Positions 1 through 4,321 of a DNA stretch of 4,321 nucleotides are shown here, piece after piece. This DNA comes from a virus. Lineage: Duplodnaviria; Heunggongvirae; Uroviricota; Caudoviricetes. The first letter of the stretch is position 1. Each line of letters begins with the position of its first letter. The translations under genes and the position numbers were made by a program. The stretch lies in IMG/VR virus record IMGVR_UViG_2778261593_000010, positions 1 through 4,321 of that record; one strand, written 5' to 3'. The notes under the pieces were generated by a model. That model made no database searches, was not told the origin of the DNA, and saw nothing but the letters and a program-made list of their open reading frames with translations.

Positions 1-402
1 ATCGCCCCGTTCACCATTACACCTGAACTTATCGCCGCGGCGAAGGATGCCAAAAAGCGGGAAATTGAGGCATGGCGTACAGAACAGGAAGCGCAGCCGT
101 TCACGTTCAAATGGAACGGTCGTACCTGGAACGCTGGCCCCGACTCACTGGCTCGCCTTTATCCGGTAGTAATGGCGGCGAAATCCGATACGGCACGGAA
201 CGAGATGACGTGGGGTGACGCTGATAATCAACAGGTGAAACTGTCGATGCCGGAACTGGAAGAACTGGCGGCAGCAATGGCGCAGGCGCAGGTCGATCGC
301 AATGACGAGATTTATCGCCGTCAGCGACAGATGAAGGACGTGCTGGATAGCCTTAATAATCTTGCCGACATCCGCGCTTTTCAGGCTGGAGAGTCAGAAT
401 GA
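1..402 (+). CDS. 3' portion of a phage tail-fibre-assembly / tail-chaperone-like protein (DUF4376-like C-terminal region); 5' end lies outside the window
   Basis: Frame 1 is open from base 1 to the TGA at 400-402 (134 codons with no stop); the ORF track's start at 172 is only the first in-frame ATG. Codon usage is typical of enterobacteria. The W/G/D-containing stretch (FTFKWNGRTWNAG ... MTWGDADNQQVKLSMPELEELAAAMAQ) resembles, from memory, phage tail fibre assembly / DUF4376 proteins. The stop overlaps the next start (ATGA at 399-402). Confidence 0.75.
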   Translation: MAPFTITPELIAAAKDAKKREIEAWRTEQEAQPFTFKWNGRTWNAGPDSLARLYPVVMAAKSDTARNEMTWGDADNQQVKLSMPELEELAAAMAQAQVDRNDEIYRRQRQMKDVLDSLNNLADIRAFQAGESE

Positions 403-1112
403 AATGGGAAAAGGCAATTCTGCGCCCGTCAGCCATGAACATTAAATGCTCTGTGGTTTGCCTGCATCCATGGTCAGAAAATACCGGAAACATCAAACCA
501 TCGGGGCGTTATCTCAGCCCCGAAAATGCTGTATCTGCACTTTTACCCTATCTGAAAGAAAACACAGAAAAGGACATTGTGGCGCTGTTATTTTGCGCTC
601 CTTCTGCTGGCGAGTTTTTATCACTCGCCAGGCAATTTTCAGGCGCATTTCCGTTGCCGGAGGTGGGACGAATGTCCCGCATGATCTCCAGCCAGCTTTC
701 ACTGGCCATCAGCAGAATGCAAATCCCCGCCAGACCGGCAACATCACTTCCGGAACCGATAATGCTGTCGACACAGACCACTCGCAGCATGTCGCTGGCG
801 GCAACCATTGCACAGGCAGCCACTCCTGCCGCCACATCACCGGAAACATTGTCATCATCACTGCATCAGTTCATGAATGCGAGAGATAAAGCTCTACAGG
901 AAATCGCTGATCAGCAGGCCGCACTCCGGCAAAAATTTTGCCCGGTGTGGCGCTTTTGCTACAAGGGAGCCCTCAGCCAGGCCGCAGTGCTGATACAAAA
1001 AAACATCCCACACCCTGAGTGGGTTTTTACAGCTGTGATGCTGTTCGTCGGCGATGATCTCTCATCACTAAGGGAAGCACTACATGACCCAGATGATTGT
1101 CCTTGCGCTTGA
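399..1112 (+). CDS. Hypothetical protein, 237 aa, with an Ala/Ser/Thr/Pro-rich low-complexity centre and a predicted helical Ala/Gln-rich C-terminal part; function unknown (a short tape-measure-like or linker protein is speculation only)
   Basis: A 714-nt ORF; start ATG 399 overlaps the upstream stop (ATGA) with GGAGAG at 388-393 as a ribosome-binding site; its 3' end overlaps the next gene by 29 nt. Against it: several rare codons (AGA, AGG, ATA, CGA), 7 Cys, and a minus-strand ORF (548-835) sharing wobble positions with better-looking codon usage. Confidence 0.55.
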   Translation: MKWEKAILRPSAMNIKCSVVCLHPWSENTGNIKPSGRYLSPENAVSALLPYLKENTEKDIVALLFCAPSAGEFLSLARQFSGAFPLPEVGRMSRMISSQLSLAISRMQIPARPATSLPEPIMLSTQTTRSMSLAATIAQAATPAATSPETLSSSLHQFMNARDKALQEIADQQAALRQKFCPVWRFCYKGALSQAAVLIQKNIPHPEWVFTAVMLFVGDDLSSLREALHDPDDCPCA

Positions 1113-1659
1113 CGGGGAAGCCATTCTGCTGCGCAACATCACCGTCAGCGCCACCATGCAACTACCGGACAAAGATATGTCCGGACAGTCAACCAGCACC
1201 ACGAGCGCCCAGCAGGGAAGCAAGGCTAAAGAGCTGCGCGTGTCGGGGGTTATTGATTTTAACGATGAAGCTATTCTGACCCGTATTTTTCAGCTTGCGG
1301 AGGCAACAGAAAGCAATGGCGCGAAAAAAACATATCGCATTGCTAACGCTACCGCGAAGGCAATCAATATGCGACAGGGGGTATTTTCTGGTGGCATTGA
1401 TGCCACGGAACAACAGGGAAAAATGCACTGGCAGGTCACCTTTACTCTCAGGGAAAAATTAAGCGTGCCAGAGAAAGCGTCTGCACGTAGCGGTTCGCAG
1501 AAAACCATCGCCAGACAGCAGACCCAGAACGGTAGCGAACAGGCACCAGACAAAGGCATGAATACGCAAAGTTCGTTCTGGAAAAAAATCAATGATGCCG
1601 TTGGCTCTGGTCTGGATGCTGTTGGCATCGGGAGCGTGAAAGAGGAAGGGAAAACATGA
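1084..1659 (+). CDS. Hypothetical protein, 191 aa; possibly a gpU-like tail tube-initiator/tail protein (low-confidence recollection), with a Gln/Ser-rich C-terminal tail
   Basis: Clean ORF with typical codon usage; GGGA upstream of ATG 1084; stop overlaps the next start (ATGA at 1656-1659). The segments LRVSGVIDF, ILTRIFQLAEATESNG and HWQVTFTLREKL resemble, from memory, P2 gpU-family proteins; not verified. Confidence 0.8.
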   Translation: MTQMIVLALDGEAILLRNITVSATMQLPDKDMSGQSTSTTSAQQGSKAKELRVSGVIDFNDEAILTRIFQLAEATESNGAKKTYRIANATAKAINMRQGVFSGGIDATEQQGKMHWQVTFTLREKLSVPEKASARSGSQKTIARQQTQNGSEQAPDKGMNTQSSFWKKINDAVGSGLDAVGIGSVKEEGKT

Positions 1660-3353
1660 AATTGATACAACGCTGCATGATTAATGGCGAACGGGTGGAA
1701 ATTGCCGATATAAGCCTTGTTCTTACCCTGAATGCTGCCGGTCGTGGCTTCATTTCTGTTAACAATCTGTCACCCGAACACAGCCTTGCCGGCGCAATGG
1801 TACAAATTGATCTCGGCCGTGACGGTGAAGCATGGCGCTATTTCTCCGGCTACATTGAGCGCGATCAACCTGCTGAAAATGGCTCACGTCGCCTTTTTAT
1901 TCGTGAAGCGGCTGCTGTGCTGGATTTTGATTTCCCTTGCTCCATGCAACACCCGACGTTGCGGAGGGTACTCGATAATCTGGGGCGACAAAGCGGTATC
2001 GTTTTTATCACTCCGGATGCGGATTATGCCAGTATACCAACTCCCTACATCACCCACAGCGGCAGCGGAGCACAACTGCTCAGCCAACTGGGGCGAGCAT
2101 TCAGTATCAGCGATTACGTCTGGCACCCTATGCCGGACGGTTCTGTATTTGTGGGAAGCGCAGCTGATTCACGATTTGCCAGTATTACAATGCCGGATAT
2201 TCCGCAACAGTACACACTCGGGCAAGGCGGCGGAAACAGCATCGACATCATGTTCATGGAAACTGTGCGACCGGGCGTGAATCTTCCCGCCGGGCGTATT
2301 ACCCGCGTAGCCCTCAACAACGAGAAAATGACTCTGACGTGGGAGCGCCTTACCGTCACGGGCAGCCCTGTCTCCAAATCACCATTACGCAGACAGATGG
2401 AAACACAGTTCCCGGAACTGGCCAGCGGCACACTACACACCAGGCTGGCGCGCGTCATTGCACCAACGGAATCCGCCACCCTGGGCGATGTGGCCGACAG
2501 CTTCCGTCCACGCTACGCCGTGGACGTGCAACTGCTCGATGAGGACGGCAACGATAAAAGCGATACGCCTGTTTACCCGGCAGTCCCACTCCCCGTCCCG
2601 ATGGCTGGTAGCGAGGCGGGATGTTTTGCCTACCCGCCGGCAGGCACCATCGTGGAAATATCTAACATTGAAGGGCGCCCGGATAAACCTGTTATCAGGC
2701 AAATCTTACCCGCTGGCCGTAACCTGCCTGATGTAAAGCCCGGCGAACAACTGCAGCAACAGCGCGCAGAAGTGTTTCAGCGCGTCACGACTGACGGAAG
2801 CTGGCACAGAGAAACAGACCAGCAAATCAGGGAGCAGTCAGCCACCCGCACAATTAACAGTGATGCAGAAGAGCGCACCACAACAACCAGAACAACCACA
2901 GTACGGGCAAACGACATAACCAGTGTTCTGGGAACCAGCAAGCTGGCGGCAGGACAAATAGAGCACCTTACTACCGGCCATTACGCGATCGCAGCCAGCG
3001 AGCATATCCAGATGGTAGCGCAGGATTTGCTGACTAAACTCAAAGGGGCAATATCCACAATTGAGCAGGACCTGACTGAAAACGTGGGAGGCCGCAGAAC
3101 ATGCCGGGCGGACGGCGGTCTGAAGTTTACAGCCCCGACAGTATTTATTGGTCGCGGTGGCTCACGGGAAAAATCCGAACTTAATCTGCTGACGTTGTTG
3201 ATTGATATTCTGGATCTGATTCAATTGCTGGCCACGCACACTGCAAACCATACCCACAGCAACACTGGCGCACCAATGAACAGCGGCGAACTTGCCGCAG
3301 ATGCCCTGCAGGCTACGAGCCTGCGCGAAAAATACGGGGACCTTATCGCCTGA
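1656..3353 (+). CDS. Large hypothetical protein, 565 aa; candidate fused phage baseplate hub/spike-like protein (gpD/gp27/VgrG-like N-terminal region, Thr-rich linker, C-terminal HxH tip motif)
   Basis: A 1698-nt ORF with a strong ribosome-binding site (GAGGAAGGG, 1641-1649) and start coupled to the upstream stop. N-terminal segments (LVLTLNAAGRGF, RYFSGYIERD, RRLFIREAAAVLDF, TLRRVLDNLGRQSGI) resemble the Phage_GPD/VgrG N-domain from memory. The C-terminus has HTANHTHSNTGAP, reminiscent of the HxH apex motif of gpV/gp5-type spikes. No Walker A or obvious nuclease motifs. Confidence 0.85.
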   Translation: MKLIQRCMINGERVEIADISLVLTLNAAGRGFISVNNLSPEHSLAGAMVQIDLGRDGEAWRYFSGYIERDQPAENGSRRLFIREAAAVLDFDFPCSMQHPTLRRVLDNLGRQSGIVFITPDADYASIPTPYITHSGSGAQLLSQLGRAFSISDYVWHPMPDGSVFVGSAADSRFASITMPDIPQQYTLGQGGGNSIDIMFMETVRPGVNLPAGRITRVALNNEKMTLTWERLTVTGSPVSKSPLRRQMETQFPELASGTLHTRLARVIAPTESATLGDVADSFRPRYAVDVQLLDEDGNDKSDTPVYPAVPLPVPMAGSEAGCFAYPPAGTIVEISNIEGRPDKPVIRQILPAGRNLPDVKPGEQLQQQRAEVFQRVTTDGSWHRETDQQIREQSATRTINSDAEERTTTTRTTTVRANDITSVLGTSKLAAGQIEHLTTGHYAIAASEHIQMVAQDLLTKLKGAISTIEQDLTENVGGRRTCRADGGLKFTAPTVFIGRGGSREKSELNLLTLLIDILDLIQLLATHTANHTHSNTGAPMNSGELAADALQATSLREKYGDLIA

Positions 3354-3392
3354 TCACCTGGACATAAAAGCCACATAAACGCCCATCACACA

Positions 3393-3417
3393 ACGCACGG
3401 CTTCGGCCGTGCGTTTT
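3393..3417 (+). terminator. Rho-independent terminator of the plus-strand operon
   Basis: Perfect 9-bp stem ACGCACGGC / GCCGTGCGT (3393-3401 and 3406-3414) with a TTCG tetraloop, followed by a T-run (3414-3417); 40 nt downstream of the stop of the 565-aa gene. Confidence 0.8.
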
Positions 3418-3475
3418 CATATCTGCCACCTGATTAATGCGTTCTGCGCGCCATTCTGGCGCTGTATGCGCACAC

Positions 3476-3514
3476 CGCGTAAACGGTGTGACGTAAAGCG
3501 TGAGGTGACGTAAA
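3476..3514. repeat. Short direct repeats: CGTAAA three times (3478, 3492, 3509), two of them as the 10-mer GTGACGTAAA (3488-3497, 3505-3514)
   Basis: Seen directly in the sequence; spacing 14 and 17 bp; lies in the ORF-free region between the two terminators. Candidate protein-binding iterons or a recombination-site remnant. Confidence 0.4.
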
Positions 3515-3895
3515 CCGCGCTACCCCCTCCAACCCGCGGGTTTTGTGTCGAAACACTTTTTCAGTTTTCTGCCATGCAAAAATGACCGCCAGCCCGCGCA
3601 GCAACTGAGGGAAAAGCGAAGATCTGAAATTTCACGCTTTGAAATTTTTTGCAGTTTTCAGAGGGATTTTTACGATCTCATGAATGGCAGGAGAAAGAAA
3701 ACAGGCTGATATTAAAAGAGTTTTCATACTTTACGTGGGACAAGACGCGATCGCGAAAGGATCGCATCAAAAAATCTTCAAACAACGAAGCCAGACGCGG
3801 CGCGGCCTGCGTAAGATTGAGAGTCAAAATTAAACTGAAAAAAGGATCAATACCGCGCCTCGATCGCACATGACGATCTACGCAGCAACAGGACG

Positions 3896-3917
3896 AAAAA
3901 ACCGGCGCGAACGCCGG
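3896..3917 (-). terminator. Rho-independent terminator on the minus strand
   Basis: On the minus strand: CCGGCG-UUCG-CGCCGG (6-bp all-GC stem, UUCG tetraloop; plus coordinates 3902-3917) followed by six U (plus A-run 3896-3901). On the plus strand the A-run precedes the hairpin, so it terminates only leftward transcription. Confidence 0.7.
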
Positions 3918-3960
3918 CGGAAGCATGTATCAAATGCGTGATTGAATAATGTCTGCGGTC
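3896..3960 (-). ncRNA. Candidate ~65-nt small RNA transcribed leftward, divergent from the hok-like gene
   Basis: Bounded by a predicted minus-strand promoter (-35 TTGAGG, -10 TATAAA) and a minus-strand intrinsic terminator (3896-3917). The interval holds no credible ORF (only a 6-codon ATG frame). Length is similar to Sok-type antitoxin RNAs, but it does not overlap the predicted hok leader. Confidence 0.35.
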
Positions 3961-3966
3961 GGGAAT

Positions 3967-3994
3967 TTTATATCAGAAGGCTGACGGGCCTCAA
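3967..3994 (-). promoter_or_regulatory. Putative sigma70-type promoter for the leftward small RNA
   Basis: Minus strand: -35 TTGAGG (plus 3989-3994), 16-bp spacer, -10 TATAAA (plus 3967-3972). By-eye match only. Confidence 0.35.
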
Positions 3995-3998
3995 CGGA

Positions 3999-4028
3999 TT
4001 GATACAAGGGAAAAAACCAGGCTAGAAT
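3999..4028 (+). promoter_or_regulatory. Putative sigma70-type promoter for the hok-like transcript
   Basis: -35 TTGATA (3999-4004), 18-bp spacer, -10 TAGAAT (4023-4028); predicted start near 4036, giving a ~145-nt leader. Its -35 lies 4 bp from the -35 of the divergent minus-strand promoter. Confidence 0.4.
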
Positions 4029-4078
4029 TCGCGCGGGTGCCTTTCGGCTGATGGCTGGAGGGAATACCTGAAGGCCGG

Positions 4079-4153
4079 ATGTGGAAAGGCCCCGGAAAAC
4101 ACTTTTGTTTAACCGAGGCCCTAACCGTCTACCCTAAGCAAGTGATAGGTTAG
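4079..4153 (+). CDS. Possible 24-codon leader ORF in the hok-like mRNA leader (MWKGPGKHFCLTEALTVYPKQVIG)
   Basis: ATG at 4079 preceded by GAAGG (4070-4074); TAG at 4151-4153; same frame as hok-like gene and ends 27 nt before its ATG. It may be fortuitous. Confidence 0.25.
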   Translation: MWKGPGKHFCLTEALTVYPKQVIG

Positions 4154-4180
4154 CGCCTCCCTGAAAAAGGAGCAAGCGCT

Positions 4181-4321
4181 ATGTCGCAAAAATCGCTTAC
4201 GGCCATCACGTTCTGCGTGACGGCAATCCTCATCATCTGGATGCTGCACGGTTCGCTGTGCGAAATACGGATGAGCTTCTGGGGAGCGGAGTTTGCGGCG
4301 TTCTTACAGTGTAAGCAGTAA
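4181..4321 (+). CDS. hok: Hok/Gef-family type I toxin (small membrane-depolarising peptide), 46 aa, closest by memory to HokA-type paralogs
   Basis: Not in the ORF track (below its size cut-off). ATG 4181 has a ribosome-binding site AAGGAG (4167-4172, 8-nt spacing); TAA at 4319-4321. Product MSQKSLTAITFCVTAILIIWMLHGSLCEIRMSFWGAEFAAFLQCKQ has an N-terminal transmembrane helix followed by the family-defining SLCEIR motif and an E-x-AAF C-terminal segment (compare Hok of plasmid R1: ...[23 protein letters not shown]...). Confidence 0.85.
   Translation: MSQKSLTAITFCVTAILIIWMLHGSLCEIRMSFWGAEFAAFLQCKQ

Follow-up and report, generated by a model that had tools for sequence, protein, structure and literature searches.

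A run of three overlapping genes that directly follows a tail-fibre-type gene in a stretch of Caudoviricetes DNA (IMG/VR record IMGVR_UViG_2778261593_000010, positions 1 to 4,321; hereafter the window) raises the question of whether these genes encode an unusual tail-like apparatus, cargo, or part of an ordinary phage tail. The initial annotation, made from the sequence without database searches, could name none of the three proteins and proposed a new tail-like apparatus, possibly miniaturised, degenerate or repurposed, or, alternatively, cargo genes. The trio is very probably the set of orf33, orf34 and orf35 homologues that ends the late tail operon of an HP1-subgroup (Peduoviridae) temperate myovirus integrated into an Escherichia-type genome, and that encodes the central baseplate. 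Homology and synteny carry this identification, as do the folds found for the hub domain and the core of the tube initiator and the fact that relatives have the complete prophage context.

Table 1. Coordinates of the features discussed, in positions of the window.
Feature	Positions	Strand	Basis
DUF4376 tail-fibre-type gene, 3' end (133 codons), directly 5' of the trio	1-402	+	Pfam, PHROGs
orf33 homologue, 237 aa	399-1112	+	ORF list; same boundaries in PGAP
orf34 homologue, 191 aa	1084-1659	+	ORF list; same boundaries in PGAP
orf35 homologue, 565 aa	1656-3353	+	ORF list; same boundaries in PGAP
Hub domain of orf35 homologue, ~aa 1-245	1656-2390	+	AF2, structural matches
Spike part of orf35 homologue: OB-fold ~aa 263-350, beta-rich/beta-helix ~aa 365-505	2442-3170	+	poor monomer model
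H-T-H (His532, His534), candidate metal-binding apex motif near orf35 C-terminus	3249-3257	+	conservation
Intrinsic-terminator-like hairpin closing the operon	3392-3417	+	folding; K139 analogue

The three open reading frames have the sizes and positions first given for them (Table 1), and the RefSeq/PGAP annotation of four E. coli genomes draws identical boundaries for the trio. Stop and start codons overlap as ATGA at 399-402 and 1656-1659, 29 nt are shared at 1084-1112, and a Shine-Dalgarno-like purine-rich stretch (GGAGAG, AAGGGAAG and GAGGAAGGG) lies 6-9 nt 5' of every trio start, and the view of the trio as a single tail-related expression unit is supported. The overlapping stops and starts would couple translation, so that the three proteins would be co-produced late in infection. 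The partial frame upstream, named 'DUF4376 domain-containing protein' by PGAP, matches DUF4376 in Pfam (E 5e-17) and phrog_1141 'tail fiber protein' in PHROGs (E 3e-57), and window bases 1-326 match the tail fibre gene of phiP27 at 99.1% identity.

All three proteins have full-length homologues in HP1 and HP2 (orf33, orf34 and orf35; UniProt P51737, P51738 and P51739), and hence they can be named after all. In BLASTP against HP2, the orf33 homologue aligns end to end (24% identity, E 6e-18), and the orf34 and orf35 homologues align over their full length (E 7e-39 and 2e-130, respectively). Further counterparts of the trio are K139 orf37-39, phiO18P gp44-46 and Yersinia vB_YenM_324 gp33-35, and the likeness to all of these extends from full-length homology of the three proteins to gene order, overlapping junctions and location: the trio closes the tail module behind the fibre and fibre-assembly genes, and a terminator or the end of the genome comes next. 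The order fibre, fibre-assembly-type gene, orf33, orf34, orf35, module end is the same in the window, HP2, Yersinia 324, K139, phiO18P and phi3, with abutting or overlapping junctions within the trio in each, and an orf33-family HMM matches immediately 5' of the orf34 homologue in all five phages, while the orf33-family profile detected no homologue in C5a. Trio order is kept across phages of Haemophilus, Yersinia, Vibrio, Aeromonas, Pseudomonas and Enterobacteriaceae. Nevertheless, the window proteins share just 24-37% identity with those of HP2, and the closest phage records (ESSI-2-like phages, Salmonella SI7 and Yersinia 324) reach 46-49% for orf35 and ~30% for orf33. The exact lineage of the trio is absent from the isolated phages in the collection and is known as E. 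coli prophages only.

The module as such is already known, as its central baseplate genes have been mapped in the literature and were recently named by Pfam and PGAP. In Pseudoalteromonas phage ACA1, gp46-gp49 were mapped by HHpred to HP1 orf33, orf34, the orf35 N-terminal part and the orf35 C-terminal part, and mass spectrometry of virions detected the orf33, gpD and gpV homologues (PMC10612066). Hub and spike are two genes in ACA1 and C5a, whereas they are one polypeptide in the window and in HP1, for which a fused hub-spike was already stated in 2023 (PMC10612066). The PV94 paper has mass spectrometry for the capsid, the tape-measure and one baseplate protein only, and adds nothing on the trio. 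Literature searches on PF25759, vB_YenM_324 and HP1 orf35 returned nothing, and an HP1-subgroup baseplate was found neither among solved structures nor in the literature searched.

In the 565-aa protein, a baseplate hub (gpD/Mu gp44/gp27-like) is fused to a central spike (gpV/gp5-like) in a VgrG-type architecture; the initial annotation had suspected such a fusion, and this is supported by fold matches, weak spike-profile matches and a C-terminal motif. The AF2 model of the hub domain has a pLDDT of 80-95, and 212-234 of its residues align to the hub proteins of Mu, MuSo2, A-1(L), phiCD508, pyocin R2, E217, PhiTE and P1. As the C-terminal 320 residues are poorly modelled (pLDDT mostly <60 in the AF2 monomer), the spike architecture is drawn from weak profile matches, the motif and the literature. 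Residues 310-347 give a sub-threshold match to PF04717 Phage_base_V (15.6 bits vs a cutoff of 23.8, E 0.021) and also align in profile searches to the OB region of VgrG1, Pvc8 and VgrS; PDB sequence and profile searches with orf35 gave weak spike-domain matches only. There was no Pfam match to PF05954 Phage_GPD, and hhalign of the orf35 family profile against P2 gpD and gpV, underpowered by single-sequence templates, gave nothing. Of the matches that had been predicted for a tail module (PF05954, PF06995 and PF04717), none thus reaches threshold, and the relationship is visible at the fold level only.

The motif, an H-x-H that is unchanged in 40 aligned orf35 homologues, occurs as HTH or HVH ~30 residues before the C-terminus in HP2, Yersinia 324, K139, phiO18P, phi3 and C5a. 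P2 gpV carries HTHKH, its end reading '...LHTHKHPGDSGG...', and an apex iron site of gpV is mentioned in the P2 cryo-EM preprint; by this sequence likeness, the H-x-H of orf35 is a candidate metal-binding site at the spike tip. Unlike in gpV, the chain of orf35 runs on beyond the motif for ~30 residues, which include a predicted helix.

PGAP names the 565-aa protein a type VI secretion (T6SS) VgrG spike in one genome, and its layout resembles that of VgrG, Afp8, Pvc8 and other eCIS proteins, in which one chain runs from a gp27-like hub to a gp5-like OB fold and a beta-helix. Such a resemblance is expected, since VgrG and phage hub-spikes are known homologues. However, the NCBIfam VgrG models score far too low (TIGR01646 18.6 bits, cutoff 121.8; TIGR03361 15.9 bits, cutoff 186.35), the best structural matches are phage hubs, all contexts examined are phage tail operons with T6SS genes absent nearby, and the two or three helices that surround H-x-H in the C-terminal region are specific to the orf35 family. 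A genuine T6SS spike is hence exceedingly improbable.

The 191-aa protein is the tail-tube initiator, or baseplate-to-tube adaptor. It matches Pfam PF25759 (HP1_ORF34 baseplate complex protein) with 182.4 bits against a cutoff of 27, over profile positions 2-177 of 180, and the same family is present in 75/75 orf34 homologues among the matches listed. Residues 1-125 form a tube-fold core, which is followed by a disordered C-terminal extension with one helix. Since a tube fold by itself does not distinguish an initiator from a tube protein, the assignment as initiator is based on the hit ranking, the adjacency to the hub gene and the fact that a tube gene exists separately, next to that for the sheath. 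The earlier description of this protein as gpU-like therefore holds for the tube-initiator fold and the role class but not for the expected PF06995 Phage_P2_GpU match, which was not found in Pfam (E up to 1). An hhalign comparison of the orf34 family profile with P2 gpU, a weak test with a single-sequence template, gave nothing, and a PDB search with the protein and its family profile found no significant sequence relative. For ACA1, homology to gpU was placed at 15% identity by HHpred and called 'uncertain', and the orf34 homologue was not detected in virions (PMC10612066). Vibrio phage XM1 gp11 is among the tube-fold matches of the 191-aa protein; XM1 was considered as a solved model of the module and set aside, as it is not an HP1-type phage and serves as a framework only.

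The 237-aa protein, which had been placed at a 'tape-measure position', is the orf33 homologue, and a separate tape-measure gene of 1.9-2.2 kb lies upstream of the trio in related complete prophages and phages; no tape-measure family in Pfam, PHROGs or NCBIfam matched it. It matches phrog_1677 (E 4.5e-39) and phrog_31292 (E 3.6e-74), both without assigned function, and has no relative in Pfam, NCBIfam, PADLOC or PDB. The alanine richness noted before is mild (12.7% Ala overall), although an Ala/Ser/Thr/Pro-rich linker is present at ~residues 95-155. The orf33 family comprises ~140 representatives at 50% identity and is confined to HP1-subgroup phages. The sole orf33 fusion protein seen is P0307 (527 aa), whose additional N-terminal 300 residues have no Pfam domain. 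As hhalign linked the orf33 family to neither the orf34 nor the orf35 family, no diverged tube or hub paralogy is detectable. The 237-aa protein is a conserved HP1-subgroup protein and probably a low-copy virion or baseplate component.

In a window of 4.3 kb, the intact-prophage context is that of relatives, not of this copy. The complete E. coli prophages AJ1, RM10740 and SC418, whose loci are near-identical, carry the trio together with P2-type head genes and DUF2590, and upstream of the trio they have an HP1-type sheath gene (DUF2586), tube, gpW-like, gpJ and gpI genes and a normal tape measure (~2.1 kb), while no second hub, spike or initiator gene is present. By synteny, the trio thus belongs to a conventional prophage tail operon with annotated homologues, as its conserved end, rather than to a new or reduced apparatus. 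K_EC180, the prophage that matches most closely over the full length (97.5%), lacks its head and most tail genes. In K_EC180 and the ETEC swine lineage, everything from portal through gpI is missing, and nothing but fibres, DUF4376, hok, a methylase and the trio, its ORFs all intact, is retained, as might be expected if a tail-like apparatus (tailocin or eCIS-like) had been miniaturised or repurposed or had degenerated, with a very short protein as tape measure. However, this arrangement is a deletion derivative, the same gene string being complete in AJ1, RM10740 and SC418; a prophage without sheath, tube and wedge genes is unable to build a contractile device, and full phages carrying an orf33 homologue have the normal ~2.1 kb tape-measure gene upstream. 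A reduced apparatus of this kind is accordingly very unlikely.

The site of the trio, after tail-fibre genes and beside hok/sok, resembles a typical moron site, and together with the lack of an annotated function for the 237-aa protein this could suggest cargo (moron, defence or accessory) genes in a variable region. Against this, trio order is conserved across many host genera, baseplate folds are seen in two of the proteins, the orf33 homologue is found in the virion (ACA1 gp46, by MS; PMC10612066), no alternative hub, spike or initiator exists in the complete prophages, and PADLOC defence models match none of the trio proteins, so that cargo genes are a most improbable explanation.

With the trio identified as the end of an HP1-subgroup tail operon, the copy in the window could still be an inactive relic in a decayed prophage, which would leave the gene identities unchanged. 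The orf33 and orf34 genes differ from those of the deleted K_EC180 prophage by just 3 and 0 codons, and window 301-1800 is 98.7-100% identical to K_EC180. On the other hand, other segments lie closer to intact prophages, window 1801-2100 to RM10740 and SC418 (98-99% identity) and window 3901-4321 to AJ1 (99%), so that the window is a mosaic by its segment-wise best matches, and each of the three ORFs is intact and has a good ribosome-binding site. A relic is therefore a serious possibility, albeit not the favoured one.

The operon is closed by a stable hairpin (3392-3415) with a GC-rich stem of 8-10 bp and a UUCG loop (AACGCACGGC-UUCG-GCCGUGCGUU, then UUCAU), followed by UUUUCAUAU. Segment 3354-3430 has a folding energy of -20.6 kcal/mol (z = -3.6 vs shuffles), and K139 has an annotated terminator, T39, at the equivalent place 3' of orf39. 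The 'strong terminator' described initially is present as a stable hairpin, but 'strong' is somewhat generous, as the U-tract is just 4 long and a simple terminator scan of the window did not list the site. A hok/sok module adjoins the trio, and the spacer 3354-4030 has no match in the phage collection searched.

Compared with P2, the module fills the same three central-baseplate roles as gpU, gpD and gpV (iron-tipped spike), with the initiator gene directly 5' of the hub gene and an H-T-H near the spike C-terminus, yet no window protein reaches the threshold of the P2-type Pfam families; the literature gives ~10-15% identity by HHpred (PMC10612066). In P2, V is first in an operon of its own, and U and D come after the tape-measure gene, whereas the trio follows fibre genes. 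In Mu, gp43 (DNA circularization protein N, the tube initiator), gp44 (hub) and gp45 (spike) are three separate proteins with <=15% identity, and N (446 aa) is much larger than the 191-aa protein.

For the assembled baseplate, we infer that the hub is a trimer of the 565-aa protein, to which each copy would contribute two tube-like domains to give a pseudo-hexameric platform, and that the same chains run on into the OB-fold, the beta-helix and a membrane-piercing spike tipped by the H-x-H motif, presumably with bound metal. One orf35 polypeptide would then do the jobs that are split between gpD and gpV in P2. Six copies of the 191-aa protein would form a tube-initiator ring atop the hub, which would nucleate tube-protein polymerisation, while the flexible C-terminal extension probably touches the wedges; this would be the role of gpU in P2. 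The 237-aa protein would be a subgroup-specific low-copy virion protein, most likely an accessory or adaptor of the baseplate core.

As a discovery, the identification of the trio is small, and its practical value lies in annotation. Most database copies of the trio proteins are still 'hypothetical', and several carry misleading names such as 'adenine glycosylase', 'nucleoid DNA-binding protein' or 'type VI secretion system Vgr family protein'. Labelling these families as tube initiator and as fused hub-spike would put many prophage annotations right, the orf35 search alone having returned >1,000 protein clusters. P2 uses the LysM 'glue' protein gpX (cryo-EM preprint), whereas no LysM protein is evident in the window, which has the subgroup-specific orf33 instead; Pfam found no LysM domain in the 237-aa protein (E up to 1), nor was one found in five diverse family members. 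Given that the family has no Pfam entry, solved relative or LysM domain, and that the ACA1 homologue occurs in virions at baseplate-like abundance, it can be suggested, tentatively and with some doubt, that orf33 is a previously uncharacterised kind of baseplate-core component, which in this lineage could replace the LysM 'glue' (gpX) or the 'ripcord' that other contractile systems have. In that case, the way in which HP1-type baseplates are held together or triggered would differ from the solutions seen to date.

The three genes that follow the fibre-type gene belong to an ordinary prophage tail operon whose homologues are annotated; by the criterion set in the initial annotation, this refutes both the novel, miniaturised or repurposed apparatus and the cargo proposed there. 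The roles guessed in it for the 191-aa (gpU-like) and 565-aa (hub/spike-like) proteins were good. In profile searches, the 191-aa protein scored 182 bits (cutoff 27) with Pfam PF25759, 'Bacteriophage HP1 ORF34 baseplate complex protein'; phrog_2258 ('baseplate protein') covers the full length of the 565-aa protein (E 2e-230), and the two PHROGs matched by the 237-aa protein are of unknown function. In HP2, orf31 (fibre) and orf32 (fibre assembly) precede the last three genes of the tail module, orf33 (255 aa), orf34 (186 aa) and orf35 (533 aa), whose products align end-to-end with the window proteins (E 6e-18, 7e-39 and 2e-130, respectively). In HP2, Yersinia phage vB_YenM_324, K139, phiO18P and Pseudomonas phage phi3, the three family HMMs match successive ORFs in this same order, and tblastn detected orf35 homologues in 75 phage records, including HP1, HP2, K139, Kappa, phiO18P, F108, ESSI-2, vB_YenM_324 and phi3; all records listed or examined are Peduoviridae or HP1-like phages. 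The assignment is already in the literature, where HP1 orf34 is given as 'gpU (uncertain)' and orf35 as gpD (N-terminal part) plus gpV (C-terminal part) (PMC10612066, Table S1).

Coordinates and junctions of the three coupled ORFs were borne out: stop and start codons overlap as ATGA at 399-402 and 1656-1659, a 29-nt overlap lies at 1084-1112, a purine-rich ribosome-binding stretch precedes each start, and the boundaries are identical in the PGAP calls of four E. coli genomes. Downstream of the orf35 homologue lies a GC-rich hairpin (3392-3415; UUCG loop), with UUUUCAUAU after it; a folding energy of -20.6 kcal/mol (z = -3.6) was obtained for 3354-3430, and phage K139 has an annotated terminator at the equivalent place, 3' of orf39. 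The hairpin site was not flagged by a simple terminator scan, and its U-run is short.

Features of the tail-operon end and the adjoining hok/sok-type module
Feature	Position	Strand	Remarks
Partial upstream ORF, DUF4376 domain	1-402		PHROGs class tail fibre
orf33 homologue, 237 aa	399-1112	+	intact ORF
orf34 homologue, 191 aa	1084-1659	+	intact ORF
orf35 homologue, 565 aa	1656-3353	+	intact ORF
hok/sok-type toxin-antitoxin module	4035-4321 (and 3999-4028)		3' of tail operon
Hok/Gef family ORF	4181-4321		has E. coli annotation; named 'MokW-like host killing protein' in P88-/Xuanwuvirus-type phages
sok	4035-4194	+	Rfam, 42.6 bits, below gathering score of 59; E 2e-7
Sigma-70-like site TTGATA-18-TAGAAT	3999-4028		hok/sok module

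The whole window is found at ≥93% identity in 48 complete E. coli genomes, and in strains AJ1, RM10740 and SC418 the same gene string ends a complete prophage. These prophages encode a portal, large terminase, scaffold, P2-type capsid, small terminase and head completion protein, gpR/gpS-like proteins, DUF2586 (HP1-type sheath), tube, holin, endolysin and chaperone, as well as a tape-measure gene of ~2.1 kb, gpJ, gpI and a DUF2590 protein, which occupies the place of HP2 orf28, the position mapped to gpW in Pseudoalteromonas phage ACA1; two fibre genes with assembly genes, the trio and the hok/sok module then follow. A contractile tail requires a hub, a spike and a tube initiator, and outside the trio no gene able to provide any of these was found in the three prophages. 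Conservation of the trio across six host genera also speaks against the alternative that it is cargo placed after the fibre genes, and PADLOC detected no defence relationship.

The same prophage family occupies two chromosomal sites, pheA-raiA and near flk. In strain K_EC180 and related swine ETEC, a deletion took out everything from portal through gpI, leaving ogr directly ahead of a small ORF and the fibre genes (K_EC180, 15600-24300; several swine ETEC); the genes for fibre, DUF4376, orf33-35, hok, Com and methylase remain intact. By segment identities, the window is a mosaic of the intact and deleted lineages, and hence its 4.3 kb do not discriminate between the two states. Positions 1801-2100, which lie within the hub domain, share 89% identity with AJ1 and K_EC180 and 98-99% with RM10740 and SC418; for 3601-3900 the values are 99% with K_EC180 and RM10740 and 89-91% with AJ1 and SC418, a pattern suggestive of recombination between sibling prophages. 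In the upstream tail-fibre-type gene, the DUF4376 C-terminal part (1-326) shares 99.1% identity with the tail fibre gene of Stx-phage phiP27, other regions of which gave no near-identical matches. Its identity to the Rac-SA53 and SerU-LTIIb fibre genes is ~89-90%, and to the otherwise closest E. coli prophages only ~81-90%; judged from these values, it appears to be a receptor-binding or chaperone module that has been exchanged horizontally. A 543-aa protein from a 4-kb assembly (P0020) matches 62% of the 565-aa protein at 93% identity and also carries PF05125 (P2 major capsid); it may stem from a misassembly or from a deletion, in another decayed prophage, that joined the capsid gene to orf35. 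In E. coli records no gene is annotated in the ~600-bp spacer that separates the terminator from the hok/sok module (3420-4030), and even a distant-mode search of the phage collection gave no match to it; at 3488-3517 the spacer carries a short, tandem-like direct repeat, GTGACGTAAAGCG / GTGACGTAAACCG.

In the HP1 subgroup, the sheath, tube, sheath initiator, gpU and cell-puncturing device are linked to P2 only by HHpred, at ~13% identity (PMC10612066, Viruses 2023;15:2061). Of the Pfam families initially expected, PF05954 and PF06995 gave no match for the trio proteins and PF04717 only a sub-threshold one; the genes act like P2 U, D and V yet stand outside those families. In P2, the hub consists of three gpD, the tube initiator of six gpU and the spike of three gpV. 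By analogy, hub and spike would both be formed by one orf35 trimer, tube growth would start from an orf34 hexamer, and through coupled translation the proteins would become available at the same time; the stoichiometry, order of assembly and metal binding are inferred. In phi3 (3782-5652) and phage C5a (3941-5433), the orf35 match extends across two overlapping reading frames, of which the RefSeq annotation covers only the C-terminal (spike) part, and the family thus exists in both split and fused forms.

Several database names are probably wrong, namely 'adenine glycosylase' (vB_YenM_324, 13459-14004) and 'nucleoid DNA-binding protein' (phi3, 3462-4001, and UniRef cluster P0168) for the orf34 family, and the PGAP name 'type VI secretion system Vgr family protein' for the AJ1 hub-spike (21656-23353), which was rejected as it fell below TIGRFAM cutoffs and failed the context test.

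The 237-aa protein is the only trio member without an assignable fold. Its family comprises 140 representatives at 50% identity, nearly all of 230-300 aa, with conserved N- and C-terminal blocks on either side of an Ala/Ser/Thr/Pro-rich linker; no Pfam domain, no relation to the orf34 or orf35 families and, even with a 63-sequence profile, no solved relative was found. The only clear fusion partner seen is in a 527-aa member (P0307), in which the orf33 domain spans residues 309-523 and the N-terminal 300 residues have no Pfam match. A tape measure is ruled out by the separate gene in complete prophages, and no LysM domain, as in the 'glue' protein gpX, was detected. The ACA1 homologue, gp46, was present in purified virions (2 spectra, SC/MW 0.09) at values similar to gpW (0.08), gpJ (0.05) and gpV (0.06) (PMC10612066), and our best guess is therefore a low-copy baseplate or tail-tip component. 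The remaining interest of the locus lies in the HP1-subgroup baseplate, which was missing among the solved structures searched, and in the role of orf33.

Follow-up and report, generated by a model that had tools for sequence, protein, structure and literature searches.

A one-chain hub-spike protein of an HP1-type contractile tail with a predicted helical HxH tip

The stretch of viral DNA that was analyzed (IMG/VR record IMGVR_UViG_2778261593_000010, positions 1 to 4,321, i.e., 4,321 nucleotides, in the following "the window") contains a long open reading frame (ORF), and it raises the question whether one polypeptide represents both the hub and the spike of a phage tail and, if so, what stands at the tip of the spike. 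Very probably, the product of the ORF is the central hub-spike of a contractile tail of the HP1 type (Peduoviridae); this assessment covers the trimeric arrangement and the tip proposal described below together with the identity of the protein. The assignment of hub and spike was based on sequence, on synteny and on the comparison of folds using predicted models. The features and their coordinates are summarized in Table 1.

Table 1. Features of the hub-spike gene and its surroundings (positions in the window)
Feature	Coordinates	Strand	Basis
Upstream partner, 191 aa, HP1_ORF34 "baseplate complex protein"	1084..1659	+	Pfam PF25759, E 8e-54
Whole ORF, hub-spike fusion, HP1 orf35 orthologue	1656..3353	+	phrog_2258, tblastn, synteny, dN/dS
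Predicted gp27 / Mu gp44 / P2 gpD-type baseplate hub module, residues 1-235	1656..2360	+	
Fusion junction, residues 232-243	2349..2384	+	end of hub genes / start of spike genes in split relatives
Predicted gpV/gp5/VgrG-type OB-fold domain, residues ~260-352	2433..2711	+	weak Pfam/PDB profiles, AF2, Foldseek
Predicted spike shaft, residues ~353-455, includes Thr-rich 405-418 (nt 2868-2909)	2712..3020	+	pLDDT, weak profiles
Variable-length shaft segment, residues 456-499	3021..3152	+	length comparison, low pLDDT
Predicted C-terminal tip domain, residues 506-565: helix 511-530, HxH (H532, H534; nt 3249-3257), loop, helix 543-560	3171..3350	+	AF2, conservation
Hairpin followed by U-run, probably an intrinsic terminator of the tail operon	3392..3419	+	10-bp stem, folding statistics

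The ORF list contained the ORF with an ATG start and 565 amino acids, exactly as an earlier sequence-only reading had given it. Because its dN/dS was 0.12-0.14 versus the nearest E. coli orthologues, it is a selected coding gene. The family membership was revealed by a full-length profile match, in which residues 1-565 were aligned to positions 1-544 of the 544 positions of phrog_2258 ("baseplate protein") with an E value of 2e-230. A tblastn search with the protein retrieved HP1, HP2, K139/Kappa, ESSI-2, vB_YenM_324 and other Peduoviridae, isolated phages among them, and 917 representatives at 50% identity matched at E<=1e-3. Judged by these similarities, the protein is an orthologue of Haemophilus phage HP1 orf35. 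HP1 orf35 (533 aa) and orf39/kp45 of Vibrio phage K139/Kappa (543 aa) share with it the fused architecture, the position of the last gene after orf33/orf34, a C-terminal LATHTH and, by tblastn, 37-41% identity over the first 390-450 residues. They differ from it in the C-terminal third, which has diverged, and therefore the tblastn coverage ends at residue 389-452. A literature search that covered HP1 orf35, the baseplates of Hpunavirus and HP1-like VgrG revealed no work on this protein, and no experimental characterization of HP1 orf35 or K139/Kappa kp45 was found. A protein that is labeled "hypothetical" in most records, and T6SS VgrG in one, gains a firm domain-by-domain annotation, and HP1 orf35 as well as its many orthologues in prophages represent tail hub and spike in one chain.

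The N-terminal part was analyzed at the levels of sequence and fold. Pfam gave no match for residues 1-235 even at E 10, and hhalign against P2 gpD resulted in a probability of 0.2%. The predicted model showed the hub fold of the gp27 / Mu gp44 / P2 gpD family. Residues 1 to about 235 are therefore modeled as a compact hub of the gp27/gp44/gpD type, which is related to these proteins at the level of the fold only. The proposal of an N-terminus resembling gp27/gpD thus held with respect to the fold, but the length had been overestimated at about 300 residues.

The border of the hub became visible in relatives that encode the two halves separately. Hub-only proteins cover profile positions 1 to ~227, spike-only proteins begin at ~238-242, and the match to phrog_4011 is confined to residues 243-559. 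In one of the related loci (L007) two overlapping genes for 228 aa and 317 aa correspond to residues 1-231 (E 2e-50) and to residues 244-557 (E 2e-49), respectively, and adjacent, overlapping hub and spike genes are also present in Vibrio phage 1.202.O. Of the 148 best representatives, 11 were fused, 63 had the spike only and 28 had the hub only. Because relatives often encode the halves as adjacent genes with the same synteny, the reading as a hub-spike fusion is right. With fused members, split members and one common gene order, this family is a neat case from nature of a fusion or fission at the border of two domains in a contractile injection system.

For the C-terminal half, AF2 monomer models were used, including a fragment model of residues 240-565 with a mean pLDDT of 87, in which the OB-fold region reached 85-97. 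Sequence comparison gave faint signals: Pfam Phage_base_V (PF04717) matched residues 310-347 with E 0.02 and 15.6 bits, versus a cut-off of 23.8, and a PDB profile search aligned residues 312-347 to the OB region of VgrG1. Foldseek with the fragment model detected VgrG1 (2.5e-6), Mu gp45 (2e-5) and P2 gpV (1.5e-3), the TM-score normalized to P2 gpV was 0.72, and further fold matches were PhiTE, E217, the R2 pyocin spike and phi92. A single-sequence PDB search yielded chance matches only, e.g., levoglucosan kinase with E 0.4, and hhalign of family profiles against P2 gpV was not significant, with only the OB motif being aligned. The shaft had pLDDT values of 91-98, yet in the monomer fragment model DSSP assigned it mostly to "coil", and its extended segments are without partners. 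Profile searches weakly linked residues 409-497 to the beta-helix of T4 gp5 (E 0.03-0.2), and the shaft also to the helix of VgrG. Faint as they are, the profile signals of OB-fold and shaft lie in the right places. Taken together, the models indicate that residues ~240-455 are a spike of the gpV/gp5/VgrG type, consisting of OB-fold and shaft, and the shaft is presumably an intertwined beta-helix. The sequence-only reading had named missing hub or spike similarity, together with an HxH segment not conserved among homologues, as reasons to abandon it; strong structural similarity was found, and so was conservation of HxH (see below).

The full-length model had its top Foldseek matches with AlgoCIS (7aef_q), Anabaena CIS, Pvc8, VgrG and Afp8, with E values of about 1e-17 to 3e-14. 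The one-chain order of hub, OB-fold and beta-helix that characterizes VgrG, Afp8, Pvc8 and the AlgoCIS/Anabaena CIS spikes was thereby recovered also for eCIS entries (9qgm_8A, 9e-17; 6j0m_A, 2.8e-15; 6rbk_C, 2.8e-14). Together with the adjacent split genes of relatives, these matches supported the claim of a single polypeptide with VgrG/Afp8 architecture. However, VgrG and eCIS spikes belong to injection systems that are not phages, and their blunt beta-helix ends carry a separate PAAR-type tip protein, while the 565-aa protein is part of a phage that has capsid genes, and it carries its own C-terminal tip domain. No PAAR gene was found in the prophage annotation, and one of the related loci (L002) includes capsid and terminase genes.

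The likeness to VgrG leads to a different reading, namely that the ORF is an orphan T6SS VgrG that delivers bacterial effectors and is not a part of a phage tail. PGAP indeed names the orthologue WP_191632069.1 a "type VI secretion system Vgr family protein", several VgrGs are among the best structural matches, and TIGR01646 and TIGR03361 match weakly. But the scores of these two families (18.6 bits versus a cut-off of 121.8, and 15.9 versus 186.35) are far from VgrG membership, the hub of about 235 aa is small compared with the gp27-like part of VgrG of about 370 aa, and orthologues occur in the isolated phages HP1, HP2, K139, ESSI-2 and vB_YenM_324. Furthermore, the gene closes a phage tail operon and has genes for tape measure, baseplate J, fibers, capsid, terminase and lysis in its neighborhood, and T6SS genes were not found in the related prophages. 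Based on family scores and gene context this reading was rejected, and we regard it as extremely improbable. A VgrG-like architecture should not be taken as evidence for a T6SS.

The assignment to a phage tail was further strengthened by the direct neighbor. The stop codon of the HP1_ORF34 gene overlaps the start codon of the hub-spike ORF, and the ORF34 gene is always located directly upstream of the hub gene, at fused and split loci alike. The order orf33-34-35 is common to HP1, Kappa (kp43-45) and E. coli AJ1, and ORF34 precedes the hub gene also in L007. The gene under study therefore has the position typical for the family, i.e., at the end of the tail module and directly behind HP1_ORF34. 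Comparisons of ORF34 with the PDB (sequence and 5-sequence profile) and by hhalign with P2 gpU revealed no similarity, and, thus, it is the gene order that suggests a role as a gpU-like tube initiator.

In P2, the hub gpD (387 aa) and the spike gpV (211 aa, with an Fe-loaded HxH apex) are encoded by separate genes in different operons. The hub of the 565-aa protein is about 150 residues shorter than gpD, and there is no significant sequence similarity to either gpD or gpV. Separate genes are also found for Mu gp44 (hub) and gp45 (spike), MuSo2 and the Neisseria 43 kDa tail proteins, which have 12-16% identity, and Mu-type hubs are about 100 residues longer. T4 gp27-gp5-gp5.4 resembles the protein in the succession of hub, OB plus beta-helix spike and tip layers, in line with the weak gp5 profile and the gp27 fold matches. 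In T4, however, these are three proteins and gp5 has a lysozyme domain, whereas here there is one chain with an HxH tip and no lysozyme. The tip of the T4 spike is a PAAR protein (PMC12407873).

The shaft contains a Thr-rich stretch, EERTTTTRTTTVRA (residues 405-418), with seven Thr among 14 residues, a density that was reached in 39 of 5000 shuffles of the protein. The sequence-only reading had viewed it as a low-complexity linker encoded by an imperfect repeat. If so, it would be a flexible connection of hub and spike, possibly variable by slippage or glycosylated, and an exact 7-nt repeat in addition to the Thr density would fit to that. The heptamer ACAACCA is indeed present twice, but at 2883-2889 and 2892-2898, one base further to the right than had been stated, and the two copies, which are 9 nt apart, are identical and not imperfect. 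As the repeat simply consists of the Thr codons ACA and ACC, it adds nothing beyond the peptide, and as two runs of Thr codons within a segment of fixed length it was rejected as a site of slippage or variation. In the comparison of linker lengths that had been suggested as a check, the length of residues 400-425 was the same in 28 of 28 close and 49 of 50 distant homologues. The close relatives all share E405, R412 and D420. In the fragment model the stretch lies inside the spike shaft with pLDDT values of about 96-97, roughly 170 residues downstream of the hub-spike junction. The Thr content is specific for the lineage; other lineages have Val, Leu, Ile or Tyr instead, as expected for positions in beta-strands. 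The true variation in length is found further downstream, at residues 455-499: the segment 456-499 comprises 15-160 residues in the 50 distant and 39-61 residues in the 28 close homologues. Its pLDDT is low (43-73), and residues 460-510 are poorly modeled. The linker interpretation has, therefore, hardly any probability left, and the Thr-rich stretch is best described as a part of the predicted shaft.

The second motif was the C-terminal HxH, which is formed by H532 and H534 (H532-T-H534) within HTANHTHSNTGAP (residues 528-540). HxH occurred somewhere in 1018 of 5000 shuffles of the protein, and, thus, the motif alone is unremarkable and its significance comes from conservation and not from occurrence. 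Both histidines are invariant in 28 close homologues and were kept in 48 of 50 distant ones (~30% identity). Among 200 proteins with the C-terminal domain 198 have HxH, including HP1 (LATHTHRG) and Kappa (LATHTHGG). A conserved HxH at the C-terminus marks an apex domain according to the P2 literature (bioRxiv 10.1101/2023.02.25.529910), and this hallmark is present here. The two exceptions have Leu/Val, which fits with what a buried axial position tolerates and parallels the gpV-FF mutant of P2 (bioRxiv 10.1101/2023.02.25.529910).

The structural context was not as expected for a spike of the gpV type. The P2 gpV apex (residues 191-211) is beta-structured (bioRxiv 10.1101/2023.02.25.529910); it comprises 21 residues and ends 12 residues past HxH, whereas here the chain continues for 31 residues past a helix-flanked HxH. 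A beta-structured conical apex around HxH was not predicted; instead, both AF2 models contain two tip helices with pLDDT values of about 74-95. Helix 511-530 is hydrophobic at about four of seven positions, and the second helix (~546-563) has a single a/d stripe, a periodicity that is compatible with an inner and an outer helix. Locally, the motif HxHP..G resembles the P2 gpV apex HKHPGDSGG. With the C-terminal domain alone, a profile search of the PDB and a Pfam search at E 10 gave nothing significant, the best match being the Lpp coiled coil with E about 1. Hence, the proposed likeness to the gpV/gp5 apex was correct concerning a conserved HxH, but not concerning its surroundings, as the motif lies between predicted helices about 30 residues from the C-terminus. 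No solved HxH apex has the helical structure that is predicted here, and the tip may therefore be no sharp apex at all.

Some relatives have another, Cys/His-containing C-terminus at the position of the tip (ICPFxGKPH...TVxAGK), which is compatible with an exchangeable tip module. This C-terminus (Canoevirus gp41, also P0132 and P0133) had no match in Pfam, and its likeness to one PAAR repeat is therefore our own reading. Within the family, the tip cassette may be either helix-HxH-helix or the short Cys/His C-terminus, and hub and spike may be either fused or split. Tentatively, and with somewhat less than even confidence, we propose that the last ~60 residues represent a class of spike tip with a new structure. 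This exchangeable cassette would have a trimer-of-hairpins (six-helix-bundle-like) cap with a His6 metal cage at the turn, and it would take the place of the beta apex of gpV-type spikes and of the separate PAAR cone of T4 and T6SS. All else in the 565-aa protein is an ordinary phage part, and the helical HxH tip is the only portion that might be new.

By analogy to P2, Mu, T4 and T6SS, three copies of the hub-spike would be located at the center of the baseplate. The ring of hubs would adapt the six-fold tube to the three-fold spike, probably via ORF34, which has the gene position of P2 gpU, the neighbor of gpD. The three shafts would intertwine, and contraction of the sheath would drive the spike through the outer membrane of the host, with the tube behind it. 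At the tip, the last ~60 residues of each chain would be a helical hairpin, and three such hairpins would assemble into a trimer. Its inner helices (511-530) would prolong the three-fold axis, the chain would turn at H532-x-H534, and the amphipathic helix 543-560 would pack back. The three HxH motifs would come together on the axis and could form a six-histidine metal (Fe or Zn) cage as in gpV-type apexes, and this cage would cap and stiffen the tip.

The helix-HxH-helix domain could also have a function other than piercing, e.g., as a module for trimerization or registration or as an intramolecular chaperone, roles that have been proposed for HxH cages of tail fibers and tailspikes, or as a membrane-active hairpin that is released after penetration. 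HxH cages also exist in fibers, where they are thought to hold the chains in register (bioRxiv 10.1101/2023.02.25.529910). Moreover, the domain is helical with one very hydrophobic helix, it matches no known apex by sequence, and the apex of P2 is dispensable for infection in the laboratory (bioRxiv 10.1101/2023.02.25.529910). But the domain forms the extreme C-terminus of the spike, and the polarity of hub, OB-fold and shaft places the C-terminus distally in every solved relative. The substitution by a short Cys/His C-terminus in some relatives is also the behavior of a tip module. As the P2 beta-helix folds without its apex (bioRxiv 10.1101/2023.02.25.529910), a role in registration is not required. 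A function apart from the tip was thus regarded as rather improbable, and a position at the tip of the spike is favored. Provided that the helical HxH tip exists, scaffolds of a very different kind can carry the "universally conserved" histidine cage, and this bears on the purpose of cage and apex, given that P2 can do without its apex in the laboratory. Phages of the HP1 type would in that case be a naturally occurring series in which the requirements of a spike tip can be tested.

Whether this copy of the gene is in use depends on its prophage. The window is 96.5-97.5% identical to prophage regions of E. coli, and of the 1748 genomes with a match only 48 cover 80% or more of it. The closest matches (97.5%) are K_EC180 and several pig ETEC strains, in which the element has a frameshifted integrase and has kept only ogr, fiber genes and orf33-35, while the genes for portal, capsid, sheath, tube, tape measure and baseplate J/I are missing. 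Because the prophages of the closest E. coli relatives have lost the genes from portal to baseplate, this copy may be out of use. The protein would then still be a hub-spike, but a relic in a defective prophage with a deleted tail operon, which is either unused or assembles only if another HP1- or P2-type phage in the same cell provides the parts; the low number of genomes with high coverage agrees with that. On the other hand, the ORF is intact with its full 565 aa and the low dN/dS, and E. coli AJ1 has an otherwise complete prophage at 96.5% identity, in which a full HP1-type tail module and P2-type head genes precede the region matching the window. The window itself is too short to reveal its own context. 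A relic was considered less likely than not, albeit the most probable of the alternatives.

The last feature was found downstream of the gene. The whole window had no match in Rfam at gathering thresholds, and a simple scan for consensus terminators did not list the hairpin at 3392..3419. This hairpin lies 39 nt past the stop codon and has a dG of -18.7 kcal/mol and a z value of -6.5, a stability that was reached by none of 200 shuffles, and it is thus a probable intrinsic terminator of the tail operon.

The open reading frame has the coordinates that the sequence-only reading had given it (ORF listing), starts with ATG and encodes 565 amino acids, to which the residue numbers below refer. The proposal that its N-terminal module resembles the gp27/gpD hub family was confirmed at the level of the structure model, which has the gp27/gp44/gpD hub fold and matched known hubs such as the MuSo2 43 kDa tail protein and Mu gp44. 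The fold is invisible by sequence: the hub module had no match in Pfam, and hhalign of the hub against P2 gpD was null. The proposed length of about 300 residues was too long; the predicted module comprises about 235 residues, and the Mu-type hubs and P2 gpD exceed it by about 100-150 residues.

Structural matches of the hub module, the spike module and the full-length model (spike module: Foldseek against the PDB, TM-score normalised to the target structure; full-length model: Foldseek)
Query	Match	Value	Further value
Hub	MuSo2 43 kDa tail protein	20.5	220 at 2.5 A
Hub	Mu gp44	19.2	221 at 2.4 A
Hub	Neisseria homologue	18.8	216 at 2.2 A
Hub	E217 hub gp41	17.4	223 at 3.7 A
Hub	Pyocin R2 hub	15.9	217 at 2.9 A
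Hub	PhiTE hub	15.9	215 at 3.4 A
Spike	VgrG1	E 2.5e-6	TM-score 0.24
Spike	Mu gp45	E 2e-5	TM-score 0.64
Spike	PhiTE spike	E 1.6e-4	TM-score 0.33
Spike	E217 spike	E 6.4e-4	TM-score 0.49
Spike	R2 pyocin spike	E 1.0e-3	TM-score 0.58
Spike	P2 gpV	E 1.5e-3	TM-score 0.72
Spike	phi92 spike	E 9.7e-3	TM-score 0.37
Full length	AlgoCIS	1.1e-17	
Full length	Anabaena CIS	2.7e-17	
Full length	Pvc8	9e-17	
Full length	VgrG	4e-16	
Full length	Afp8	2.8e-14	

The second model covered residues 240-565 and was built with 50 distant homologues (about 30% identity); the mean pLDDT was 87, with values above 90 at residues 240-450. Weak sequence signals of a spike were all correctly placed along the protein, i.e., a VgrG TIGRFAM at residues 264-362, the Phage_base_V OB domain at residues 310-347 (E 0.02) and the T4 gp5 beta-helix profile at residues 409-497, where the shaft would form a beta-helix. 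Another of these weak signals was the match of a VgrG in a profile comparison (E 6e-4). The top matches of the full-length model were one-chain hub-spikes of other contractile systems, and hub-only proteins ranked below them. The models place the protein in the hub and spike superfamilies at the fold level. By sequence, it belongs to the HP1 orf35 / PHROG 2258 family and is the orthologue of HP1 orf35: phrog_2258 'baseplate protein' matched over the full length (E 2e-230), and tblastn detected relatives in HP1, HP2, K139, ESSI-2, vB_YenM_324 and others. Identity as a T6SS VgrG was rejected, because the TIGRFAM scores were far below the cut-off and the gene context is that of a phage, and identity as an eCIS spike was rejected on account of the capsid genes and the lack of an annotated PAAR partner. 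The hub-spike kind is well known, and the databases already hint at it with the names 'baseplate protein' and 'Vgr family protein'.

A profile search over 1.8 billion representatives yielded 917 relatives. The best 148 of these consisted of 11 fused, 63 spike-only and 28 hub-only proteins as well as 46 fragments; the spike-only proteins begin at about profile position 240, and the hub-only proteins stop at about 230. In a metagenomic locus (L007), HP1_ORF34 is followed by two overlapping genes, the first for a 228-aa and the second for a 317-aa protein. The shorter product corresponds to residues 1-231 (36% identity, E 2e-50) and the longer one to residues 244-557 (32% identity, E 2e-49). Together with this locus, the ends of the hub-only and the starts of the spike-only proteins place the fusion junction at residues ~232-243. 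Hub and spike are split in the same way in Vibrio phage 1.202.O. Fused and split states both occur within one family, and the split relatives bear out the suggestion that two usually separate genes are here joined in a VgrG/Afp8-like chain.

The Thr-rich segment EERTTTTRTTTVRA (residues 405-418) had been taken for a linker, and a comparison of linker length across homologues had been suggested. The linker reading was rejected: the segment is located about 170 residues past the fusion junction, it was modelled at a pLDDT of ~96-97, and residues 400-425 had equal length in all 28 close homologues and in 49 of the 50 distant ones. E405, R412 and D420 are invariant in close relatives, and the Thr positions are occupied by Val, Leu, Ile or Tyr in other lineages, as expected for strand positions of a shaft. 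Most of the length variation falls on residues 455-499, a region that comprises 15-160 residues among distant homologues. A content of seven Thr in 14 residues is rarely reached by chance here (39 of 5000 shuffles of the protein). On the DNA level, two ACAACCA copies are indeed present, but their coordinates are one base higher than those first noted, and they are identical rather than imperfect; they represent ACA/ACC Thr codon runs.

The HxH motif (H532/H534) is part of the segment HTANHTHSNTGAP (residues 528-540). An HxH anywhere in the protein is not unusual, as 1018 of 5000 shuffles contained one, and thus the motif matters only where it is conserved. Of 200 proteins with the C-terminal domain, 198 have the motif, in 163 cases as HTH, and it is found in HP1 orf35 and Kappa kp45. 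In the two exceptions the histidines are replaced by Leu and Val, a substitution that a buried axial site would tolerate. These exceptions parallel an engineered His-to-Phe mutant of P2 gpV, which infects like the wild type, and HxH has been described as the only universally conserved spike feature, marking the apex domain (bioRxiv 10.1101/2023.02.25.529910).

Of the gpV-like tip that had been proposed, the conserved motif stood, but its gpV-type setting did not. The apex of P2 consists of 21 residues of beta structure and ends 12 residues past HxH, whereas both models predicted a helix (511-530), HxH, a Pro/Gly-rich loop and a second helix (543-560). In the 50 distant homologues the first helix has hydrophobic pairs at 511/512, 514/515, 518/519, 521/522, 525/526 and 529/530, and the second helix has a single hydrophobic stripe (546, 553, 556, 560, 563). 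Such a pattern is typical of a coiled-coil helix on the inside with a groove in which a second, outer helix can pack. Three hairpins would thus form a trimeric tip, with the HxH motifs located at their turns and on the axis, where they may form a metal cage. The C-terminal domain had no match by sequence among solved structures and in Pfam, and the predicted helical HxH tip might be the one new element of the protein.

Some relatives, fused as well as split, do not have the helix-HxH-helix domain and end with a short Cys/His segment, ICPFxGKPH...TVxAGK. Examples with the pattern ICPF[TM]GKPHVD.STTV[FY]AGK are gp41 of Vibrio phage 1.202.O (L005, 6666-7361) and two further relatives, P0132 and P0133. 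The occurrence of this end on the same spike chassis points to a tip module that can be exchanged. The segment had no match in Pfam; it gives the impression of a single PAAR repeat.

Features of the window
Feature	Position	Strand	Remarks
DUF4376 tail-fibre-related protein, C-terminal part	1-402	+	true start ~174 nt upstream of window
orf33-position gene, 237 aa	399-1112	+	phrog_1677/31292
HP1_ORF34, PF25759 'baseplate complex protein'	1084-1659	+	Pfam E 8e-54
Hub-spike gene	1656-3353	+	
Patch of differences	1710-2226		520 nt, hub residues ~19-191
ACAACCA copies	2883-2889, 2892-2898		
Hairpin, 10 bp, GC-rich, then UUUU	3392-3419	+	dG -18.7 kcal/mol, z -6.5; 39 nt past hub-spike stop
Apparently non-coding	3354-4034		~680 nt
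hok/sok-type toxin-antitoxin module	4035-4321	+	at prophage end
Rfam sok (RF01794) match	4035-4194		42.6 bits, E 5e-8
Hok/Gef ORF	4181-4321	+	at prophage end

The window is 96.5-97.5% identical to prophage regions of E. coli chromosomes. In E. coli AJ1 the equivalent region closes a complete prophage in which the head genes are P2-type and the tail module is HP1-type, with sheath (DUF2586), tube, tape measure, DUF2590, baseplate J, tail protein and fibres, followed by the DUF4376 protein, a hypothetical protein, the 'baseplate complex protein' and the hub-spike orthologue; beyond it lie a hok/gef gene and then chromosomal genes. The closest relatives (97.5%; K_EC180, NZ_CP062203.1 1228585-1249488, pig ETEC) are prophages that have lost every gene from portal to baseplate J/I. 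In these truncated prophages the integrase is frameshifted, and ogr, the fibre genes, orf33-35, hok and the Com/methyltransferase pair are kept.

For the first gene of the window, the ATG at 172 proposed by the ORF finder was rejected as an internal ATG. The next two genes are both conserved across HP1-type phages, and with the hub-spike gene they make up a terminal set of three that recurs in HP1 (orf33-34-35) and Vibrio phage Kappa (kp43-45). The 237-aa protein had no Pfam match. The stop of ORF34 overlaps the start of the hub-spike gene, and the hairpin downstream, which a consensus terminator scan did not report, is probably the tail operon terminator. The overlap and the hairpin indicate that the tail operon ends with the hub-spike gene.

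The arrangement in Mu and T4 is similar to that in P2. The P2 baseplate contains three gpD, six gpU and one gpV trimer (bioRxiv 10.64898/2026.09.14.750843). By analogy, three copies of the hub-spike protein would form the baseplate centre and would work like P2 gpD and gpV joined in one chain. The hub would adapt the tube to the spike, and contraction of the sheath would push the spike through the outer membrane. ORF34 may take the role of gpU, as its place in the gene order suggests; a similarity to P2 gpU was not found, and an ORF34 profile of five sequences had no match in the PDB. The analysis thus shows the folds, the gene order, the fusion and the conservation, and the oligomeric state, the beta-helix, the metal cage and the part played by ORF34 are inferred.

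Compared with the nearest orthologues, the dN/dS of the hub-spike gene was 0.12-0.14. Nearly all differences are concentrated in one patch of the hub, which holds 43 of 45 differences to the K_EC180 locus and 44 of 49 to AJ1. The dS was ~0.21 in the hub versus ~0-0.06 across the remainder of the gene. The patch resembles a mosaic created by recombination within the hub module only. At the prophage end, past the apparently non-coding stretch, lies the hok/sok-type module, the sok match of which is below the gathering score of 59.

Follow-up and report, generated by a model that had tools for sequence, protein, structure and literature searches.

Which function keeps a stretch of DNA without genes conserved behind the last late gene of an Escherichia coli prophage? 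The segment in question occupies positions 3418-3895 of the window, by which we mean the whole stretch of DNA analysed here (4,321 nt), and it recurs at 80-98.6% identity in 51 of 5,426 complete E. coli genomes, in none of which it is annotated. An initial annotation, made from the window sequence, had read it as phage-related DNA and proposed either a prophage or island boundary with the remnant of an attachment site or a protein-binding regulatory region, leaving room for a structured non-coding RNA. The feature of the segment that stands above chance is its conservation. We propose, with high confidence, that positions ~3420-3848 form the cos (DNA-packaging) region of an HP1-like Peduoviridae prophage of E. 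coli. The segment would most likely mark the ends of virion DNA (cos) rather than an integration junction (att).

Genes and terminators flanking the segment

The source of the window is E. coli, and positions 3300-4321 are 97% identical to five swine ETEC chromosomes. Its left part is the end of a phage late operon, comprising the C-terminal part of a DUF4376 protein, a protein of 237 aa assigned to phrog_1677, a baseplate-complex protein that matches HP1_ORF34 (Pfam, E = 8e-54) and, as the last late gene, a 565-aa orf35-like baseplate protein (1656-3353, plus strand; phrog_2258, E = 2e-230) that is 41% identical to orf35 of phage HP1 by tblastn. This tail and baseplate operon closes with a rightward intrinsic terminator (3392-3420, plus strand), made of a perfect 10-bp stem (3392-3401/3406-3415), a 4-nt loop and UUUU, with a folding energy of -18.7 kcal/mol and a z-score of -6.5. 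A simple consensus terminator scan did not list this hairpin. In relatives the sequence of both stem and loop varies and the hairpin is retained, and a hairpin with a T-run can be read from the sequences of ESSI-2, SW5 and HP1 at the same spot 3' of orf35. On the opposite side, a leftward intrinsic terminator (3918-3901, minus strand, with a T-tail to about 3893) combines a 7-bp stem and U6 (-12.9 kcal/mol). It is nearly invariant: only the STEC313 copy departs, with A in place of C at the outermost base of the stem. In SW5, a hairpin resembling a terminator occupies the corresponding place. The segment is therefore bounded as the initial annotation described, by two convergent terminators that each point inward.

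Further right, a hok/sok-type toxin cassette forms the first cargo gene (3999-4321, plus strand). It comprises a promoter-like site (3999-4028), an Rfam match to sok (4035-4194) whose 42.6 bits stay under the gathering score of 59, and a Hok coding sequence (4181-4321; Pfam HOK_GEF, E = 4e-07; phrog_251, E = 1e-22). The leftward terminator sits in the spacer of this cassette (3849-3998, minus strand), which is found only beside hok: the piece at about 3850-4025 is confined to the 41 genomes with hok at this position, and is therefore part of the cargo cassette and not of cos. An Rfam match to RsmY elsewhere in the window (E = 0.22) falls within a coding region and was set aside as a chance match.

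The segment is modular. Its most widely shared part begins near 3505, and homology to loci with other cargo (L004) ends at 3848. In Edwardsiella ictaluri and Edwardsiella anguillarum, the DNA 3' of the orf35-like gene matches ~3508-3809 at 68-70% identity; the orf35-like protein is 60% identical, compared with 68-70% for the DNA of the segment core. A scan of the genome collection for the orf35-like protein returned three loci only. In IMG/VR, 22 viral contigs carry the site, most of them from isolate genomes, and none of the 22 ends at it.

Homology to the genome ends of HP1-like phages

The HP1 record places cosL at positions 1-9 and attP at 251-694, followed by int, and its right end lies 192 bp past orf35. 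The cos sites of HP1 and HP2 adjoin attP and not the portal gene (Lavigne et al., 2009; PMC2771037). A tblastn search with the 565-aa protein located an orf35 homologue about 200-400 bp from a record end in the majority of 75 Peduoviridae records, among them HP1, HP2, K139, phiO18P, ESSI-2, SW5, the ESSI2_ev phages and phi3; ESSI-2 and SW5 show the complete HP1-type gene order. The segment has the same position as the cos site of HP1 (Hpunavirus, Peduoviridae), between the orf35 terminator and the attP/int side.

Homology of the segment to these phage ends is detectable by profile only. BLASTN of the segment at a "distant" setting gave no match among 50,697 phage records, and the exact cos sequence of the window was absent, again by BLASTN, from every sequenced phage of that collection. 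We therefore turn to an nhmmer profile that was built from seven prophage copies only and run against four phage genomes rotated with their ends joined. The best match spans the end junction in ESSI-2 (E = 4.4e-22), SW5 (E = 8.9e-16) and ESSI2_ev015 (E = 3.8e-13). In HP1, the best match of this prophage-only profile is not significant (E = 0.94); with the A2 profile, which adds three enterobacterial phages, the best match in the genome falls at +118 to +230 (E = 2.5e-4, with high compositional bias), in the same orientation as the window and co-linear with it. The initial view of the segment as phage-related is borne out, and cleavage here in the E. coli lineage would be predicted.

The alignment places the phage record ends at ~3520-3537 of the window, within a cosN-equivalent block (3517-3540; GCGCTACCCCCTCCAACCCGCGGG) that aligns with GCACTACACCGCACCCGC of ESSI-2. 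The ESSI-2 record runs through AAAAACGGCACTACACCGCACCCGC into the 15-nt sequence CTACACCGCACCCGC, present at both of its ends, and then into CTGCAAGTTTTGGATCGCAAAATTTTTTCAGTTTTG. At the end junction of SW5, GGAAACGGCGCTACACCGC meets GCACCCGCCTGC, the core part being GCGCTACACCGC joined to GCACCCGC. The ev015 record ends in AAAAACGGCGCTAC (with GCGCTAC at the break), followed by Nextera adapter sequence, and restarts with GCACCCGC (as part of GCACCCGCCTGC). The three records thus break at slightly different bases of one 25-nt block, these ends being database record ends that may be mapped termini or assembly ends. By this alignment, the putative staggered cut region would lie at about 3520-3537 (CTACCCCCTCCAACCCGC), in a core that reads GACGTAAACCGCGCTACCCCCTCCAACCCGCGGGTTTTGTGTCGAAACACTTTTTCAGTTTTC in the window; the exact nick positions and the polarity of the overhang within it are likewise putative.

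ESSI-2 (Seongnamvirus), SW5 and SI7 (Irrigatiovirus) and ESSI2_ev015 (Quadragintavirus) are homologous to the window across the end junction (E = 4e-22 to 4e-13). Their blocks follow one another as in the window for about 350 bp, and in ESSI-2 and ev015 the positions of TTTTTCAG are the same as well. These phages differ from the window in that overall identity is low, the core of ESSI-2 is CTACACCGCACCCGC whereas that of the window is CTACCCCCTCCAACCCGC, and the boxes of SW5 are of the TTTTGCAAAA type. HP1 is more distant, with a sequence similarity that is marginal under either profile and a core, and probably an overhang, that differ. Both sites nevertheless have a C-rich core at the cut (TCCTTCCCCACC in HP1, CTACCCCCTCCAACC in the window) and share a layout in which CACGKAAA stands to the left and, inverted, ~205-220 bp to the right, with TTTTTCAG at +31 to +36.

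Intact prophages carry the segment together with the machinery that would act on it. RIVM_C037134 and STEC719 encode both terminase subunits as well as scaffold, capsid, sheath, tape measure, baseplate, tail fibres, orf34 and orf35. Their gpM is 46-47% identical to that of ESSI-2, SW5 and ev015, and the homologous terminase small subunit of HP1 is 39-40% identical; these identities do not discriminate between the box variants. In the window, the terminase genes would be beyond the reach of its 4.3 kb, and the closest match, K_EC180, is without them. With no head, tail-sheath or terminase genes, K_EC180 is a deletion derivative in which int, C, cox, gpA, ParM/ParR, ogr, tail fibres and orf33-35 remain, so that the site in that host could be a relic.

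The same core is also found in smaller elements. In STEC367 and on two IMG/VR contigs, integrative elements of ~12 kb carry it with 61 of 64 positions identical, including a 46-nt perfect run and the whole of block 3517-3540, between flanks that are about 80% identical. Their genes specify an integrase, a primase of 895 aa, Ogr/Delta and Hok, and a further ORF resembles a major head protein. A core kept above its flanks is what one would expect of a satellite that relies on the terminase of its helper, and we regard these elements as candidate satellites.

Conserved boxes and competing readings

The conserved module consists of short blocks on both sides of the putative cut. Its left arm (3421-3516) is almost invariant among eight Escherichia copies and contains CGTAAA boxes on the plus strand at 3476-3483 (with one mismatch), 3490-3497 and 3507-3514. 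To the right of the core, a first box, TTTTTCAGTTTT (3557-3568, plus strand; +31 from the cut region), is invariant in seven of seven aligned prophage copies, Edwardsiella included, and occurs in ESSI-2 and ev015 as well, SW5 having the variant TTTTGCAAAA at this position. It is followed by a GC-rich block, CCGCCAGCCCGCGCAGCAACTGAGGG (3586-3611), which is kept in Edwardsiella, ESSI-2, SW5 and ev015 and partly repeats the right half of cosN (3526-3538) as direct repeat D5. Box 2, TTTTGCAGTTTT (3647-3658, plus strand; +120), lies within the conserved block AGATCTGAAATTTCACGCTTTGAAATTTTTTGCAGTTTT (3620-3658). The block GATATTAAAAGAGTTTTCATACTTTACGTG (3708-3737), kept in Edwardsiella, ends in an inverted CACGTAAA box (3730-3737, minus strand; +205), and the block AGCCAGACGCGGCGCGGCCTGCG (3789-3811) contains GGCGCGGCC, which is kept in the prophages, ESSI-2 and SW5. 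An inverted TTTTTCAGTTT as box 3, then GGATC (3831-3848, minus strand; +309), form the right edge of the module. Its conserved blocks thus read CACGTAAACCGCGCTACCCCCTCCAACCCGCGGGTTTTG; TTTTTCAGTTTT, twice direct and once inverted; AGATCTGAAATTTCACGCTTTGAAATTTTTTGCAGTTTT; GATATTAAAAG through to TTTTCATACTTTACGTG; GGCGCGGCC; and AAACTGAAAAAAGGATC.

The positions of these boxes, counted relative to the cut site, are similar across the phages. CACGKAAA lies at -35, -18 and, inverted, +205 in the window (coordinates 3491, 3508 and 3730), at -21 and, inverted, +206 in SW5, and in HP1, as six ACGKAAA matches, at -108, -44, -31, -14 and, inverted, +16 and +220; ESSI-2 and ev015 have none. Boxes of TTTTTCAG are found at +31, +120 and +309 (inverted) in the window, at +39, +140 and +320 (inverted) in ESSI-2, at +32 and +133 in ev015, and at +36 in HP1, SW5 having TTTTGCAAAA-type boxes instead. 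Between the window and HP1, SW5, ESSI-2 or ev015, the positions of the two kinds of box agree within about 20 bp. In HP1 itself, five of the nine CACGKAAA boxes of the genome fall within -200 to +400 of cos (0.08 expected, P = 2e-8). This conserved geometry ties the window to HP1, the one relative with annotated cohesive ends. Conserved boxes in both orientations with fixed spacing are the pattern of a DNA site, and the earlier suggestion of a protein-binding region is probably right.

If the segment works as a cos site, terminase (the gpM small and gpP large subunit homologues) would assemble during lytic growth on the repeated boxes around it, for which the candidates are CACGTAAA on the left and inverted at +205, and TTTTTCAGTTTT at +31, +120 and, inverted, +309; which protein contacts which box is a prediction. 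Terminase would then nick the C-rich core GCGCTACCCCCTCCAACCCGC (about 3520-3537) in a staggered way and package DNA from there. After injection, the cohesive ends would anneal and be ligated, restoring the core sequence. In the integrated state, cos would stand between the orf35-like terminator and the variable cargo from 3849, here hok with its own leftward terminator.

The symmetric elements that first drew attention to the segment are all present, namely AACCCGCGGGTT, TGAAATTTCA (3625-3634) and CGCGATCGCG (3746-3755), as seen by sequence inspection, with the correction that AACCCGCGGGTT lies at 3531-3542, one base to the right of where it had been placed. They are not the conserved units, because the symmetry is broken in relatives: AACCCGCGGGTT is disrupted in two of eight Escherichia copies (RIVM_C037134 and ECL27977), and the Edwardsiella counterpart of TGAAATTTCA has lost its palindromy. 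The segment also contains a cluster of seven GATC (Dam) sites (3621-3878), where the composition elsewhere in the window would predict 0.85 (Poisson P = 3e-5, post-hoc). The enrichment in relatives is 2-6 fold and mostly borderline (P = 0.001-0.22), and the candidate satellite L002 has zero GATC. Because the cluster, though strong in the window, weakens in relatives and is missing from the candidate satellite copy, a role for Dam is only possible. These phages also encode adenine methyltransferases of their own.

The part of the module that invites another reading is its right arm (3560-3848), which could be an element separate from cos, whether a regulatory or nucleoid-protein site, a recombination hotspot or a Dam switch. 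Right of the core, the module extends for ~330 bp, more than a cos site should require, and some of this length may have a different use; the GATC sites cluster there, the junction with the cargo falls exactly on its right edge at 3848, and the candidate satellites conserve the core far better than the arm. However, the arm is kept whatever the cargo and is present in ESSI-2, SW5 and HP1, all of which are without hok. It carries the same TTTTTCAG and CACGKAAA boxes as occur beside the cut site, at conserved distances, and the candidate satellite copy is without any GATC. We accordingly regard a right arm independent of cos as improbable.

A structured non-coding RNA or small RNA gene within the segment is, in our estimate, very improbable. 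The region is conserved and non-coding, and its fold z-scores are mildly negative (-2.05 on the plus strand and -1.61 on the minus strand). Yet the covariance-model scan that the initial annotation had recommended gave no Rfam 15 match in 3418-3895 at E up to 1, no promoter-like site was found inside the segment, and the covariation term of RNAalifold is unfavourable (+1.09), with double changes in 4 of 47 pairs. Both flanking terminators point into the segment, and its short boxes in two orientations at fixed spacing are what a DNA site would present. Just outside, about 3895-3960 could give rise to a minus-strand RNA of 66 nt that stops at the leftward terminator; the promoter-like site of this candidate (3994-3965, minus strand) is not conserved in the MB07081, ECL27977 and STEC313 variants.

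The reading as an att-site remnant, or as a prophage or island boundary, has little left to recommend it and is barely credible. It draws on the segment being non-coding, repeat-rich and near the right end of the prophage, and on HP1, where attP is only 250 bp from cos, which makes cos and att neighbours in this phage group. But when related genomes are aligned, as had been suggested, the insertion junction falls outside the segment: the order of features in K_EC180, RIVM_C037134 and STEC719 is segment, hok, accessory genes, chromosome, and 1.3-1.7 kb, holding hok plus between one and three other accessory genes, separate the segment from the chromosomal genes raiA (K_EC180 and RIVM_C037134) or flk (STEC719). 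In the intact prophages, attR comes after these cargo genes. The same segment occurs at different chromosomal insertion sites, and it aligns with the ends of virion genome records and not with int-adjacent sequence. A tRNA/tmRNA scan of the window found no tRNA gene, tRNA fragment or tmRNA gene. HP1 and the E. coli prophages thus differ in what lies between cos and attP (250 bp compared with 1.3-1.7 kb of cargo genes), and with attP further right, cos would be inside the integrated element.

Coding potential is slight, in agreement with the initial view. The plus-strand ORF at 3649-3873 and the minus-strand ORF at 3678-3926 exist, as do others at 3545-3709 (plus), 3684-3833 (plus, 49 aa) and 3434-3604 (minus, 56 aa), but the four longest of those overlapping the segment (all except 3684-3833) have no match in Pfam or PHROGs, and in relatives of 84-93% identity stops or frameshifts interrupt the four located entirely or for the most part to the right of the cut site. 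That a short protein is encoded, for example by the 56-aa ORF, has next to no chance of being right: this frame is open in five Escherichia copies and without a stop across the 30 codons alignable in Edwardsiella, but it stays open because the DNA itself is near-invariant, it starts with TTG and matches no family, it would span the cut site, nearly every substitution in it is non-synonymous (10 of 12 nucleotide differences change the amino acid in the three closest copies, L001, L005 and L018), and relative to Edwardsiella the aligned translations are ~60% identical, with DNA at 76%.

Known packaging sites and a proposed cos-adjacent cargo hotspot

The predicted cos region can be compared with other packaging sites. 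In the cos site of phage lambda (cosQ-cosN-cosB), repeated binding boxes of either orientation surround a core that is nicked. The window follows the same logic, whereas the sequences and the terminase small subunit are unrelated, and the IHF consensus WATCARNNNNTTR has no match inside the segment. Phages P2 and 186 and the satellite P4, whose cos site was reportedly described by Ziermann and Calendar in 1990, belong to the same phage family and have the same terminase type as the HP1-like prophages, and in both settings a cos sequence is common to helpers and small satellites, or candidate satellites here. In P2, cos is flanked by old/gpA and the portal gene Q, whereas that of the window comes after the tail and baseplate genes. 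The conserved 19-nt cohesive-end core of the P2 type (GGCGAGGCGGGGAAAGCAC in P2) and its conserved flanks provided no link to the window: neither profile search nor local alignment against joined P2 ends gave significant similarity, and a resemblance between GGAGGGGGTAGCGC and GGCGGGGAAAGCAC was supported by neither.

A further parallel concerns GATC sites. Phage P1 packages by headful, without cos, and cleavage at its pac site reportedly depends on Dam methylation (Sternberg and Coulby, 1990). As in P1 pac, a GATC cluster lies beside the packaging cut site in the window, but here GATC is not part of a repeated hexamer, and the cluster is weak in relatives and missing from the candidate satellite copy. 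We may speculate that the ~330-bp right arm, with its three TTTTTCAG boxes, its inverted CACGTAAA and its seven GATC sites, acts as a Dam-sensitive packaging switch like P1 pac, or as a recombination substrate for exchange of cargo at a cos-adjacent hotspot, or as both, such exchange being common to HP1-like helpers and the undescribed ~12-kb candidate satellites with an identical cos core. We hold this to be unlikely.

Variation of the cargo is directly visible. To the right of 3848, the genes differ by genome and include hok, a YafO toxin-antitoxin pair and an ATP-dependent nuclease. A variable accessory-gene hotspot directly beside cos is thus a feature that the window has in common with P2, 186 and P4; variable-gene hotspots beside cos were described in P2 and P4 (Rousset et al., 2022; PMC9122126). 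In HP1-type phages, the border 3848/3849 would be the left border of such a hotspot, which would extend the P2/P4 picture to a second genome layout.

These findings give a name to an 830-bp unannotated gap carried by roughly 1% of complete E. coli genomes, and point to the likely genome ends of HP1-like coliphage prophages, a group without a sequenced phage representative. The geometry of the boxes, kept from Haemophilus to Escherichia, makes them candidate terminase-binding sites, and the small integrative elements that have the same cos core may be satellites of these phages.

The hok/sok-type cassette and its neighborhood

The first cargo gene next to cos, the inferred DNA-packaging site, belongs to a hok/sok-type toxin-antitoxin cassette (window 3999-4321). 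The cassette carries a promoter-like site (3999-4028), a sok match (4035-4194) whose 42.6 bits stay under the Rfam gathering threshold (59), as well as a Hok/Gef coding sequence of 46 aa (4181-4321); close copies are found in P88-like and Stx phages. In other genomes, the place of hok is occupied by a YafO-family toxin paired with a gene labelled "SufA" (L003 6274-7433; L004 6554-9504); L004 has an ATP-dependent nuclease there as well. The name "SufA" seems to have been given in error to an antitoxin.

On the minus strand, a 66-nt transcript (3893-3958) is possible: a promoter-like site (3994-3965, TTGAGG-18-TAAAAT) would start it and the leftward intrinsic terminator would end it. Positions 3895-3960 are kept in 41/41 E. 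coli genomes with hok at this cos-adjacent position, and conservation of the promoter-like region is lost in three divergent copies.

Observations on phage genomes

The RefSeq entry of phage ESSI2_ev015 (NC_049395) includes, within positions 1-48, the reverse complement of the Illumina Nextera adapter CTGTCTCTTATACACATCT; these 48 nt are contamination joined to the physical genome end. Phage ESSI-2 carries a LexA-box-like palindrome, CTGT-N8-ACAG (28407-28422), immediately past its cos-proximal conserved region.

At the left end of the window, positions 1-326, the end of a DUF4376/tail-fibre gene, are 99% identical to phage phiP27 (41852-42177). This similarity suggests that unrelated phages have recently exchanged tail-fibre modules.

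Related elements and candidate satellites

Among its relatives, the window comes closest to a P2/HP1-like element in the pheA-raiA interval of E. coli K_EC180. This element retains int, C, cox, gpA, ParM/ParR, ogr, tail-fibre genes and orf33-35, together with cos, hok and a Com/methyltransferase pair; head, sheath and terminase genes are absent. Either deletions gave rise to it, or it depends on a helper.

We also describe integrative elements of ~12 kb at three loci (L002 5437-11681; L025, where the element spans the entire 11,987-nt contig; and L039), which encode an integrase, an 895-aa primase, Ogr/Delta and hok, as well as a major-head-protein-like ORF (phrog_70). Their cos core is that of the window, with 61 of 64 positions identical. 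We propose these ~12-kb elements as candidate satellites of these HP1-like phages.

Follow-up and report, generated by a model that had tools for sequence, protein, structure and literature searches.

A hokW/sokW-type cassette with a predicted Sok in its leader, next to a separate leftward terminator unit, at the right end of an HP1/P2-like prophage

The hok/mok/sok (parB) locus of plasmid R1, the subject of work by the Gerdes laboratory, reportedly combines a stable hok mRNA closed by pairing of its 5' and 3' ends, a cis-antisense Sok RNA of ~60-70 nt made from a promoter in the leader, and a toxin of the Hok/Gef family. In the divergent type I systems IstR-1/tisB, OhsC/shoB and OrzO/zorO the antitoxin RNA gene lies head-to-head with the toxin promoter, and RalA/ralR is trans-encoded. 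Closest to the locus described here are the hokW/sokW loci of Sp5 (VT2-Sakai), 933W and P88. Experiments have established that the homologous sokW is expressed and acts as the antitoxin, having 71 nt of complementarity to the hokW 5' UTR, and the cloned hokW-sokW cassette of Sp5 was shown to be sufficient (PMC8621323).

We have analyzed a stretch of 4,321 nt of viral DNA (Caudoviricetes; IMG/VR record IMGVR_UViG_2778261593_000010, positions 1 to 4,321), from here on the window, which to judge from its sequence corresponds to the right end of a prophage of the HP1/P2 type. The last baseplate genes are followed by an 830-bp non-coding spacer and then by a hok moron, and the window stops at the hok stop codon, with the hok 3' UTR outside it. 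A previous sequence-only reading had described here a non-canonical arrangement, in which the antitoxin would not be cis-antisense and a divergent small RNA would be the only well-defined small transcription unit. Our analysis contradicts both statements, because the locus carries the full set of hokW/sokW hallmarks, including a Sok with promoter and terminator inside the hok leader. With the hokW/sokW loci of Sp5, 933W and P88 the locus shares the promoter, the GGGUGCC 5' end, the leader, the -10 and terminator hairpin of Sok, the Hok peptide and, past the stop codon in close relatives, the fbi-like element. Unlike them, the window copy follows HP1/P2-like baseplate genes behind the non-coding spacer and carries an extra leftward unit (3895-3994). 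The regulatory logic is also that of R1 hok/mok/sok, although the sequence is only distantly related and no mok frame was found.

A consensus scan of 3340-4321 gave exactly two promoter-like sites, back-to-back, one on the plus strand at 3999-4028 and one on the minus strand at 3994-3965, with their -35 elements 4 bp apart. The divergent promoter pair proposed earlier is therefore present at the sequence level. The plus-strand site, TTGATA(3999)-18-TAGAAT(4028), matches the consensus at 10/12 positions and is the predicted hok promoter. It is followed by the hok 5' untranslated leader (4035..4180, plus strand), which starts with GGGUGCC, a tac-like 5' end. Rfam RF01794 matched the plus strand at 4035-4194 over its full length (model positions 1-157; E=2e-7) with 42.6 bits, below the gathering score of 59, indicating a long structured leader homologous to those of known hok mRNAs. 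At the DNA level the identity to the hokW cassettes of P88, 933W and VT2-Sakai was 82-96% from ~4007 to 4321, the Sp5 hokW-sokW being ~82% identical over that range. The hok CDS (4181..4321, plus strand) codes for 46 amino acids of the Hok/Gef family, with 29.9 bits against Pfam PF01848 (cut-off 22) and E=1e-22 against PHROG 251 'MokW-like host killing', and RefSeq relatives annotate the product as Hok/Gef family protein. No intact overlapping mok ORF was present, as all three frames from 4035 hit stops before or within hok; a survey of Hok systems mentions that mok is hard to call (preprint, 10.1101/2025.08.07.668861).

The 3' UTRs of the closest relatives allowed the two ends of the mRNA to be compared. 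In seven loci (L001, L005, L024, L021, L022, L023 and L076) the 5' GGGUGCC pairs with a GGCACCC located 55-65 nt past the hok stop, with long-range pairing energies of -29 to -32 kcal/mol; the pairing is that of GGGUGCC(UUUCGGC) with (GAAG)UGGCACCC. The ECL27977-type alleles do not show this tac/fbi pairing. The hok 5' end can be placed at ~4035 because the position of the promoter, the Rfam leader model and the 5'-3' pairing coincide there. This bears directly on an option contemplated before, namely that the hok transcript starts upstream of 3896 and the leftward unit is a displaced cis-antisense Sok. Formally the idea can be entertained, and the terminator scan found no plus-strand terminator between 3420 and 4035. 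Against it, the sole plus-strand promoter-like site is that at 3999-4028, the leader model starts at 4035, and the first 7 nt of the mRNA pair with the fbi-like element in the seven relatives, as happens in R1 hok mRNA. Besides, the promoters of the P88, 933W and pVP444 hok loci align at the homologous position, whereas their upstream sequences are all different. We consider a displaced Sok extremely improbable.

Within the leader, the minus strand carries a candidate Sok gene (4083..4175) with a -35 TTGCTC (4175-4170), a 17-nt spacer and a -10 TAACCT (4152-4147). The predicted RNA runs from ~4140 to 4083, and its terminator hairpin (~4122-4086) is followed by UUUCC. The fold has -27.8 kcal/mol and a z-score of -3.48, a value equalled by 0/200 shuffles, and the hairpin persists in 7 diverged hok loci, where 2 compensatory pairs were seen together with a U-G pair possible on the minus strand only. 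The Sok -10 was TAACCT or TAAGCT in all the variants, and the match of the promoter to the sigma-70 consensus was only 3/6 + 3/6. These features point to a classical control of hok by an overlapping antisense Sok, as in any ordinary cassette of the hokW/sokW type.

The leftward unit lies between this cassette and a conserved GATC-rich non-coding region that separates it from the late (baseplate) operon. Its putative sigma-70-like promoter (minus strand, 3994-3965; 9/12) consists of a -35 TTGAGG (3994-3989), an 18-nt spacer and a -10 TAAAAT (3970-3965). The earlier proposal for this promoter, TTGAGG-16-TATAAA, holds partially. The site exists, and TG-n-TATAAA with a 16-nt spacer is an overlapping alternative reading, but 6 of 14 variants have TGTAAA in place of TATAAA, so that TAAAAT is the more likely -10. 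Among the window-type variants the -35 was kept as TTGAG[GA] (TTGGGG in L114) and the -10 as TA[AG]AAT. The -10 is missing from the ECL27977-type alleles (TGCATATC), in which the RNA body and the terminator are still kept. A transcript from this site would begin at ~3960-3958 and end at 3896, that is 63-65 nt, in agreement with the ~65 nt estimated before. Its body (3919..3960, minus strand; GACCGCAGACAUUAUUCAAUCACGCAUUUGAUACAUGCUUCC) has about 40 nt and is weakly structured, the z-score for the fold of the whole RNA being only -1.68. The hok ATG is 285 nt from the 3' end of this RNA and 221 nt from its predicted start, and not the ~265 nt given previously. Two minus-strand ORFs in the area were discarded, one of 25 aa (4007-3930) with a TTG start and no RBS and another of 82 aa (3926-3678) that reads through the leftward terminator.

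The intrinsic terminator itself (3895..3918, minus strand) was confirmed by terminator scan and folding, as a stem-loop at 3918-3901 (GCCGGCG-UUCG-CGCCGGU) of 7 pairs, 6 of them G-C, with a UUCG loop, -12.9 kcal/mol and a U6 in the run that extends to ~3896. It has the GC-rich stem, the short loop and the immediate 3' U-tract expected of intrinsic terminators, and the same two methods gave no further canonical terminator on the minus strand from the Sok promoter down to 3918. In dinucleotide shuffles of 3354-4321, a promoter-like site located 25-150 nt upstream of an equally strong terminator appeared in 0.5% of the cases, or in 6% under a loose terminator rule. Taking the terminator as given, a promoter-like site within 140 nt upstream was found in 7% of the shuffles. 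It follows from these rates that the significance of the unit is carried by the terminator, the promoter being only weakly beyond chance. GC-rich 7-bp stem, UUCG tetraloop, U6-8 tail, position at the edge of a moron and conserved hairpin are all shared with the ordinary terminators that bound morons or insulate operons. Unlike those, the one in the window faces away from the moron gene and has a promoter-like site ~45 nt upstream. Given this orientation it could stop only antisense or divergent transcription.

The placement of the unit beside the toxin promoter, with a head-to-head small RNA gene, recalls the divergent type I antitoxins, and a trans-acting antitoxin of the istR/tisB kind, with limited base-pairing to hok, had been suggested. 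There is no overlap between the two transcripts, as the earlier reading had noticed, with the predicted RNA start (~3960) 75 nt upstream of the hok +1 (4035). The earlier reading was right, too, in seeing no extended complementarity to hok. The longest perfect complement between the leftward RNA and the hok mRNA was 8 nt, equalled by 15% of the shuffles, and between the leftward RNA and Sok 5 nt. RNAduplex energies with the hok mRNA were matched by 340/500 and 119/500 shuffles; because long internal loops inflate these energies, the judgement was based on how they compare with shuffles and on the longest stretches of exact complementarity. The pairing is thus at chance level for leader, CDS and 3' UTR, contrary to what is seen in trans-acting type I antitoxins, and a complete cis-antisense Sok is already present. 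The RNA body is not conserved (see below). Moreover, the homologous Sp5 cassette is sufficient without any such unit (PMC8621323), in agreement with the absence of the unit from nearly all hok loci and its failure to co-occur with hok. By these comparisons the leftward unit is not the hok antitoxin, and an istR-like role is very improbable.

We examined how far the unit and the cassette travel together. A 962-nt query (3360-4321, spacer plus hok) matched 1,687 of 5,426 complete E. coli genomes, largely owing to the hok part, and the segment 3880-4040 was found in 45 of the 5,426 (~0.8%) and also in E. albertii. Among the strains with the unit are K_EC180 (NZ_CP062203, 1,247,476-1,247,636), ETEC1730 and STEC316. 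Some 1,650 E. coli genomes carry the hok cassette without the leftward unit. Similarly, in 74 of 80 sampled viral contigs with an identical Hok, an ogr gene abuts the hok promoter and the unit is missing. Neither the E. coli genomes nor the 80 viral contigs showed co-inheritance of the unit with hok. The region 3420-4010 had no BLAST match among plasmids and a single weak and unrelated one among deposited phages (window ~3512-3592, E=4e-3). A metagenome scan with the pattern of the RNA body retrieved five close relatives and one chance match (L033), and a scan of genome contigs with the 565-aa baseplate protein gave 3 loci, one from E. albertii and two from Edwardsiella, too few for covariation. 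Leftward terminators as a general companion of hok promoters were considered and rejected, being absent from the dominant P88-like context. As a weak lead, faint leftward terminators upstream of hok were seen in L076-type loci and pVP444 only. Judging by this distribution, the leftward unit is a separate element outside the cassette, limited to a single prophage lineage of E. coli and E. albertii.

The boundaries found in these comparisons are of interest for another explanation, that the segment is a functionless relic, the leftover terminator of a lost moron or gene at a recombination or insertion hotspot, with fortuitous promoter hexamers. The left edge of the homology of the cassette to P88, 933W and other hok loci falls at ~3988-4007, and an allele-replacement breakpoint was located at ~3956, so that the segment coincides exactly with a junction. 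In the Edwardsiella relatives ~3880-3995 is missing, although the non-coding DNA upstream, a hok-type promoter and the leader are all there; Edwardsiella anguillarum has no segment at this place, and E. ictaluri has an unrelated insert of ~95 nt, flanked by a GCGCAGAA repeat. The modest improbability of a promoter-like site upstream of a given terminator fits this idea as well. What speaks against a relic is the behaviour of the hairpin. In an unbiased set of 14 variants, retrieved via a pattern in the hok promoter, variable sites were 0/18 in the hairpin and 37/118 in the left flank (p=0.003), a figure that derives from closely related, non-independent sequences. The rare changes detected elsewhere, in L029 (G-C to G-U and G-U to A-U), preserve pairing on the minus strand only, and the T-run was 5-8 nt long in all relatives. 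Within this small sample of closely related sequences, the structure of the terminator appears to have been maintained on the transcribed strand; a conserved protein-bound DNA palindrome would give an identical pattern of low variability. Overall we regard a functionless relic as unlikely.

The RNA body behaved differently from the hairpin. Its apparent invariance in loci retrieved by an 18-nt pattern of the body itself was an ascertainment bias that disappeared in the unbiased set; only the hairpin conservation remained once the loci were collected again through the hok-promoter pattern. In the 14 variants 7/31 sites of the body were variable versus 37/118 of the flank (p=0.38), which is drift at the neutral-flank rate. 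The L115 variant has 7 substitutions over 3919-3955, with two within the 5' end (3950-3964) and two that break predicted pairs, and the weak 5' hairpin is not maintained among variants. No conserved single-stranded seed could be recognized in these alignments of the leftward RNA.

These data have to be weighed against the possibility that the unit is an independently expressed trans-acting prophage sRNA of ~65 nt, Hfq-type, with a target in the host core or elsewhere and unrelated to hok. U6-U8 tails and an A/U-rich body are typical of Hfq-binding sRNAs, and the unit has the predicted makeup of one, with its own 9/12 promoter-like site, a good -10 TAAAAT, a strong Rho-independent terminator at the right spacing, an A/U-rich body, a GC hairpin and a long U tail, in a combination that was rare in shuffles (0.5-6%). 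The hexamers were kept in most window-type variants although the spacer varies. It also counts in favour that prophages of pathogenic E. coli commonly encode sRNAs (bioRxiv 10.64898/2026.05.13.724894). On the other side stand the missing seed, a body that varies like its flanks, the unmaintained 5' hairpin, the loss of the -10 in the ECL27977-type alleles and the presence of the unit in only 45 of the 5,426 complete genomes. Besides, Rfam gave nothing credible over the unit (E<=1 for the whole window, E<=10 for 3860-4040), and the best complement to the leftward RNA in the 22-kb prophage of K_EC180 was 10 nt long, the null range being 8-13. None of the 41 full-length E. coli matches has an annotated feature under the unit, and a literature search with its exact sequences returned no papers. 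The Pas sRNAs of lambdoid prophages (1,362 genomes) were discarded as the identity of the leftward RNA, their context and distribution being different. We see an independent sRNA as a minority possibility. Of the options put forward previously, an RNA unrelated to hok is the sole one that survives, though the comparison of variants speaks for conservation of the terminator rather than of the RNA.

We lean slightly, therefore, towards an ordinary hokW/sokW cassette accompanied by a separate leftward terminator or boundary element. The leftward unit is probably a terminator, or insulator, specific to this context and accompanied by a divergent promoter of modest strength, the short RNA being a by-product. 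In such an arrangement the hok mRNA would be transcribed from ~4035, with its 5' end paired to the 3' fbi-like element, and Sok would be made inside the leader. Leftward transcripts, initiated at the divergent promoter-like site or reading through the U-poor terminator of Sok, would be halted within ~65-250 nt, before they could enter the GATC-rich region and the late operon in antisense. The part under selection would be the intrinsic terminator rather than the RNA body, and the ~65-nt RNA, if made, would not be a base-pairing regulator of hok. It must be added that the P88-like majority has no leftward terminator on the upstream side of hok, which means that Sok read-through is tolerated or rare there, weakening the need for an insulator.

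The promoter hexamers were slightly better kept than the spacer in the window-type variants (3/12 versus 9/18 variable sites), a difference that was not significant (p=0.26) and leaves room for a deliberately expressed RNA. The unit could then be a second layer of the hok module, either as a new host-targeting sRNA or as a promoter with an early terminator that tunes hok by polymerase competition or supercoiling; in the latter version the terminator would confine the transcript while the firing of the promoter tunes hok transcription. We find this quite doubtful.

The hok locus of the window is thus one more prophage-moron copy of the known, experimentally validated hokW/sokW type, and should not be classed among the non-canonical type I systems. 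In Rfam, the family named 'sok' recognizes the strand of the hok mRNA, and Sok promoters match the sigma-70 consensus poorly, so that a by-eye reading can overlook the true antitoxin and make too much of a promoter and terminator beside it. As to the leftward unit, it appears to be an unannotated, lineage-restricted terminator with a possible short transcript, and it matters little beyond annotation. Should expression be demonstrated, it would count as a further orphan sRNA of a prophage, or else as a case of a terminator that insulates the boundary of a moron.

The hok locus that closes the window is a canonical, ordinary hok/sok system, with a toxin, leader homology, a cis-antisense Sok and the tac/fbi pairing between the 5' and 3' ends of the full-length mRNA; of the classical features, the mok frame was the one not found. 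The toxin is a Hok/Gef ORF of 46 aa on the plus strand (4181-4321). We scanned 3340-4321 for consensus promoters and located a hok promoter-like site on the plus strand at 3999-4028 (TTGATA-18-TAGAAT). The Rfam family RF01794 (named "sok", 157 positions) gave a full-length plus-strand match at 4035-4194 (E=2e-7), with a score of 42.6 bits that is under the gathering score of 59. This match lies on the hok strand, begins at the predicted +1 and reaches the first codons of hok, so that here the model marks the hok leader. Over ~4007-4321, the hok loci of P88, Chuche and P884B11, all P2-like phages, share 92-96% identity with the window, and hokW of 933W and VT2-Sakai/Sp5, both Stx phages, shares 82-83%. 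The hokW/sokW pair of Sp5 is a type I system by experiment, in which the sokW RNA, made from its own promoter, neutralises HokW and is complementary over 71 nt to the 5' UTR of hokW (PMC8621323). When five contexts were aligned, the promoters were found at the homologous position followed by a common GGGTGCCTTTCGGC start, and the sequence farther upstream was unrelated. Phage annotations name this family "MokW-like", yet 4035-4321 has no intact mok-like frame overlapping hok, with stops upstream of or within hok in all three frames.

The sequence-only reading had considered the arrangement non-canonical, with an antitoxin that is not cis-antisense and an RNA transcribed leftward, away from hok, as the only well-defined small transcription unit. 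Actually, a second minus-strand unit with promoter and terminator lies antisense within the leader. Its promoter has a -35 TTGCTC (4175-4170), a 17-nt spacer and a -10 TAACCT (4152-4147), and a long terminator hairpin followed by UUUCC is found at ~4122-4086. It had been missed, both by the scan and by eye, because the hexamers match the consensus at only 3/6 and 3/6 positions. The UUUCC tail did not pass the U-tract rule of the scan. The fold (-27.8 kcal/mol, z-score -3.48) was equalled by no shuffle, and the hairpin was kept in seven diverged hok loci, with two compensatory pairs and, in addition, one U-G pair that is valid on the minus strand only. Judging from these features, the element is an ordinary Sok, with a predicted length of ~58 nt.

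The window does not include the hok 3' UTR, and the 5'-3' pairing was assessed in seven relatives. There, GGGUGCC(UUUCGGC) at the very start of the mRNA pairs with (GAAG)UGGCACCC (-29 to -32 kcal/mol), located 55-65 nt past the hok stop and immediately ahead of the mRNA terminator. This is the tac/fbi fold-back known for the R1 hok mRNA from the work of the Gerdes laboratory, and the pairing of the first bases fixes the hok mRNA 5' end at ~4035. With this 5' end, it is extremely improbable that hok is transcribed from further upstream and that the leftward RNA is a displaced Sok; the leftward unit was also rejected as Sok for its lack of overlap with the hok mRNA. The window and many IMG/VR contigs (L038, L040 and ~45 other loci) end exactly on the hok stop codon (4321 in the window), which looks like prophage-boundary trimming at the gene end. 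Such trimming costs the record the 3' UTR with its fbi element and terminator, although this UTR belongs to the functional unit. A group of ECL27977-type alleles (L002-L004, L008, L009 and L014) carries a diverged hok promoter-proximal and leader/Sok region that replaces the equivalent of 3956-4180, with the Hok CDS and 3' UTR nearly identical. Their mRNA starts with GGACACC or GGACGCC, so that the complementarity to the 3' GGCACCC element is gone and therefore the fold-back is lost. From the sequence, hok may be mis-regulated or inactive in these alleles.

The window is the right end of a prophage, with late genes to the left of hok. Plus-strand ORFs up to 3353 matched the DUF4376 tail-fibre-associated domain, the HP1 ORF34 baseplate-complex family and the PHROG "baseplate protein". 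Three late genes in tight overlap occupy 399-3353 and code for a 237-aa protein (PHROG 31292/1677, unassigned function), a 191-aa HP1 ORF34 baseplate-complex protein and a 565-aa baseplate protein (PHROG 2258) without Pfam domain. DNA 97% identical to the window is part of the remnant of a P2/HP1-like prophage in E. coli K_EC180, which is flanked by pheL and raiA and carries an integrase, Cox, replication endonuclease, ogr, tail-fibre genes, baseplate genes and hok, then com and a mom-like methyltransferase. The three late genes persist in this remnant, whose capsid and tail-sheath genes are gone. A strong plus-strand hairpin with a T-run follows the last baseplate gene (3393-3418, -18.2 kcal/mol), and 830 bp of non-coding DNA separate it from the hok ORF.

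The leftward unit is located in this non-coding stretch. The features described by eye are present: in 3340-4321 the scan gave two promoter-like sites, back-to-back and 4 bp apart. It also gave a terminator on the minus strand (3918-3901), whose stem of 7 pairs (6 G-C) has a UUCG loop and is followed by a T-run, as expected by definition for an intrinsic terminator. Between the Sok promoter and 3918 no further canonical terminator was detected on the minus strand. The predicted RNA is 63-65 nt long and folds weakly outside the terminator hairpin (whole-RNA z-score -1.68). In dinucleotide shuffles of the region, 0.5% (6% under a loose terminator rule) had a promoter-like site ahead of an equally good terminator and, given the terminator, 7% had a promoter-like site within 140 nt upstream. 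By these rates the terminator is clearly non-random and the promoter marginally so.

The remark that this RNA has no obvious extended complementarity to hok was borne out. The longest perfect complement to the full-length hok mRNA was 8 nt, a length that 15% of shuffles attain; the duplex energy was no better than for shuffled RNAs (340/500 as good), nor was that of the unstructured 5' part (119/500). The true antisense Sok forms a duplex of -135 kcal/mol. The longest complement to the Sok strand was 5 nt, and that across the 22-kb prophage, 10 nt, was within the null range. Nor is the unit co-inherited with hok, and it was discarded as a divergent type I antitoxin; the proposed trans-acting antitoxin of the istR/tisB type has hardly any probability left. 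Context and distribution ruled out a Pas prophage sRNA, and no paper in the library searched carries the sequence.

Homology to other hok loci starts at ~4007 (P88 and 933W) or ~3988 (plasmid hok of pVP444), so the leftward -35 is at the very edge of the cassette, with the -10, body and terminator beyond it. A 962-nt query (3360-4321, spacer plus hok) matched 1,687 complete E. coli genomes out of 5,426, mostly via hok, and the 3880-4040 segment was found in 45 of the 5,426, 41 at full length and with no annotated feature underneath. Among 80 viral contigs encoding an identical Hok, 74 have P2 ogr reaching the hok promoter and no leftward terminator, and only 3 carry the unit. Nothing similar to 3420-4010 was found in plasmids, and deposited phages gave a single weak, unrelated match (~3512-3592, E=4e-3).

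Prophages of Edwardsiella ictaluri (L025) and E. anguillarum have a baseplate gene 60% identical, then ~300 nt of upstream non-coding DNA at 68-70% identity and a hok-type promoter with a leader remnant, to which hok is reduced beside a tRNA cluster. The ~115-nt segment with the leftward unit is missing in E. anguillarum. E. ictaluri has instead an unrelated insert of ~95 nt (L025 ~4700-4880) bounded by the direct repeat GCGCAGAA, at the same spot, with the GATC region on one side and the hok-type promoter on the other. The position appears to be an insertion hotspot. The GATC region, ~370 bp of non-coding DNA (3500-3880) with the late-operon terminator to its left and the leftward unit to its right, has no conserved ORF in its Edwardsiella equivalents (L025 4397-4699, L026 5902-6158; 68-70% identity). 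It contains conserved GATC pairs (palindrome GCGATCGCGAAAGGATCGC at ~3748-3766; sites at 3845, 3861 and 3875) and repeats (GTGACGTAAA and TTTTT(C/G)CAGTTTTC, twice each), and could be a control region that is Dam-sensitive or bound by a regulator. The contig L076 (IMGVR_UViG_2721755643_000003, 255-1055) has a baseplate gene that is a diverged homologue of the 565-aa one; downstream come ~800 bp of unrelated non-coding DNA, likewise with GATC sites, and then the same hok cassette. Weak leftward hairpins are found there (T5, ~95-113 nt upstream of the hok +1) and immediately left of the pVP444 hok promoter (U4), a possible recurring theme that is statistically unconvincing.

With loci fetched by a pattern in the RNA body, this body seemed not to vary, an ascertainment bias, and we re-sampled by a pattern in the hok promoter, obtaining 14 distinct window-type sequences. 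Variable sites were 0/18 in the terminator stem-loop and 37/118 in the left flank (Fisher p=0.003). The RNA body (7/31) did not differ from the flank (p=0.38), nor significantly the two promoter hexamers (3/12) from the spacer (9/18; p=0.26). In a larger set, hairpin variants kept the minus-strand pairing (G-C to G-U and G-U to A-U in the locus L029), and the T-run was 5-8 in every variant. The -35 TTGAGG (3994) of the sequence-only reading stands. Its -10 TATAAA at a 16-nt spacer is TGTAAA in 6/14 variants, and therefore TAAAAT (3965) with an 18-nt spacer is the better choice. The ECL27977-type alleles have an improved -35 (TTGACT) and have lost an acceptable -10 (TGCATATC); the breakpoint is to the right of the body and the terminator, which for this reason are unchanged. 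A genuine orphan trans-acting sRNA seems doubtful. The unit lacks the conserved seed expected of one, and L115, a related locus with terminator and hexamers (TTGAGA/TAAAAT) intact, has 7 substitutions over 3919-3955, two of them breaking the weak predicted 5' hairpin.

We lean slightly towards the selected element being the intrinsic terminator, which would act at the left edge of the hok moron and stop transcription running leftward. This transcription could come from the back-to-back promoter-like site, giving the ~65-nt RNA as a by-product, or from Sok read-through past its UUUCC-tailed terminator, up to 3918. The terminator would protect the 3' end of the late operon and the GATC-rich non-coding region, conserved across genera. 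This boundary role is weakened mainly by the dominant P88-like context, which does without such a terminator. A functionless relic at the insertion hotspot is as doubtful as the trans-acting sRNA, given that the stem-loop had no variable site in the 14 sequences. The locus is thus an ordinary hok/sok system with an unannotated, lineage-restricted neighbouring terminator and a possible short transcript.

Follow-up and report, generated by a model that had tools for sequence, protein, structure and literature searches.

In textbook hok/sok systems the antisense RNA Sok regulates hok only indirectly, via mok. The hok/mok/sok (parB) system of R1 produces a small Hok/Gef membrane toxin from an mRNA of about 400 nt, whose 5' tac element pairs with a 3' fbi element and which carries ucb, a GAGG box, a Sok-target hairpin, a dcb element (GCCUC) and the strong hok Shine-Dalgarno (SD) sequence AAGGAG. 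Its 70-codon mok starts at an AUG 7 nt after GAGG and is read in the -1 frame; the positions of the mok SD and ATG have been reported, together with the finding of a mutational study that translation of mok as far as the hok SD is mandatory (PMC9841398). In E. coli K-12, mokB begins 58 nt upstream of hokB in the -1 frame, and mokC, which begins 57 nt upstream of hokC with no intervening stop, illustrates that Mok can share the hok frame; both cross the hok start. The mok ATG of R1, hokB and hokC is found 7-8 nt after AACCGAGGC and 57-58 nt before hok, and Sok of the two K-12 systems lies ~41-49 nt upstream of hok. The newest survey of Hok diversity leaves Mok unanalysed, as hard to call (bioRxiv 10.1101/2025.08.07.668861). 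A prophage-borne module has been described as hokW-sokW of the Stx2 prophage Sp5 (PMC8621323), and a review describes, for ldrD/ldrX-rdlD, a short ORF in the leader of the toxin mRNA whose translation is linked to that of the toxin and prevented by the antisense RNA (PMC8167048).

Anatomy of the prophage-borne cassette

The DNA analysed here, referred to as the window, is a stretch of 4,321 nt from a Caudoviricetes virus record (IMG/VR IMGVR_UViG_2778261593_000010, positions 1 to 4,321), at the end of which lies a hok-like toxin gene of 46 aa (4181-4321, + strand; MSQKSLTAITFCVTAILIIWMLHGSLCEIRMSFWGAEFAAFLQCKQ). The ORF matched Pfam PF01848 HOK_GEF at 29.9 bits (cut-off 22, E=4e-7) and PHROG 251 (E=1e-22), and on the strength of a Pfam score above cut-off and the PHROG match it was assigned as a small Hok/Gef membrane toxin, as in R1. 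The same ORF in a 99%-identical E. coli chromosome is annotated as 'Hok/Gef family protein' (RefSeq WP_000078916.1). Matches to the NCBIfam HokA and Hok models fell below the models' own cut-offs (34 against 89 and 21.6 against 73, respectively), which fits a divergent Hok subfamily. The module shares with hokW-sokW its prophage-borne character and the PHROG label 'MokW-like host killing', while HokW differs in its 51 aa (MKQQKAM...) and in its canonical-type leader.

The 46-aa Hok subfamily (MSQKSL...) is distinct and largely prophage-borne. The module was present in 1683 of 5426 complete E. coli genomes, at up to nine places per genome, in P88-like P2-type phages (~95% identity) and, as an 82%-identical module near lom, in the Stx phages 933W and VT2-Sakai. 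Proteins 59-76% identical were found in Salmonella and Klebsiella, and a scan of genome contigs returned six loci. hok was under purifying selection, with a mean dN/dS of 0.19 over 52 distinct coding sequences. An identical peptide is entered as test construct LRP137/72_1621 in the supplement of the Hok survey, which reports toxicity for 42 of the 45 homologues it tested, the three named as non-toxic being other constructs (bioRxiv 10.1101/2025.08.07.668861); as far as this construct entry and toxicity count go, the peptide would appear to be toxic. Several database entries carry a frameshifted or read-through hok. We also considered an N-terminally extended Hok, and the longer database proteins (59-81 aa) all proved to be C-terminal read-throughs or frameshifts. 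No characterisation of the module was found in the literature searched.

A promoter scan placed the hok promoter at 3999-4028 on the + strand (TTGATA 3999-4004, 18-nt spacer, TAGAAT 4023-4028; 10/12 matches), and its -10 was kept in relatives as TAGATT or TAGAAT. From this sigma-70-like promoter transcription is predicted to start at about 4035, the position at which the Rfam hok-leader model also begins, and the stretch 4036-4180, to which the original prediction had been directed, is thereby the predicted mRNA leader. The Rfam model concerned, RF01794, carries the name 'sok' and in fact describes the sense-strand hok leader; it aligned colinearly and over its full length to 4035-4194, at 42.6 bits (E=2e-7), under its gathering score of 59. 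Since the same model gave 118 bits for hokC, 110 for hokB, 88.9 for R1 and 33-57 for relatives of the locus, we regard the locus and its relatives as a divergent branch of the hok-leader family. Homology of the leaders is further argued for by the boxes AACCGAGGCC and AAGGCCCCG, common to the locus and the canonical loci; the AACC(C)GAGGCC box of hokB is identical here, and the hokB leader in addition shares CAGAAAGACGAAGGCCCCG with the Klebsiella and Salmonella members of the 46-aa subfamily. A match to RsmY (18.5 bits against 57), which lay inside a CDS, was taken as chance.

As the window ends at the hok stop codon, the 3' UTR was read from a near-identical sequence, L001, which continues past the window end (L001 6119-6148 corresponds to 3999-4028 of the window). 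The complement in L001, pair counts and folds together identified a tac element at the 5' end of the hok mRNA (4035-4045, + strand; GGGUGCCUUUC), of which GGGUGCCUU (4035-4043) is perfectly complementary over 9 nt to an fbi element, AAGGCACCC, located 58 nt 3' of the hok stop and thus just outside the window. This pairing of the 5' and 3' ends, expected of a locked full-length mRNA, was present in the full-length MFE fold, and 98.5% of the tac:fbi cells were paired across 38 sequences. The full-length RNA was modelled as 399 nt up to the terminator, close to the 398 nt of the R1 hok mRNA, the length that was used for modelling R1. Besides fbi in the full-length RNA, tac has two further partners, namely ucb once the RNA is processed and 4052-4068 while it is nascent. 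The metastable tac hairpin with 4052-4068 appeared in the leader-only fold and explains the invariant GGAGG at 4057-4061.

Folds and pair counts located ucb (GAAAGGCCCCGG) at 4084-4095 on the + strand; in the open form it pairs tac, in a helix that was 98% paired and had three pairs with compensatory changes, and in the closed form it pairs CCGAGGCC (4113-4120), this ucb:GAGG helix, in which one pair shows a compensatory change, being 97.7% paired. Comparison with R1, hokB and hokC identified the GAGG at 4115-4118 (+ strand; element 4115-4128) as the homologue of the mok SD. The Rfam alignment and the processed-form fold showed an open-form Sok-target (sokT) hairpin at 4115-4159 (+ strand), whose stem joins GAGGC-CUAACC to GGUUAG-GCCUC and whose loop holds TAA 4135, TGA 4143 and TAG 4146; 97.8% of its cells were paired in the 38 sequences, with no compensatory changes. 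The toxin gene has, as originally proposed, a strong ribosome-binding site of its own, AAGGAG at 4167-4172, 8 nt before the ATG. This SD lies in a further hairpin (4151-4181, + strand), defined by its local dG, pair counts and the full-length model, in which an anti-SD/dcb element, GCGCCUCC (4153-4160), pairs the GGAG of the SD (4169-4172) and GCGC (4176-4179), the hairpin reaching as far as the hok AUG. Its local dG was -12.2 kcal/mol in the window and -11.6 to -13.9 in 37 of 38 alleles, and 97-99.6% of its cells were paired, with one-sided G-U changes only among the 38 sequences. In R1, dcb and the SD are 16 nt apart, with a small additional hairpin in the spacer, in contrast to only 7 nt here, so that at this locus dcb is itself the anti-SD. 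Taken over 38 distinct full-length relatives, the tac:ucb, ucb:GAGG, Sok-target, SD-hairpin and tac:fbi helices were 95-99% paired, and those other than tac:ucb and ucb:GAGG were either invariant or changed on one side only.

On the opposite strand we place a putative sok promoter at 4147-4175, read directly from the sequence as a -35 TTGCTC (4175-4170), a 17-nt spacer and a -10 TAACCT (4152-4147); a generic promoter scan left it uncalled. The complement of the candidate -10 (AGGTTA or AGGATA) was invariant in 38 sequences, and its position is homologous to the AGGATA of R1 (a -10 of TATCCT), which adjoins GCCUC, so that the placement of the sok -10 would be the same in both systems. The fold, and a position as for SokB and SokC, suggest a Sok-like antisense RNA of ~57 nt (4084-4140, - strand), consisting of a free single-stranded 5' tail (~14 nt), a hairpin GGCCUCGG...CCGGGGCC and then UUUCC. 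Its predicted fold had a dG of -23.2 kcal/mol (z -2.7) with a short U-tail (UUUCC), and its position and length were the same as those of the annotated SokB and SokC. We read positions 3999-4321, with ~110 nt beyond, as a complete hok/sok-type type I toxin-antitoxin cassette in which the RNA elements are all kept.

Absence of mok throughout the 46-aa subfamily

The window has the same box AACCGAGGCC (4111-4120) that precedes mok in the canonical loci, in which GAGG is followed by CCCUAAC and then, in the place of the mok AUG, by CGU (4126-4128). There is consequently no ORF that starts 7-8 nt after GAGG and runs across the hok SD. The claim that a Mok-like overlapping frame is missing was borne out, and extends well beyond one allele: ATG, GTG and TTG were absent 3-11 nt after GAGG in 79 of 81 distinct modules of the Hok subfamily. 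Both alternative frames are closed at the hok start as had been stated, with all of the stops in place. One frame has TGA 4143-4145 and TAG 4146-4148 and contains no ATG, GTG or TTG before the hok ATG; the -1 frame has TGA 4162-4164 and, in addition to what had been predicted, TAA 4135-4137, and its first start is GTG 4258. In contrast to mokB and mokC, the only ATG lies 102 nt upstream of hok, and the in-frame path that mokC takes into hok is shut by TAG 4151, which is part of an invariant AGGTTAG belonging to both the predicted sok -10 and the sokT stem.

A search for a hidden mok, with an SD-preceded GTG or TTG anywhere in the leader, found none that was conserved; among individual candidates, GTG 4142 (3 codons), CTG 4068 and CTG 4161 were likewise not conserved and were rejected. 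Absence of mok is hence a property of the whole 46-aa subfamily. Control must therefore differ from textbook mok coupling, and the original suggestion to this effect gains support from the subfamily-wide loss of the canonical mok start. The 'mok SD' itself survives, presumably because it serves as one arm of both alternative helices. No mok-less Hok subfamily was described in the part of the literature that was searched.

By themselves, the reading frames of the window allele are unremarkable. In 5000 dinucleotide-preserving shuffles of the 146-nt leader, 47% had no alternative-frame ORF with an ATG or GTG start that ran over the hok ATG, and 17% contained an ATG ORF of at least 24 codons; neither the closed alternative frames nor the 24-codon leader ORF is statistically unusual.

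Variation of the leader ORF

The leader ORF (MWKGPGKHFCLTEALTVYPKQVIG; 4079-4153, + strand) is read in the hok frame from ATG 4079 to TAG 4151-4153, with 27 nt (4154-4180) between its stop and the hok ATG, and in this respect the original description was exact. Of the ribosome-binding site ascribed to it, a GAAGG is indeed present at 4070-4074, but it is weak and short, with a spacing of 4 nt. The arrangement proposed on this basis, a short leader ORF controlling the toxin in place of mok, is that of ldrD/ldrX-rdlD; ldrX, however, overlaps the toxin initiation region and belongs to the mechanism described there, whereas here the ORF ends 27 nt short of hok and its extent is not conserved.

Every allele of the E. 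coli, Shigella and E. albertii type has the leader-ORF ATG (ATGTGGAAAGG). The Klebsiella and Salmonella members carry AGAAAGACGAAGG or AGAAAAGCGAAAG in its place, and as AGAAAGACGAAGG is also the sequence of the hokB leader, the ATG is the derived state. Leaders of these Salmonella and Klebsiella members contained no ATG, and no SD-preceded GTG or TTG, at any position in the leader. Within the ATG-bearing clade we surveyed 78 distinct sequence contexts. From the conserved ATG the ORF ran for 19 codons in 29 contexts, for 17 codons in seven and for 21 codons in five, and the window type, with 24 codons and a stop at -30, accounted for only 10 of the 78. A frame-0 ORF of 8 codons with a stop at -81 occurred in four contexts, and a -1-frame ORF of 61-79 codons overlapping hok in eleven; single cases of 6, 8 (two further alleles), 10, 15, 22 and 29 codons made up seven more, and the conserved ATG was absent from the remaining five. 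The Stx-phage allele of EDL933 or Sakai carries a leader ORF of 8 codons. The ORF therefore spans 6-79 codons, uses all three frames relative to hok and ends anywhere from -86 to +134, the differences being substitutions and 1-nt indels in hairpin loops, while Hok was 100% identical across alleles of every leader-ORF state.

G4081 of the ATG forms the uppermost pair of the tac:ucb stem with C4048, a pair that covaries from CG to UA, codons 2-5 lie inside the 10-bp tac:ucb stem, the TAG overlaps the predicted sok -10, and the ATG is conserved no more highly than the invariant bases next to it. As a candidate protein family the leader peptide was rejected, for it had no Pfam or PHROG match and its only constant part, MWKGP, is the ucb RNA segment. 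Neither the start, the frame nor the end of the ORF relative to the toxin initiation region is thus conserved, and given this variation in length, frame and stop, and the missing ATG, we conclude that the ORF is preserved neither for coding nor for coupling. The proposal that it serves as a replacement control element fails on this comparison, and the alignment of homologous loci that had been called for retrieved the window configuration of ORF and stop in a small minority of contexts. The leader ORF is probably not what controls the toxin. Its AUG may have arisen in the E. coli/Shigella/E. albertii lineage beside the tac:ucb stem as a by-product, with frame and stop then free to drift through loop substitutions and 1-nt indels.

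Candidate routes to Hok translation

In the Salmonella and Klebsiella members hok has a dN/dS of 0.14-0.41, at a dS of up to >1, despite the lack of a leader start codon. As these start-less leaders precede a Hok that is nevertheless under selection, a route to Hok translation independent of mok must exist. Our best guess, to which the architecture points and which the folding models support only in part, is structure-gated initiation, in which the anti-SD/dcb element would swap between the hok SD and GAGGC and Sok would reset the switch. In the full-length RNA, tac would be held by fbi and ucb by GAGG, and the anti-SD/dcb at 4153-4160 would lock the hok SD in the -12 kcal/mol hairpin. Trimming of the 3' end would then allow tac to capture ucb, upon which the freed GAGGC and dcb would form the Sok-target hairpin; this would strip the anti-SD from the hok SD, and ribosomes could initiate directly at hok. 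Sok, by pairing to 4084-4140, would return the anti-SD to the SD and at the same time create a substrate for RNase III. A functional likeness may be drawn to aapA/IsoA of Helicobacter, whose primary transcript holds the toxin SD in an anti-SD pairing until 3' processing frees it, the processed form being the one that the antisense RNA targets (comparison drawn in PMC9841398); there is no sequence relationship between the two, and the antisense RNA here would bind upstream of the SD.

The states of this switch were modelled with ViennaRNA for the window allele. With tac:fbi and ucb:GAGG formed, the full-length RNA gave a probability of 0.87 for anti-SD:SD pairing and 0.01 for sokT; the 3'-trimmed RNA, in which tac:ucb formed with P=1.0, gave 0.20 and 0.77, respectively; and blocking the Sok site (4084-4140) in the trimmed RNA returned these values to 0.88 and 0. 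Sequestration of the hok ribosome-binding site by folding, raised as a point to check in the original prediction, was thus predicted for the full-length form of the window allele and largely relieved in its modelled processed form. The same models generalised poorly. In unconstrained processed forms the SD hairpin stayed closed in most alleles and sokT exceeded 0.5 in only 8 of 38, rising to only 20 of 38 when tac:ucb was enforced, and the hok AUG was still paired with 4299-4301 in the processed model. It also tells against the switch that the sokT and SD-hairpin helices varied on one side or not at all, and that a hairpin of -12 kcal/mol is the sort of block cleared by Mok translation in R1. 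The same software also failed on the published processed structure of R1, so that folding models of this kind carry little weight in either direction; an R1 model with the hok SD paired with 321-323 in all states had one helix off by 1 nt and was not relied on. As thermodynamic proof the calculation, which works for the window allele and fails to generalise, was rejected and kept as weak support. The anatomy, the missing mok and the variability of the leader ORF are shown by the comparisons above; in view of the poor generalisation, the paired hok AUG and the R1 result, we infer the switch with partial support.

The other ways of accounting for the locus were weighed against the same data. The leader ORF could be a working substitute for Mok, with ribosomes from AUG 4079 crossing the Sok target and stopping at UAG 4151-4153, where they would melt the anti-SD arm (4153-4160) and permit loading at the hok SD 14 nt downstream, and with Sok blocking the process by pairing from 3 nt past the AUG. 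The geometry of the window allele fits this, since the stop falls on the 5' margin of the SD hairpin, a ribosome halted there would cover the anti-SD arm, the 3' end of the predicted Sok abuts AUG 4079, and this AUG, present in all E. coli-clade alleles, was unpaired with a probability of 0.66 in the processed model; the need for R1 mok to be translated up to the hok SD (PMC9841398) offers a precedent. The ORF, however, reaches the anti-SD arm in only ~28% of contexts (the 24-, 29- and 61-79-codon types), stopping 38-86 nt upstream in the remainder, and it occurs in all three frames. Its weak SD and short spacing, the burial of codons 2-5 in the tac:ucb stem and an ATG no better conserved than its neighbours speak against it as well, as does the fact that Salmonella and Klebsiella members lack the ATG and yet keep hok under purifying selection. 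On these comparative data a Mok surrogate seems unlikely as the general mechanism, though a coupling role in the window allele itself is conceivable, and we give the reading as a whole a low probability.

Doubtful to a greater degree is descent from an E. coli-clade ancestor with a Mok-like ORF in the -1 frame, of which the window would be a nonsense-inactivated copy with a silenced hok. Such an ORF would have used either start of the AUGUG site (the AUG, or GUG 4081 overlapping it), would have shared its relative frame with R1 mok and mokB, and would now be interrupted by TAA 4135 and TGA 4162. In 31 of the 78 contexts no stop interrupts this frame from the AUGUG site to beyond the hok start, the long versions ending 7 nt short of the hok stop, in a manner similar to R1 mok, and in the window the frame remains open from 4165 to 4312. 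Yet 20 of these 31 have only the GUG, overlapping a better AUG of another frame, as against 11 with an AUG (61-79 codons); Salmonella and Klebsiella members lack such a start, an intact Hok of identical sequence is encoded whether or not the frame is open, and the stops sit in hairpin loops, whose bases can change at no cost to the RNA. To judge from the shuffles, an open stretch of 33 codons would not be unusual by chance. Very improbable, finally, is a decaying relic that lost mok, never translates hok and hitch-hikes on prophages. A missing canonical mok, an SD hairpin that is very stable in all modelled states of many alleles, and the frameshifted and read-through database entries might be read in this way, but they are opposed by purifying selection on Hok across large synonymous divergence, by RNA elements that are all maintained, some with compensatory changes, by the abundance of the module in complete E. 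coli genomes and its many places in each, and by the apparent presence of the peptide among the toxic constructs of the survey (bioRxiv 10.1101/2025.08.07.668861).

We therefore return to the cassette of a mok-less 46-aa subfamily in which the leader ORF is a by-product and a direct switch opens hok, a reading to which we assign a probability of about one half. A common natural subfamily that lacks mok and keeps all of the RNA elements offers a direct test of which parts of the hok/sok paradigm are essential, and raises the question of how an antisense RNA ~30-90 nt upstream of the toxin SD can silence the toxin. With Rfam scores below the gathering threshold, and with prophage boundaries that often cut the 3' UTR, the regulatory parts of these modules go unannotated in thousands of genomes. 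It may be, at a shade under even odds, that the whole abundant Hok cluster is Mok-free, that its Sok is an RNA switch acting by sequestration of GAGGC together with RNase III, and that the 'mok SD' is purely structural. Were this so, Sok would act as an RNA switch and not by blocking a leader ORF, and this would hold for about a third of complete E. coli genomes, for Stx and P2-like phages, and for Salmonella and Klebsiella.

Transcription around the hok module

A strong intrinsic terminator lies on the plus strand of the window at 3383-3410 (ACGCACGGC-TTCG-GCCGTGCGT, followed by TTTTCAT), beginning 30 nt 3' of the Vgr-like baseplate spike gene (1656-3353). The hok module, a hok/sok-type toxin-antitoxin cassette, thus forms a transcription unit of its own. 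A candidate sRNA of ~65 nt, divergent from hok, was located on the minus strand at 3891-3994. It has a promoter-like site (TTGAGG at 3994-3989 and TAAAAT at 3970-3965, separated by 18 nt), and after this site come a terminator hairpin, GCCGGCGTTCGCGCCGG (3918-3901), and a T-run. A search of this region (3891-3994, minus strand) against Rfam gave no match, and the 640-nt spacer that contains the candidate is present, without annotation, in 50 E. coli genomes.

The hok leader and matches to Rfam

Matches to RF01794, the family named 'sok antitoxin', fell every time on the hok-sense strand and ended at the hok AUG, both in the window (4035-4194, plus strand) and at the compared loci L090, L103 and L104. 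Thus RF01794 models the hok mRNA leader and not Sok RNA; at its gathering threshold it missed the whole hok subfamily to which the window belongs. A match to RsmY at 1002-1143 (minus strand) was weak, at 18.5 bits where the gathering score is 57 (E=0.22); it lay within a coding region and was taken as chance.

Within the leader, the GGAGG motif at 4057-4061 was unchanged in 38 of the 38 aligned relatives. When the leader was folded alone, this motif paired with the tac element at the mRNA 5' end, forming a metastable 5' hairpin. Because it is also complementary to CCUCC (4156-4160) of the anti-Shine-Dalgarno element, it could serve as a candidate anti-anti-SD.

Contig ends, module copies and chromosomal neighbours

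The hok stop codon is the exact end of the window (4321), of L014, L016 and L020, and of many more IMG/VR loci (dozens of viral contigs); for the loci, the length of 1141 equals the match plus 3 nt. The hok 3' UTR, comprising the fbi element and the terminator, is lost through prophage boundary calls placed at gene ends.

Salmonella contigs L099 (1201-1341 and 1691-1831) and L100 (1201-1341 and 1695-1835) carry two tandem copies of the module ~490 nt apart, each with a separate leader and fbi. E. coli-type copies with 72-98% protein identity were found at L004, L005 and L008, in assemblies labelled by GTDB as a Planococcaceae MAG, Vagococcus sp. and Xanthomonas pisi (an 857-bp contig), and look like enterobacterial contamination.

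On the near-identical E. coli chromosome locus L001 (6301-7347), a DUF4875 gene comes next after the module, with flk behind it. In Salmonella, loci L100-L102 (1201-2240) show the order hok, DUF4875 homologue (39% identity, E=4e-48), DUF1131 gene, with a YafO toxin gene upstream of hok in place of phage tail genes. The hok-DUF4875 pair may be part of a conserved islet of the chromosome at the prophage junction, and not of the phage itself.

Follow-up and report, generated by a model that had tools for sequence, protein, structure and literature searches.

A probable hok/sok-type toxin-antitoxin cassette of Hok cluster 72, without a mok start at the homologous site, carried as cargo beside the tail genes of an Escherichia coli prophage

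Positions 3999-4321 of the 4,321-nt stretch of viral DNA analysed here (the window) very probably make up a type I toxin-antitoxin cassette of the hok/sok type, with its promoter, leader, antisense gene and toxin coding region; the cassette would be cargo at the right end of a prophage of E. coli that has an HP1/P2-like tail. The mechanism set out below, with its inferred transcript ends, Sok function, leader-ORF coupling and biological role, is based on homology with hok/sok of plasmid R1 and hokW-sokW of prophage Sp5. The hok gene itself is already known, having been annotated in thousands of E. coli genomes, catalogued and tested for toxicity, and what is mildly new is confined to the missing mok start of an abundant Hok cluster, cluster 72.

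The toxin gene is a plus-strand ORF (4181-4321) that starts with ATG and encodes a peptide of 46 aa, MSQKSLTAITFCVTAILIIWMLHGSLCEIRMSFWGAEFAAFLQCKQ, with TAA as the final triplet of the window; the initial annotation had read both the 46 codons and the coincidence of stop codon and window end correctly. The strong ribosome-binding site that it had described is the Shine-Dalgarno (SD) sequence AAGGAG at 4167-4172, 8 nt 5' of the ATG; the SD of the identical homolog 72_1621 is given as 'GGAGC' in Table S2 of the Hok survey of Escalera-Maurer et al. (bioRxiv 10.1101/2025.08.07.668861). Kyte-Doolittle hydropathy, calculated over 15 residues, reaches its maximum of 2.55 at residues 8-22, and every 15-residue segment starting at residues 4-13 exceeds 1.6, a profile that is consistent with the one transmembrane helix claimed earlier and would place it at the N-terminus. 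The SLCEIR motif is coded by 4253-4270 and is the same as that of R1 Hok in the BLASTP alignment; as a hallmark of the Hok/Gef family, however, it was drawn too long, as only L-C-E is family-wide (bioRxiv 10.1101/2025.08.07.668861).

Profile searches, which had been proposed as the check on this identity, bear out the assignment. Pfam PF01848 (HOK_GEF) matches at 29.9 bits (E 4e-7), above its gathering score of 22 bits, with residues 7-44 of the peptide on positions 5-42 of the 42 in the profile. The full length of the peptide is matched by PHROG 251, 'MokW-like host killing' (E 1.3e-22), and the top match in NCBIfam is the HokA-like model NF007290 (E 2e-8, 34 bits). R1 Hok, the query sequence of which was first verified by 100% identity on annotated plasmids, shares 39% identity with the peptide across 31 residues (BLASTP, E 5e-7). 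Among 1264 Hok peptides, the residues M1, C16, T18, L30, C31, E32 and E41 are more than 80% conserved, together with C or Y at position 48 (bioRxiv 10.1101/2025.08.07.668861). All have counterparts in the window peptide (M1, C12, T14, L26, C27, E28, E37 and C44), and the spacings +2, +12, +1, +1, +9 and +7 between the conserved residues are kept. By sequence, then, the 46-aa peptide is a real member of the Hok/Gef family of membrane toxins. Searches with the peptide gave no match among PDB sequences and no matching model in PADLOC. Two more specific names were considered and rejected. Identity as HokA fails at the equivalog cut-off of NF007290 (89, against the 34 bits scored), HokA being in cluster 93 and the peptide in cluster 72, where clusters are those of the preprint, set at 60% identity. 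Identity as HokW was discarded because HokW is entry 35_712 of cluster 35; the 'MokW-like' label of the window peptide is a PHROG name only.

The hok ORF is more than a chance frame, since it has the Pfam and PHROG matches, differs between close relatives mostly by synonymous codons (0-3 synonymous versus 0-1 non-synonymous differences) and keeps its reading frame in relatives down to as low as 63% identity. Nor is it 'hidden', as had been claimed, for in loci that are 96.5-97.5% identical RefSeq/PGAP already annotates a Hok/Gef family protein at this position (WP_000078920.1, WP_000078916.1). NCBI and UniRef give the exact peptide the same name, 'Hok/Gef family protein', and it is indexed in 38,461 blocks of an assembly collection. 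The whole window is 96.5-97.5% identical to prophage regions in E. coli K_EC180, several ETEC strains and isolate AJ1, and some part of it, mostly a short part, is matched in 1748 of 5426 complete E. coli genomes, at up to 10 places per genome. A search with a 3-sequence alignment found only seven species-level loci, belonging to Escherichia, Salmonella and Citrobacter with the addition of three probable contaminant contigs. Assemblies under the names Planococcaceae MAG, Vagococcus sp. and Xanthomonas pisi (L014, L015 and L018) also contain near-identical hok cassettes, most likely on contaminant contigs from enterobacteria.

Toxicity on induced expression, the other check suggested for the gene, can be taken from the literature. 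Escalera-Maurer et al. cloned 45 Hok homologs under an arabinose promoter and found 42 to be toxic, the exceptions being 19_179, 60_1482 and 69_1540 (bioRxiv 10.1101/2025.08.07.668861). The exact window peptide is their entry 72_1621, from plasmid LRP137, in the 'high-abundance cluster' 72 (Table S2). As it lies outside the three non-toxic homologs, it counts among the 42 and is thereby, by exclusion, toxic to E. coli on induction, the source being a preprint and the assay overexpression from a foreign SD. The survey covers the hok coding sequence only, leaving Sok, Mok and mRNA structure unassigned; its authors set Mok and Sok aside as difficult to predict and consider prediction of Mok unreliable. 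They report that hok is enriched in prophages and not near defence systems (bioRxiv 10.1101/2025.08.07.668861).

The limits of the cassette were drawn by aligning the window with 20 related loci in four different genomic contexts. The block conserved among these relatives runs from the -10 box and GGGTGCC to a GGCACCC about 60 nt past the stop codon, with flanks that are unrelated between contexts, so that the boundaries of the cassette coincide with two complementary mRNA ends. The hok promoter (3999-4028, plus strand) consists of a -35 TTGATA, an 18-nt spacer and a -10 TAGAAT, with a predicted +1 at about 4035, and matches the consensus at 10 of 12 positions in a sigma-70 scan in which 0.8 +/- 0.8 sites were expected in the region. 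A TAGAAT, TAGATT or TAAATT box stands 6 nt 5' of GGGTGCC in nearly all aligned relatives, and the sequence farther upstream differs. The hok mRNA leader (4035-4180, plus strand) opens with the 5' 'tac' element GGGUGCCUU (4035-4043), which is part of a tac stem-loop domain at 4035-4093, and includes a Sok target region at approximately 4081-4141; the segment 4035-4095 folds at -33.8 kcal/mol (z -5.0). At its 3' end, an SD hairpin (4151-4181, plus strand; -13 kcal/mol, z -2.0) pairs the GGAG at 4169-4172 with CCUC, and GCGCUA, which runs into the AUG, with UAGCGC. This hairpin lies within the RNAalifold consensus of 17 relatives.

The Rfam model RF01794 matches 4035-4194 on the plus strand over its full length, at 42.6 bits (E 2e-7), which is below its gathering score of 59. 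A plus-strand match to a 'sok' model looked wrong for an antisense RNA, an objection dismissed by a control on an R1-type plasmid locus, where the model matched, at 87.2 bits, the hok-sense strand between the 5' end of the mRNA and the hok ATG. RF01794 therefore describes the hok leader, and the match in the window is in the right register. The Stx-phage variant of cluster 72 scores 33.1 bits with the same model.

An antisense Sok gene with its own promoter inside the hok leader is predicted, in silico only. Its promoter (4147-4175, minus strand) would comprise a -35 TTGCTC (4175->4170), a 17-nt spacer and a -10 TAACCT (4152->4147). It was not reported by a simple sigma-70 scan of the window, because the -10 matches the consensus at 3/6 positions; AGGTTAG, the complement of the sok -10 region, is invariant in all relatives. 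In hokW-sokW of Sp5 the wild type reads ...CACATGTAGGTTAGCCTCTTACG..., and the primer YO-421, used for a 'promoter-less' sokW mutant that lost antitoxin activity, reads CCGGCTCGCCTCTTACG... (PMC8621323). On comparison of the two, the stretch altered by YO-421 appears to be TAGGTTA, the complement of TAACCTA and homologous to the sok -10 of the window, which anchors the predicted box to an experiment. The predicted Sok-like RNA of about 60 nt (4081-4141, minus strand, ends approximate) would have about 20 nt of single-stranded tail at its 5' end (UUGCUUAGGGUAGACGG...), after which come a GC-rich hairpin (4122->4084) and UUUCC, and folds at -23.8 kcal/mol (z -3.1). In 12 sequence variants the hairpin is worth -21 to -29 kcal/mol on the minus strand versus -12 to -16 on the plus strand, where G.U pairs turn into C.A mismatches and make it weaker, the minus-strand form being 8-17 kcal/mol more stable. 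The inner stem has been swapped for another, still pairing sequence in four of the related loci (L003, L012, L017 and L020). Together, the strand asymmetry and the swapped stems argue that the hairpin is selected on a minus-strand transcript.

The 3' UTR, in which complementarity to the mRNA 5' end had been suggested as a further check, lies beyond base 4321 for the window, and was examined in relatives. In 17 of them GGCACCC is found about 60 nt past the stop codon, complementary to the 5' end GGGUGCC; RNAalifold pairs columns 1-7 (GGGUGCC) with the last seven (GGCACCC) in 17/17 full-length sequences, and the partition function gives this pairing a probability of about 1.0 in every one of them. 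All 7 pairs of this tac/fbi core are invariant and hence without covariation support. A second long-range helix, of the ucb/dcb type, is predicted by MFE folding and is paired in 86% of cells, with one compensatory pair, a level that is not above shuffles (47/500). As the window has no 3' UTR, a chimera of window 4035-4321 and the 66-nt 3' UTR of a 96.5%-identical locus (L010) was folded. In the full-length chimera the 3' end is paired to nt 1-11, the 3'-UTR sequence UUGCCAGGGU covers the Sok target ACCCUAAGCAA (4131-4141), whose P(unpaired) is 0.21, the AUG at 4079 of a short leader ORF has 0.03, and the hok SD, paired with CCUC, has 0.02. When the last 30 nt are removed the 5' end shifts into the tac stem 4035-4093, and the values rise to 0.88 for the Sok target and 0.66 for AUG 4079, with the hok SD at 0.04, so that the SD stays within 0.02-0.04 in both folds. 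Removal of the 3' 30 nt opens the Sok target in 16 of the 17 relatives (from 0.12-0.44 to 0.59-0.90), and the hok SD stays paired. As a prediction only, this folding switch agrees with the published R1 scheme, in which an inert full-length mRNA is contrasted with a 3'-trimmed form to which both Sok and translation of the leader have access.

The cassette departs from that scheme at mok. The conserved GAGG is kept at 4115-4118, but the codon at the place of the mok start is GTC and not ATG. Compared with hokW, the window has 8 nt fewer between the sok -10 box and the hok ATG, as a result of which AGGTTAG supplies an in-frame TAG (4151-4153), a stop that all relatives keep without variation; a mok frame that follows the GAGG and overlaps the hok start is thus absent from the window. 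A mok overlapping hok in the -1 frame was considered and rejected, as TGA 4162-4164 closes this frame in the window and it contains no canonical start 5' of the hok ATG. With the GTC, the TAG and the closed -1 frame taken together, canonical mok is absent. What the leader does contain is a 24-codon ORF (4079-4153, plus strand; MWKGPGKHFCLTEALTVYPKQVIG), without a Pfam match, the stop of which, TAG 4151-4153, is the first triplet of the SD hairpin. AUG 4079 is present in all relatives except the two most divergent, and in every relative some leader ORF either overlaps the hok ATG or comes as close to it as 35 nt or less. This ORF is a possible functional analogue of mok, a role that is put forward tentatively because frame, length and stop vary by locus; for the same reason the coupling step may work differently.

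In the proposed mechanism, a stable hok mRNA would start at about 4035, and in its full-length form GGGUGCCUU would pair with the 3' element AAGGCACCC, about 60 nt beyond the stop and outside the window, and the second 3'-UTR box UUGCCAGGGU would cover the Sok target ACCCUAAGCAA, allowing neither translation nor Sok binding. Slow trimming of the 3' end would then free the 5' end to form the tac stem, exposing the AUG of the leader ORF along with the Sok target. As long as the unstable Sok-like RNA (~4141->4081) is made, it would pair with the leader, block translation and trigger decay. Once Sok is exhausted, translation of the leader would open the SD/AUG hairpin, and the 46-aa Hok would be made, insert in the inner membrane and kill or lyse the cell. 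It is possible, if on balance doubtful, that the cassettes of cluster 72 have lost the canonical mok start and control Hok synthesis in a manner unlike R1 and hokW, either by unmasking that depends on termination of the leader ORF or with no translational coupling at all. Under the former option, the short leader ORF would end at the foot of the SD hairpin, 27 nt 5' of the hok AUG.

The strongest competitor to the coupled scheme, and one to which a distinct minority of the probability is given, is a real Hok toxin whose translation is controlled without any mok-like coupling, Sok acting only through RNase III cleavage or mRNA decay, or through long-range refolding with a direct effect on the AAGGAG SD; the locus would then be a regulatory variant of hok/sok that has no mok. 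The GTC in place of ATG and the invariant TAG that ends the frame speak for it, as do the varied starts, frames and stops of the leader ORFs in relatives, the strong SD that hok has of its own and the view of the survey authors on the predictability of Mok. Against this, synthesis of R1 Hok requires translation of mok up to the hok SD, and the SD of the window is sequestered in all predicted conformers, so that something must open it. The position of a leader ORF close to or across the hok ATG in every relative, and the accessibility of AUG 4079 exactly upon removal of the 3' end, likewise speak against it.

Sequestration of the SD in every fold can also be read as a sign that the locus is a silent or decaying hok relic, like several chromosomal hok loci of E. 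coli K-12, with an unexpressed ORF or a dead antitoxin gene and hence no effect in the cell. The sok -10, with its 3/6 match overlooked by the scan, and the missing mok start with its frame closed by TAG point the same way, yet this account is improbable. Promoter, tac, Sok hairpin, SD hairpin and CDS are intact and conserved across four prophage contexts, close relatives differ mostly by synonymous codons, the cassette contains neither an IS element nor a frameshift, and the peptide is toxic when expressed, by the exclusion described for the preprint. Moreover, thousands of genomes would be unlikely to keep a toxic ORF behind an intact promoter if no antidote were working. The same toxicity bears on the idea that the frame is open by chance and that only a non-coding RNA is real here. 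The ORF is indeed very short and the region does contain conserved RNA structure, but significant profile matches in three independent libraries, the presence of every family-conserved residue and the mostly synonymous substitutions leave this reading effectively refuted.

On the same strand 5' of hok lie tail genes, namely the end of a DUF4376 tail-fibre gene, a 237-aa ORF, an HP1-ORF34 baseplate-complex protein (Pfam E 8e-54) and a 565-aa baseplate/spike protein (1656-3353). The last of these matches the PHROG 2258 baseplate protein over its full length (E 2e-230), with weak, sub-threshold matches to the spike domains of Pfam and TIGRFAM (Phage_base_V, VgrG); the phage-tail-like operon reported earlier beside the toxin gene is confirmed by the HP1 ORF34 and PHROG 2258 matches. 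In most genomes RefSeq gives the 565-aa protein as 'hypothetical protein', and in a single genome as 'type VI secretion system Vgr family protein'; it is most likely a phage tail spike or hub and not a component of a type VI secretion system. Window 1-326, with the end of the tail-fibre gene, is 99% identical to phage phiP27, and the phage collection contains no match to the window between 326 and the hok cassette. The mosaic junction at about 326 is typical of tail-fibre exchange. Directly 3' of the 565-aa gene, a plus-strand hairpin (3392-3419; -18.7 kcal/mol, z -7.0) is followed by UUUUCAU, has compensatory changes in its stem in two of the related loci (L010 and L017) and was missed by a simple terminator scan; it is probably the terminator of the tail operon.

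Between the 565-aa gene and the hok ORF lies a spacer of 827 nt (3354-4180), which had been called ORF-free. It contains no supported gene, as its ORFs have no Pfam match and the corresponding loci of relatives no RefSeq annotation there, but ORFs of up to 82 aa are listed in it, and the wording of the initial annotation holds only in the former sense. The part from the tail operon to the hok promoter (3418-3998, about 580 nt) occurs in 50 of 5426 E. coli genomes, where it is 92-98% conserved, as it is in E. albertii, with no annotated feature in any record and no match to Pfam (for its ORFs), Rfam or the phage collection. On the minus strand at 3893-3994, a promoter-like TTGAGG-18-TAAAAT (3994->3965; 9/12 positions) is followed about 50 nt on by a good terminator on that strand, a stem (3918->3901) with TTTTT. 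This arrangement weakly suggests a small RNA of about 65 nt (~3958->3893), divergent from hok, whose fold has a z of only -1.1 and which matches no Rfam family.

The prophage-boundary context claimed for the cassette holds in relatives and is not visible within the window itself. Both of the closest annotated loci have the cassette as their last or almost last prophage feature, with host genes 0.2-1.7 kb downstream, one of the loci having flk 1.2 kb downstream and the other raiA after three small cargo genes. In P2-like prophages and phages (P88, Xuanwuvirus, Chuche) the same hok cassette follows gpD-ogr at the right end, and in P2-like prophages hok adjoins the host junction; no paper was found by a literature search that paired Hok with P2-like prophage. 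A 74%-identical variant of the cassette stands after lom in Stx phages. These phages carry two hok loci, hokW-sokW (51-aa HokW, with in-frame mokW) and a cluster-72 cassette (46 aa, 72_1589) just 3' of lom, as seen in Shigella phage 75/02 Stx (L012, 1526-1880) and VT2-Sakai (L022, 501-890), and the cluster-72 cassette has been left unannotated in several records. In its prophage, the cassette could serve prophage retention, help lysis on induction as for hokW, or exclude other phages; for retention the precedent is post-segregational killing, by which plasmids or prophages are kept.

Beyond correct annotation the locus has little significance, being a routine and widely annotated prophage cargo module. 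It does bear out, in this instance, that a type I toxin can be recognised from sequence alone, without tools. A regulatory lead is offered by cluster 72 without a mok start at the conserved site, namely whether mok-type coupling is dispensable, or has been replaced, in a large share of natural hok loci. The value of this lead lies in the abundance of the cluster, the lack of the mok start and the fact that Sok, leader ORF and mRNA folding are unassigned in the accessible literature.

Among known systems, homolog 72_1621 has the same 46-aa peptide, and the gene itself shows no difference from it; the loci of WP_000078920.1 and WP_000078916.1 have the same cassette at the same position in E. coli prophages with 96.5-97.5% identity. 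HokA of E. coli K-12 (NF007290) shares the C-terminal motif ...AAFL.C.. with the window peptide, which some databases label 'protein HokA', although HokA belongs to cluster 93 and the window peptide to cluster 72. The R1 hok/sok (parB) locus has in common with the window cassette the promoter, the SLCEIR core of the toxin and, as predicted for the window, an antisense Sok with a promoter inside the leader; tac/fbi pairing of the mRNA ends would be a further shared feature, its 5' half being present in the window and its 3' half known from relatives. It differs in being carried on a plasmid and not on a prophage, in the length of Hok (52 aa against 46, with identity limited to the 39% across 31 residues), in the higher RF01794 score of an R1-type locus (87.2 against 42.6 bits), in the sok -35, which adjoins the hok SD in an R1-type locus and overlaps it in the window, and in having a mok start where the window has none at the homologous site. 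The hokW-sokW system of the Stx2 prophage Sp5/933W (Takada et al. 2021, PMC8621323) is likewise a prophage-borne hok/sok, and shares with the window the TAGAAT -10 box 6 nt before a GGGUGC 5' end, the (A)GGTTAG sok -10 box and the GAGG, as well as a complementary 3' element and a 3'-UTR hairpin, these last two being found in the relatives of the window. HokW differs in having 51 aa, beginning MKQQKAM... and falling in cluster 35, against 46 aa and cluster 72 for the window peptide, and the ATG of its in-frame mokW lies 8 nt after the GAGG, 19 codons 5' of the hok ATG, where the window has GTC. For hokW-sokW, both type I toxin-antitoxin function and an aid to lysis after mitomycin C have been shown experimentally (PMC8621323).
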